NCBI RefSeq assembly: GCF_036365525.1
Contig: NC_090406.1
Span: forward strand, 5,765,394 to 5,829,393
Direction: 5' to 3'
From: Heterodontus francisci
Lineage: Eukaryota
DNA length: 64,000 bases
How positions within the stretch are numbered: position 1 is the first letter of the stretch; the number at the start of each line of letters is the position of its first letter. The notes under the pieces were generated by a model. The model was not told where the DNA came from, did not search any database, and saw only the letters and a list, made by a program, of their open reading frames with translations. A program made the position numbers and the translations under genes. Of the stretch, positions 1 through 64,000 are shown one piece after another.

Positions 1-2055
1 TAGAGCTTGGGGCCTGGGCAACTGAAGGTGCAGCCGCCAATGGTGCAGTGATTAAAATCAGGGATGCTCAAGAGGCCAGAATTAGAGGAGTGCAGAGATC
101 TCGGAGGGTTGTAGGGCTGGAGGAGATTACAGAGATAGGGAGTAGGGAGGCCCTGGAGGGATTGGAAAACAAGGATGAGAAGTTTGAAATCAAGATGTTG
201 CTTGACCGGGAGCCAATATAGGTCAGTGAGCCTAGGGGTGATAGGGGAACAGGATTTGCTGTGAGTTAAGACACGGGCAGTAGAGTTTTGGATGACCTCA
301 AGTTTTTGTACAGTAGAATGTGGGAGACCAGCCAGGAATGCGTTGGAATAATCAAATCAAGAGGTAACAAAGGCATGGATGAGGGTTTCAGCAGTAGATG
401 AGCTGAAACAGGAATGAAGTCAGGTGATGGAAAGTGGGAGGTGGAAATAGGCAGTCTTAGTGATGGCACGAACATGAGGTTGGAAGCTCATCTCGGGGTC
501 AAATATGACTCCAAGGTTGCAAACAGACTGGTTTTGTCTCAGACTGTTGTCAGGGAGAGGGATGGAGTCGGGAGCTAGGGAACGGAGTTTGGGGTGGGGA
601 CTGAAAACAATGGCTTTAGTCTTCCAATATTTAATTGGAGGAAATTTCTACTCATCTAGTACTGGATGTGGATAAGTAGTCTGATAATTTAGCAACAGTG
701 GAGGAGTTGAGAGGGGTGGTGGTGAGGTAGAGCTGGGTGTCGTCAGCATACATGTGAAAACTGACGCTGTGTTTTTGGATGTTGCCACCGAGGGGCAGCA
801 TATAGATGAGAAATAGGAGGGAGGGGGGGCACCGATAGGTCCTTGGGGGACACCAGAGGCAACGGAGCTGGAGCAGGAAGAGAAGCCATTGCAGGTGATT
901 CTCTGGATATGATTAGATAGATAAGAATGGAAGCAAGTGAAAGCAGTCCCACCAGTTGGACAACAGTGGAGAGGTGTTGGAGGAGGATGGTTTGGTCCAC
1001 TGTGTCAAAGGCTGCAGACAGGTCGAGAAGGACGAGGAGGCAAGTTTACCTTTGACACAGTCACGTCAGATGTCATTTGCGACTTTGATAAGAGCTGTTT
1101 CGGTTCTGTGACAGGGGCGGAAAGCTGACTGGAGGGATTCAAACACGCTGTTCCTAGAAAGATGGGAATGGACTTGAAAGACAACAACATGTTCAAAGAC
1201 TTTGGAAGGAAATGGGGTTGCAGATGGGACATTAATTTGCAAGGACAGTGGGGTTAAGGGTTGTTTTTTTTTTTGAGGGGAGGGGTGATGACGGCAGATT
1301 TAAAGGAGAGAGGGACAACACCTGAAGACAGAGAACTGTTCACAAATTTGGCTAACATGGGGATCGGAGGGGGTGGGGGAGGGGGGGTGGTTGGACGACT
1401 GGCAGTTTAGTGGGAATAGGATTGCGGGAACAGCAGGTGGGTCTGATGGACAAGATGAGCTCAGAGAGGACATGAGCGAAGGTAGAAGAGAAAGATGGGA
1501 GTTCAGGCTAGGGCAGGGGGAGGATTAGAGGAAGTTTGGCCCGGTGAACTAGTGGAAGGGTGGGACGTGGCAGAGGCAGCTGATCGGATGGTCTCGATCT
1601 CAGTGACAAAGATGTCCATGAGCTCCTTCCACTTATTGTTAGAGGTGAGGGTGGAGAGGACAGGGGAGAGGAGTTTAAGTACAGAAAAGTGGTCAGGGGT
1701 TATCTTTACATTCCAGAATGATCCTGGAATTGAGCAGTTTTAGCAGATGAGAGAAGGACCCAATAGTGTTTTATGCGGTCCAGCCAAATCTGGACCATAC
1801 CCTTTCAAATTTGTGTCCCTTGGACTTAACAGAGCAGAGATGCGAGATGTACCAGGGCGACTGGCCAGGGTGAGTGAGAGTAATAGTTGGGGTCGTAAGG
1901 GCATCGAAGATGGAGGCAAGGTGCAGTTGAGCAAATCAGTGCCTGCAGAAATGTCATGGCTAATGGAAGGCCAAAGGCTCAACAATTTGGGAATTTGACA
2001 CTGCAGTTGTAAGTGAATTAGGGATAGTTTTTCCAGGCAAAGCTCCACATGAACT
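1..2055 (-). mobile_element. Decayed L2-clade LINE fragment (RT region)
   Basis: Minus-strand RT motifs LSAAFDTVD (~995-1023), SGVPQG (~840-858) and HMYADDT (~737-757), broken by stops and frameshifts; L2-like 3' region toward position 1. Boundaries approximate. Confidence 0.8.
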
Positions 2056-2148
2056 CTTTATCCACTCCACCTCCACCCATTCCACATTCACTCTTCATCC
2101 ACCCCGTATTCATACTACATCCACTCCCAATTCCACTCTGCACTTACT

Positions 2149-5100
2149 CATAGAAACATAGAAAACAGGAGCAGGAGTAGGCCATTTGGCCCTTCGAGCC
2201 TGCTCCGCCATTCATTATGATCATGGCTGATCATCCAACTCAGTAACCTGTTCCTGCTTTCGCCCCATATCATTTGATCCCTTTTGCCCCAAGAGCTTTA
2301 TCTAACTCCTTCTTGAAAACATACAATGTTTTGGCCTCAACTGCTTTCTGTGGTAGTGAATTCCACAGGTTCACCACTCTCTGGGTGAAGAAATTTCTCC
2401 TCATCTCAGCCCTGAAAGGTTTACCCCATATCCTTAGACTATGACCCCTGGTTCTGGACTCCCCACCATCGGGAACATCCTTCCTGCATCTACCCTGTCA
2501 AGTCCTGTTAGAATTTTATAGATTTCTATGAGATCCCCCCTCACTCATTTGAACCCCAACAAATATAATCCTAACCGACTCAATATCTCCTCATACGTCA
2601 GTCCTGCCATCCCAGGAATCAGTCTGGTAAACCTTCGCTGCACTCCCTCTATAGCAAGAACATCCTTCCTCAGATAAGGAGACCAAAACTGCACACAATA
2701 TTCCCGGTGTGGCCTCACCAAGGCCCTGTATAACTGCAGCAAGACATCCCTGCTCCTGTACTCGAATCTTCACGCTATGAAGGCCAACATACCATTTGCC
2801 TTTTTTACCGCCTGTTGCACCTGCATGCTTACCTTCAGCGACTGGTGTACGAGAACACCCAGGTCTCGCTGCATTTTTTTTTTCCCAAAATATACTTTAT
2901 TCATAAAAATCTGTAAAAATTACATTGCCAAACAGTTTCCAAACAGCACCAAAAAATACAAACATTGCAAGGGAGATCAGTTTCCTTCAATACTGTCATG
3001 AGTTTCTTCCCAACCCTTCCGTTTCACAATTGTCATGTCAATTACAGTTTTACATTTACAGCAATTCAGAATATTAACGATACAGTTCGAGGGGTTTCCC
3101 ATGGATCCAGCCCCTCAGTCCAGCTTGGTGGGGGAACCTTACACTGTGGTCTTTCCCCATTGAGCCTTTGCTGCGGCTGCCCCAAGCTTTAGTGCGTCCC
3201 TCAGCACGTAGTCCTGGACCTTGGAATGTGCCAGTCTGCAACATTCGGTGGTGGACAACTCTTTGCGCTGGAAGACCAGCAAGTTTCGGGCAGACCAAAG
3301 GGCGTCTTTCACCGAATTGATAGTCCTCCAGCAGCAGTTGATGTTTGTCTCGGTGTGCGTCCCTGGGAACAGCCCGTAGAGCACAGACTCCTGTGTTACA
3401 GAGCTGCTTGGGATGAACCTTGACAACAACCACTGCATCTCTTTCCACACCTGCTTTGCAAAGGCACATTCCAGGTCTCGCTGCATATTCCCCTCTCTCA
3501 GTTTATAGCCAGATAATAATCTGCCTTCCTGTTTTTGCTACCAAAGTGGATAACCTCACACTTAACCACATTATACTGCATCTGCCACGCATTTGCCCAC
3601 ACACTCAACTTGTCCAAATCACCCTGAAGCCTCTCTGCATCCTCCTCACAACTCACCCTCTCACCCAGTTTTGTGTCATCTGCAAATTTGGAGATATTAT
3701 ATTTAGTTCCCTCATCTAAATCATTAATGTATATTGTGAATAGCTGGGGTCCTAGCACCGTTCCCTGCGGTACCCCACTAGTCACTGCCTGCCATTCGGA
3801 AAAAGACCCATTTATCCCTACTCTGTTTCCTGTCTGCCAACCAATTTTCTATCCATCGCAATACACTACTCCCAATCCCATGCGCTTTAATTTTACACGC
3901 TAATCTCTTATGTGGGACTTTGTTGAAAGCCTTCTGAAAGTCCAAATAAACCACATTCACTGGCTCCCCCTCATCAACTCTACTAGTCACATCCTCGAAG
4001 AATTCTAGTAGATTTGTCAAGCATGATTTCCCTTTCGTAAATCCATGCTGACTCTGTCTGATTCTACCACTATTCTCTAAGTGCTCTGCTATAAAATCTT
4101 TGATAATGGACTCTAGAATTTTCCCCACTACTGACGTCAGGCTGACTGGTGTATAATTCCCTGCTTTCTCTCTACCTCCCTTTTTAAATAGTGGGGTTAC
4201 ATTAGCTACACTCCAATCTGTAGGAACTGTTCCAGAGTCTATGGAATCTTGAAAGATGACCACCAATGCATCCACTATTTCTAGGGCCACTTCCTTAAGT
4301 ACTCTGGGATGTAGATTATCAGGCTCTGGGGATTTATCGGCCCTCAATCCCATCAATTTCCCCAATAGCATTTCTCTACTAATACTGATTTCTTTCAGTT
4401 CCTCTCTCTCACTAAACCCTGTGTTCCCCAACATTTCTGGTATGATATTTGTGTCCTCCTTTGTGAAAACATAACCAAAGTATGTATTTAGTTGGTCAGC
4501 CATTTCTTTGTTCCCCATAATAAATTCCCCTGTTTCTGACTGTAAGGGACCTACATTTGTCTTCACCAATCTTTTTCTCTTCACATACCTACAGACACTT
4601 TTACAGTCAGTTTTCATGTTCCCTGCAAGCTTACTCTCGTACTCTATTTTCCCCTTCTTAATCAATCTCTTGGTCCTCCTTTGCTGAATTCTAAACTGCT
4701 CCCAATCCTCAGGTCTGTTGTTTTTCCTGGCAAATTTATATGCCTCTTCATTGGATCTATTGCTATCTCTAATTTCCCCTGTAAGCCATGGTTTGGCTAC
4801 CTTTCCCATTTTACTTTTGCGCCAGACAGGGATAAACAATTGTTGCAGTTCATCCATGTGCACTTTGAATGTTTGCCATTGCCTATCCACCGTCATCCCT
4901 TTAAGTAATGTTTCCCAATCCGTCATGGCCAACTCTTGCCTCATACCTTCGTAGTTTCCTTTATTAAGATTCAGGACCCTAGTCTCAGAATCAACTATGT
5001 CACTCTCCATCTTGATGAAGAATTCTATCATATTATGGTCGCTCATCCCCAAGGGATCTCGCACCAGTAGATTGTCAATTATTCCTCTCTCATTATACAA

Positions 5101-5770
5101 TACCCAGTCTAGGATGGCCCATCCCATATACACTCCAAGAATTCCTCTTCTACTGTATTGTGACTAATCTGCATATAGATTGGACAAATCAAATTAAAGT
5201 CACCCATAATTACAGATGTTCCTTTATCACATGCATCTCTAATTTCCTGTTTAATGCCATTCCCAACATCACCACTACAGTTTGGAGGTCTATATACAAC
5301 CCCCACTAACTTTTTTGCCCTTTAGTGTTTCTCAGCTCTACCCATACAGATTCCACATCGCCAGAGCTAATATCCTTCCTCACTATTGCATTAATTTCCT
5401 CTTTAACCAGCAATGCAATTCCACTGCATTCTACTTTTTGTCTGTCCTTCCTAAATACTGAATACCCCTGGAAGTTCATTTCCCATCCCTGGTCACCTTG
5501 CAGCCATTCTCCGTAATCCTGATTAGATCAGACCCGTTTACATCTATTTGCACGATTAATTCATCCACTTTATTGCAAATGTTCCACGCATTAAGGCACA
5601 AAGCCTTAAGGCTTGTCTTTTTAACATTACTTGTCCCCTTCCCACTATTTTTCACTGTGGCCCTGTTTGATTCTGGCCCTTGATTTCTCTGCCCATCACT
5701 TTTCTTATTCCCCTTACTGTCTTTTGTTTTTGTCTTTGATTGCCCCTCCTGACTCCTTGCAAAGGTTCCC
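2149..5770 (-). mobile_element. CR1-clade LINE (endonuclease-RT ORF2, degraded), interrupted by a Tx1 fragment
   Basis: ORFs 5476-5772 (CLNAWNI.NK), 5109-5306 (VYRPP, GDFN), 3778-5133 (DPLGMSDH, QHGF.KGKSC, DFQKAF), 3498-3785 (GVPQG, FADDT) and 2545-2742; CR1-type tail TTTTCTATGTTTCTATG on the minus strand at ~2149-2165. Confidence 0.93.
2875..3470 (-). mobile_element. 5'-truncated Tx1/L1-clade LINE 3' end nested in CR1
   Basis: Poly(T) at 2874-2883 followed by TTTATT; ORF 3139-3486 nearly identical to the C-terminus of ORF 6345-7526; TSD CCAGGTCTCGCTGCAT at 2859-2874 and 3471-3486. Confidence 0.93.
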
Positions 5771-5932
5771 ATTCACTCTGCATCTGCTCCACACTTCCTC
5801 CACATTCACTTCAAATCCACTCTGCACTCACTCTCAATCTAATGTGCATTCACTCCGCACACACTGTGCTCATTGACTGTCGTCTCATTTCCGCAAGGCT
5901 CTGCTACTTTGGTGATATTTCAGCCATTAGTG

Positions 5933-7785
5933 TCAGAATCCATGAGAAAAGGCATCATCACCCTCATCTACAAGCAGAAGGGGGAGAGGACAGAAATCAG
6001 AAATTGGCGGCCCATCTCACTGCTTAATGTTGACTACAAGATTCTGTCCAAAGTCGTCACCAGTCGGGTCAAGTCTGCTCTGGAGTTGGTGATCCACCCT
6101 GATCAGACCTGTACTCTACCCGGCAGGAAGATCTCTGATAGTCTCGAGCTACTCAGGGATACGATCGCCTATGTACGGGACAGGAGGGTGGACACCTGCC
6201 TCATCAGCCTGGACCAGGAGAAGGCTTTTGACAGGATATCGCACATATACATAATGGATGTGCTCTCCAAAATGGGGTTTGGGGAGGGAATCTGTAATTG
6301 GATCAAACTGCTCTACACAGACATAAGTAGCCCAGTCTTAATCAATGGGTGGAAATCAAAGTTTCCCGATCCAATCTGGAGTCAGACAGGGCTGTCCTCT
6401 CTCCCCTGTCTTGTTTGTTTGCTGTATTGAACCCTTTGCTGAGTCTATTAGGAAGGAAGCGAGCATCAGAGGGGTGACAATCCCAGGCAGTGGAGGCACT
6501 CAGGTTAAAACCTCCCTGTACATGGAGGACGTCGCCATCTTCTGCTCAGATCCACTGTCCGTTTGCAGACTGATGAGCATCTGCGACCAGTTCGAACTGG
6601 CCTCGGGAGCCAAAGTTAACCACGGCAACAGTGAGGCCATGTTCTTTGGGAACTGGGCTGACCGATCCTTTGTCCCCTTCACCGTCAGGTCAGACTACCT
6701 GAAGGTGCTGGGGATATGGTTCGGAAGGGCCGGGGTGTGCACCAAAACCTGGAAGGAGCGAGTAGCCAGGATACACCATAATCTGAACATGTGGGAGCAG
6801 CGATCTCTCTCCATTGTGGGTGAGAACCTGCCGCGGTACGCTTCATCCAGTTGGACCGTGCCGTACCACCTATCCTTCGTGGGAAAGTTTCTGCGGAAAA
6901 ACACCTTTGACCACCAATCCATCAGGCAGTGGTCTGCACGGAATGTCCTCAAGGCCCTACGGGAAAAGGAGATGGTGGATCCTGTCGGATGTTTCCCTGA
7001 GCAGACCGTCAAAGTCATTTGGCGGAATGCCTCATCACCAGAACTTTCAAACAAGCACCAAGATGTAGCTTGGCTGGTGGTGAGAAGAGCATTCCCTGTC
7101 AGATATTTTCTGCATGCCCGGAGTCTCACCCCCTCCGCACAATACCCTCGCGGGGGCTGTGCTGGGGAAGAGACGGTTGCCCACCTCCTCCTGGAATGTG
7201 TCTTTGCAAAGCAGGTGTGGAAAGAGATGCAGTGGTTTTTGTCGAGGTTCATCCCAAGCAGCTCTGTAACACAGGAGTCTGTGCTCTACGGGCTGTTCCC
7301 AGGGACGCACACCGAGATAAACATCAACTGCTGCTGGAGGACGATCAATTCGGTGAAAGATGCTCTTTGGTCTGCCCGAAACTTGCTGGTCTTCCAGCGC
7401 AAAGAGTTAACCATGGCCGAATGTTGCAGACCGGCACATTCCAAGGTCCAGGACTATGTGCTGAGGGACGCACTAAAGCTTGGGGCAGCCGCAGCAAAGG
7501 CTCAATGGGGAAAGACCACTGTGTAAGGTCCCCCCACCAAGCTGAACTGAGGGGCTAGACCCATGGGAAACTCTTCGGGTTGTATATACCAAATATGGGT
7601 TTGCTGCAAAATGTACATGGCATGTAAAATTAAATGGAAGGGTTGTGAGGCAACTCACTCCTGTATTGAAGGAAACTGATTTCCTTTGCACTTTGTATTG
7701 TTGACTGGGTACGGTTTTGAACTGTATTGTAATTTTTTTTTTTACAGAATTTTATGAATAAAGTATATTTTGGAAATAAAAAAAA
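5933..7785 (+). mobile_element. 5'-truncated Tx1/L1-clade LINE (RT plus C-terminal region), frameshifted and probably internally deleted
   Basis: WRPISLLNVDYKI, DQEKAFD, GVRQGCPLSP, YMED (degenerate YxDD) and ETVAHLLLEC; AATAAA plus poly(A) ending at 7785; 21-bp TSD GTGA(T/G)ATTTCAGCCATTAGTG at 5912-5932 and 7786-7806. Confidence 0.93.
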
Positions 7786-8456
7786 GTGAGATTTCAGCCA
7801 TTAGTGAGCATTTGGTGTAGAACAGCCCCACCTAGTGCCAGACACAGGGAATGCTGGAATTGCACAGCAAGCTCAACAGTGTTAATGGTTTCGAGTTTGG
7901 ACAGAGTGGGGGGAGGGTCAGTAACCCGAGGACAGATTTAAGAACCAGAGGGGAGATGAGGAGAGCTTTTTTTTTAAATGCAGTGAGTTGTTGTGATCTG
8001 GAATGCGCTGCCTGAAAGGGCAGTGGAAGCAGATTCAATAGTAACTTTCAACAGGGAATTCGACAAATACTTGAAAAGGAAACATTTGCAGGGCTGTGGG
8101 GAAAGAGCAGGGGAAAAGGGACTAATTGGAAAGCTCTTTCAAAGAGCCAGCACAAGCACACAGGGCCAAATGGCCTCCCTCTGTGCTGTATGATACAGAC
8201 CCCTAGAAAATAGGCAACATGTTTAGATAGAGGATCTGGATCGGCGCAGGCGTGGAGGGCCGAAGGGCCTGTTCCTGTGCTGTAATTTTCTTTGTTCTTT
8301 CTTTCTTTGTTCTATGATTCTGTATAGACTCTGTATCAGAACTGTGTGAACTGTAACACGCTCTGCCCTGTGCCTTATCCTGTGTGTAAGACCCACCCTC
8401 CTGGGTTTATGAAGCTCCTTTTATAAGCTTGAGACATACAGAAAAGAGATACTCAC

Positions 8457-8729
8457 ATTCCACATCGACCTGAGCTGTCAGTCGCACTTCACCCAATTTA
8501 TTCTCCACGACACACTCATAAATCCCGTGGTCGTCCGGTCTGAGAGAGTCGATTCTCAGCTCCGACTCCCCCCTTGATCGGGAGATGTTCCACCTTCGCA
8601 GCGCACTGGGGTCTGTTCTCCTCCAGGTGATGTTGGGTTCAGGGTTGGCATCTCCACAGCAGGTTAACGCCAGCGCCTCGCTGTCCCTGGCACTGCCCCC
8701 ACCGTCTATGGAAACATTCCGGGGACCAT
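8457..8729 (-). CDS. Ig adhesion gene exon 6, Ig domain 5 (duplicate of domain 4)
   Basis: Same splice sites and length as 10386-10658; 5 nt differences giving 2 amino-acid changes (H to C, Q to L); frame open. Confidence 0.88.
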
Positions 8730-11700
8730 CTGGAAATCAGGAAACAAACTGCAACTCATCCAAAACCTCTGCTGTCCCGTATCCTGGGCACCCGCGGAGA
8801 AAAACCATAGATAGGGACATTTTAAAAAATTGTGGGGAATTTTTATTTACCTGACCTGCACAGAGCAGGTCAGCCAGAAGGTCACGGGAAACCTGCAGTC
8901 TGGGATTCACCCACATCGTGTCTACAATGTCACTGAGCAGTTCCCTCCTGGACCCCAGAATGATCGGAGACTGGGGGGGGGGGGGGGGGGGGGGGGGGCA
9001 TTGGTTGGTGAACACAGGTCGATTGGGGGTGAGGAGGGGGACAACTCTGAGCTGCTGATCCCATAGGAGAGGTCGGGGGGTCTGAGGGAGGGGAATTACA
9101 ATTTAGAGGGAACTCAGGACTCGGTGGGGGGAAAGGAGGGGGGGGGAATGGTTGTGGGGGAGGGGTCGGATGAGGGAGGCACCTGGGTCAAGGAAGTAGC
9201 AATGTGCGATGACACTCACCTCCTGAATCCACCAAGACCTGTAAACCTGCATCTCACGGACTGCAGCAGTTCACAAAGGTGGATCAGCACCACCTTCTCA
9301 GGGGCAATTATGGATGGGCAACAAATGCCAGCCTCGCCATTGACCCTCACATCCCACAAACAAATAAAATGTGAAAGCTGGAAATGGGCAGGCTGGAGGT
9401 GGGTTTGGGCCCAGAAACAGAATTTTCAGCTTTTAACCCACCCCCACCTGTTTTTATAGGTTAAAATTCTCCCCATTGTGTGTTTTTACATTTTTGAGCA
9501 ATTTGATTTATTATAAATAGAAAGACTTACATTTCTATAGCAACTTTCATAACCTCAGGACATCCCAGCCAATGAAGTACATTTAATGTGCAGTCTCTGA
9601 TGTAACGTAGGACATTACTTATAAAAAATACTTGGGGACGGGTGGGGGAGAAGGCTGCTCGACTGGGTGGGGCAGTTGGAGATGGGAGATCCAGTGATGA
9701 AACCTCCAGGATACACCCCAGCAGAGTTGGCAACCCCTGAGTAAGCGTTGGGATGAATTCAGTAGATAGATTCCTCAGTGCTCGATTCTGTTCTGCTATT
9801 GGTTACAAAGGGAACCTCTTGTGCCAGAAATCCTACAGGAAGCATCAACAGGAGTCGGCCATTTAACTCAGCGACCCAGGTCTTCCATTTTGTAGCAGGT
9901 GTGTCTGTTCTATTCCAAATCCTGGGGCTTCTCCCGATCCCATCCCATCATCTCCCTCCGAGATAAATCCCCACTTCACATTTAAACAGGTCGACTGATC
10001 CAACATCTGCAAAGCAGCAATCTGGAAATGGGATCATGCAATGTCCTTTTAAGGAGTGCTGAAGGGTGCAGCAGGCCCTCATTCCGCACTGGGAGTGCTC
10101 CTGCAGGAGTAACTTTGGAAAGGGAATTGGATAAATACTCAAAGGAAAAACAGGCCATGGGGAAAGAAGAGGGACCAATTGGAAAGCTCTTTCAAAGAGC
10201 CAGCACAAGCACACGGGGCCAAATGGCCTCCCTCTGTGCTGCATGATTCTGTATAGACTCTGTATCAGAACTGTGTGAATTGTAACACGCTCTGACCTGT
10301 GCCTTATCCTGTGTGTAAGACCCACCCTCCTGGGTTTATGAAGCTCCTTTTATAAGCTTGAGACATACAGAAAAGAGATACTCACATTCCACATCGACCT
10401 GAGCTGTCAGTCGCACTTCACCCAATTTATTCTCCACGACACACTCATAAATCCCGTGGTCGTCCGGTCTGAGAGAGTCGATTCTCAGCTCTGACTCCCC
10501 CCTTGATCGGGAGATGTTCCACCTTCGCTGCGCACTGGGGTCTGTTCTCCTCCAGGTGATGTTGGGTTCAGGGTTGGCGTCTCCATGGCAGGTTAACGCC
10601 AGCGCCTCGCTGTCCCTGGCACTGCCCCCACCGTCTATGGAAACATTCCGGGGACCATCTGGAAATCAGGAAACAAACTGCAACTCATCCAAAACCTCTG
10701 CTTCCCTGTATCCTAACTCACAACAAGTCTTGCTCACATATCACCCGCTGTGTGCTCACTGATCGACATTGGTTTCTGACTCACCACCTCACCTTGTTTT
10801 TTTAAATTTAGAGATTCAGCACTGAAACAGGCCCTTCGGCCCACCGAGTCTGTGCTGACCATCAATCACCCATTTATACTAATCCTGCATTAATCCCATT
10901 ACCTTCGTATATCCCCACCTTTCCTCAATTCCCCTACCACCTACCTATACGAGGGGCAATTTACAATGGCCAATTTACCCATCAACCTGCAAGTCTTTGG
11001 CTGTGGGAGGAAACCGGAGCACCCGGCAGAAACCCACACGGTCACAGGGAGAACTTGCAAACTCCGCAGAATCGAACCCGAGTCGCTGGAGCTGTGAGGC
11101 TGCGGTGCTAACCACTGCGCCACTGTGCCGCCCGTTTCTCATTGAAACTTTTGTCGATGGCATGTGAAATCTGTCTGGAAAACTGAACTGTCCATTTTTA
11201 GTCTCTATGTGGGTTTGAGTTGCCAACCCTCCAGGATTGTCCTGCAGTCTCCAGAAATTAAAGATTAATCTCCAAGAAACTGCTGCAAGTGAGAGCCTTT
11301 GAACAATTTCATTTATTAAAGAACGAACTTGCATTTCTATAGCAACTTTCACAACTTTGGGACAGTCGCTGTTGCAATGTAGGAAATTAGTTTTAAAAAT
11401 ATTGGAGGATGGGGGAGGAGAAGGCTGCTCGACTGGGTGGGGCAGTTGGAGATGGGAGATCCAGTGATGAAAACTCCAGGATACACCCCAGCAGAGTTGG
11501 CAACCCCTAGGTAAGTGTTGGGGTGAATTCAGTAGATAGACCCCTCAGTGCTCGATTCTGTTCTGTTCTATTGGCTACAAAGGGAACCTCTTGTTCCAGA
11601 AATCCTACATGGAAGCATCAACAGGAATTGGCCATTTAACTCAGCGACCCAGGTCCTCCATTTTGTGACGCCTGTTCTATCCCTAATCTTGGGGTTTCTC

Positions 11701-14700
11701 CCGATCCCATGCCATCCTCTGCTTCCAAGCAAAATCCCTGTTTCACATGTTAAACAAATTGATTTATTCAACATCTGCAAAGCAGTGCCCTTTTAAGGAG
11801 TGCTGAAGAATCCAGTATGGCATGCAGCGTGCCTTCATTCTGCACTGGGAGTCCTCTGCATGCCAAATTGGTTAGTGGTTCCCAAAGAAGTAACTTTCAA
11901 AAGAGATTCGGATAAATACTCGAGGAGGAACACATTTGCAGGGCTTTGGGGAAAGAGCAGGGGAGCGGTACTATTTGGATAACTGTTTCAAAGAGCCAGC
12001 ACAGGCACCAGGGGCCAAAATGGCCTCCTTCCGTTCTGTGCAATTCACTTAAATATTTTGTAAAAAGTGTAGAGATGCTCACACCAAACTTCTACTGAGC
12101 TCTGACGGTCAGTACTATTTGCACCACTGCTGATTTTACAGATGTAAACTCCTCCATCCTGGGCTCGCAGCTCATGAATAAACAGCGTTGAACGGCCGTG
12201 TGCACCGGTGATGTTCCAATGCTGAGTGGTCCTGGTGCCTGAGCCAACCTTCCTCCAGGTGATTGTGGGAAGAGGGTCACCATCCGCACTGCAGGAGATT
12301 GACAGCAGATCTCCTACTCTTTTCACAGTGTGAGTTGGTTCTATCCAGATATTGTGTAGCCCATCTGTATTTAACAAAGAGACTATTTCAACCGTGAGAT
12401 ATCAAAGTGACATGATTAAAAACATGAATACAAAATAAGACAAGTTCACAGAGGAGATCCATATCAAAGGAAAGTGACAGGAGTCTTTTCGAAATGGGAC
12501 GATGGGGCGGTGGGGAGGGCCTCAAACAACACCTTTAAAGTCATTTCACCATCAGGGACCCCTTTTAAAGCCTCTGGTGTCACTGACAGGAAATGCTCAA
12601 TGAGGCCGGGAATTCAAATCTGAGTCCTCACCCTGAGATGGGTCCCGGGCACCTCCATGCCCTGCATCAGGCCTTGGGGAGAACTCCCCTGCTCTTCTTC
12701 AAATAGTGTCTGGGTGTCTTTTGCCACAGATGCTGCCAGACCTCCTGAGTATTTCCAGCATTTACTGTTTTTATTTGAACTGACATTCTCTGGGTTACTG
12801 CTTCAGCAACAGAACCACTACACTGCTGTACTGCCAAAGCTGCATCAGCTTGGAGTAGAAAATTTGAATACACTCTTCCAATGTGACAATTCGGGAACCA
12901 GTTTCATTGTGACTACAGCAAGGTGGTGTTTGCAAGAGGACCCCTGAGTTGCTGAAGACTAAGTTTCATAAAATCACTTTAGTCCATGAAAGCCACTCAT
13001 TATTGTTAACAAATTCAACCTTGTAACATAGGGACAGGAATAGGCCACCCAGCACCTCAAACCTAGTCTGCCATTCAATTAGATCATGGCTGATTTGTAT
13101 CTTAACTCCATCCACTTCCTTGCTTCCATATCCCTTATTTCCCTTGGCTAACAAAGATCTATCAGTCGCAGTTTTGAAATTTTCAGTTGACTTCCAGCCT
13201 CAACAGCTTTTTGGGGGAAGAGAGTTCCAGATTTCCACTCCCCTTTGTGTGAAGAAGTGCTTCCTGACATCACCCCTGAACGGCCTGGCTCGAATTTTGA
13301 GGTTCTGCCCCCTTGTTCTGAACTCCCCCCACCAGAGGAACTAGTTTCTCTTTATGAAATCATCGAATGATAATGGAGGTCAGCTGGCTCGTCACAACTG
13401 TACCTGCTAATTGATAGAGCAGTCCCATTTCCTCCCCTCTTTCCCATACCCCTGTAAGTGTTTCCTTTTCAAGTATTTATCCAATTCCTGTTTGAAAGTT
13501 ATTATTGAATCTTCTTCCACTGCCCTTTCAGACAGTGCATTCCAGATCACAACAACTCACTCGGGTTTTCGCATGTCACCTCTGGTTCTTTTGCCAATTA
13601 TCTTAGATCTGTGCCCTCTGGTTACTGACGCTCCTGCCACTGGAAATATATATTCTACCAAAACTCTTCCTGATTTTGAGCACCTCTATCAAATCTCTTG
13701 ACCTGCTCTGCTCTTAGAAGAACTCCAACTTCTCCAGTCTCTCCACTAACTAAAGTTCTTCCCCCTCCCCCCCACCCCCCCCACCCCAGTATCATTCTCA
13801 CCACCTTTGCCAGGGAAATTAGGGTTGGGCAAAAAATGATGTCCTTGCCAGCAACACACTCATCCAGTGAATGAATATTTTTTAAAAATCCTCTGCACTC
13901 TCTCCAAAGTCTGGACATTCTTCCTGAAGTGCAGTGTCCAGAACTGGACACAATACCCAATCGAATCCTTTAATTGCCTTAAAAACCTCAAACCAGAGAC
14001 TAGAATTGCACAGAAACAGGCCATTTGACCCAACCAGGCTGTGCTGGTGATTATACCCCACAGGAGTCTCCGCCCTACCATTTCATTTGCCTCATCTTAT
14101 CTCTCTCTATTCCCGTTTCTCTCATGCACTCTAGTTTCCTTTCAAAGCATTTTGAAATCAATTTATTTCCCTATTGGATTCATGAACTATCACGTATTTA
14201 TGCCCCCAGTTTTGGAATTTAACTCGCAAAGGTGCGTCCGTGCAAACAATGGGCACTCACTGTAAAGATGCAGCTCCAATGAGCTGTTCTGCTCCCTGAA
14301 TCCCACGGAGTTCAGACCCAAGCGAAGCTGACAGGTGAACGTGAGGTCTCTGCTCCTGGTGCTGGTCTTGTAGTTTACTCGAGAGATTACGTTACACGTC
14401 AAACCAGAGTTCCAAATCGGTTCTGCTTTCTGAGTCTCGAACACCTCAAAGTTGTGATACCAAAGGACATTTATGTTGTGACAAGGATAAAGATCCCGTG
14501 CTGAACATTGCAGGGTGATAGTTTGCCCAGACACAGGATTGAGTGACTGCAATTCCACTTTGGGACTGTGTGGGAAGGCTGAAAGAAAAGGCAGACTTTA
14601 TACACCTCTGCAATTAGATTGCTCTAGTCTGTATTGCCCTCCCCTCCATTCTCTCTCTACCTGTTTCTGCATCTCTCTCCAGTCTGTCTCTGTTCAAATA

Positions 14701-17700
14701 TATCTGCAATATTGACTCTCTCTCTCCCCCTGTCTCTTGCCTTCGATCTGTCTCTCTGTTTCCTCCTGTCTCTCTGACCCAAAATCTTTCTTTAATGGTG
14801 TATAAAGGGCAGGGGTGTAACGAGCCATACGAATTTCTGCCCCCAAGAGACTTCGCACGGTTGTTTTTCATTTCCCGAGCGCTCTCACTTACAGTAAACT
14901 GTTAGAAAGACCTCCTTGCTGGAGAATTTTCCTGCACAGGTGATGGTGCATTTATAATCCGCCTCATACGCCTCCAGCACCTTGTCGATTCGTAGAAGCG
15001 TCTTGGAGTGGGAAGGAATCTCTTTTCCCGGTGCTAAGTCGATGGTTTTCTCCCATCTTGGCCGGCCACTCGGACACTGAGACACACATGTTAACTCCAC
15101 CGCCTCTCCGCTCTTTACAACAGGGGCTTCCGGGAAAATGAGCAGAATCTCTTCACTCACTGTCACAAGGACTGGAGAGAAAAAACATATTGAGCTTAGC
15201 CAATAAACCATCGAACACTTGAAAAATGGTGCTGGGAGTGTTTGATGGGGACAGTGTAGAGGGATCTTTACTCTGTATTTAACCCCCGTTTTTTTTTTCC
15301 TTTATTAAAACCAGAAACAAAACAAAACTCAAATTAAAATGCCATTCTCGGCGTTGACAATGCACTCCAGTCCCAGCGGTGCCCACCGGCTGCGGAAGGC
15401 CTCAAGCGTACCGGCAGACACCGCATGCTCCTTCTCCAGGGACACCCGGGCGCGAACATAACCGCGGAAGAGGGGCAGGCAATCGGGGAGGACGGACCCC
15501 CCGACGGCCCGCAGCCTGGACCTGTGAATTGCCACCTTGGCCAGAACCAGGAGCAGACCGATGAGGAGATCCTCCTCCCGGCCCAAGCCCCTCCGCACCG
15601 GGTGCCCAAAGATCAGGAGCGTGGGGCTGAAGTGCAGCCAGAACTTGAGGAGCAGCCCCTTCAGATACTCAAATAGGGGCTGCAACCTCGCACACTTCGT
15701 ATATATGTGAAACACGGACTCGTCCAGGCCACAGAAAGTACAGGCGGCCTGGGAATCCATGAACCTACTTAAAAGTCTATTGCACGGGACTGCTCTGTGC
15801 AGCACCGTCCACCCCAGGTCCCCGATGTAAAGAGGGAAGACTCCCGTGTAGAGAGACCTCCATCAGGGTTTCCCCTCGCCACCAGATGGCAACGCGGACC
15901 GCCAGGGCGTGTCGGGCCGGCTGACGAGGGCGAGGAAGTGGAAAGTGTGCAGGAGCAGCCCGTACAGGAAACCCCTCCATGCCGATTGGAATGGCACGGA
16001 GGGCCTTTCTGAGAGGCGGCTCTGGTTGTGCTGGACCGGCTCCTGAGGAGGGTTTCGGGGCCTGGGTCTGATGAGCAGTTCTGGCCGAACGGGGTTCAGC
16101 TCGGTCGGGAGCATTCCGCACTCGAGTCCCCTCGCCACCCGCAGTGAGGGGCGTCCCGGGGGTTTCGGCTACTCCTGCGCCCGGACAGCCGAGGCACTCA
16201 TCTCCGCCGGTGGGGGAGCACCCTGACTGGAGGCGACCATGTTCCAGACTCGGAATAGATCCCAGTAAAAGACAGGCAACTCCCTCAGAGAAGCGCGACT
16301 AACGGACTCCACCGGGAGCTGCGTGTCGTCTTGAAGGCAGTGACACTGGCAGAAAAAATACGTCGCCAGCGCACACCATCCAGGAGGACGCTTGACGTAC
16401 AGGTATCTCTGCAGGGTCCGAAGGCGGAGAGTCGCAGACTGGGTGCGGACGCACACCAGCAACTGGCCGCCCTCCTCGATCGGGAGACTCAGGACCGCGT
16501 CAGAGACCCAGTGTTTCCTCTTGCCCCAGAAGAAATCGACGAGTTTCTTCTGGATCTTGTTGGCAAATGCAGGGGGCGGGGCCAAAGTGACCAACCGGTA
16601 CCACAACATGGAGGCCACCAGTTGGTTTATGACCAGCGCTTGGCCCCTGCAGGAAAGCACTCGGAGCAGTCCTGTCCAGCGCCCCAGCCGAGCAATGACT
16701 TTCGCCTCCAACTCCTGCCAGTTTGCCGGCCAGGCTTCCTCAGCGGGGCCAAGGTGGACTCCCAGATAGAGGAGGTGCGTGGTGCTCCACGCAAAAGGTG
16801 TCATCTCCTCCGGCAGGGAGTCCACCCGCCACTGACCCACCAGGAGTCCGGAACATTTCTCCCAATTGATCCTCGTGGAGGACGCGGCAGAAAAAGTCTG
16901 CTGGCAGATGCGCATCCTCCGCAAGTAAACAGGATCTGTGACCGCGAGGAGCACATCATCGGGTAAGCCGATAGGACAACCCGCATGGCCGGCTCGCGCA
17001 GAGCCAATCCCGTCAACCTCCTGCGAAGCAGGCACAGGAAGGGCTCCACGCAGATGGTATACAATTGGCCGGACATGGGGCATCCCTGACGCAATCCTTT
17101 CCCAAAGCGAAGGGGCGCCGTCAAGGACCCATTAACTTTGACTAGACACTCTGCGGCGGCGTATAAAAGTCAGACCCGGGCCACGAAATGCGGCCCGAGT
17201 CCGAAAGCGCGCAGAGTCCCGAAAAGGTATTCGTGATCCACCCTGTCGAACGCCTTCTCCTGATCGAGGGAGAGAAAGGCGACCGACTGACCAGTCCTCT
17301 GGGAAAGATGGATCAGGTCCCGGACCAGGTGGATGTTGTCCTGGATGGACCGGCCCGGGACCGTGTAGGACTGGTCAGGGTGGATCATGTGGGCCAGCAC
17401 GGAGCCCAGGCGGGTAGACATAGCCCGGGCAAAGATCTTATAATCCGTGCTGAGGAGGGAGACCGGATGCCAGTTTTTAAGCAGGCGGAGATCGCCCCTC
17501 TTTGGCAGCAGGACGATGACCGCCCTGCGCCATGAAAGGGGCATCTCCCCCAGGACCCGCGCGAAATCGTCCCCCAGGACATCCCAGAATGCCCTGAGGA
17601 ACTCCACGGTCAACCCATCCAGCCCTGGGGATTTGCCCCTCGAGGGCTGGTGGAGGGCGCCAGTCAGCTCCGCCACGTAAGCGGAGCCTCCAATTCTTCG

Positions 17701-20700
17701 GCGCTCTCCGGGCTGACCTGCAGCAGGTCCTCCCACAAAACTCTGCGCGCATCCTCGCTGGACGGATCCGGAGAGAACAACGCACTGTAATAAGTACGGA
17801 CCAGGAGGCCCATTCCCTCCGGATCCGTGATGGAGGATCCGCCGTCGGCCAGCAGCTCAACGAGCTGCTTACGGACCCCCCGCCATTTTTCCAGCGAGTA
17901 GAAGAAGGGTGAGGCGCGGTCCAAATCTTCCAGGATCTGGATCCGCGACCTCACGTACGCGCCTCGGGACCCTATGAGCTGCAGGTCCCTCAGCGCGCCC
18001 TTTTTCTCTTTGTACGCCTGCCACAGGGCTGGGTCCGCGATGGCATGACCGAGGCGGGACTCCAAGTCGAGCACCTCCCTCTCTAGGCGTCCGATCTCGG
18101 CTTCCCGCCTCTTGGTCGACCCCTTCGCGTACTCCTGACAGAAGACGCGGATGTGAGTCTTGCCCACATCCCACCATAGCCTCAAGGAGGGGAAGCCCCC
18201 CTGCTTCCTTCTCCAGTCGGCCCAGAATCGACAGAACGAGTCCCGAAATCGCACGTCCTCCAGCAGCCGGTTGTCAAAGTGCCAGTACGCGGACCCCGCC
18301 CGCGTGCGTGGCAGAGTGAACTCCGCCCACACCAGGTGGTGGTCCGAGCACGGCACCAGCCACATGGAGGCCGCCGAGACACGGGAGACGTACGCCTGCG
18401 AAATGTAGAGGCGGTCGATTCGGGACCCTCCTCCTCCAGACCTCCACGTGAAGGCGCTGGAGTCAGGATGGAGATTCTGCCAGACGTCCACCAAGTTAAG
18501 GGAGCTGATCAGTCCCCTCAACTTCTCCACCGACGCTTGGCCGCGCTGGGGACCGGAATGATCCCCCACCTCGAGGGTGCAGTTAAAATACCCCCCGAGG
18601 ATGATGCACTCGCCGCTATCAATGGAGCTCAAGAGAGCGGACACTTCTTCAAAGAAGCACGCTTGCAACGCGCCGGGCCTGGGCGCGTACACGTTCACAA
18701 AGTGGAGCGGCACGCTACCCAGGCGAACGGCGAGGTGGAGCAAGCGGCCCGGCACTAGCTCCTTGACCCCCAAGATCTCCGGCTGAAAAGTCGGGGCCAA
18801 CAAGATAGCCACCCCAATAGAAATAGGGGTGAGGTGACTCATGTAGACCCCATCCTGCCATTCCAGGAGCCAGGTGGCTTCGTCTCCCGGAACGGTGTGG
18901 GTTTCCTGCAGAAAGCTCACCGCGTATCTCCCTTCCCTGAGGACTGAGAGATTGTGAAATCTGCGGTGAGACCCCCTGCTGCCGTTGATGTCGAGGCTGG
19001 CTATGGTTATCTTCATGTCAAAAGTACTTAAAACCCATCACCAACAGCTCACTGTGAGGAGGGAGTGGAAGTGTACCTGGCCTTCCACTCCCCCAGCAAC
19101 CCATTGAGGAACACATTAAAACAGCGCCTCTAAACCAGTTTCACGCCCGCGTGCTTGCCCGCTTTCTTCAGGGCGGCACGGACGGACTGTATGATCAGCG
19201 CCAGATTCGACCAACGGCCGAGGGCCAGCTGAACTTTATCGCAGCAACCCCTGCAAGCTGCGAGGAAATCCCGGAGTTCCGCCGTGGGGATGAGAGGAGA
19301 TTCGGTGGGAGGCACGAGGGACTCCACCACCTCACTGGCGATGGAATCAAGGTCATCCTCCTTGCCCCACACCGAATCCCCATCCTCCTCCGGGTCGTCA
19401 CCGCCAGCGGCCGACACATCCACCACACATTGTGGGGCGGACGTCCCGGCCGCGCCAGCTGATCCCGCCGTCACGATCCCACCCATAGGATCGATGGTGG
19501 AGGAGTCCTCTCTGGTTTCTATTGTGAAACTGGAGCCTGTGGGCGCCAGCAGCTCAGGACCCCCCTCCACCTCCGTCCCCAGGCCAATGAGTGGTCCAAG
19601 GGAGACAGAAGTACCCGACTCCGGAAATCCAGCTGGAGCCGAGACTTGAGGCGGAGAGAGGAGGCCATCTCCCGCTCCGCCAGCACCCACAGACCCAGCA
19701 GATGGGGCAGCATTCTCGGTTATAACCGGGTCGGGTGTCTCCTGGTTGGTGGTGGACTCCGGCTGGGAGGGCCGACCCTTTGGGACCCCGCCCTCCCCTC
19801 TACTCAGGGCACCCGACCCAGTGGCAGTGGCAGAATGGGCGGCGTCCCCAGGCTCCCCCATCACAAGCAGGGCTCCACTGGCTTCCCCCGGAGGGGCCAC
19901 ATGTACAGGTGTCTCCCCCTCTCCTCCATCCTGAGGAATAGGGAGCTCCTGCTCAGACTTTGCAGCCTTGATGTTGGTGGTGGTGGTAAGGGGAACCTGA
20001 GGACCCAAAACAGGAGACAGCTCCCCTCCAACAGATGGACCCTGCACCTCAGGGCCCCTCGTTACCTCTGTGGAGGGGTGCCTTCTCCTCTTTTTCCCAC
20101 TAGGGCGCAGAGGCTCAGAGACCTCCATGTCATCAGAGGCCTCCGCACCCTCCTTTTTTTTTTAGTCACCCTAGGCCTGAGCCCAGCCCTAGGACAGGTG
20201 GATTCCGTGAGAACAGGCTTTGGGCTGAGCTCAGGCTCAGGTTGTTTCAATGTGTCCAGGGGACGCACCTCTTGATGTTTCTTTTGCCTCCGCGTCTTCG
20301 TTCCACTCGGACGGGCACTCCCTTCCCTGCTGAAGGCTGTGAAAACTACAGCCTCCGTTGGATGTGTGGGGGGAGTGGGAGGAGGTGCTGTGGAACCACC
20401 CTGGGCCGCCGAGGTGGAGCTGGCAGCCGGGAGGTTGGAGCAGTTCTTACGAACATGCCCCACGCCCTTGCAGATGTGGCACCGCGCCCCGTCCGAGGTC
20501 CAAAAGACGCGGTAGGCCGTCCTCTGGAAATCCACATTAAATTGGCCCTCCGAGACCTCCTCCCGCGCCAGCTGCATAAATAGCTGGCGGCGGAAGGAGT
20601 AGACATTCCGGAGGCTGTTAGCCCGAAGACCGAGCGGGACTGGGGTGATCCCCGACCTCACCTCCCCCAGATGGTGCAGGTGGGGGAGGAGGAGCTCACT

Positions 20701-23700
20701 GGGAATGAAGGGCGGGACATTGGACAACAATATCCGCTGCGCAGTGGCCCCCAGAGGATCCACAGGCAGGAAGGTCCCCCCCACACTGAGCCCCTTACTC
20801 AGGGCCACGGACACGGCCCACTCGGTCTTTAGAAAAAACACAGCCTTCCCATACATCTTTGAGGCCGCAACAATGGCCGAGGGGCCGATAACCTCGGCCA
20901 TTGCCTTCACACAGGCCTCAATGGACATGTTGGGATGGGGATAGCTCTTCACCCCATGGCTGGATGTTATTAATTTAAAGGGTGACGGGGCCACGTGGGC
21001 AACCACAGAGGCTGCAGCTGCATAGGTAGTAGAGGGCCCCGCCACCTGTGATGAAGGGCTTGCCATGGGTCTGAGAGCTAAACCCACCCCCAATTGTAGG
21101 CTTGAAAATAACTTTAAGATGCACAAAACAAACAAACAACAGGTTAGGGGAGAGGCTGAGGGAATAGAGCAGAGGGAAAGACAGACTGGAAGGGATGACT
21201 TTCTTTTCCTTTCTGGAGGTGGTGCACACAGCACACTTGAAACAGTCTCTGCCAGCACACTTGGTATTCCGGTCTTCTGGTTGGGGGAGGCGTCTTCACC
21301 TGGGTCAGCTGAAGCTGCCCAGGCACTATTTATCCCCTTCTGTATATTAGCCGGGTCCAGCCCGCCCCCCCCTCGCACCATCTTCACCCCGCACCCCCTT
21401 CCCCTGCACCCCCCCCCCCACCCCCTCCCTCTACCCCTCCCCCTTGCATCCCCTCCTCCCACCGGCACCATCCTACACCTGTGTAGGGGCCCCAACAACC
21501 CCACTGCCTTGTGGGCGTCTCGGGAGAGACCAAGGCTAAGGGAGTAAACCCTAACAGAAAATCCGGAGCGGAACCCCGTAGGCGGTCATGTGTCACCTTT
21601 GGCATGTTTCCGGCAGTTCCTGCAGCCATACTGGTGCCAAACGTCGTGTCCTGCACTCCTTTGGACCCCACCAGAAAGGCCGAGAGGGGGGTTTTGACGA
21701 CTGGGCAACTCTCAACCTCCATAAATTTGCCCAGGCATGCGCCATGGAGAGGTCACTCCATATCACAAACCACTGACCACCTCCAGGCGCGTATCCATTG
21801 TCTCTCGAGATAAGGAGGCCCAAAAGAAAGAATATTAGCCGGGCAGCTTCAGCTGACTCAGGCTGGGCAATTGGGGTGGGGAGGGAGCTTCCCTGCAACT
21901 TTAGTGCAACGGCACAGCTCCACCCACTTGTTGTTCCGGCCTCTTCCACCTCCCACAACAGTCCAAATGAAATAAGAGTCTGGTGCTCAACACCCACCTC
22001 GAAATACAAGCTTATTCCAAAAGTCTTTCCTCCTCTGCAGCAAAAGTTGTTCAAAGTTTTTGCAGTTTCTCCTCAGCATTCCTTCTCCAGCAGCACCTCC
22101 AGCAACTGACTGCAGCAGTCAGCTGCACCTCGTTGATGCACTTTGGCATCCCAATTAGGAAGCAGCCAACCCCTGTGCTGTACCTGTCCTGGAAGTGTTT
22201 GATGGGGACAGTGTAGAGGGAGCTTTACTCTGTATCTAACCCCTGTTTTTTTTTATTGGCAAGTTCGTTTTATTTACAAAAATGGAGCATCACAAAAATT
22301 TGCTTCTCCCATGTGAAGACAGTAGAAAGTTGTCCCCCGTTTTTTTTTTAGCTTTACTCTGTATCTAACCCCCGTTTTTTTTTTTTTTTCTTTTTTTCTA
22401 ACCCCCGTGCTGTACCTGTCCTGGGGAGTGTTTGATGGGGGACAGTGCAGAGGGAACTTTACTCTGTATCTAACCCCCGTGCTGTACCTGTCCTGGGAGT
22501 GTTTGATGTGGACAGTGTAGAGGGAGCTTTACTCTGCATTTAACATCTTTGCAGTGTTCACATGTAGCCTTGTTGGTTTATTAAAGGAGAGGAAGTTTGT
22601 TCGGGTTTATTTGCATGCAATTATCGTGAGCTTATTTATCAGAAATATGAATCCACAGAACCAGGGAAGTTTTGAGCACAGCAGGAGGCCGTTCATGACA
22701 TGGCTGCTCTTTGCTAGCTAGAATTTTCCAAAGCTGGTCCCATTGCCCTCGTCTCTCCCCATAGCCCTGTAATGTAGTCTGCTTCAAATATTTCACAATT
22801 TTCCTTCAAAAGCAGCAATGGTCTCTATCTCAACCACCCACAGAAGCAAAGCATTCCATGTTCCAAAAACTTGAGTAAATACATTTTCTGTAATCTCTCG
22901 CCTCACAGTTTTAAATTGATAATCCTCTTGTCACTGACTCCCCAACCAATGGAAAACATACACACTCTATCAAAATTCAAGTCCCCTCATTGGTAGAGTT
23001 TTCCATCCCTGGTGTCATCCTAGTGTCCAACCTTTTCACGTGCGGGGCCACATTACAATTATTGTCCTACATAAGGGGCCAGTGAGCAAATTTCAGAAAG
23101 ACTATCAATCAAAACATTGTTCTCACCTCCCTTGTCTCAGTATTCTCATTACCACCGTCCCCCCGCCCACCCGTCTCAGTATTCTCATTACCACTGTCCC
23201 CCCACCCGTCTCAGCATTCTCATTACCACCGACCCCCCGCCCACCCGTCTCAGCATTCTCATTACCACCGACCCCCCGCCCACCCGTCTCAGCATTCTCA
23301 TTACCACCGACCCCCCGCCCACCCGTCTCAGCATTCTCATTACCACCGACCCCCCGCCCACCCGTCTCAGCATTCTCATTACCACCGACCCCCCGCCCAC
23401 CCGTCTCAGCATTCTCATTACCACCGTCCCCCCACCCATCCCCTGCACATTCTCACCTCCACCCGCCCCCATCAGCACCAATTGACAACACCGAATTGGT
23501 GGGCTGGATCGAACACACAAACTAGGAGTAGGACATTCGGCCCCTTAAGCCTGCTCCGCCATTCTAGAATATCATGGCTGTTCTGTTTGAGGACTCAACT
23601 CCACTTTCCTGCCTACCCCCGAAACCCTTTGACTCCCTTGTTTGTCAAGAATCTGTCTACCTCTGCCTTAAAAACATTCAATGACCCTGCCTCCACCGCT

Positions 23701-24729
23701 CTTTGGGGAAGAGAGTTCCACAAACTCAGGACCCTCAGAAAAAAAATTCTCATCTCAGTCTTAAATGGGAAACCTCATTTTTAAACTGTGCCCCTTAGTT
23801 TTAGTCTCTCGCACAAGGGGAAACATCCTTTCAACATCCACCCTGTCAAGTCCCCTCAGGGTCGATTATGATTCAATCAGATCACCTCTCATCCTTCTAA
23901 ACTCCAACGAATACAGACTCAACCTTTCCTCATTAGATAACCTTCTCACCCCAGGAATCAGTCAAATGAACCTTCTCCGAACTGCTTCCAATGCAATTAT
24001 ATCCTTTAAGTGAGACCAAAACTGTACACAATACTCTACACGTGGTCTCACCAATGCCCTGTACAGCTGTAGCAAAACATCTATTTTATATTCCATTCTC
24101 CTTGCAATAATTACATTTGCCTTCTTAATCACTTGCTGTACCTGCATACTAACTTGTGTACAAGGACACCCAGATCCCTTTGCATCGGAGTTCTGCAATC
24201 TCTCCATTTAAATAATATGGTGTTTTTATAATTTTCCAGACAAAGTGGACAAGCACACACTTACCCACATATTACTCCATCTGCCAAATCTTTTCCCACT
24301 CACTAAACCTATCTATATACCTTCGCAGACCCCTTATGTCCTCTTCACAACTTCAAAGAATACGGCAAGCTGGACTCTGGCCTGCGGGCTGTCTGTTGGA
24401 CAACCCAAATCTACACTGTAAAAGGGCACCCAAAACATGCAGATGCTATAACTGACATAATTTAATAGGATTGCAGAATATATTTCAAAGCAATGTATTT
24501 GAATATTTTCTTGCAAAAATTAAAACTCAAACACATTTTCTTCTCTAACTTTAAAACTCTTTCGTTAAGTTGCCTTGTGCCTTTAAGTCAATTCACATAG
24601 AAAAATAGATTGTTAATATTTTGGTTCAGAATAAAGATTTTAAATCAAAAAAGAAAATTAAAAGTACCTACCAGGATCTTGGATCAGTACAGATAAAGTA
24701 ACAATCAGGAAAGAGACTTTTCCCCACAT
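8457..24729 (-). CDS. VCAM1/MAdCAM/ICAM-family Ig adhesion molecule, 5' part (signal peptide plus 5 Ig domains); 3' end outside window
   Basis: Exons 24672-24729, 14893-15171, 14261-14578, 12083-12364, 10386-10658 and 8457-8729 join in frame through phase-1 GT-AG introns. D1 has the CxxxC...CxxxC double disulfide; the D1-D2 junction VYSFP and D2 DLYP resemble VCAM1 (IYSFP, DVYP). Orthology not established, so no symbol given. Confidence 0.88.
10386..10658 (-). CDS. Ig adhesion gene exon 5, Ig domain 4 (not in ORF track)
   Basis: Acceptor TTTCCAG, donor GTGAGT, 273 nt; GPRNVSIDGGGSARDSEALALTCHGDANPEPNITW...DDHGIYECVVENKLGEVRLTAQVDVE. Confidence 0.92.
10797..11133 (-). mobile_element. tRNA-derived V-SINE (HE1-like)
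   Basis: Head GGGCGGCACAGTGGCGCAGTGGTTAGCACC...GGGTTCGATTC (A/B boxes), V-domain GGGTGCTCCGGTTTCCTCCCACA, CR1-type tail GGGCCGAAGGGCCTGTTTCAGTGCTG. Confidence 0.88.
11217..11508. mobile_element. Possible MITE with GTTGCCAAC/GTTGGCAAC terminal inverted repeats
   Basis: GAGTTGCCAACCCTCCAGG at ~11217 and GAGTTGGCAACCCCT at ~11494; right end also present in the duplicate at ~9725. Confidence 0.4.
12083..12364 (-). CDS. Ig adhesion gene exon 4, Ig domain 3
   Basis: Acceptor ACAG, donor GTGAGC, 282 nt; SISCSADGDPLPTITW...DGGVYICK. Confidence 0.92.
14261..14578 (-). CDS. Ig adhesion gene exon 3, Ig domain 2
   Basis: Acceptor CTTTTCTTTCAG, donor GTGAGT, 318 nt; SFPHSPKVEL...TLQCSARDLYP...FTCQLRL...LHLY. 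Confidence 0.93.
14893..15171 (-). CDS. Ig adhesion gene exon 2, Ig domain 1
   Basis: Acceptor TTTTTTCTCTCCAG, donor GTAAGT, 279 nt; LTCVSQC...WEKTIDLAPG...YKCTITC...LTVY. Confidence 0.93.
15231..15288 (+). repeat. Left remnant of the ~70-bp tandem repeat split by the Tx1 insertion
   Basis: CTGGGAGTGTTTGATGGGGACAGTGTAGAGGGATCTTTACTCTGTATTTAACCCCCG matches units at 22176-22544. Confidence 0.9.
15329..19016 (-). pseudogene. Tx1 ORF2 (APE endonuclease plus reverse transcriptase), several frameshifts
   Basis: Split over ORFs 17664-19016, 17170-17736, 16801-17124, 16169-17083, 15863-16138 and 15329-15805; GDFN altered to GYFN; YADD frameshifted near 16960. Confidence 0.9.
19040..21066 (-). pseudogene. 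Tx1 ORF1 (CCHC zinc-knuckle RNA-binding protein), frameshifted
   Basis: ORFs 20062-21504 (true start likely 21066) and 19130-20128 overlap in different frames near the T11 run at ~20154-20163. Confidence 0.8.
21356..21831 (+). mobile_element. Non-autonomous bipartite RTE-derived element inserted in the Tx1 5'UTR
   Basis: TSD ATATTAGCCGGG at 21344-21355 and 21832-21843; 21763-21829 is identical over 67 nt to the RTE 3' end at 27913-27979; no RT coding sequence. Confidence 0.85.
22168..22544 (+). repeat. ~70-bp tandem repeat with three poly(T)-headed insertions
   Basis: Units TGCTGTACCTGTCCTGG(G/A)AGTGTTTGATGGGGACAGTGTAGAGGGAGCTTTACTCTGTATCTAACCCC(C/T)G at 22176-22245, 22408-22479 and 22480-22544 (partial); inserts at 22246-22333, 22340-22349 and 22375-22397. 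Confidence 0.92.
23134..23437 (+). repeat. 39-bp minisatellite, ~8 copies
   Basis: Unit GTCTCAGCATTCTCATTACCACCGACCCCCCGCCCACCC; central five copies identical, terminal copies divergent. Confidence 0.95.
23520..24350 (-). mobile_element. CR1 LINE 3' fragment
   Basis: ORF 23962-24207 (LLQLYRALVRP.VEYCVQFWS) and CR1 3'UTR. Confidence 0.85.
24672..24729 (-). CDS. Ig adhesion gene exon 1 (signal peptide MWGKVSFLIVTLSVLIQDP)
   Basis: ATG at 24729-24727 in AAGATG context, 19 codons plus 1 nt with a hydrophobic core, donor G|GTAGGT; phase 1 matches the exon 2 acceptor. Confidence 0.75.
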
Positions 24730-24874
24730 CTTGTCCCTTCTCTTCAGAATTCCAATTATTTAAAAAAAAAACTCCTGATTTAAACCATTTAAGTTAAATT
24801 CACTCTAGAATATTGACATCCAGGTTGGCCATAAGCCTACTGGCTCTGCGAGGCTTCTCTATAAATTTGAGTTG

Positions 24875-24900
24875 TTTTATAATAGATTGTGTACTTCCTG
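24875..24900 (-). promoter_or_regulatory. Candidate core promoter of the Ig gene (ETS site plus TATA box)
   Basis: Minus strand CAGGAAGT (24900-24893) then TATAAAA (24881-24875), ~145 bp upstream of the ATG. Motif evidence only. Confidence 0.45.
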
Positions 24901-25480
24901 TGGGGCTCAGTCCTCCAGATTCTTTCTCTCAGAACTACAAGCTGCAATAATTCACAGGCTGTGAAGATCCCCCTCTTCCCATAAGGAAAAGGGATGGATC
25001 TTACATCTGCCAGTTATATCCTGGCTCCTCATGGAGTCTCTTATAGGTTGCTTCTCCTTCAGCACGTTCAGCTGCTTTGGACACAAACTCCCCACCTTCC
25101 ATTTGTGCAGAGTTTGTTTGAGGCTGTGGTTTAAGAAATGGTCATTAGGACAAGAGGAGGTCACTTCAGTTCCTCAAACCCAATTTGCCATTTAATTAGA
25201 TCATTGCTGATCTGTATTCTTAACTCCATAGAACCACCTTGATTCCACGACCCTTAAATACCCTTGCCTAACAAATATCTATCAATCTCAGTTCTGAAAA
25301 TTTCACTCGACTTCCAGCCTCAATAGTTTTGTGGTGTCCAAGAACTCCAGATTTCCACTGCCCTTTGTGTGAAAATTGCTTTCTGACATTGCCTACCATT
25401 GCCCAACTCCACCCCTGCTGCTAAAATCCCTCATGTATGTTACCTGTAGACTTTACTTTCCAATACTATGCCAGTGAGAG

Positions 25481-25870
25481 TTGTGGCTCAGTTGGCAGCA
25501 CTTGTGTCTCTAAATCATATGATTCTGGGTTCATGTCCCATTCCAGGGCTTGAGCTCAAAAATCAAGGCAGACACTCCAGTGCTGCACTGTTGGAGGTGC
25601 TGCCTTTGGGATGTGATGCTAAACTGAGGCCCCATCTGTCTGCTTGGGTAGATGCATAAGGTTCCACGGCACTCTCTTGAGGAAAGAGCAGGAGAATTCT
25701 TCCTGGTATCCTGCCCGGATGATCTGGTCATCATCACATTGCTGTTTGTGGGAGCTTGCTGCGTGCAAATTGGCTGCTGTGTTTCCTACATCACAAAAGT
25801 GACTACACTCCTTGGCTCTGAAGCACTTTGCGATGTCCAGTGATCGGGAAAAGCAGCATTGTCATTTTTC
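25481..25870 (+). mobile_element. Deu-domain SINE remnant (SacSINE1/AmnSINE-like)
   Basis: tRNA-like head TGTGGCTCAGTTGG...GGGTTCATGTCCC; core TTGCTGTTTGTGGGAGCTTGCTGCGTGCAAATTGGCTGC recurs many times in the window. Confidence 0.7.
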
Positions 25871-25879
25871 TTTTCAATA

Positions 25880-26375
25880 TTCTCTTGGTGAGCGCCCCGT
25901 CTTCCACTCGATATAAACTTAAACTACTGCTGCCCGTATCTGAACCAAGTTCCGTTCACCCATCACCCGTGATCTCTCACCGATGGAGGCTCATAGTTAG
26001 CACCACCTCGATTTAAAAAAATTTCTGCCTGGTTATCACATCCCTCCATGGCCTCACCCCTCCCTATCTCTAACTTCCTCCATCCCTACAACTTGAGATC
26101 TCTGCGCTCCTCTGGTCTCTCGAGCACCCTGATTTACATTGCTCCTTCAGCTACCAAGGCCCTAAGTTCTGGAATTCTCTCCCTAAACCTTTCTACCTCT
26201 GCTCCTCCTTTCATGATGCCCCTTAAAACCTACTTCTCTGCCCAACATTTTGGTCACTTGCCTTATTATCTCCTTGTGGCTCAGTGTCAAATTTTGTTTG
26301 ATGATTGTTCCTGTGAAGCACCTTGGAACCTTATACTATGCTAAAGGTGTTATATAAAAGCAAGTTGTTGTTGTT
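25880..26375 (+). mobile_element. Old L2 3' fragment
   Basis: Degenerate antisense match to positions ~1-300 (GCCTTCAGCT..CCAAGGCCCTAAG.TCTGGAATTC) with a TTG-repeat tail. Confidence 0.6.
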
Positions 26376-26866
26376 GGCTGAGGGGAGGTCATCATCACTC
26401 ACTGACTGTAAAAGCCTGTCAATTGAGAGGATTAGAGTCTTGTCCCCAACATGATATAATAGATCAGCTGTGCTTCCCCTATCCATTGTTACTTTGAAAA
26501 CCATTATATAAATCTACTCTGCACATTTATCACCCTGTGCGCTGTGGCTCAGCAGGATGAAGGTGTCTATCTCACATCTCCATCTACGAAGGAGGGTGCC
26601 CGATAAGTGTGTGGGGTTTGAGCGTGAGTGGGGGAGGGTGTATGAGTTCGAAGTGGGGCATTTGCGGTCGGGGGTGATCAGAGTTTTGGTGCATCAGGTG
26701 GATGTAGTATAAAGGATGCAAGAAGTTAATACCAAAGACAATGAGAGAGACCCCTCCCACTGTACAAGTGATGCTGTAACAATCACGAGATAGGCTTGAG
26801 AAGGAGGTGGTAGAGCAGCACAAAGGATTCTAGCTTAGGTGGCTTGCTGAGCGTGTACATAGTAAC

Positions 26867-27992
26867 GTTCAAATCCTCTGAAGAAGGAATTTTCCTCCAC
26901 ACAAGATCAGGGGGCAGGTTGTTCAACCTTGCCCGTCTAAGAGCGAAGTCCAAAGTACGGAAAGTCCTCATCAGAGAACTCCTCTTTGCTGACGATGCTG
27001 CTTTAACATCTCACACTGAAGAATGCCTGCAGAGTCTCATCGACAGGTTTGCGTCTGCCTGCAATGAATTTGGCCTAACCATCAGCCTCAAGAAAACGAA
27101 CATCATGGGGCAGGATGTCAGAAATGCTCCATCCATCAATATTGGCGACCACGCTCTGGAAGTGGTTCAAGAGTTCACCTACCTAGGCTCAACTATCACC
27201 AGTAACCTGTCTCTAGATGCAGAAATCAACAAGCGCATGGGTAAGGCTTCCACTGCTATGTTCAGACTGGCCAAGAGAGTGTGGGAAAATGGCGCACTGA
27301 CACGGAACACAAAAGTCCGAGTGTATCAGGCCTGTGTCCTCAGTACCTTGCTCTACGGCAGCGAGGCCTGGACAACGTATGCCAGCCAAGAGCGACGTCT
27401 CAATTCATTCCATCTTCGCTGCCTTCGGAGAATACTTGGCATCAGGTGGCAGGACTATATCTCCAACACAGAAGTCCTTGAAGCGGCCAACATCCCCAGC
27501 TTATACACACTACTGAGTCAGCGGCGCTTGAGATGGCTTGGCCATGTGAGCCGCATGGAAGATGGCAGGATCCCCAAAGACACATTGTACAGCGAGCTCG
27601 CCACTGGTATCAGACCCACCGGCCGTCCATGTCTCCGTTATAAAGACGTCTGCAAACGCGACATGAAATCGTGTGACATTGATCACAAGTCGTGGGAGTC
27701 AGTTGCCAGCATTCGCCAGAGCTGGCGGGCAGCCATAAAGACAGGGCTAAATTGTGGCGAGTCGAAGAGACTTAGTAGTTGGCAGGAAAAAAGACAGAGG
27801 CGCAAGGGGAGAGCCAACTGTGCAACAGCCCCAACAAACAAATTTCTCTGCAGCACCTGTGGAAGAGCCTGTTACTCCAGAATTGGCCTTTATAGCCACT
27901 CCAGGCGCTGCTTCACAAACCACTGACCACCTCCAGGCGCGTATCCATTGTCTCTCGAGATAAGGAGGCCCAAAAGAAAAAGAAGAAAAAGA
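26867..27992 (+). mobile_element. 5'-truncated RTE-clade LINE with uninterrupted RT C-terminal ORF
   Basis: ORF to 27926 with LLFADD, FTYLGS, LLYGSEAW, RRLRWLGHV and terminal C2H2-like CSTC..H; GAA-rich tail; TSD ACATAGTAAC at 26857-26866 and 27993-28002. Confidence 0.95.
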
Positions 27993-29569
27993 ACATAGTA
28001 ACTGTAAATAATAGAATTGTTAGTTAACTTTTACCAGAGTCTAAGACTTTCTCTAGAACGCCCTCCAACACTACTAATACAGCTAAACCCAACAGTGGGT
28101 GCCAATAATTCATGATCACTTTCCAGCAATGAGTATGAAAAACCTTAGCTGATTAACTAGGACACAGAGGCCCTGCAGCACCCTCATTGCTAACCAACCT
28201 GTGGATCAGCTAACTCAGCACCCAATCCTCCCCAGTACAGTGTTGAATGACACCTCACCCTTCAGACCCCGGGGTAGCGCACTGTTGCTCGAAGAGCCAG
28301 TCCTACAGTGGCCACTGTTTGGCTGTTAATCCTTATAACAATTACCTTGTCACATAGAATTACATAGGGTAAATGGCACAGAAACAGGCCATTTGGCCCA
28401 ACCAGGACATACCAGCGTTTACACTCCACAAGTCTCCTCCCATCCTTCCTCATCCACGCCATCAGCATAATCCTCTATTCCCATCTCCCTCGTGTTTACC
28501 AGCTTCTCCTTAAATACATCTATACTATTCGCCTCAACCGCTCCCTGTAGTAGTGAGTTCCACATTCTCACCACTCTCTGGGTAAAGACATTTCTTTTGA
28601 ATTCCCTACTGGATTTTTTTTTGACTACTCTCAGCTATTTATAATTGGGGAAATAAATAGTGTTGCAGCTGAAATGCAGAATCAGTCTCCAGTGATATCT
28701 GTTTCCACCGGCTGCTCTGTCAGCTGTTTGGTAGACAGGTTGCACTGGTGTACGTCTCAGTTAGTATGGTATCAGGTGTGACAGATATCTATTCCCCCAT
28801 GGGAAACAAAGGGAAGATCGGAGTTAGAACTGAAACCCTAGATTTAAAATGGTTTCAGATAAACTGATTTCCTCAGGTCCATGTGTGCAGCTGCATAACT
28901 GCTTACCCAATGACATTAATCAAAGTATAAAAACACTCAGTAATCGAGAAAGATCTCCAGTTATATTACTGGGGAAATGCAGCTGGAACAGAGACTGAGA
29001 GTCAGCATAGTCATGTAAGTAGGCAAGTGTTAACAGTATGGGGGTGCCATCATCCAGGTGGTTAGACAAGTTTGTTGCTGCATTTCCTTTCTGGTGCCAG
29101 AGTGGGAAGCAACAGAGCAGGCAGGACAACTTCTGGACAGGAAAGGAAATTAACCCAACATTGTGGATCGTAAAGAAACCAATAAATGGGAAGAAAAAGT
29201 GGGATGGGATCTTGTGACAACATACAACTTTCATTTATATAGCATATTTAATGTAGCAAAACATCACAAGGTGCAGTGCAAGAGCATTATTATGTAAAAT
29301 TGACACCGGGTTGCATAAGGAAACAATAGGATTCAAAATGAGCTCAAGCTTGGTCAAACAAAAGGGTTCATGGTGCAAGGCCAAAGGGAGTGGTATTGGG
29401 ACAGGTAAAGGAAGGTTTTAAGAAACATCTTAAAGGATGAAATGGCAGAGAGGGGGAGAGATTTATGGAGGGAATTCCAGAGCTTATGGCCTTGACAGCT
29501 GAAGGCACGGCCACCAATGGCGGGGCAATTAAAATCAGGGATATTCAAGAATTGGAGAAGCGCAATGAT

Positions 29570-30470
29570 CACTCTCCACCATTTTTCACCATCTCCAGCA
29601 TGATGCCATCAAACATAACTTCCCCTCCCCTTTCAACATTCTAAAGGTACTGTTCTCTCCATGACACCTTGGTCCACTCTTTAGTCACCCCCAATACCCC
29701 CTCCCCACAGCACCTTTCCATGCAAGCACAGAAGATGCAACACCCACCCTTTCACCTCTTTCCTTCTCACCACCCAAGGTCCCAAACACACTTTCCAGAT
29801 GAAACAAGAGATTTACTTGTATTTCAATTTAGTATACAGTATTCAGTGCACACAATGTGGTCTTCTGTACACTGGGGAGACCAAATGCAGACTGAGTGCC
29901 CACTTTGTGCAAGACCCGAGCTTGGTGTTGCCTGTCATTTTAATTCTCCACCTTGCTCCCACTCTGACCTTTGTCCTGCTACAGTGTTCCAATCATACTC
30001 AACACCAGCTCAGGGAACTGCACCTCATCTTTCGACTGGGCACTTTACAGCCTCTCAGGCTCAATATCAAGTTCAATTTTAGATTGTAACCTCTACCCCC
30101 ATTTTGTTTCATTTTTCTTTTTAAAATTCTCATTTTTTTCCCTTTTTTGTTTTCAGATAGAAGTTATTCAGGATCCTGTCATTCGCACCTTCAAGACACA
30201 TCTTTTGTTTCTTCACCTGTCCCATTATCACTCCCTTTGGCCTTGCACCATGAACCCTTTTATCATTTAATATCACCTGCCCTCCACCCTATGACAGACC
30301 TTTCCTTTTGTTATTCTTTCCCTTCTCCCCCAACCATTTACTTCCTTAAAACCCATCAAATCTCTAACATTTCCCAGTTCTGATGAAAGATCACTGACCT
30401 GAAACATTAACTGTGTTTCTCCGCCGAAGATGCTGTCAGACCTGCTAAGTATTTTCAGTTTTAAGTTTTG
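29570..30470 (+). mobile_element. Penelope-like element remnant (GIY-YIG endonuclease plus terminal repeat)
   Basis: ORF 29799-30089 VYSIQCTQCGLLYTGETKCRL...ELHLIFRLGTLQP.RLN; inverted copy of 30212-30262 at ~29358-29408; hammerhead-like motif downstream. Confidence 0.8.
30375..30413 (+). ncRNA. Minimal type I hammerhead ribozyme motif (Penelope-associated, partly decayed)
   Basis: CAGTT-CTGATGA-A-AGATC.ACT.GACCT-GAAAC-ATT-AACTG: stem I CAGTT/AACTG, canonical CUGAUGA and GAAA boxes. Confidence 0.6.
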
Positions 30471-30903
30471 ATTTGTTCTGAAATGCAGTCGCTGTTGTAA
30501 TATAGGCAACACAGCAGCCAATTTGCACACAGCAAGCTCCCACAAACAGCAATGAGATAATGACCAGATAAGCGGTTTTGGTGGTGTAGGCTGTCCCTTC
30601 AGCTGCCAAGGCCTTAAGCTCAGGAATTCCTTCCCGAAAACACACTCTTGTCCTTTAAGATGCTCCTTTAAATCCTACCTCTTTGAACAAGCTTTTGGTC
30701 AATTGCCCTAATATCTCCTTTGGTCAATGTCAAATTTTGTTTGATAACACCCCTATGAAATGCCTTGGGGCATTTTACTACATTAAAAGCGCTATCTAAA
30801 TAAAAGTTGTTGCTGTTGTATGGAGTTGGACAGCTTTGAAGTCCTGGGCAAAAGATAGTTCGACAGTTTCTTATTTCAAAACAGATGGAAGACATAGCGA
30901 GAA

Positions 30904-31244
30904 AGGGTGGCACAGTGGTTAGCACCGCAGCCTCACAGCTCCAGTGACCCGGGTTGAGTCCTGGGTACCGTCTGTGAAGAGTTTGCATTTTCTCCCAGTG
31001 ACCGTGTGGGTTTCCGCCGGGTGCTCCGGTTTCCTCCCACAGCCAAAGACTTGCAGGTTGATAGGTAAATTGGCTGTTGTAAATTGCTACCTAGTGGAGG
31101 TAAGTGGTAGGACAATGGTGGGGATGTGGTAGGGGATATGGGATTAATGTAGGATTAGTATAAATGGGTGGTTGTTGGTTGGCACAGACTTGGTGGGCCG
31201 AAGGGCCTGTTTCAGTGCTGTATCTCTAAATAAATAAAATAAAA
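30904..31244 (+). mobile_element. tRNA-derived V-SINE (HE1-like)
   Basis: Same family as 10797-11133, opposite strand; (TAAA)n tail. Confidence 0.88.
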
Positions 31245-32194
31245 CAAACATGTAAGGCAAAGTATTAAAAAAGACAATGGGGGAGGGAAGAGAAAGAGAG
31301 GTAGGTTGGAGGCTGGGGGTGAGGAAAGGATTACTTGGTGGGGGGGGGGGGGGGGGGGAGAAGAGAAAAACAAGTCAGTAGAAGAATAATTGTGGAAAGG
31401 TCAGAGATCAACTCTTAAAATGTAAGGCTATTTTCCCCCTACATCAAGTTGAAACTTGTCTTTAACTACACAATTTTGCTTTTCAGTTTCACATGAAGTA
31501 AAACAATTTAGGAGAAAATCTCAACAACTACTCGTAAACACTGGGATCAGAGTTTGATGATTAACTTTTCTTTCTTTAACCTTTGACCACTATTTCCAAA
31601 AGCAGTTTAAAAATAAAGCACAAACATAAGTACAACATCCCGTTACGTGCCAAGTTCTAGAGTTTCCACAGATAGCAAATTTATGGAAACTGGATAGGTT
31701 CCTTTTTCCTTCTGTAGGTTAATTAACCATTGTTTGTAACACTCTGTGACAACTTGGTGTTGACAGAATTAGGGAAGATCAAGAACGAACACAATGGTAA
31801 CTGCCCTCTGAAATGGCCTCAAGTCATTGCTATATAAAACCACTACAGAAACAAAGAATAAAACTGGACAGGCCACACGAAAACGACAAAGACATACCTT
31901 GCCTAGTTGGCCCTATAGTCCTTCTCACCATCAAGGAACTTAGAGCTGTCCCACAGACTCGAGCAACAGCCTGACAGTCATACTCACCAAATCATACCTT
32001 ACAGCCAATATCCCAGACTCCTCCATCACCAGGAGGTCAGATCAACCAGAAGCAGCAGCACAGTGATATAGAGTGGCGGCACTGGGAGTCCGCAACATTG
32101 ACTCCAGACCCAGTGAAATGGAGAGGGGTGCTAACTCATTTAAACAGCTCAACACCTCCCTTATGAGGAATATAAAGAAAAGGATGTGAACTTA

Positions 32195-32490
32195 TGTAGC
32201 ACCTTTCACATCAGAACATCCCAAAGTGCTTTACAGCCAATTATATTTAGTGTGTAGTTGTTACAATTTAGGAAACATGGCAGCCAATTTGCACACAGCA
32301 AGCTCCCACAAACAGCAATGTGATAATAAGCAGATAATCTGCTCGTGACATATATTGGTCCAGGACACCAGAGAGAAATCCCGTTCTTCAAAAAACGTTA
32401 CGGGATCTTTAACGTCCGCCTCGATTTAACATCTCATTCAAAAGACACCACCACCCGACAGTGCAGCATCCAACATGACTGCACTGAAGC
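32195..32490 (-). mobile_element. Deu-domain SINE remnant
   Basis: GCAGCCAATTTGCACACAGCAAGCTCCCACAAACAGCAATG core; similar remnants at ~30480-30590, 33860-34095, 40110-40440 and 55060-55440. Confidence 0.65.
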
Positions 32491-34369
32491 AAGTGCAGTT
32501 AGCAATAAAGCATTTGTAACTGATGTTCGCCAATTGGAAAATGTGTTAGTTTCGGCAGGATGTTGGATCAAGGTGGGGACTGCTTCACAGCCAAGCTCAC
32601 TTTTGCAGGATAGCAGTAGTGGGGTAGGGGGAAAAAGGGGTACATTGCTAGGCCATTTTTAGAGGGTAGTTAAGTATCAACCACATTGCTGTGGGTCTGG
32701 AGTCACATATAGGCCAGACCAGGTAAGAACAGCAGATTCCCTGACCTAAAGTGAACCAGATGGGGTTTTATGGCAACCCAGTAACTTCACGGACACCATT
32801 ACTGATACTAGCTTTTTCTTCCAGATTTATTTAGTTGATTGAATTTAAATTCTCCAACTCCTTGGCGGAATTTGAACTCATGGCTTCAGATTAGTCCAGG
32901 CCTCTGGTTTACTAGTCCAGCAACATAACCACTGTGCTACTCTACCCCTGCAATGCAGTCCTAGTGGACTGCTGCACTGTCACAGGTGCCCTCTTTTGAA
33001 CCAAGTTCCCTGCTGTCTGATGCACTAGGTTAGGTGGATTTTGAAAGATCCTATACGACTTAGAGATTAGAGAATTTCCTCAGCCAATACTAACACCAAC
33101 CGCCCCCCCCCCCACCCCCACCCCACCCCCTCAGCCACCAGTACCAAAAACAAAGTTAGCTGGTCAGTCATTTCATGGCTATTTGTGGGATCTTACAGTG
33201 TGCAATCTGGCTATTACATTTGCCTACGTAATAGTTACTTACAGAAAAAGTAATTTGCCTGAAGGACTTTGAGACACAATGAAGTTGTAGATAAATGTAA
33301 GTCTCTATTTGCATGTTAGTTTCAAACTGGGTCATACTCAGCCAATTTTTCTTTTGTACTTTTAAATAAAAGAAAAATTAGATTAAATTGGCAATTTGCT
33401 TTTATTACCAACACAATTCGCAAGTCAAAAGTTTTTGCAGATAAATGTTACACTGACATACTGTTCAGATGTAATTTGAAAACTGTTTGCATGGGAGATC
33501 TGATAACTCATTAAGTCAAGGAAGATACAAGTTTTATGGATTAATAAAAAGTAATTCTTACATGATTCTCTTCCACAAATCTGTAATTTTATATTATGGC
33601 ACATCTTCGTAGAAATAATCTGTGAACAGCCCTGATTTAAAGAAAAATATTTGCATTTATTTTGCCTAACCCTGTAAAACATCTAAAAAAAAATCCACTG
33701 TGAAATACTGGAGTACAGCAACCTTATTACCTAGGGAGCCATTAGCAAGGTCCTACATACAGCAAGACTGATGACTAATTAATATGCCCAGGGCCATAAC
33801 ACTGCTTTTTTGCCCAAATAGCATAACGGGAATTCATTTGAACATAAACTGTTCAGTTTATCATTTACAACCTCAGGACATCAAAAGTACTTCAATGTAA
33901 AGCACTTTTGTAAGTGTAGTCACTGTTTTAATATAGGAAATGCGGCAGGCCAATTGACACACAGCAAACTCCCACATCAGCAATGTGTGACCAGATAGAT
34001 CTGTTTGTGATGTTGGTTGAGGGATAAATCTTTTCCAACCACCCGAGGGGGCACCTCAAGAGTGCAGCACTTCATCAGTATTGCACCAGAGTGCTAGGAT
34101 ACAGATCAGAAAGGTCCAGGTTTGATCCCCTACCTTTGAGTTGAATTCTTTGAAAGAGCTATCCAATTAGGCCCACACTCCTTGCTCTTTCCCCATAGCC
34201 CGGCAAAATTCTTCCTCTTCGAATATTTATCTGATTCTCTCGACGTTACTATTGAATCTGCTACAACCACCCTTTCAGATGGAATGCACTATCTCCCAGT
34301 TTCCTTCGCCAATTACCTTAAATCTGTGCCCTATGATTACCAACCTTCCTGCTACTGGGAGGTTTTTCC

Positions 34370-34910
34370 TTAGAGTATTACATCCAGTTCTGGTCATCAC
34401 ACTTTAGGAAAAATGTGTGGGCCCTTGAGAGGGTGCAGAGAAGATTTACCAGAATGGTTCCAGGCATGAGGGATTTTAAGCTCTGTTCGGTTGGAGAAGC
34501 TTGCATTATTCTCCTTGGAGCAAAGGAGTTTGAGGAGTGATCCAATAATGTACAAGATTGACAGGTTTAAATAAGACCAACAAAGAAAAGCTGTTACCAT
34601 TAGCTGATTGTACAAGGATTAGGGGAAACAGATTGAAGGTTTTGAGCAAGAGATATGGGAAGATGTGAGGAAGAACTTTTTTTTAATGCAGCGAATGGTA
34701 ATGATCTGGAACTTGCTGCCTACGAGGGTGCTGGAGGCAGAGACTATGATTTCAAAAGGAAACTGAACAGGTACTTGATGGAAATATACTTGCAGGGCTA
34801 TAGGAATAGAGCAGGAGAATGGGACTGACCAGATTGCTCTAGAGAGAGCTGCCATGCACTCGATGGGCCCAATGACATCCTTCTGTGCCATAATGACTAT
34901 GACTCTATAA
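34370..34910 (+). mobile_element. Old CR1 3' fragment
   Basis: CAGTTCTGGTCA...GAGAGGGTGCAGAGAAGATTTACCAGAATG; ends in a TATGACTC-type tail. Confidence 0.7.
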
Positions 34911-35663
34911 ACTCAATTTTGACCATTAAAATTCATTAATAAAAAAACTCTGCACTTCCCTGCTTCTGTATTTTTGTTCATACCCAGTATCCTCAAACAA
35001 AATACTGACCAAGTGTCAAAATCCTCTCAAGCTGGAGAAGGAAGTCAAATTGATAATTTCAGGTCATAAAATATACAACACAAAACGGGTCATTCAGCCC
35101 AAATGGTCCAAACTGGTGTGTATGCTTCACATAAGCCTCCTCCCACCTTACTTCATCTAACCTTATCAGCACATCCTTCTCTTTGTTTCTCCCTTGTTTA
35201 TTTAGCTACTCCTTAAATGCATCTATGCTACTCACCACAAGCAATCCCTACAGTAAGAGTTCCGCATTCTCACCACTAAGATGTAAAAAAAAGTCAACCA
35301 CTCACAAATCAGTTTCATGTACATTTTTAATAAATACTTTTCTTTGATAATTCCTATTTACAATTTGTACAGGTTTGGTAGGCACATTTGAAGGAGGCAA
35401 CAAGCTTTAACCAAAACCTCCAGAGACAAATTAAAGGTTACACTTTGCAAATTTTTGCAGGATTTGCTGAATCCAGTGTGAGAATTTAGACAGCAGACAT
35501 TTTAAGCTGTTTTAGAGCAGCAATTAAAAAAAAAAAAAACTTGGCAAGGTATGCTGCAGAAACTTCTGGTAACAAACCTGGAGATGTGCAGTTATTTCAA
35601 AATACCGATGGCTGACCATTGACCACTTAATAAGTGGGCAAAGAATGAATTTGTGTTTCGAAA

Positions 35664-36090
35664 GCACCTTTCACAAACTCAGGATGTCCTAAAAGTGCTT
35701 TACAATGAAATACTTCTTTTTTAAAAAGTGTACTGCTGTAATATAGGAAACGCAGCAACCAATTTGCCCACAAGCTCCCAAAAAACAATAAGATAAGTGA
35801 CCAGATAATTTGCTTTATGTGTTGGCTGAGGGATACATATTGGCAACGCTACCGGGGAGAACGACCCTGTTCTTCCAATAGTTCTGTGGGATCTTTTACA
35901 TCTACCCAAAGAGGCAGGTGGGGCATCAGTTTACCATGTTATCCAAATGACTGCACCTCCAACAGTGCAGCACTCCCTTGGTATTGCACTGGGAGTGTCA
36001 GCCTGGATTTTGTGCTCAAAGTCTCAAGTGGGACTCAAACCCACAACCTTCTGACTCTGAAGGGAGAAAGCTATCGCTGAGCCATAACTG
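35664..36090 (-). mobile_element. Deu-domain SINE, near full length
   Basis: tRNA-like head (TATGGCTCAGCGATAGC...GGGTTTGAGTCCCAC on the minus strand) plus Deu core plus tail. Confidence 0.7.
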
Positions 36091-39000
36091 ACACCAGATG
36101 TTCACCCGGGGTACACTTGGGTTATGTTACAACTCACAATGTAAATTCACAGATTTGCAAGAACACATTGTTTTTCTGTTTTTTGCAATTTAGGATTGGA
36201 AAAGGGGTACAGAATAATTGTGTATCCTTAGTCCTTAGTTTGAATTACGACAAGCTGAAGTTCTTTTTAAAGCACTCTAAAGTTGCTCTCCTTGCTCAAT
36301 AGATACTGCAAAATTAATCAAATATAAAAAACCAGGGCCAATGCTTTGATGAGTTAACAAAAACTTGATGCAGGACACTGGTAGACACAGGCCTGGTCTG
36401 TTTTAATTTTGCTCTGGGATTTATTTTCGATGCATGCATCAGCTTACCAGATTCAGGCAACTGAACAAATTGAAAGGAACAGAATAGAAAATTCTTTGGG
36501 CCATTCATCTCCAGTCTCTGTGTGTTAACTAAAACCCAGATAACTGTAGATTGTTTATATAAAGCTAAAGAATGCCTTGGCAAGAGCATAAGCATCATTT
36601 CTCATCCATTAATTGACTGCTAACTTTCAGGGAGTACAGCATCAAGAAGTCCAACTAGTGATAAGACTCAGCCCAGTACAGAGTGTGAATTAGAAAACCA
36701 ACCTTATTATTGCCACTATTCCAACTGCCAGGACAGCCAAAACAGACAAGTTCGATTTTTCCTTATTTTCTCCCTCCCACCATCCCCTCTCCAATTGCTC
36801 TCTCCTGGGGTAATTTTACAGGTACCAAGCATCCTCGGGAACCCCCATGTTATTGCCCCTCCACCTCTCAAAGTAGTCACTTCATAGACAGTGTAAGATG
36901 TCACTGTGGAATGCACTACAGGTGAGCCTGATGCTTGCTCTTAACCAGAGCCTCACACATTTCCCAGTAGGAATCACACACACTGAGCAGTTCCTTTGAA
37001 GTTAGCGGAGGAGCATTGGATAAGCAAATCCAGAGCTCGCTCTAACCCACAGTACATGGATATATGATAAATGTAAACACAGCTGGAGTCTGAACACATA
37101 TTCCATTTTTTCTAGGTTCAAGGGCATAGAAACGACGATCACGTGCCCTGGGAGAAACCAGTATGTCAACTAGTTCATATTAACATTTTAAAAAAATTAT
37201 ATAAGCTGACAATTTTCTCACCTCCTTTGAAAGGGGGTGGGGGTGAGTAACATTTTTATTGGACTGCACATGCGATCAAGCCAGGCCAGTTCAGCATAAT
37301 AAATCAAGCTCCAGAGCATGGGAGGCACCAAATCTTCTACTTGTTCAGCTGGCCACATGAGGGTGGCCAGTGTGAGCAATGCTGTGGGGTGGGAAGCAGA
37401 GGGGAAAAAAATCAAATCGACAGCAACTATACTTCAAAATTTAAAAGAAAAAAAGTCAGGTTTTTGGCTTAGTGGGTGACAGGTGGGTCCAGCTCTGAGC
37501 AGAGTACATCCAGGGTGAATAAGGAACCACATAGAGCGACTCTGCGACAAGTGGAAGAACTGATGTGGTCTTGTGGGTCCCACACCAAGCTGGCATTCCA
37601 TATTAAAACACACTGGAATGGTATGGATTCTGGTTAAGTTGCTGCTCTAATATTCCAACATAAGAACGGAGTATCACAGCTGTATCGGTGCTGCATGACA
37701 CACACCATTTGAGTGAGAGGTGCCCAGGAGATGCAGCAAGTCACTACACTCACTGAAATCCTAACAAGTGTCACTTTCATCACAACCGAATTGGCCTGCC
37801 TTTGCTGCCCAGTACTTGCTTGCCTCTAAAATCCCATCATCTGAGCGTCTATAGCTCAATCCTGACAGCAAGTAATTGTGTGTAGGGGATAGCGTGGAGT
37901 TGTATTCTAGAAACACTCCCTATTATGTTACTCGAAAGCAGAAATATACTAGCCATTATAAATGCTATTTACTCTTCCTTGGACGACAATGCTGTCTACA
38001 ATCTTCACAATCACGTTGAACCCGAATCCTGATGGGGGTAATAACTTGCCAAAAAATGTCACGCGTATAAAGTTCTGTTTTAACCACAGCCCAATCTAAA
38101 CAAAAACAGAACAATTATATTTCTAAGACTGTACAGTGGACTAGCCATCCAACAGCAACATGTAGACAAATGCAAAGCCCCACAGACAAATAACCCAAAT
38201 ACATGTTCCTGTTCACTGGTCTCTGTGAAATTTAAGTCAGTTGAATGCATTATTGGTCTTTTGCCAACATCTGAACTTAAAACTTGGGTGGCCTTGAATT
38301 TCTAAGATTAAACTAGAGCACCGCCTTGTTACTTTTTACGGACCGGTTAGCTACCAGGGTACTCTGCTGTGATTGTACAGTGGAGCAAACTGCAATACTA
38401 CCACCAGCTTGAATTTCCTGTGCCCTGCTTCCCCCGGTGTCAATGCAGCAGAGTGGAATCCCCAGCCCAAGGCCAGAGGCCCTGACCCAAATTTCAGGGG
38501 CAGAATTATTTACATAGCCAGGCCAGTCCACCCCTTCCAATGCCAAGCAGAGTTCTCTGCAGTCCCAAATGGGCCAAAACTTTTTGGAACAGAGTTTTCA
38601 CGGGGGCCACTCCAACTGAAGGTGACTGATCCCCTCCAGAATCCACAACCTGACTCCAGTAAAGGTTCAGGGCCCATAGAAGACCTCAAAAGTGACATGT
38701 GCCTGGTCACAAGGGGGTGTGAGTTCTGCTGAAGCCTTTTCAGGAGCTAGAGTGAAGAATTTTCCAGGGAAACCCCACTGACACTCCCACTCCTGGAATT
38801 TCATGGTCCTACTGAAATATGGCATGATAGCATGGCACTCCTTGGATGTAAATGCTACTTACGCCCTTCCCAACTTCAGGAATCTCAGGTCCATTTTATA
38901 GAAAAAATTTGGGTGCACCCAACATATTGAATTGTAAGATTTCCTATTCTTAAATTGATCACGGATACCCGACCAGCACCAGTGCAGTGCAAAGCATCGC

Positions 39001-39561
39001 ACCAATATCAGATGCAGTATAATTGGAAATGTGCATGTTGAACATTTAAAGGCCCAGAGCATTTTATTTATTTATTAAACCACTGATCAAGAGTTCACAC
39101 AGGAGGTGGACTGCATACAAAATGGTTCGGTACATCGCTGTTCTGTGGCTGCACTATTCTCAGTCGAAGCAACGGGCAACAGTGCATCCCACAATTACAG
39201 ATGCACAGTAATTGTGTGACAGATGTAACCACAGTAAGTTCAACAAGCCTGGGGGCACAGCATGCCCATGGCCTCTGTCGAATTTATTTGATCAGCCACC
39301 TGAGTTAGTTACTACTACTAGCTTGGTTTTAGCTGGTAGTAAAGACCACAGCACCATCTCTGTAAACAGCCAACCTTGGCGCTTGCTAACCAGTACCTGG
39401 GTTTAGCAAAGGACTCAGTACCTGTACAGAAAAAGCATGCAGGTACTTCATAAATCAGGTAAACAGAGCGTGCATCTGCATGAATAGTTCAGTGGTCTGG
39501 TTTAGAGACTCTTCAGCGTACTGATCAGTTTCCAAGACCAGCAGAAATCCAGTACTTAGCA

Positions 39562-39664
39562 TATAATAAAAACAAGAAATGCTGGAATCACTCAGCGGGT
39601 CTGGCAGCATCTGTGGAAAGAGAAGCAGAGTTAACGTTTCGGGTCAGTGACCCTTCTTCGGAAC
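39562..39664 (-). mobile_element. ~100-bp Penelope-terminus unit with hammerhead-like motif, TSD-flanked
   Basis: TSD TCCAGTACTTAGCA at 39548-39561 and 39665-39678; minus strand (A)GTT-CCGAAGA-A-GGGTC.ACT.GACCC-GAAAC-GTT-AACT. Confidence 0.8.
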
Positions 39665-42600
39665 TCCAGTACTTAGCAATTGGACATCAGCAGTTCTATT
39701 ATATTTATTAGCTGAATATGTCTGCAATTATGTGGCATTGACAGATCAAGGATTCATGCAATCCTGAAATGTTAATTTATCAATGAACATTTAAGAGAGG
39801 TTAAATAAGTACAGGAGGGAGAAAGGAATGGAAGGTTTTCCTGCTATGGCCCAAGGTGGGAGGCAGCTCAGGGCAGATCAGGATCAAGGTGATAAATGGT
39901 TTACTCCTGTTTCTGCGTGTGGAACCCAAACACTGGCATTGACTAGCTGCTCCAAATGGCCTGTTGCTGTGCCGTTAGTTCTATGTAATATTGAACTTAC
40001 TGGCTTGTGTCAGCCACAAGAAGCCAAGCCTACACTGGGAGGGAAGGGAAGTGAGATCAGTATAATTTTTTTGATTCATGTTGTGTGGCAATACACTCAG
40101 TAATATCTCAGGACTTGGACCAAAGCACTTTACAGCCAATGAAGAGTAGTCATTGTTGTACTGTAGGAAACGCAGCAGCAAATCTGCACACAGAAAATTC
40201 CCACAAACACCAACGTGATAGTGATCAGAGAATATTTTTTTGATTAAGTGATGTTGGTTGACGGATAATTATTGGCCAGGATAACGGAGAATTCCCCTGC
40301 TCTTTTGCAGAATAGTGCCATGGGCTCTTGTGGCCACCTGAGACCGCAGGTGGGGCCTCAGTTTAATATCTTATCCTGAAAGTCAGCAGCTCTGACAGTG
40401 CAGCACTCCCTCAGTACTGCACTGGGGTGTCAGCCACAATTTTATATGCTAAAAGATGCTAAGCCATGGTAGCAGCAGATATGGTTCATTTTTCAAGGCA
40501 CAGAACTCTCCAACAAAAAAAAAATACAACTGGTATAAAACTGACAACTCATTGTGAATGCACCGGCAACAATTACTCTTGTAACAACTTCTAAATTAGC
40601 AACGCTTTAAGTGTGGAACAAATATTTCTTGCTATAAAATACATGATTAAATTACAATTTGACTTAATAATGCTTAAACACATCCCCCATATTTTCAGGT
40701 GGGATACAAGTCTCAGCAAGACAGAACCAATCTTAGACAGAAATAGATGGAAGATTTGTTAACACCATAGATATTCTTCTGTGGAAATAACACAGTAAGA
40801 TCTTAGCACCTGGTGAGAAGCAATTTTGAAGCAAAATTAAAAACTGCTCCTTTTGCCCTAATTATAAAGATTAGAAAGCTTGATCTCAAGGTCGGGGTGG
40901 ATTTAGGAGAACATCTTCCCTCAGCCAGTCACTGAGAACTAATAAAAGTCATGCAAAGTCCATAGGTGGACCCCTTGCTCTCCCAGCTGATGGGAGGAAA
41001 GTTCCTTTTTGAGGGCAAAGAGGAAGAGTGGAAAAGAAAACCATTTAGTATTTCTTTTTAAAGCAGAAGCTTACTTCCTATGACATGGCTGTACAGTGTG
41101 TTCGGCTGTACAATGCTCCTAACTTGGATGGTTCCAGTGGCCGAGACCCCCTTCCTGTCCTGGAGAGGGGTGCATACAGGGTCACCCCTACTCCCAGTTA
41201 GAAAGGAGATGACTGGGTAATTCTCCTGTCAAATCAAGTTTGGAATTGATTTTACGCACATTGTATTAAGCAACAATCCTCCACTCACTGCATTTTGCTG
41301 GAATAACAATCCTGCTTTTATTCAGAGATGTTACTGTATTTTGGTCATGAATTTTGTTCCTTAAAGTTTGTAGAGACTCCTTTAAAATAGACTCTGCAGA
41401 CTGTTTGCTGAAGTGCACTGTACAAATAGACTGCTGTACTATTGACTGCGCTACAAGTCCTGCCTCACTCCAACTCATTAGTTGTATTAATAGACACGCT
41501 GCTGGAGATAGCCAAGACATGGCTTGTGGAGGAAGGATTGGTATCAAGGTTTTTCAAACTCCATTGCTACATTTGAGGAAGAAGTGGCTTCCACTGCCCC
41601 TCCATGTGAAGTAAATTGTAACCAAATACCCAACACCTCAAAGTCCCAGGTACACATAAATAGCAGCATCCAAACTGAATTCACAATCTTTCTGTTCCCC
41701 ACATAAATTGAGTGTCAAGCCACTCTTTCAAAATATCTTCAAACTAGTAGCAAGAGCATTTCAAAGCCAACATTTAGAAGATTTCTGGAGCAATATCATA
41801 TTTAAAGACAACTTTGATCAAATACTGAGATCTATGCACGAAACTTGTTGTGGTCCTGGGCACCCACTGGTACCTCAGCCAAGTGGCAATGCATCATGCA
41901 ACAGTCCAGAGATAGCGATTGTCAACAGACCTCTGGCTGTGTGGAGTATCACAGCAGAGCACGATCATTTTTTAACCCAACATCCATGATGAAGTTCCCA
42001 GCAGGGTCCGTAGATATCGATTAAAAATTAACAGCTGATGCTCAGATCAACTACAGACCCTATGCTCCAAACATGTGACTTGGCTGAGATTAGTCAACTC
42101 GCTGCAGATCAAGGATTGAACCTGGAACTTTCTAAGCAGCAAGGCCACCTCTACCAATGCTAACTCAGCCTCTATACACCGACACACTGTCTACTGCTAA
42201 TTTATTGTAACCATCTTGCACGCTTCCATAGATGGAAGATAAGGAAGCAGTCATCACCTCCCTGTCTACACTGGGAGTTTGACCCACAGAACCCATCCAA
42301 CCACTTCCCAAGTCACAACTGGACAGCCTATAAAAGGATATCTGAAAACATTAGCCAGACCAGTAAACGTTTTGTATTTTGCTACAAACATTGCCTCAGC
42401 CCTGACAAAGCTCCAACAATAATGTTCATTCCAGAATGGCTCTAATGTTGTGAACACTAAGGCTAAGTTGACTGGTACCTATTGCAAGAAAAAGCTAGAG
42501 AAGGTAATCCGAAATGTTGTTTTTCCATTTTATATATATATATATATATCTAATTATATAATAAACTATTACAATAAATGTTACACCAACTATCATGTAG

Positions 42601-45600
42601 AATTCGAGCGTACTTTGTTACAAGTACAATTATCTTTTGAGGCCTATAACAACCTCTCAATGCTCACATGGGAGCGTCAATAAAGCTTATTATCCCATCA
42701 GATTGTAGTCGTCATATAGGTAATGAAATATCAAAAGTCATAATTTGTCTAAAGTTGCTAATAATTTTTGTTGTTGAATACACCCATCTTAATCAGAGTG
42801 CTCTGTAATAACATGGCAGGCAAATAAATTGGTTTGGACCTTCTGTAAGATGCTGCATCATCCTGTTTCTCTCTCCCTTGCCTCCCCAGTCCCCAAATCT
42901 GCTTCAGCTTGCAAATATTCAGCAGGGCATTTTCCTGTCCAAGATTTTTCTTTGTAAGGAACAGGTTTATATAAAAAAAAATTCTACCTATTGACTTGAC
43001 CACTGCGATGAAGGTTAAGGTATTATCATGGTTTGGTCACATGGCTGTTGCACATCACATAGTCGAAGACCTCATTCAAAAACAAATTAGTGGCAAAGAC
43101 TAGAATATTTGGCGGTGGGGGAGGGGGAGCAGGGAATGGGAAGGTTGTGGGAACTGTAGCTGTCCTTAGAAATGGAGGAAAACCCACAATCCTGTTGGGA
43201 TGATATACATTGCGATTATTTTTCAATAGACACCCTACGAGATGTCATATCACACTGATAATGGAGTGGGAGGGTCACTTCCATTGTACAACTTCAAAGT
43301 GAGAAAGGAGGAGGAAAAAAACTGACCCACCATATAGTAGAGGGTCATTCATCTTTCTTTCCTCATGCAGTGGATTGATTACCCCTTGCCAGGGAAAAGA
43401 ACAGTGGCCATCAGTTTTACAAAAAGGCACCCATGATGAATGTAATCTCTCTCTTCTCTCCTCTCCCCATCCCTTAATACAAAAAAAATCTTTTTCCACA
43501 ATACAGACAGCAAAGTTGAATAAAGTTTACACTCAGAATAAAACAGGGCACATTACAGAAAAATAAAATGGCACGTTAAAGGAGGTCCAGATGTTACCAG
43601 CAGAGGTTCAATCCTTGTGATAGCTCACAAAGGGCAGTGGGGGGACTGCAGTTGGTGATTTATTTCTCCTTCATCAAAACTCCATTTGGCTATCGTTTAT
43701 TTTCTTGGTTTAGAGAAAATAGAGTCTGGCATAGGAATCTCACTACAATTCGGACAGTGTTGCTCGGGGTGGTGGTGAAAAAATGGTCATTCTGAAAGTA
43801 CAGCATGCATACTTAGAACATTTTCAAAAGAGGAAGCAGTGATGGTGATGATCACTGGATTAGCCCAAGCTCGTTCCACTCCTGGAAATATTCTGTGCCC
43901 GATATCCATCAAAAAGCAAGAACTGCACAAATGCAAACCGCAGCCGTAGCAATTCTGGATCATCAGTAATCTGGTTTACAAATCCTTTGCCCCCAAGCCC
44001 TAGGCAACACAGGGCGTCAGATTCTAACCTAAATGAACGTCCAGATTAAGGAAATAACTTTGAACCCAGGATCAGAAAGGTCTTTTTTTGTTCCTGTTTT
44101 TTTTCTCTCCTCTCCCGAAGGCTCTGGTAGTGCACTTTTTAACAGGTGCTGCACACCCTTTAGCAGCTCAAACTGGCACTGTTTTTTCTGTGAATGTCCA
44201 CAGTGAGAGACTATTTGAATTCAGAGGACAAAGTGGAGGTGAGTCATGTCCTTATCCAGATGGACACAAACACTTTCCAGCAACAGAGATTATTCATCAG
44301 GAGAGGGAACTCTGGCTGGATTTCCCCTCTTCCCAAGGGTGCTGAGGTAAACTGCAACATCTTAAACACCCTCCATGCTTGTAGGCATCAGCTAAACCAA
44401 AGATTGGAAATCGAATCTGGAGTCTATATGGCACAGTTTAGAAGTTCCCTTTATCAAATCACAAAGCAGAGGTTAAAGTCAGGGTGAAGTCAGCCAATTG
44501 GTTTATAATGAAGCCTCCAACCAGGTGCCCTCATGGCTAAATACAAGGCCGGTGTAAAATTCCAGGTGCCTCTGGAATCCACTACCATAATAGATTAAGT
44601 TTGCTGCGGGACTGAAGCTGGAGACAGCACAGAGTAAACTAGCCAGAAATCATCCTCTAAAGCTTGATCTGTAGTTGCAGGAGCAACACCATGCAGCAAC
44701 TACTTCAAATCCTTTCAAAGTGTCCCATCAGTGTGAAAAGCTGTGAACTGGACCAGTTCAAAGTTGGATAAACTTAATCTGAATAGGCAGCTTGTTTGAG
44801 ACAGGAGCCTGTATAAACAACTCCAGATCTGTCAGGATTCAGTTCGGTGCAATGCAAACCTCAGAGAATGACACTTTGTACTGCAGGTTGATTAGGATGC
44901 ACACTTGCGCCCCAAACTCTCCAGAGCGGAGAGAGTTTGTCCTGCTTCAAGTAAACAAGGCAAGAAAATAACGAGAGAGCATGTTAGGGTCTGATTGAGC
45001 TGCTCTTCAGTCCTTGGACTAGCAAAGAGCTTTCATGGTTGGGGAACATGATGTGATACCAGAGCAGTCATGTTCATGACCAAGAGGACAACTTGCTCTT
45101 TATTGATGGCCGAATTCAGGGCCTCTCCTTAGGTAGGTGGTGATTGGCCTTTGAATTGATACTGTTCTGAGCCTTTCTCCTGCTCTCTAGCAGAAAAAAA
45201 GCCAACGAACTGTGGTTAGGAGGTGGGGCTGTCCCTGCTTCCATAAAGCAAAAGAATGCATGATTTTCAAGTAGAACAGTTGGTCTTGTAGAGTTATTCA
45301 CCCCCACCATTCTCTCTATGCAGAGGTAAGTACCTTCAGCAGCCTGTATAGAATCAAGAAGTCATTATGATGGAGAAATCACAGAAAACCCCCATATCCC
45401 ATCAGCAACAGGTACAGCACTGCCAAGTGTGGATCTCAGTTGCACTAAGAACCCAACAGAAAAAACAGCAAGGGTTAGGGTGGGAAGTGGAGGACAGGAA
45501 CTCAGGTCATCTTAGTACATGGCTGGGTGATCAGAGACTGGGACTTACATGTCAATTTGCTACATTTGAGAAGAATTAGTTGCTTATTCATGAGACCAGA

Positions 45601-46287
45601 AAGACAGGTTTCAGCGAATAGTTACTTCAAACCATCTCCCCACCTCTTTTGACTGAAGCTGCTTTTATACTGCATGACACCTGCAGTAAACTGCCATCAG
45701 ATCCCAGAATCACAGGTCTAGCAGATGGCTGCAAACTCAATTTAAAATCACCAGTATTCACAAAGTCGGTCAGCCAGAAAACCCAATTTTTTTTTTTTAT
45801 ACATTTGTTTAAGTGGACCATCCTTGCTGCTGATCGCTGCAAATCCTGGCAGTGTTACATGTGGCTTACTGTCATCCATGCAATACCAGGAAACGATAGC
45901 ATCAAAGCAGTTTTGAAAAAACTCGGGTAGAAGTAGCACAGCAATTTAACAACTGATAATGGACTTTTGCTGCCTTGTGCAAGACGCCAGAACAGGGAAG
46001 AGTGACATCCTGTAATCAAGAAACTCTGGAATTGTACCAACTGCTGTAAACTATCCAAGAGCATCCAGACTCCAATAAGCCAATCAGGAGGTGGACCAGA
46101 AAGTGGTAGGAAAGGAATTGTTTTTAAACACAAATTTTAAAAAGACAAGAGACAAACCTTTAAACTTCCAAAAATTCAGAAAGAAAAATGTCAATGTTAG
46201 TATTCCCGAAATGAAACCTTGGCTTCACAGCCATGCCTGATCTCTAACTCCATCTCCAGCTACCCGACAGTGGGCAGCTCTTGGCCA

Positions 46288-46500
46288 TCATACACAACTG
46301 TCTTGTAATAGAGGCTCCTTGCCATCAGGGCTCGCGCTCTGCGTGTTGTGAGTGAGACCCTGGGACCCGTTATTGTGCTTCTTCCAGCTGCCGGAACGCA
46401 GAGGGAGGCCGCTGTGCTCGGGGATGAATAAGGCGACCAGCAGAGACAGCAAGACCGAGCACGCGCCAAAGAGAAAAGGAGGTCCTGGGATTATGGTACT
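46288..46500 (-). CDS. mfsd14a: MFSD14-family last coding exon
   Basis: TTCTCAG acceptor; STIIPGPPFLFGACSVLLSLLVALFIPEH...KEPLLQDSCV; TGA at 46290-46288. Confidence 0.95.
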   Translation of the reverse strand, partial: STIIPGPPFLFGACSVLLSLLVALFIPEHSGLPLRSGSWKKHNNGSQGLTHNTQSASPDGKEPLLQDSCV

Positions 46501-49500
46501 CTGAGAAGCAGAATAAGGGAGAGAAAAAAAAATATAAGGGATGAGTAAAGTCATAAACTTGCAAGCTTGCAAACTAATTTAACTCAAGGACAGTTTATTT
46601 TTCAAACATTCGAGGAAGGATTTCACATAAGGCAACTTGTCTATTTTAGATCAAAATGATGTGCACCAGTGTTTATGTCCAATGAAGAGGAAAATTAGGA
46701 AGCTTACATGTATATAGCACACTGTTTTAGGTGTTAAGAATTACTCTGAACTATGCTATGTATGGCAATATGACAGCAATGTTGTCCATTATCAGCTCCC
46801 ACAAATAGTTACGAGGTGAATAAACTCGATGATCTACTTTTAGTGATGTTGGTTGAGGGAGGTATGGATTTCAAGGCACCTGCCTTCAGCTGCCCAGGCC
46901 CTAAGCTCTGGAATTCCTTCTCTAAACTTCTGCACCTCTATTTCCTACTTTGAGACAGATGCTTTTAGTCACCTGTCAAAATATCTCCTTATGTGTCAAT
47001 TTTTGTTTGGTTACACTTCTGTGAAGTGTGTTGTGATGTTTTTCTACATTAAATGTAATAGAAAATGCAAATTGTTGTCGTTGCTCTTCCATCAATATTT
47101 AACATCCATCTGAACAGGCAGATTTGGGCCTGAATTTAACGTCTCATTAGAAAGATGGAAACTTCAACAACGTAACAAAAGTCATTGGCATCCCACAGAT
47201 CACAAACAGGCTCAACGCTGGACATACAGCTTCCTAATGCTCAGGTCAGAATAGCTTTGGACCTTGTGTGGTATAGAGCCATACAACAGAGGGGGTGGCC
47301 CTTCAGCCTATCTTGCCTGTTCCAGCACTTTGATAGAGCGATCCAATTAGTCCCACTCCCCCTGCAAATATTTATTTTTCAAGTATTTATCCAATTCCCC
47401 TTTGAAAGCTAGCATTGAATCGGCTTCCTCCACCCTTTAAGGCAGTGTATTCCAGATCACAACAACTTACTATGTGAAAAAATTGATCCTCAACTGCCCT
47501 CTGGTTCTTTTGTCAATTACCTTAAATCTGTGTCCACTAGTTATCAACCCGACAGTGGAAGCAGTTTCTCCTCATCTACTCTATGGAAACTCTTGATAAT
47601 TTTTAACACATGTATTAAATCTCTCCTTCCTTGCTATGAGGAAAAAACCCCAGCTTCTCCAGTCTCTCCATAAAACTGAAGTCCCTCATGGCAGGTACCA
47701 TTCTAGTAAATCTCCTCTGCACCCTCTCCAAACTCTTGACATCCTTCCTGAAGCACAGTGTCCAGAATTGGACACCATATTCCAGCTGAAGCCTAACCAG
47801 TGCTTTAAAACATAACTTACTTAGCTTTTGTACTCTATGCCTCTATTTATAAAGCCAAAGATCCCAAAAGCTTTTTGAAACAGCATCAACGTCGGTTGAC
47901 TGACTCATGGAGGTACTCTAGGGAGCTGGGCCCACACAAAAAATTGTTTCTTTACCTCATCAGTGGGATTCTGCATGTTTCCTTTTGGAACTTTGCCTGG
48001 GTTGTCAACCTCTCCCATTCCATTTAACTCCACGTGAAAAAGGTAGAATACAAATCCGTATAAAGCTGGACCAAGGCCATTGCACAATCCACGGATTCCA
48101 GTGATCATTCCTTGCACAACTCCTGTAGAAAAAAGGAAAGACCGGCTCAAACGTAAATCCTCTAAAATGAAGACTTCACATTTTAACTGTTCCTAATCGA
48201 TCAAGGATTGAGCAGATGCAGTAAATTTACTCTTGCTCAAGGTAAAATTAAAAACAAACCGTATATGAACAATGAAAACTCTTTTAGAATTGCAAGTGCC
48301 AATCAGGTGCCCCCTCCACTCATGACCTGGCGACACTGGAGGTTCACTGGGAAATGGTTCAAGTGCCAGTTGCCCGACACTACCTCACTGAAGTGAGCGT
48401 GGGCAAGCACGGACAGGTTGTAGCTGCTGGCATTTACAGCTCCTCTAGACCCTTTTTAAAATTTGTTTTATCCAATTATCACCCCCTTTTGCCTTGCACC
48501 ATCATCTCTTTTGTCATTTAATCACTCCTGCCATACTCCCCATCAGAGCTTCACTTTCGCTCTTCTCCCTGCATGTGCTTGCTTAAAACCCATCACATCG
48601 CTAACTTTTTCCAGTTTTGATGAAAGATCGACTTGAAACATTAACTGTTTTCCTCTCCACAGATACCACCTGACTGCAGTATTTCCATCATCTGCAAAAT
48701 TTTGCTTTTGTATTAATTATTGACAGGCAGTATAGCTATTAAATGCGCGCACACACACACCCAGCTCTGGCTGATACCTTCCTTCTCCCCCTCACCCACC
48801 CACACCCCTCACAATGCAGAGGCCAATTGTAGTGCATTAGATGTTGAGATCAGCTTATGCAATAAAGGCATTCGACCAGAGACTTGCTGGTCTGTGTAGC
48901 TTTAGTTCATTGACTCAGTGATCCAAAACAGAAGTCCTACAGGAAATGGCAACTCATTCACCCAGTCACAAAGTGGGCATTTGGAGACAGGAACAGCAAA
49001 TTCACCCACAACTGATTGCTTATAGCATCACAACAACGGCTGTTATTCAGACTGCAATTTGTGGGAAGGCTTAAAATCATTTTGCACCTGCTATACACGG
49101 TGTATGTTTGAGAAGGGGGGGGAAGAAGGCCTACCTTGCTGATCTGGATCGGCGTTCCTGGAAACAAGGGCGCTGACCGCTGGGAAGGTGATGCTGGACA
49201 TGGCAGCCACGGCTCCTGCTGCCCACATCATCCTGCAAGACCAACAAGTAAACACTCGGTGTCAACATATCAGTGGCAGTAACTGGTTTTCCTGGCTGTG
49301 TTTTACAGTTCAAGCACCCTGCAGTTGAGAACTGGCAACATGGCAGACTTTTGAAAATGCAGGTGCACCATTGGAATAAGGAAGCTGGTTTCAGTAGTCT
49401 AAGTGGAGGGCATCAGTTCCCACTGCACTGTGCAAATACACCTCCACTATTGCACAAGTGTAGTGGGAACTATGCCCTCCACTTAGACCACTGAAACCAC

Positions 49501-52500
49501 AGCCACTGTATCCGACTGAAAAGTGAAATGATAAAGCACCAGAGGGCATCCTATCCATTTGTATTCATCAATGGCTCCAAGAGTAGGAAATAGGCAACAT
49601 AAAAGCACCAATTGGAACTTTAGCAGCCAACCTTAAAACACCAGATTATGTGCTTACAGATCTACCACGTATCACTGACCACAACTGACATCATACATTC
49701 ATTTAAAAACTATTTTGATGGAAACTTAAAAATTAAAAAACAGTTCCATTTGTTTAAAGAGGTTTGCAAGCTTTGCTGTTCTCGTAGTTGTAAATAAAAC
49801 TCCTAACTTCCCCAACGTTTGCTGCTCTGCGTACAGTAAGAAAACAATTTAGGCACGCTCATTTGTTCTAGTTACTTTCTGTTCAGCTAGTCATACCTCA
49901 TCATTTTAATTCCGTACAGACAGCTGGGACTACACCAGAGACTGCAGACTAGCTGAGCTTATAACCAGTCAGCCGTGACTTAAGCTGCACCCAATAACAC
50001 CTTGAGATTTTTAAAGTTGCCATGGCAAATGTTCTCAGGCAATTTTGCTTCATTATGTTCTTTGACCTCAGAGGAAAAGGTTATGAGCAAGTGGCTATGG
50101 CAGTGCCAAGAAGTCAGATGTGAAAGGAGATGAAACACAGGTTGAGCTGTTTGGGGAGGCAAAAGTGCTTTGCGTTCAAATAGACTAGAGGCTAACTAGT
50201 TTGTTGTTAAGCTTAGTGAATGTTTTATTTTGGTATCCTATTTCAGAAGGAGCAGAGATGAAGAAGAGCTCAGAGTGCCCTGAATGTTGGAATCTGGTTT
50301 AGTCTGGCAGCAGCTGGACTCAGGGCTGTTTCTACTTCACCATCACCTTTCTAGAGTATTTCAGCATTTGCTCCTGTGCAAGAAAAGTTTTGCCATTTTA
50401 TCACTCAGTCAACACATTTTCTGCCTCTGACATGCTGCTTTAAAAAAAATTAGTTTTTAATATCTTTGGGCCACAATTTGCCTCCTGAATAAAACACTAG
50501 TTGCTCTATGGGGCCTCTTCCAGGAAATCATTCTTTACATGCTACCCCAGCCACTCAGCATTAGTAGGCTATTCAACTGCAGGGAGCATCACACATCCAA
50601 GTCCTCAATCAATGCCCACATGCATTCGCACTTTTCAACAGGGGTCACTGGATATCGTTCAGGTGCAGGAATCCAACCTGACTTTCCCCTCAACACAGGC
50701 TCACTAAAGCCCAATCCTAGCTCCTCTATTTTTCCCAGGGAAGATCAGCTAACTTAACAGATCAAACATTGAAACTGGGACCATCGGGGTCACTGTGGCT
50801 TAGCTACTCACTCCTTAGACCATCAGGTGAGCAGTACTCATCATTAAAGCAGTGTCCGGCCACTGCTCAATGCCAGAAACCCCCTCTCAATCTCTAGACA
50901 AACATCTTTAATATAATTTTCACTTATTTTCAGACATAGAATCATATAGCTCAAAAGGTGGCAACAAAAGTTACTATTGAATCTGCTTCCACCACCCTTT
51001 CAGGCAGCGTATTCCAGATATAACAGTTCACGGCGTGAAAAAAAATTCAGCTCCCCTCTGGTTCTTTTTCTAATTAACTTGAAACTATGTCCTATTACTG
51101 ATCCTCCTGCCAATGGAAACCATTCTCCTTCACACACTGAAATTTTAAAACAGCTTGACTGAATCTTTCTTTGACTTTCTCTGCTCCAAAGTGAAAAATT
51201 CCAACTTCTCTAGTATCTCCACATAACTGAAGTGCTTCACCATTGGTACCATTCTAGTAAATAGAATATAGGAGGCCATTTGGTTGATTGAGCCTGCATC
51301 AGCTCTTTGAAGAGCTATCCATTAGTCCTACTCCCCCAGCTCTTTTTCCATAGTCCTGCAATCTCCTCTGCACTCTCTCCACACAGTTTCCTGTAACTTA
51401 TAATTCTAGAAAGGTGTCTCTCATCTCCATGGAAATTCTAAACTAGCAAAACTGAAGATTATTTGCATATGCAGGGCATCTTGCACTGAAAAACTATTGA
51501 GTTATAAACAGGATACTAGCAGCTGCCTGGAGCAAGAGTCCAGAAACAGCAGCCATAGTCCTAAATGGCTGACCCCTTATCCTGAGATGAGAAATTTCTT
51601 GCATAGCAACAGAGGAACAGGAGGAGGCCATTCAGCCCATCGAGCCTGCTCCACAATTCAAAACAACCATGGCCGATCATCCACTTCATTGCATTTTTCC
51701 CCACACTAACCCCACTTCCCTTTGTGTCACTGGTATTTAGAAATCTGTCAATCTCTCCTTTAAACATACTCAATGACTGAGCTTCCACAGCCCTCTGGGG
51801 TACAGAATTTCAAAGATTTACAACCCTCTGAGTAAAGAGATTTCTCATCTTGGTCCTAAGTGGCTTCCCAATTATTTTGAAATTGTGCCTCCTGTTCTAG
51901 ACTCCCCAACCAGGGGAAACATCTACTCTGTCGATCCCTTAAAGTATTTTGTAGGTTTCAATGAGATCACCTCTCATTTTTCTAAACTTCAGAGAATACA
52001 GGCCCAGTTCCCCCAATCTCTCTTCATTGGACAGTCCCGCCATGCCAGGAACAAGTCTGGTGAACCTTTGTTGCACTCCCTCTATGGCAATAATATCCTT
52101 CCTAAGGTAAGGGGACCAAAACTGCACACACTACTCCAGGTGCAGTCTAACCAAGGTTCTGTACAATTGAAGACTTCGCTACTCCTGTACTCAAATCCTC
52201 TTGCGATAAAGGACAACATACCATTAGCCTCCATAATTGCTTGCTGCACCTGCATGTTAGCTTTCAGCGACTTACTGACGAGGACACCCAGGTCCCTTTA
52301 TACATCTACTCTTTCTAATCTGCTACCATTTAAGAAATAGTCTGCACATCTGTTCCTCCTACGAAAATGGATAAACACACATTTTTCCCACATGATACTC
52401 CATCTGCCATGTTCTTGCCCACTCACTAAGTCCGTCCAAATCCCCTAGAAACCACTTTGCATCTTCCTCACAACACACATTCTCACCTAGTTTTGTGTCA

Positions 52501-55500
52501 TCCACGAACTTGGAAATACTACATTTGGTCCCCACATCCAAACCATTGATATATACTGTGAACAGCTGGGGCCCCAAGTACTGATCTTTGTGGTACCCCA
52601 CTAGTCACAGCCTGCCAGTGTGAGAATGACCCATTTTTTCCTAATGTTTTCTGCCTGTTAACTAATCTTTAATCCATGCCAGTATATTATCTCCTATCCC
52701 ATGTACTTTAATTTTGCTAACCAAACTCCTGTGGGGGACTTTATCAAAAGCCTTTTGAAAATCCAAGTGTACTACATCCACTGACTCCCCTTTATCAATT
52801 CTGTTAGTAACATCCTCAAAAAACTCCAACAGGTTCGTCAAACAGGATTTCCCATTCATAAATCCATGATGATTATGCCCAATCAGATTATAATCCAAGT
52901 GTCCATTTATCACATCCTGTAGAATAGATTCTAGTATTTTCCCTACTACTGACGTAAGGCCAACAAGTCTTTAGTTCCCGGTTTTCTCTCCCCCTCCCTT
53001 CTTAAATAGTGGGGTGACATTTGCTACCTTCAAATCTGCAGGAACCGTTCCAGAATCTATAGAATTTTGGATAATCCCCAATACATTCATTATCTCCATA
53101 GCTACCTCTTTCAACACTCTGGGGATGTAGAATATCAGCTCCCAGGGACTTCTCAACTTTCAGCCCCATTAATTTCTCCAATACAACTTCTTACTAATAC
53201 TACTAATTTCCTTCAATTCCTCATTCTCCCTAGTCCCTTGAATCTCTAATTCTGGGAGATTTCTTGCATCTTCCTCAGTGACGACAGAAACAAAATAATA
53301 ATTTAGCTTCTCTGTAATTTCTCTATTCCCCATTTTAAATTCTCCACTCAAGGGTTAATGAATCTTTGGAATACTCTAATCAGAGGGTTATGGATGCTCA
53401 TTGTTGAGTTTATTCGAGGCTGAGGTCGATAGATTTTGACTCAAGGGAATCAAAGAATTTGGGGTAAATAAAAACAAGAAATGCTGGAATCACTCAGCAG
53501 GTCTGGCAGCATCTGTGGAAAGAGAAGCAGAGTTAACATTTCAGGTCAGTGACCCTTCTTCGGAAGAATTTGGGGATCAGGCAGGAAAGTGGAGTTGAAG
53601 TCAAAGATCACGCATGATTTTTTGAACAGGCTTGAGGGGCTGGACGGCCTACTCCTGCTCCTATTTGTTATGAGTGATTCTTCAGAGGAAATAAATACTT
53701 ACCAGGGCTGAGACCCAAAACCATACCAAGCAAGCTGGAGAATCTGGAAGCCAAGGCCCAGGAGGATGGTGTTCTTATGCCCTATGGATCTCATCAGAAT
53801 ACCAAGCACCACAGTCTGTAAACCAAATACAAGTGAAATGAATGTTTCATCAGTAAAAGAAAAAAAATACATGTTGGAAAAACACAGTCGGCATCAGCAC
53901 ACAATCCTTATTTCCCTAACTCACTGTCATTTGCTGACAGACAGCTACTAGAATAGTTGTCAGACTGTAAGCATATTGCACTTAAAATGTTCCTACTTTT
54001 AAGTAGCAAGCACTTACTTGAGCTAAAATGGAAAGGATTCCTACAACTGCAATAAAGGCAGCTACAGTTTCTGAGGAAAATCCAATAACCTAGAGAACAC
54101 AAAAGTGTACAATAAATAGAAGAAAGGGTCGGGTATAAAAAAAATACACACATCTTAAAGTATTTACAGCTTAAACAGGCCATTCAGCCCAACAGGTCAT
54201 TGCTGGTGTTTACGCCACACAAGCCTCCTCTCGTCTTCATCTAAGCCCATTAACACATCCTTTTATTCATTTCTCCCTTGTGCTTATCTAGCTTCCCCTT
54301 AAATGCAACTATGCCATTTGCCTCAACTACTCCTTGTGGTAGCGAGTTACACATTCTAACCACATCTTATGTGGAATAACATTGCAGAAGATCACTCTGC
54401 AATCAGAACCCCATTTCAGCCTGAGAATAAATGCTCAGGAGAATACAGAGGAAGTTATAAACCCAATAATGCGAGGGAGCTGAATTCTCAGTCGAGATGT
54501 AACTGCGAATCCAGAGTTGGTCTGGGCTCAGAATCCATAACATCAAACACCCCAGCCTACTTGGGAGGAGGTGGAGCCACTACACGGGGGACTAAACTTC
54601 CCCATTTTTAAAATAAAATGTTTAAACTCACCCTAGTCCAGGAATACTGCCAACTGTCAATTATGACTATTGGGCCAAGTGCTGGAAAATGGGATTAGAA
54701 TAGGTAGGTGCATGATGGCCGGCACGGACATGATAGGCCGAAGGGCCTGTTTATGAACATAACACAAGAACATAAGAACTAGGAGCAGGAGTAGGCAATT
54801 CAGCCCCTCGAGCCTGCTCCGCCATTCAATACGATCATGGCTAATCTCATCTTGGCCTCAACTCCACTTTCCTGCCCGTTCTCCATAACCCTTCAACCCA
54901 TTTCGGTGCTGTATAACTCTATGTCACACCCTTCCTACTAACCAGAGATCAGGAAACTTAGCACACAATGGGAATTGAACTCAAGTTACACACAGAGTTA
55001 GCAAGGAAGTGCTGACTGTTTTTAAATAACATAGTACTTCTCGGAAAAAAGGGAAGAACTTGCCCTTGTAGAACATCCTTCATATTTTCAGGACATCCCA
55101 AATTGCTTAACAGCTAAGGAGGTACTTGGAAGAAACTTATGGGTAAACATGGCAGCTGATCTGTGCCCAGCAAGGGTCCGAAGACAGTAGTGAGATGAAT
55201 GACCAGCTAATCTGTTTTTGTTTGAGGAAGAAATGTCGGCCAGAAATGGGAAAGGGGCCTTGCTATTCTTCATTACTGCCATCGGCTCCTATGTCTACCT
55301 GAACAATGAGACGAGCGGTCATCAAAAAAAGTCACCTCCACCAATGCAGCACTCACTCCCCTCAGACCTGTATTAAAATGTCATCCAGGATTGCATATGC
55401 AGAATAGGGACTTGAATCCACAAGCTTCTTACCCACTGAACCAAGCCCTCACAAAAGGAAGAAAAACAAAGGCTACCTGTAGTCAGACAGACAGACAGGA

Positions 55501-58500
55501 GACTGGCAGCAATATGAAAACATATACACTGCAAGGGGATCCCAGTATGTCTGAGCTCCACCATTAACAAGGCAATAGGCAATTCGACAGAGCAACCATC
55601 AAGAACATTGATTTGGACAAATTTCAGGAATCCTCATTTAAAATTCATTGTATCCAACTTGAATTTCTTGTTCTTGAATTTTGAAACAGATAATTTTACT
55701 ATTTCTGGTCCTAAAACAATTCCCAAGTTATTAACAAATTGGTAGCAATTGAGACTCACATGTTGAAGACATGTTGATCTACAAAAAATGAAGGGAGAAA
55801 AGTTTCAACCCTCTTTCCATAGCCTCAATAGCTTCCATAGTTTGTTAATCCTCCACTGGAGACATTTTACTCACTCCGCCCAGACTCTGCTCCTTCCTAG
55901 GTTATACAAACATACAAATTAGGAGCAGGTCACTCGGCCCCTTGAGTTTACTCCATCATTCAACAAGATCATGACTGATCCGACTGTAACCTCCACTCCA
56001 CATTCCCACCTACCCCGATAACCTTTCACCCCCTTGCTTATCAATAATCTATCTACCTCTGGCTTGAAAATATTCAAAGACTCTGCTTCCACCGTCTTCT
56101 GAGGAAGATAGTTCCAAAGACTCACGACCCTCAGAGAAAACAATTCTCATCTTTGCCTTAAATGGGCGCCTCTTCATTTTTAAACAGTGACCCCTATTTC
56201 TAGATTCTCCCACAAGAGGAAACATCCTTTCCACATCCACCCTGTCAAGACCCCTCAGGATCTTCTATGTTTCAATCAAGTTGCCTCTTACTCTTCTGAA
56301 CCCCAGTGGATACAAGCCTAGCCTGTCCCACTTTCCATATAAGACAACCCACCATTCCAGGTATTAATCTAGTAAACCTTCTCTGAACTGCTTCCAACCC
56401 ATTTACATCCTTCCAAAAATAAGTAGACCAATACTGTACAGGGTACTCCAGATGTGGTCTCACCAATGCCCTGTATAACTAAAGCATTAACTCCCCACTT
56501 CTGTATTCAATTCCTCTTACAATACACAACAACATTCTATTACCTTTCCTAGTTACTTGCTGTACCTGCATACTACCCTTTTGCGATTCATGCACCAGGA
56601 CACCAGATCCCTCTGCATCTGAGAGCGCTGCAATCTCTCACCATTTAGATATGCTTTTTTATTATTCCTGCCAAATTAGACAATTTCACATTTTTCCCAC
56701 ATTATAACTCCATTTGATATATCTTTGCTCACTCACTTAACCTATCTATAGCCCTTTGTAACCCCCTTATGCCCTCTTCACAACTTACTTTCGACTCATC
56801 TTTGTGTCATCAGCAAATCTAGCAACCATACCTTTGGTCCCTTCATCCAAGTCATTATATAAATAGTAAAAAGTTGAGGCCCCAGCATTGACCCCTGCAG
56901 CACCACTCATTACATCTTGCCAACCAGAAAGTGACCCATTTATGCCTTCTGTTTCCGGTTAGCTAGCCAATCTGTTACCCCCTACACCATAAGCTTTTGT
57001 TTTCACAATAACCTTTGATGTGGTACCTTACCAAACGCCTTCAGGAAATCTAAGTACAGCACATCCACCTGTTCCTCTTTATCTACAGCACATTACTTCT
57101 TCAAAGAACTCCAATAAACTGGCTAAACATGATTTGCCCTCCACAAAACGTTGTTGACTCTGCCTGATTACCTTGAATTTTTCTAAGTGTCATCTCTCTC
57201 CTATCAGGAGGCTTAGCTATGCTCCACTTCCTCCCATCCCAAGTGCTCCAGCTGCAGTCCCCATGCTGATCTGTCCAAGTCATTACAGCCATTGCTCTCT
57301 ATGCCCACTCCCAAATACCACAGCTGAAATCCTGTAGCTGAAACTCTCGCTCCAGCACCATAAGGTCAACATTGCTGGTTAAAAAGGAAATTAACGCAAT
57401 AGTGAGGAAGGATATTAGCTCTGACGATGTGGAACCTGTATTGGCAGAGCTGAGAAACACGAAGGAGCAAAAAAAACATTAGTGGGGGTTGTATATAGTC
57501 CCCCAAACTGTAGTGGCGATATTGGGAATGGTATTAAACAGGAAATTAGAAACGCATGCGATAAAAGAACATTTGTAACTATGGGTGACTTTAATCTGCG
57601 TATAGATTGGGCAAATCAAATTAGTCACAATACCGTAGAGGAGGAATTCATGGAGTGTATAAGGAATGGTTTTCTGGACCAATACGTTGAGGAACCAACT
57701 AGAGAACAGGCCATCCTAGACTGGGTATTGTGTAATGAGAGGGGAATAATTGACAATCAAGTTGTGCAAGACCCCTAGGGGATGAGCAAACATAATATGA
57801 TAGAATTCTTCATCAAGATGGAGAGTGACATAGTTGATTCCGAGACTAGGGTCCTGAATCTTAGTAAAGGAAACTATGAAGGTATGAGGCGCGAGTTGGC
57901 TATGATGGATTGGGAAACGTTACTTAAAAGGGATGACGGTGGATAGGCAATGGCAAACATTCAAAGAGCGCATGGATGAACTGCAACAATTGTTTATTCC
58001 TGTCTGGTGCAAAAGTAAAACGGGAAAGGTAGCCAAACCATGGTTTACAAGGGAAATTCAAGATAGCATTAGATCCAAGGAAGAGGCATACAAATTCGCC
58101 AGACAAAAAACATACCTGAGGATTGGGAGCAGTTTAGAATTCAGCAAAGGAGGACCAAGGGATTGATTAAAAATGGGAAAATAGAATATGAGAGTAAGCT
58201 TGCGGGGAACATAAAAACTGACTGTAAAGGTTTCTGTAGGTATGTGAAGAGAAAAAGATTGGTGAAGACAAATGTAGGTCCCTTACAGTCAGAAACAAGG
58301 GAATTTATTATGGGGAACAAAGAAATGGATGACCAGCTAAATGCATACTTTGGCTCTGTCTTTACAAAAGAGGACACAAAAATCATACCAGAAATGTTGG
58401 GGTATGCAGGTTTAGTGAAAGGGAGGAACTGAAGGAAATCAGTATGCGTAGAGAAATGGTATGGGAAATTGATGGGATTGAAAGCCGATAAATCCCCAGG

Positions 58501-61500
58501 GCCTGATAATCTACATCAGAGTACTTAAGGAAGTGGCCCTAGAAATAGTGGATGCATTGGTGGTCATCGTCCAAGATTCTACAGACTCTGGAACAGTTCC
58601 TACAGATTGGAGTGTAGCTAATGTAACTCCACTATTTAAAAAGGGAGGTAGAGAGAAAACAGGGAATTATAGACCAGTCAGCCAGACGTCAGTAGTGGGG
58701 AAAAATTCTAGAGTCCATATCAAAGATTTTATAGCAGAGAACTTAGAGAACAGTGGTAGAAACGGGCAGTCAGCATGGATTTATGAAAGGGAAATCATGC
58801 TTGACAAATCTACTAGAATTCTTTGAGGGTGTAACTAGTAGAGCTGATGAGGGGGAGCCAGTGGATGTGTTTATTTGGACTTTCAGAAGGCTTTCGACAA
58901 ACTCCCACATAAGAGATTAGCGTGTAAAATTAAAGCGCATGGGACTGGGGGCAGTGTAATGCGATGGATAGAAAATTAGTTGGCAGACAGGAAACAAACA
59001 GTAGGAATAAACGGGTCTTTTTCCGAATGGCAGGCAGTGACTAGTGGCGTACCGCAGGGATCGGTGCTAGGACCCCAGCTATTCACAATATACATTAATG
59101 ATTTAGATGAGGGAACTAAATGTAATATCTCCAAATTTGCAGATGACACAAAACTGGGTGGGAGGGAGAGTTGTGAGGAGGATGCAGAGGCGCTGCAGGG
59201 TGATTTGGACAAGTTGAGTGAGCAGGCAAATGCATGGCAGATGCAGTATAATGTGGATAAATGTGAGGTTATCCACTTTGGTAGCAAAAACAGGAAGGCA
59301 GATTATCTGAATGGCTATAAACTGAAAGAGGGGAATATACAAGACCCGGGTGTTCTCGTACACCAGTCGTTGAAGGTAAGCATGCAGGTGCAACAGGCAG
59401 TAAAAAAAAAAAGCAAATGGTATGTTGACCTTCATAGCAAGAGGATTTGAGTCAAGGAGCAGGGATGTCTTGCTGCAATTATACAGAGCCTTGGTGAGGC
59501 CACACCTGGAATAGATTGCAGAGTTTTGGTCTCCTTATCTGAGGAAGGATGTTCTTGCTATAGAGGGAGTGCAGTGAAGGTTTACCAGACTGATTCCTGG
59601 GATGGTGGGTCTGATGTATGAGAAGAGATTGAGTCGGTTAGGATTATATTCGCTGCAGTTCAGAAGAGTGAGGGGGGATCTCATAGAAACCTATAAAATT
59701 CTAACAAGATGCAGGAAGGATGTTCCCGATGGTGCTGGGGGTGGGGGGGTACTCCAGAACCAAGGTCATAGTCTAAGGATACGGGGTAAACCTTTCAGGA
59801 ATGAGATGAGGAGAAATTTCTTCACCCAGAGAGTGGTGAGCCTGTGGAATTCGCTACCACAGAAAGCAGTTGAGGTCAAAACATTGTGTGTTTTCAAGGA
59901 GTTAGATATAGCTCTTGGGGCAAAAGGGATCAAAGGATATGGGGGGAAAGCGGGAACAGGCTACTGAGTTGGATGATCAGCCATGATCATAATGAATGGT
60001 GGAGCAGGCTTGAAAGGCCTACTCCTGCTTCTATTTTCTATGTTTCTTTGTAACAGCCTCTGGTATGAAGACTAACTCTCTTACACTTAACTAGTACCTG
60101 TAAAATTTTTTTTAATTCATTCATGGGATGTGGGCATTGCTGGCCAGGACAGCATTTATTGCCCATCCCTAATTGCCCTTGAAAAGGTGGTGGTGAGCTG
60201 TCTTCTTGAACCACTGCAGTCCATGGGAGGTATGTACATCCACAGTGCTGTTAGGAAGGGAGTTCCAGGATTCTGATCCAGCGGCAGTGAAGGAACGGCG
60301 ATATAGTTCCAAGTCAGGATGGTGTGTGGCTTGGAGGAGAACTTGCAGGTGGTGATGTTCCCATGCATTTGCTACCCTTGTCCTTCTAGTTAGTAGAGGT
60401 CGACGGTTTGGAAGGTGCTGTCTAAAGAGCCTTGGGGCGTTGCTGCAGTGCATCTTGTAGATGGTACACACTGTTGCCACTGTGCGTCGATGGTGGAGGG
60501 AGTAAATGTTTGTGGATGGTGTGCCAATCAAGCGGCTGCTTTGCCCTGGCTGGTGTCGAGCTTCTTGAGTGTTGTTGGAGCTGCATCCATCCAGGCAAGT
60601 GGAGAGTATTCCATCACACTTCTGACTTGTGCCTTGTCGATGGTGGACAGGCTTTGAGGAATCAGGAGGTGAGTTACTTGACACAGGATTCCTAGCCTCT
60701 GACCTGCTCTTGTAGCCACGGTATTTATATGGCTACTCCAGTTCAGTTTCTGGCCAATGGTAGTCCCTAGGGTGTTGATAGTGGGGGAATTCAGCAATGG
60801 TAATGCCATTGAATGCCAAGGGAAGATGGTTACATTCTCTCTTGTTGGAGATGACCATCGCCTGGCACTTGTGTGGTGCGAATGTTACTTGCCACCTTTC
60901 AGTCCAAGCCTGGATATTGCCCAGGTCTTATTGCATTTCTGCATGGACTGCTTCAGTATCTGAGGAGTTGCGGATGGTGCTGAATAATCAGCGAACATCC
61001 CCACTTCTGACCTTATGATTGAAGGAAGTAAATGTAACTAAACATTTCTAACATAATCTCAGAAAGGTGATGGACTGGGAGCAGGATTTGGGAGAAGAGT
61101 TGAGGGAGATGGCCTAAGGTACACGTAAGAGATATTTTGCTGCCCTTGTGTTGATAATAATATACAGCTTTTCGAGGCTTATGACGACTTAGTTTAATTT
61201 AGTTGATTATACTGGTTAAGTATAAACACTGACTGTGCAGCAGCTTTGGAACACAAGGTCTGTGCCCTAACACACCATGCCACAGACTTGGCATGCAACT
61301 GTGCCGTCCCGTTTCCCTGGTGAATTTTCCATTTCAGCCACATTATCTGTGGACAGGTGTGAGTGAGTACAAGTCAGTTACGTTTCCCAGTGAAGGAAGG
61401 AGAGGCAGGGGATAAAATAGGAGCAACAGCTACCTTTAGTGATTCTGGTATGGCATCAGCCTGGGAGCAGATCACCCATCTACACAGTGAGAAGGGGAAT

Positions 61501-61730
61501 GAGAAAACTATCAGGAGGGGGGGAAATAAAGGAAGAGAGCAAGTTAATCTACTGTCATTAAACCATTCATTCCCTTTCAGAAATAACAGATTTTAAATTT
61601 TACAGGGCCACTTTACCTGTCTGAGATAAAGAAAGAAGCTGGAATACTGGCCTGCTTCAGGCAGGTACGAGAGAAACACTGTTATACAGATCAGTAGAAC
61701 TGTTGAGTCCTGACCCACTTTCTTCAGAGA
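46288..61730 (-). CDS. mfsd14a: MFSD14/HIAT1-family major facilitator superfamily transporter, 3' half (MFSD14A-like)
   Basis: Six exons (61617-61730, 54018-54089, 53703-53815, 49135-49232, 47956-48122, 46288-46500) splice in frame: SLKKVGQDS..LPEAGQYSSFFLYLRQ / VIGFSSETVAAFIAVVGILSILAQ / TVVLGILMRSIG..WYGFGSQPW / MMWAAGAVAAMSSITFPAVSAL..DQQG / VVQGMITGIRGLCNGLGPALYG.. / STIIPGPPFLFGAC..KEPLLQDSCV*. Family certain; exact paralog uncertain. Confidence 0.93.
47270..47885 (-). mobile_element. Old CR1 3' fragment
   Basis: Antisense of ...GTCCAATTCTGGACACTG...GAGAGGGTGCAGAGGAGATTTACTAGAATG; same family as ~13410-13960 and 34370-34910. Confidence 0.7.
47956..48122 (-). CDS. mfsd14a: MFSD14-family exon (167 nt, phase 1-0)
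   Basis: TTTCTACAG acceptor, GTAAAG donor; VVQGMITGIRGLCNGLGPALYGFVFYLFHVEL...NPTDE. Confidence 0.95.
48470..48715 (+). mobile_element. Degenerate Penelope terminal-repeat fragment
   Basis: Resembles 30225-30470 (CCTTTTGCCTTGCACCAT...CCAGTTTTGATGAAAGATCGACTTGAAACATTAACTG). Confidence 0.6.
49135..49232 (-). CDS. mfsd14a: MFSD14-family exon (98 nt, phase 2-1)
   Basis: TTGCAG acceptor, GTAGGC donor; MMWAAGAVAAMSSITFPAVSALVSRNADPDQQ(G). Confidence 0.95.
51605..53345 (-). mobile_element. CR1 LINE fragment, degraded
   Basis: ORFs 51939-52127, 52359-52601 (FVDDT), 52662-52913 (DFQKAFDKVPH), 52971-53156 and 53169-53351. Confidence 0.9.
53465..53563 (-). mobile_element. ~100-bp Penelope-terminus unit with hammerhead-like motif, TSD-flanked, nested in a CR1 tail
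   Basis: TSD AAGAATTTGGGG at 53453-53464 and 53564-53575; differs from 39562-39664 by three CpG-type transitions in the aligned body. Confidence 0.8.
53703..53815 (-). CDS. mfsd14a: MFSD14-family exon (113 nt, phase 0-2)
   Basis: TTACAG acceptor, GTAAGT donor; TVVLGILMRSIGHKNTILLGLGFQILQLAWYGFGSQP(W). Confidence 0.95.
54018..54089 (-). CDS. mfsd14a: MFSD14-family exon (72 nt, phase 0-0)
   Basis: CTCTAG acceptor, GTAAGT donor; VIGFSSETVAAFIAVVGILSILAQ. Confidence 0.95.
55915..57190 (-). mobile_element. CR1 LINE 3' fragment
   Basis: ORFs 56272-56466 (VRPHLEY.VQYWS), 56049-56240 and 55919-56143 (RVVSLWN.LP). Confidence 0.88.
57369..60050 (+). mobile_element. CR1 LINE (5'-truncated, frameshifted), same family as 2149-5770
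   Basis: ORFs 57482-57778, 57933-58166, 58163-58432, 58533-58826, 58980-59450 (GVPQG, FADDT) and 59602-59967; tail TTTTCTATGTTTC at ~60034-60046. Confidence 0.93.
60105..61027 (-). mobile_element. CR1-group LINE 3' fragment (second family)
   Basis: ORF 60528-60809 (LNWSSHINTV..KAQVRSVMEYSPLAW); ends in (ATGA)n plus an A-run; related pieces at ~9280-9370 and probably ~31790-32110 and 32660-32950. Confidence 0.8.
61617..61730 (-). CDS. mfsd14a: MFSD14-family exon (114 nt, phase 0-0)
   Basis: TTTCAG acceptor, GTAAAG donor; SLKKVGQDSTVLLICITVFLSYLPEAGQYSSFFLYLRQ. Confidence 0.95.
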
Positions 61731-61984
61731 CTGAAATAAAACAAGGGCAGAGAGGAAAACAACAATGAAAATGAAAAACTGAGCCAAGTTCTTTTAAAAG
61801 ATATTCCATGCATGATTACTCAACATTTCTAAAATCACAGAAGTGGAGGGTTACAGATCTCAATTTCACTCAAAATGAAATCAGCATCGGCACATACTAC
61901 TTTTTACAACTGAAAATTTATACTTGTTAATACTTTTGATAATACTTTAGAGTGGAGCCAACAGCAATTGCAGTGGATGCTTTC

Positions 61985-63975
61985 TAAGAACATAATAGAA
62001 GCAGGAGTAGGCCATTCAGCTTCTCAAGCCTGCCCGCCATTCAATAAGATCCTGGCTGATCTGCCTCAGACCTCAACTCCTCTTTCATGCCAGCTCCTCA
62101 TAGCCCTCAACTCCCTGATATTTCAAAAATCTATCTACCTCCTCTTTAAGTACTTTGTGATCTAGCCTCCACAACTCTCTGGGGCAGAGATTTCCAGACA
62201 TTCACTATCCTCAGAGAAGAAATTCCTTCACATCTGTTTTAAATGAGTGTTCCCTTATTCTGTAACTATGTCCCCTAGTTCGAGATTCCCCCACATATTC
62301 TCAACATCTACCCTGCCAAGCCCCCTCAGAATCTTGTACGTTTTGATAAGATCAGCCCTCATTCTTCTAAACTCTAATGAATAAAGGCCTAACCTGTTTA
62401 GCCGTTCTTGATAAGTGAACCCCTTCATCCCAGGAATCAGTCTAGGGAGTCTCTTTTGAACTGCCTCCAATGCCATTATATCCTTTTTTAAATACGGGAA
62501 CCAAAACTGTACACAGTAGTCCAGGTGTGGCCTCACCAACACCCTGTACAGTTGTAACAAGACTTCCCTATTTTTAAACTCCAACCCTCTAGCAATAAAG
62601 GCCGAAATTCCATTTGCCTTCTTAATTACTTGCTGTATCTGCATGCTAACTTTGTGTTTCATGCACAACACCCAGATCCCTCTGTGCTGCACTTTTTTGG
62701 AGTCTCTCTCCATTTAAATAATAGTCTGCCTTTTGATTCTTCCTACCAAAGTGCATGACCTCACACTTTCCCACATTAAACTCCATCTGCCAAGTTTTTG
62801 CCCACTCACTCAACCTATCTATATCTCCTTGAAGATTCCTCATGTCCTCATCACAAGATGCCCTCCCACCTATTTTTGTATCGTCAGCAAATTTGAATAT
62901 ATTACACTCTGCCCCTTCTTCCAAGTCATTAAAAAGATAGTAAATAATTGAGGCCCTAGGACTGATCCTTGCGGCACTCCACTAGTTATGTCTTTCCAAC
63001 CTGAAAAAGACCCATTAATCCCGACTCTGTCTTCTGAGAGTTAGTCAATCCTCAATCCATGCTAATACATAACCCCCCAATACAGTGAGCTCCCATCTTG
63101 TGCAATAGTCTTTTATGTGGCACCTTATCGAATGCCTTCTGGAAATCCAATTACATCTACTGGTTCCCCTTTATCAACTCTGCTTCTTATATCCTCAAAG
63201 AATTCTAGCAAATTTGTCAAACATGATTTCCCGTTCACAAAACCATGTTGACTGTTTAATTGCGTTAAGCATTTCTAAATGTCCTATTTCTTCCCAATAA
63301 TGGACTCTAGCATTTTCCCAACGACCGATGTTAGGCTGACTGGCCTATAGTTTCCTGCTTTTTGTCTCCCTCCCTTCTCGAACAGGGGTGTCACATTAGT
63401 GGTTTTCCAATCCACTGGGACCCTCCCGGAATCCAGTGAGTTCTGGAATATTTCGACCAATGCCTCCACTATCTCTGCAGCCACTTCCTTTAAAACCCTT
63501 GGATGTCGGCCATCAGTCCTGGCGACTTGTCTGCCTTTCGTCCCATTAGTTTGTCAAATACTTTGTCCCTCGTGATAGAGACTGTTACAAGATCTTTCCT
63601 CCCATTAGCTCCCTGCTTATCTGATATCTGTGGGATGTTTATAGTGTCCTCCACCGTGAAGACCGATGCAATATTGGTTTAAATTAGCTGTCATTTCCCT
63701 GTTCCTTGTTATCAATTCTCCAGATGCATCCTCCAAGGGTCCCACGCTCACTTTAGCTACTCTCTTTTCACATACCCGTAGAAGCTCTTGCTGTTTGTTT
63801 TTAATATTTCTTGCCAATTTACTTTCATATCAATTTTCTCCCTCTATTAAGTTTTTTTAGTCATCCGCTACCGGTTCCAAAAAGATTCCCAATCCTCTGG
63901 CCTACCACTAGTTTTCGCTGCTTTGTATGCCTTCGTTTTTGATTGGATACTGTCCTTGACCACCTTTGTTAACCA
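61985..63975 (-). mobile_element. CR1 LINE fragment
   Basis: ORFs 62255-62713, 62646-62924 (KFADDT), 63284-63484 (NYRPVSLTSVVGK) and 63617-63817. Confidence 0.92.
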
Positions 63976-63976
63976 C

Positions 63977-64000
63977 GGCACAGTGGTTAGCACCGCAGCC
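63977..64000 (+). mobile_element. Start of an HE1-like SINE at the window edge
   Basis: GGCACAGTGGTTAGCACCGCAGCC is identical to the head at 30909-30932. Confidence 0.7.

What the first reader, a model, noticed from the sequence alone, without database searches (positions are those of the whole stretch)
15231..22544. Four poly(A)-tailed insertions at one position of a ~70-bp tandem repeat: candidate sequence-specific Tx1 system
Seen: a short array of ~70-bp units is interrupted four times, always directly after ...AACCCC(C/T)G and always in the same orientation (poly-T first on +). (a) Full-length Tx1 at 15289-22167, TSD AACCCC(C/T)G. (b) T9 plus 79 nt at 22246-22333, TSD CCCC(C/T)G. (c) T10 at 22340-22349, TSD 25 bp AGCTTTACTCTGTATCTAACCCCCG. 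(d) T15CT7 at 22375-22397, TSD CTAACCCCCG. The poly(A)-side junction is fixed and the TSD length varies. Known: Tx1-clade APE endonucleases are often target-specific (Xenopus Tx1L/Tx2L into repeats within Tx1D/Tx2D; Keno into U2 snDNA; Kibi/Koshi into microsatellites). Inference: this Tx1 family targets this repeat with a precise first nick and a variable second nick. I do not know of this target having been described. The other Tx1 family here (2875, 5933) has unrelated TSDs and serves as an internal non-specific control.
Basis: partly seen in the sequence, partly recalled or inferred. Interest (0 to 1): 0.85.

Follow-up and report, generated by a model that had tools for sequence, protein, structure and literature searches.

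The report
Site-specific shark LINE in 70-bp repeat
A dead copy of a jumping gene and three short poly(A)-tailed stubs all sit at exactly the same nucleotide of a 70-bp repeat in this (horn) shark genome, which is the known target-specific habit of Tx1-type retrotransposons, here with a target I could not find described.

Summary
A four-unit array of a 70-nt repeat (15233-15288 and 22168-22547) carries four poly(A)-tailed insertions. All are in one orientation, and each T-run starts right after CCCC(C/T)G. The target-site duplications are 8, 6, 25 and 10 bp. By chance this has P of about 1e-10.

Insertion (a) is a 6.9-kb non-LTR retrotransposon with ORF1 (one CCHC knuckle), an APE endonuclease and a reverse transcriptase. 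This copy is dead. Insertion (b) looks like an mRNA 3' end. Insertions (c) and (d) are poly(A) only.

Every possible order of nesting requires at least one nick at a CCCCCG^poly-T junction. Recognition therefore lies on the ...CTAACCCCCG side, and each insertion regenerates the site.

Reads show that unit and element are highly multicopy in this species and present in two others. One contig from another species has unit, poly-T, then unit again with a 48-nt duplication.

I could not test the Tx1 label against a named reference.

The scan has noted the same thing on at least 12 other pieces of this genome, one of them followed up.

Verdict: a real, site-specific LINE and a new member of a known kind. 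Interest is moderate.

The parts
15233..15288 (+). Partial repeat unit u0 (unit positions ~15-70). Its last 8 nt (15281-15288, AACCCCCG) are the poly(A)-side copy of the duplication for (a).
   Evidence: Reads of satellite copies start to fit at 15232-15234.
15289..15298 (-). Poly(A) tail (A10) of element (a).
15299..22167 (-). Body of the 6.9-kb non-LTR retrotransposon (a). It is 60% G+C against 46% for the window. This copy is dead.
15329..15805 (-). ORF2 C-terminal piece with a CX2CX7HX4C motif. The stop codon lies about 30 nt before the poly(A).
16963..17709 (-). Reverse-transcriptase core (Pfam RVT_1), interrupted by an in-frame stop and by frame changes at about 17690 and 16961.
17664..19016 (-). 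APE-type endonuclease plus linker (Pfam PF03372). The nearest solved structure is human L1 ORF2p. This copy reads GYFN where seven relatives read GDFN.
19130..21504 (-). ORF1, about 790 aa in two frames, with one CX2CX4HX4C zinc knuckle at residue 342 of the first piece.
22168..22175 (+). 5'-side copy of the duplication for (a), AACCCCTG.
22176..22245 (+). Unit u1. Its last 25 nt are the left copy of the duplication for (c), and its last 6 nt the left copy for (b).
22246..22333 (-). (b): 79 nt plus A9. AATAAA lies 14 nt before the tail. It is unlike the element's 3' end and has no other copy in the window. It is most likely a 5'-truncated retrocopy of a polyadenylated RNA.
22334..22339 (+). 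Right copy of the 6-nt duplication for (b), CCCCCG.
22340..22349 (-). (c): poly(A)-only insertion (A10).
22350..22374 (+). Right copy of the 25-nt duplication for (c). Its last 10 nt are the left copy for (d).
22375..22397 (-). (d): poly(A)-only insertion (A7GA15).
22398..22407 (+). Right copy of the 10-nt duplication for (d), CTAACCCCCG.
22408..22547 (+). Units u3 (22408-22478) and u4 (22479-22547, with a degenerate end). The boundary between them is unoccupied.
5927..7786 (+). Control: a 5'-truncated copy of another poly(A) LINE family (43% identical in the RT). Its duplication GA(T/G)ATTTCAGCCATTAGTG is unrelated to the repeat unit. A second copy of that family ends at 2874 on the minus strand.

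Best explanation
A family of APE-endonuclease/reverse-transcriptase LINEs (L1/Tx1 type) inserts by target-primed reverse transcription at one position of a 70-nt tandem repeat.

Shown by the sequence:
- The primed strand is always cut at 5'-...TCTAACCCC(C/T)G^T-3' (window + strand).
- The other strand is cut 6 to 25 nt away (48 nt in a contig from another species), which gives duplications of variable length.
- The new DNA always begins with a poly(A) tail.

Inferred:
- The endonuclease, or another DNA-binding part of ORF2p, reads mainly the ...CTAACCCCCG side of the nick. Every nesting order that reproduces the observed arrangement requires insertion (b), at least, to have been primed at a CCCCCG^T10 junction, where the native downstream sequence was already gone.
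- Targeting is done by the protein, not by RNA-to-target pairing. The primer end has no T-run, and a foreign polyadenylated RNA (b) and bare poly(A) (c, d) landed at the same nucleotide.
- The template is chosen through its poly(A) tail, as in mammalian L1. Cellular mRNAs are therefore occasionally inserted in trans, and reverse transcription that aborts early leaves poly(A)-only scars.
- Each event keeps the recognised side next to its own tail and, with a long duplication, makes a second full site. Occupied boundaries therefore stay targets and insertions stack.

The copy in this window is itself inactive.
For: - Four junctions at the same nucleotide and in the same orientation, with duplications of 8, 6, 25 and 10 nt; chance P about 1.7e-10.
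- Nesting logic was worked out from the sequence. Only the orders c->b,d and d->c->b reproduce the arrangement.
- The element encodes PF03372 and RVT_1 domains, with human L1 ORF2p as the nearest solved structure. Relatives keep the catalytic motifs.
- (b) has AATAAA 14 nt before its tail and no similarity to the element.
- Raw reads of the same species give depth 0 on the unique flank, about 750-1150 on the element's 3' kb and about 3950 on the unit. Both are also present in two other species.
- One contig of organism B joins 15298 back to 15241. That is unit, poly-T, then unit again, with a 48-nt duplication.
- A second poly(A) LINE family in the same window sits in unrelated flanks.
- Tx1-clade families are documented as target-specific, satellites are among their listed targets, and they are inferred to mobilise other RNAs to the same target (PMC4494074).
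- Unchecked leads: at least 12 notes on other pieces of this genome describe the same junction.
Against: - I have only one full element of this family with both flanks.
- The genome-wide share of copies in this target was not measured.
- Read depth falls from about 750 at 15355 to 131 at 15314, so most family members have a different 3' UTR and their junctions were not seen.
- Nothing links (b)-(d) to this family's proteins except the shared site.
- The clade label was not tested against a named Tx1 sequence.
- Endonuclease specificity is inferred, not assayed.
Confidence: 0.85

Rival explanations
1. The repeat has a fragile or host-nicked site, for example a structure-prone C5/G5 run or a recurrent break. 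Any active LINE reverse transcriptase uses it, so the specificity belongs to the DNA and not to this element's endonuclease.
For: Three different kinds of insert (LINE, foreign RNA 3' end, bare poly(A)) share the site. No assay ties the nick to this endonuclease.
Against: All four events have clean duplications and one orientation, as expected for two staggered enzymatic nicks; endonuclease-independent insertions usually lack them (established knowledge for L1). The other poly(A) LINE family in the window is not in the array. (b) was primed at CCCCCG^T10 after the native neighbour was replaced, so a structure needing the whole unit junction is unlikely.
Confidence: 0.07
2. There was one ancestral insertion, later multiplied by unequal crossing-over or replication slippage within the array. 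The four events would then not be independent, and the specificity would be an illusion.
For: The array is tandem and short. (b), (c) and (d) lie within 160 bp of each other at one boundary.
Against: The four inserts differ in content (6.9 kb, 79 nt, A10, A7GA15) and in duplication length (8, 6, 25, 10). Recombination would copy both junctions unchanged. The same junction type appears in a contig of another species with a different, 48-nt duplication.
Confidence: 0.03
3. This is an ordinary, non-specific L1-like element that landed here by chance, followed by secondary L1-type insertions attracted to the A/T-rich tail already present.
For: L1-type endonucleases favour T-rich sites, and nested insertions into poly(A) tails are common (established knowledge). 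In every order, (b) used a site next to a T-run.
Against: The duplications start with CGGGGG (element sense), not with A-runs. The cut is at the G/T border, not inside the T-run. (a) lies at a different unit boundary that had no earlier tail, yet at the same nucleotide.
Confidence: 0.05

Closest known systems
Xenopus laevis Tx1L/Tx2L (Tx1 clade), inserted at one site of a repeat inside the Tx1D/Tx2D DNA transposons
   Same: Both are APE-endonuclease plus RT LINEs with a long ORF1. Both insert at a single position of an internally repeated sequence, with a target-site duplication and one orientation. The endonuclease is held responsible for target choice (PMC4494074, citing Christensen et al. 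2000).
   Different: Here the target is a free 70-nt tandem repeat flanked by single-copy DNA, not a repeat inside a DNA transposon. The target sequence is different. Duplication length varies from 6 to 25 (48) nt here. Kinship to Tx1L was not tested, because no named reference was reachable.
Tx1-Mar families and SINEU of crocodilians (Kojima 2015, PMC4494074)
   Same: A target-preferring Tx1 group and non-autonomous RNAs share the same insertion sites, from which trans-mobilisation is inferred. The same logic applies to (b)-(d) here.
   Different: The target there is a Mariner transposon, with preferred regions rather than one nucleotide. The passengers are snRNA-headed SINEs, not an mRNA-like 3' end or bare poly(A).
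Keno, Kibi, Koshi, Mutsu, Dewa and other target-specific Tx1-clade families (Kojima and Fujiwara 2004, as cited in PMC4494074); that paper's Fig. 3 legend also lists satellite-targeting Tx1 families
   Same: They show sequence-specific integration into multicopy sequences (snRNA genes, microsatellites, satellites).
   Different: The targets differ. None of the held papers describes a cartilaginous-fish family or this 70-nt unit.
Mammalian L1
   Same: It is the nearest solved structure. It shares the poly(A) tail and a C-terminal CX2CX7HX4C motif. It also chooses templates loosely through poly(A), which yields processed pseudogenes (PMC3747384).
   Different: L1 cuts degenerate TTTT/AA sites all over the genome, and its duplications start A-rich. 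Here the cut is at one G/T border of one repeat.
R1-clade telomere or rDNA specialists (TRAS1, SART1, R1)
   Same: They have an APE-type endonuclease with strict sequence specificity for a tandem repeat. The target here contains GGGTTAG, one telomere-like unit.
   Different: They belong to a different clade. SART1 needs its own 3' UTR (PMC3747384), whereas here foreign poly(A) RNAs seem to be accepted. The single telomere-like heptamer is probably a coincidence.

Membership tests
Non-LTR retrotransposon with APE endonuclease and RT (L1/Tx1 superfamily) | N-terminal apurinic-like endonuclease domain in ORF2 | tested here: met
   PF03372, E = 3e-10. It aligns over 228 residues to the human L1 endonuclease, E about 1e-16 to 1e-19. 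QETH, YAP, SRID and SDH motifs are present. This copy has Y in place of D in GDFN, while seven relatives keep D.
Non-LTR retrotransposon with APE endonuclease and RT (L1/Tx1 superfamily) | Reverse transcriptase downstream of the endonuclease in the same ORF, followed by a Cys/His motif | tested here: met
   RVT_1, E = 4.5e-18. Homologues are collinear over 19010-15335 in three frames. CX2CX7HX4C is present.
Non-LTR retrotransposon with APE endonuclease and RT (L1/Tx1 superfamily) | Poly(A) 3' end, target-site duplication and no terminal repeats | tested here: met
   A10 tail and a 7/8-matching 8-nt duplication. No internal or terminal repeat of the element was found by self-BLAST.
Tx1 clade | RT domain clusters with Xenopus Tx1L in a phylogeny (the RTclass1-type criterion used in PMC4494074) | not testable with these tools
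   None of the hits listed from three word-index searches (174 proteins), and none of the 10 hits of the exhaustive search whose names I looked up, carries a Tx1 name. The length window excluded 1308-aa references. The earlier follow-up note s1-872051 calls the family close to Tx1L, but I did not check that.
Tx1 clade | Long ORF1 of gag type | tested here: inconclusive
   ORF1 is about 790 aa in two frames, with one CCHC knuckle, a weak Pfam zf-CCHC hit (E = 0.11) and CCHC-type look-alikes in the Atlas. My recollection that Tx1L ORF1 is about 82 kDa comes from memory only.
Target-specific non-LTR retrotransposon (Kojima's working criterion) | More than 20% of the family's flanks are the same sequence | tested here: inconclusive
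   In this window, one of one family copy and three stubs are at the site, and one contig of another species agrees. Unchecked notes report the same at 12 or more other loci.

The most novel reading that the evidence does not exclude
The ORF2 protein of this family is strict about its DNA target but loose about its RNA template. The 70-nt satellite would then act as a genome-wide sink that collects retrocopies of host mRNAs and poly(A) scars at one nucleotide. Each event would regenerate or duplicate the site, with partial-unit duplications of up to 25-48 nt, so the element would help remodel and extend its own target array. That would be a natural system in which processed pseudogenes are written to a defined address.
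Probability: 0.4. Interest if true: 0.6.

Novelty: new member of a known kind. Interest (0 to 1): 0.5.

Why it matters
Target-specific LINEs show how an apurinic-type endonuclease can be turned into a sequence-specific one. They are also of practical interest as natural RNA-templated tools that write DNA at a defined site. This family offers a well-defined 10-25-nt recognition side and a single-nucleotide first nick. It also appears to keep its site specificity while accepting foreign polyadenylated RNAs. It is abundant in an elasmobranch, with relatives in skates, rays and turtles. For genome annotation it explains many poly-T interruptions and retrocopies inside this shark satellite. It also explains gene models that contain pieces of the element.

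Tried and rejected
- Read laying on the 3' junction. It gave copy-number and cross-species information but not the wanted count of element-to-unit junctions, because only the best-supported loose ends are listed. Two single-contig AT-rich loose ends in organism B (15295, 15304) look like short spurious matches and are not evidence of other flanks.
- The search for related loci with an ORF2 C-terminal alignment found no relatives in metagenome or viral contigs.
- Unit patterns gave only chance hits: one in metagenome contigs (L001) and two in phage contigs (L002, L003). There were none in prokaryotic genomes.
- Three homologue searches, one exhaustive search, one cluster look-up and two Atlas look-ups gave no protein named Tx1.
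- Rfam: the unit is not recognisably derived from a snRNA, tRNA or 5S gene.
- Searches for (b) and for further units elsewhere in the window found nothing.
- Paper searches for a shark Tx1 target or a shark satellite found nothing relevant. PMC85248 (the Tx1L endonuclease paper) is not held.
- The search of earlier findings by sequence was blank.
Full report
**What is there.** On the + strand, single-copy DNA ends at about 15232. A partial repeat unit follows (15233-15288) and ends in AACCCCCG.

Next come T10 and 6.87 kb of a retroelement on the minus strand (15289-22167), then AACCCCTG (22168-22175) and the rest of the array. The remaining layout is:
- unit u1 (22176-22245);
- T9 plus 79 nt (22246-22333);
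- CCCCCG;
- T10 (22340-22349);
- a 25-nt repeat of the end of u1 (22350-22374);
- T15CT7 (22375-22397);
- CTAACCCCCG (22398-22407);
- units u3 and u4 (22408-22547);
- unrelated DNA.

The unit occurs nowhere else in the window. Before the insertions, the array was only four units long with three internal boundaries. One boundary holds (a), one holds (b), (c) and (d), and one is empty.

**Is it more than chance?** The window has 14 T-runs and 16 A-runs of 8 nt or more. Four T-runs directly follow CCCC(C/T)G, and all four are in the array. With 41 such hexamers in 64 kb the binomial probability is 1.7e-10. Requiring the same phase and orientation for three further events gives 3.6e-7. The duplications match 7/8, 5/6, 24/25 and 10/10. 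All three mismatches are C/T at the CpG, at two physical positions (b and c share the one at 22244), which fits decay after insertion. Unit similarity starts at 15233 rather than 15231.

**The element.**
- Minus-strand pieces give PF03372 (endonuclease, 17664-19016) and RVT_1 (17170-17736).
- Homologues align collinearly from 19010 to 15335, but in three frames with an in-frame stop.
- The copy reads GYFN and DHSG where seven relatives read GDFN and DR(S/T/N) (mostly DRSG). This copy is therefore dead.
- Its 1.1-kb 3' part differs from nearly all reads of the family at 40 or more positions, mostly transitions.
- ORF1 is about 790 aa in two frames with one CCHC knuckle. ORF2 ends with CX2CX7HX4C.
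- The nearest solved structures are human L1 ORF2p and its endonuclease.
- The closest protein is an annotated 'uncharacterized protein' of Heterodontus francisci, 89-92% identical.
- Pieces 63-76% identical are embedded in gene models of a skate, a manta and a sawfish. Sea turtles and a tortoise have relatives at 45-65%.
- No hit carries a Tx1 name, and the length limits of the word search exclude the 1308-aa frog protein. The Tx1 clade label therefore stays untested here. L1/Tx1-superfamily membership is met.

**The three stubs.** In element sense, (b) reads 79 nt ending ...GTAAATAAAACGAACTTGCCAAT plus A9. It has an AATAAA signal 14 nt before the tail, no long ORF, no likeness to the element's 3' end and no other copy in the window. 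It is best read as a 5'-truncated retrocopy of some polyadenylated RNA. (c) and (d) are tails only (A10 and A7GA15).

**Order of events and what it says about recognition (inference).** Only two orders reproduce the arrangement. Either (c) came first, then (b) into the left copy and (d) into the right copy of its 25-nt duplication. Or the order was (d), then (c), then (b), each into the leftmost copy.

In both orders (b) was primed at CCCCCG^T10, where the native neighbour TGCTGTACC had already been replaced by a tail. The determinants must therefore lie mainly on the ...CTAACCCCCG side of the nick. That is the side that ends up next to the poly(A) and inside the duplication.

Two consequences follow. 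Every insertion keeps a usable site beside its own tail. A long duplication also creates a second complete site, which explains the stacking.

The primer end (...CCCCCG, or ...CCCCCGT given the 1-nt ambiguity) cannot pair with a poly(A) tail beyond one base. Foreign RNAs landed at the same nucleotide. Targeting is therefore a property of the protein, and template choice is probably through poly(A), as in L1 (PMC3747384).

**Evidence from reads.** In raw reads of the same species (a capture library) the unique flank has depth 0. The unit has about 3950 and the element's 3' kb about 750-1150.

In contigs of the likely source sample, summed word depth is 5.8 on the flank. It is about 25,000-220,000 on the element and 270,000-520,000 on the unit. 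The tool warns that this is not a copy number, but both are clearly very abundant.

Most reads leaving the unit at 15285-15289 run on into the next unit, so it is an ordinary tandem repeat. Two of the loose-end consensi there (X9 at 15285, X1 at 15286) are low-agreement mixtures with an obvious T-run component. That hints at many poly-T junctions after CCCC(T)G elsewhere, but it is only a hint.

Both the unit and the element occur in two other species. One contig of organism B joins 15298 back to 15241. That is unit, poly-T, then unit again from 48 nt upstream: a tail-only insertion at the same nucleotide with another duplication length.

The number I wanted was not obtainable, namely the share of element 3' ends that continue into the unit. 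Depth drops to 131-239 at 15314-15323, which means the 3' UTR subfamilies differ.

**Internal control.** A second poly(A) LINE family is 43% identical in the RT. It has one copy at 5927-7786 with an unrelated ~18-nt duplication, and another ending at 2874 next to CTCGCTGCA. Poly(A) LINEs in this genome are therefore not all drawn to the repeat.

**What is known.** The Tx1 clade is one of the three main groups of target-specific non-LTR elements (PMC4640811). Its targets include DNA transposons, snRNA and 5S genes, microsatellites and satellites. Shared target preference has already been used to infer trans-mobilisation of SINEU by Tx1-Mar (PMC4494074). The behaviour here is thus of a known kind. 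I found no held paper on a cartilaginous-fish family or on this unit. The unit has no Rfam relative.

**Earlier findings of this scan.** The scan has noted the same phenomenon on at least 12 other pieces of this genome. These include retrocopies of IFITM, RPL37 and RPL19 at the site. One follow-up reached the same verdict. Those are unchecked leads, not my evidence.

**Verdict.** It is a new member of a known kind.

The points I add are:
- the nesting argument that places recognition on the duplicated side and explains stacking;
- the dead state of this copy;
- the cross-species tail-only junction;
- the statistics.

Still open are the genome-wide flank logo, the clade tree, the source of (b) and a nicking assay.

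An assay with a naturally intact copy would serve the same purpose.

Noticed in passing
window 21763-21829 and 27913-27979: A 67-bp stretch in the element's 5' region is 100% identical, in the same orientation, to a stretch 6 kb away. The flanks are unrelated, and the second copy is followed by AAGAAAAAG repeats. Family copies differ by 5-10%, so perfect identity is odd. It could be a small mobile piece or a recent conversion.
   Followed up: partly
window 23134-23438: A tandem array of a 39-bp C-rich unit, 7.9 copies at 94% identity, lies 600 bp beyond the 70-nt array.
   Followed up: no
window 2874-5133 (minus) and 5927-7786 (plus): Two copies of another poly(A) LINE family lie head to head. 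The plus copy is 5'-truncated, with an ~18-bp duplication GA(T/G)ATTTCAGCCATTAGTG. The RT at 3778-5133 (minus) is only about 22-25% identical to the turtle proteins, so it may belong to a third element.
   Followed up: partly
window 58557-59156 (+): A further, distant reverse-transcriptase fragment, 25% identical to the tortoise protein P0023.
   Followed up: no
proteins P0175, P0033, P0016, P0020: Public gene models appear to contain pieces of this LINE lineage. Examples are Heterodontus francisci XP_067877586.1, Amblyraja radiata 'zinc finger protein 830', Mobula birostris 'EH domain-containing protein 2-like' and Pristis pectinata 'FAM169B'. In P0175 the endonuclease is fused to a long low-complexity tail. 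These are likely annotation artefacts.
   Followed up: partly
window 15233-15288; read laying joints: About 360 raw reads show a unit variant that joins position 15260 back to 15234, a 27-nt internal step. This suggests a common subfamily of the satellite with a partial internal duplication.
   Followed up: no
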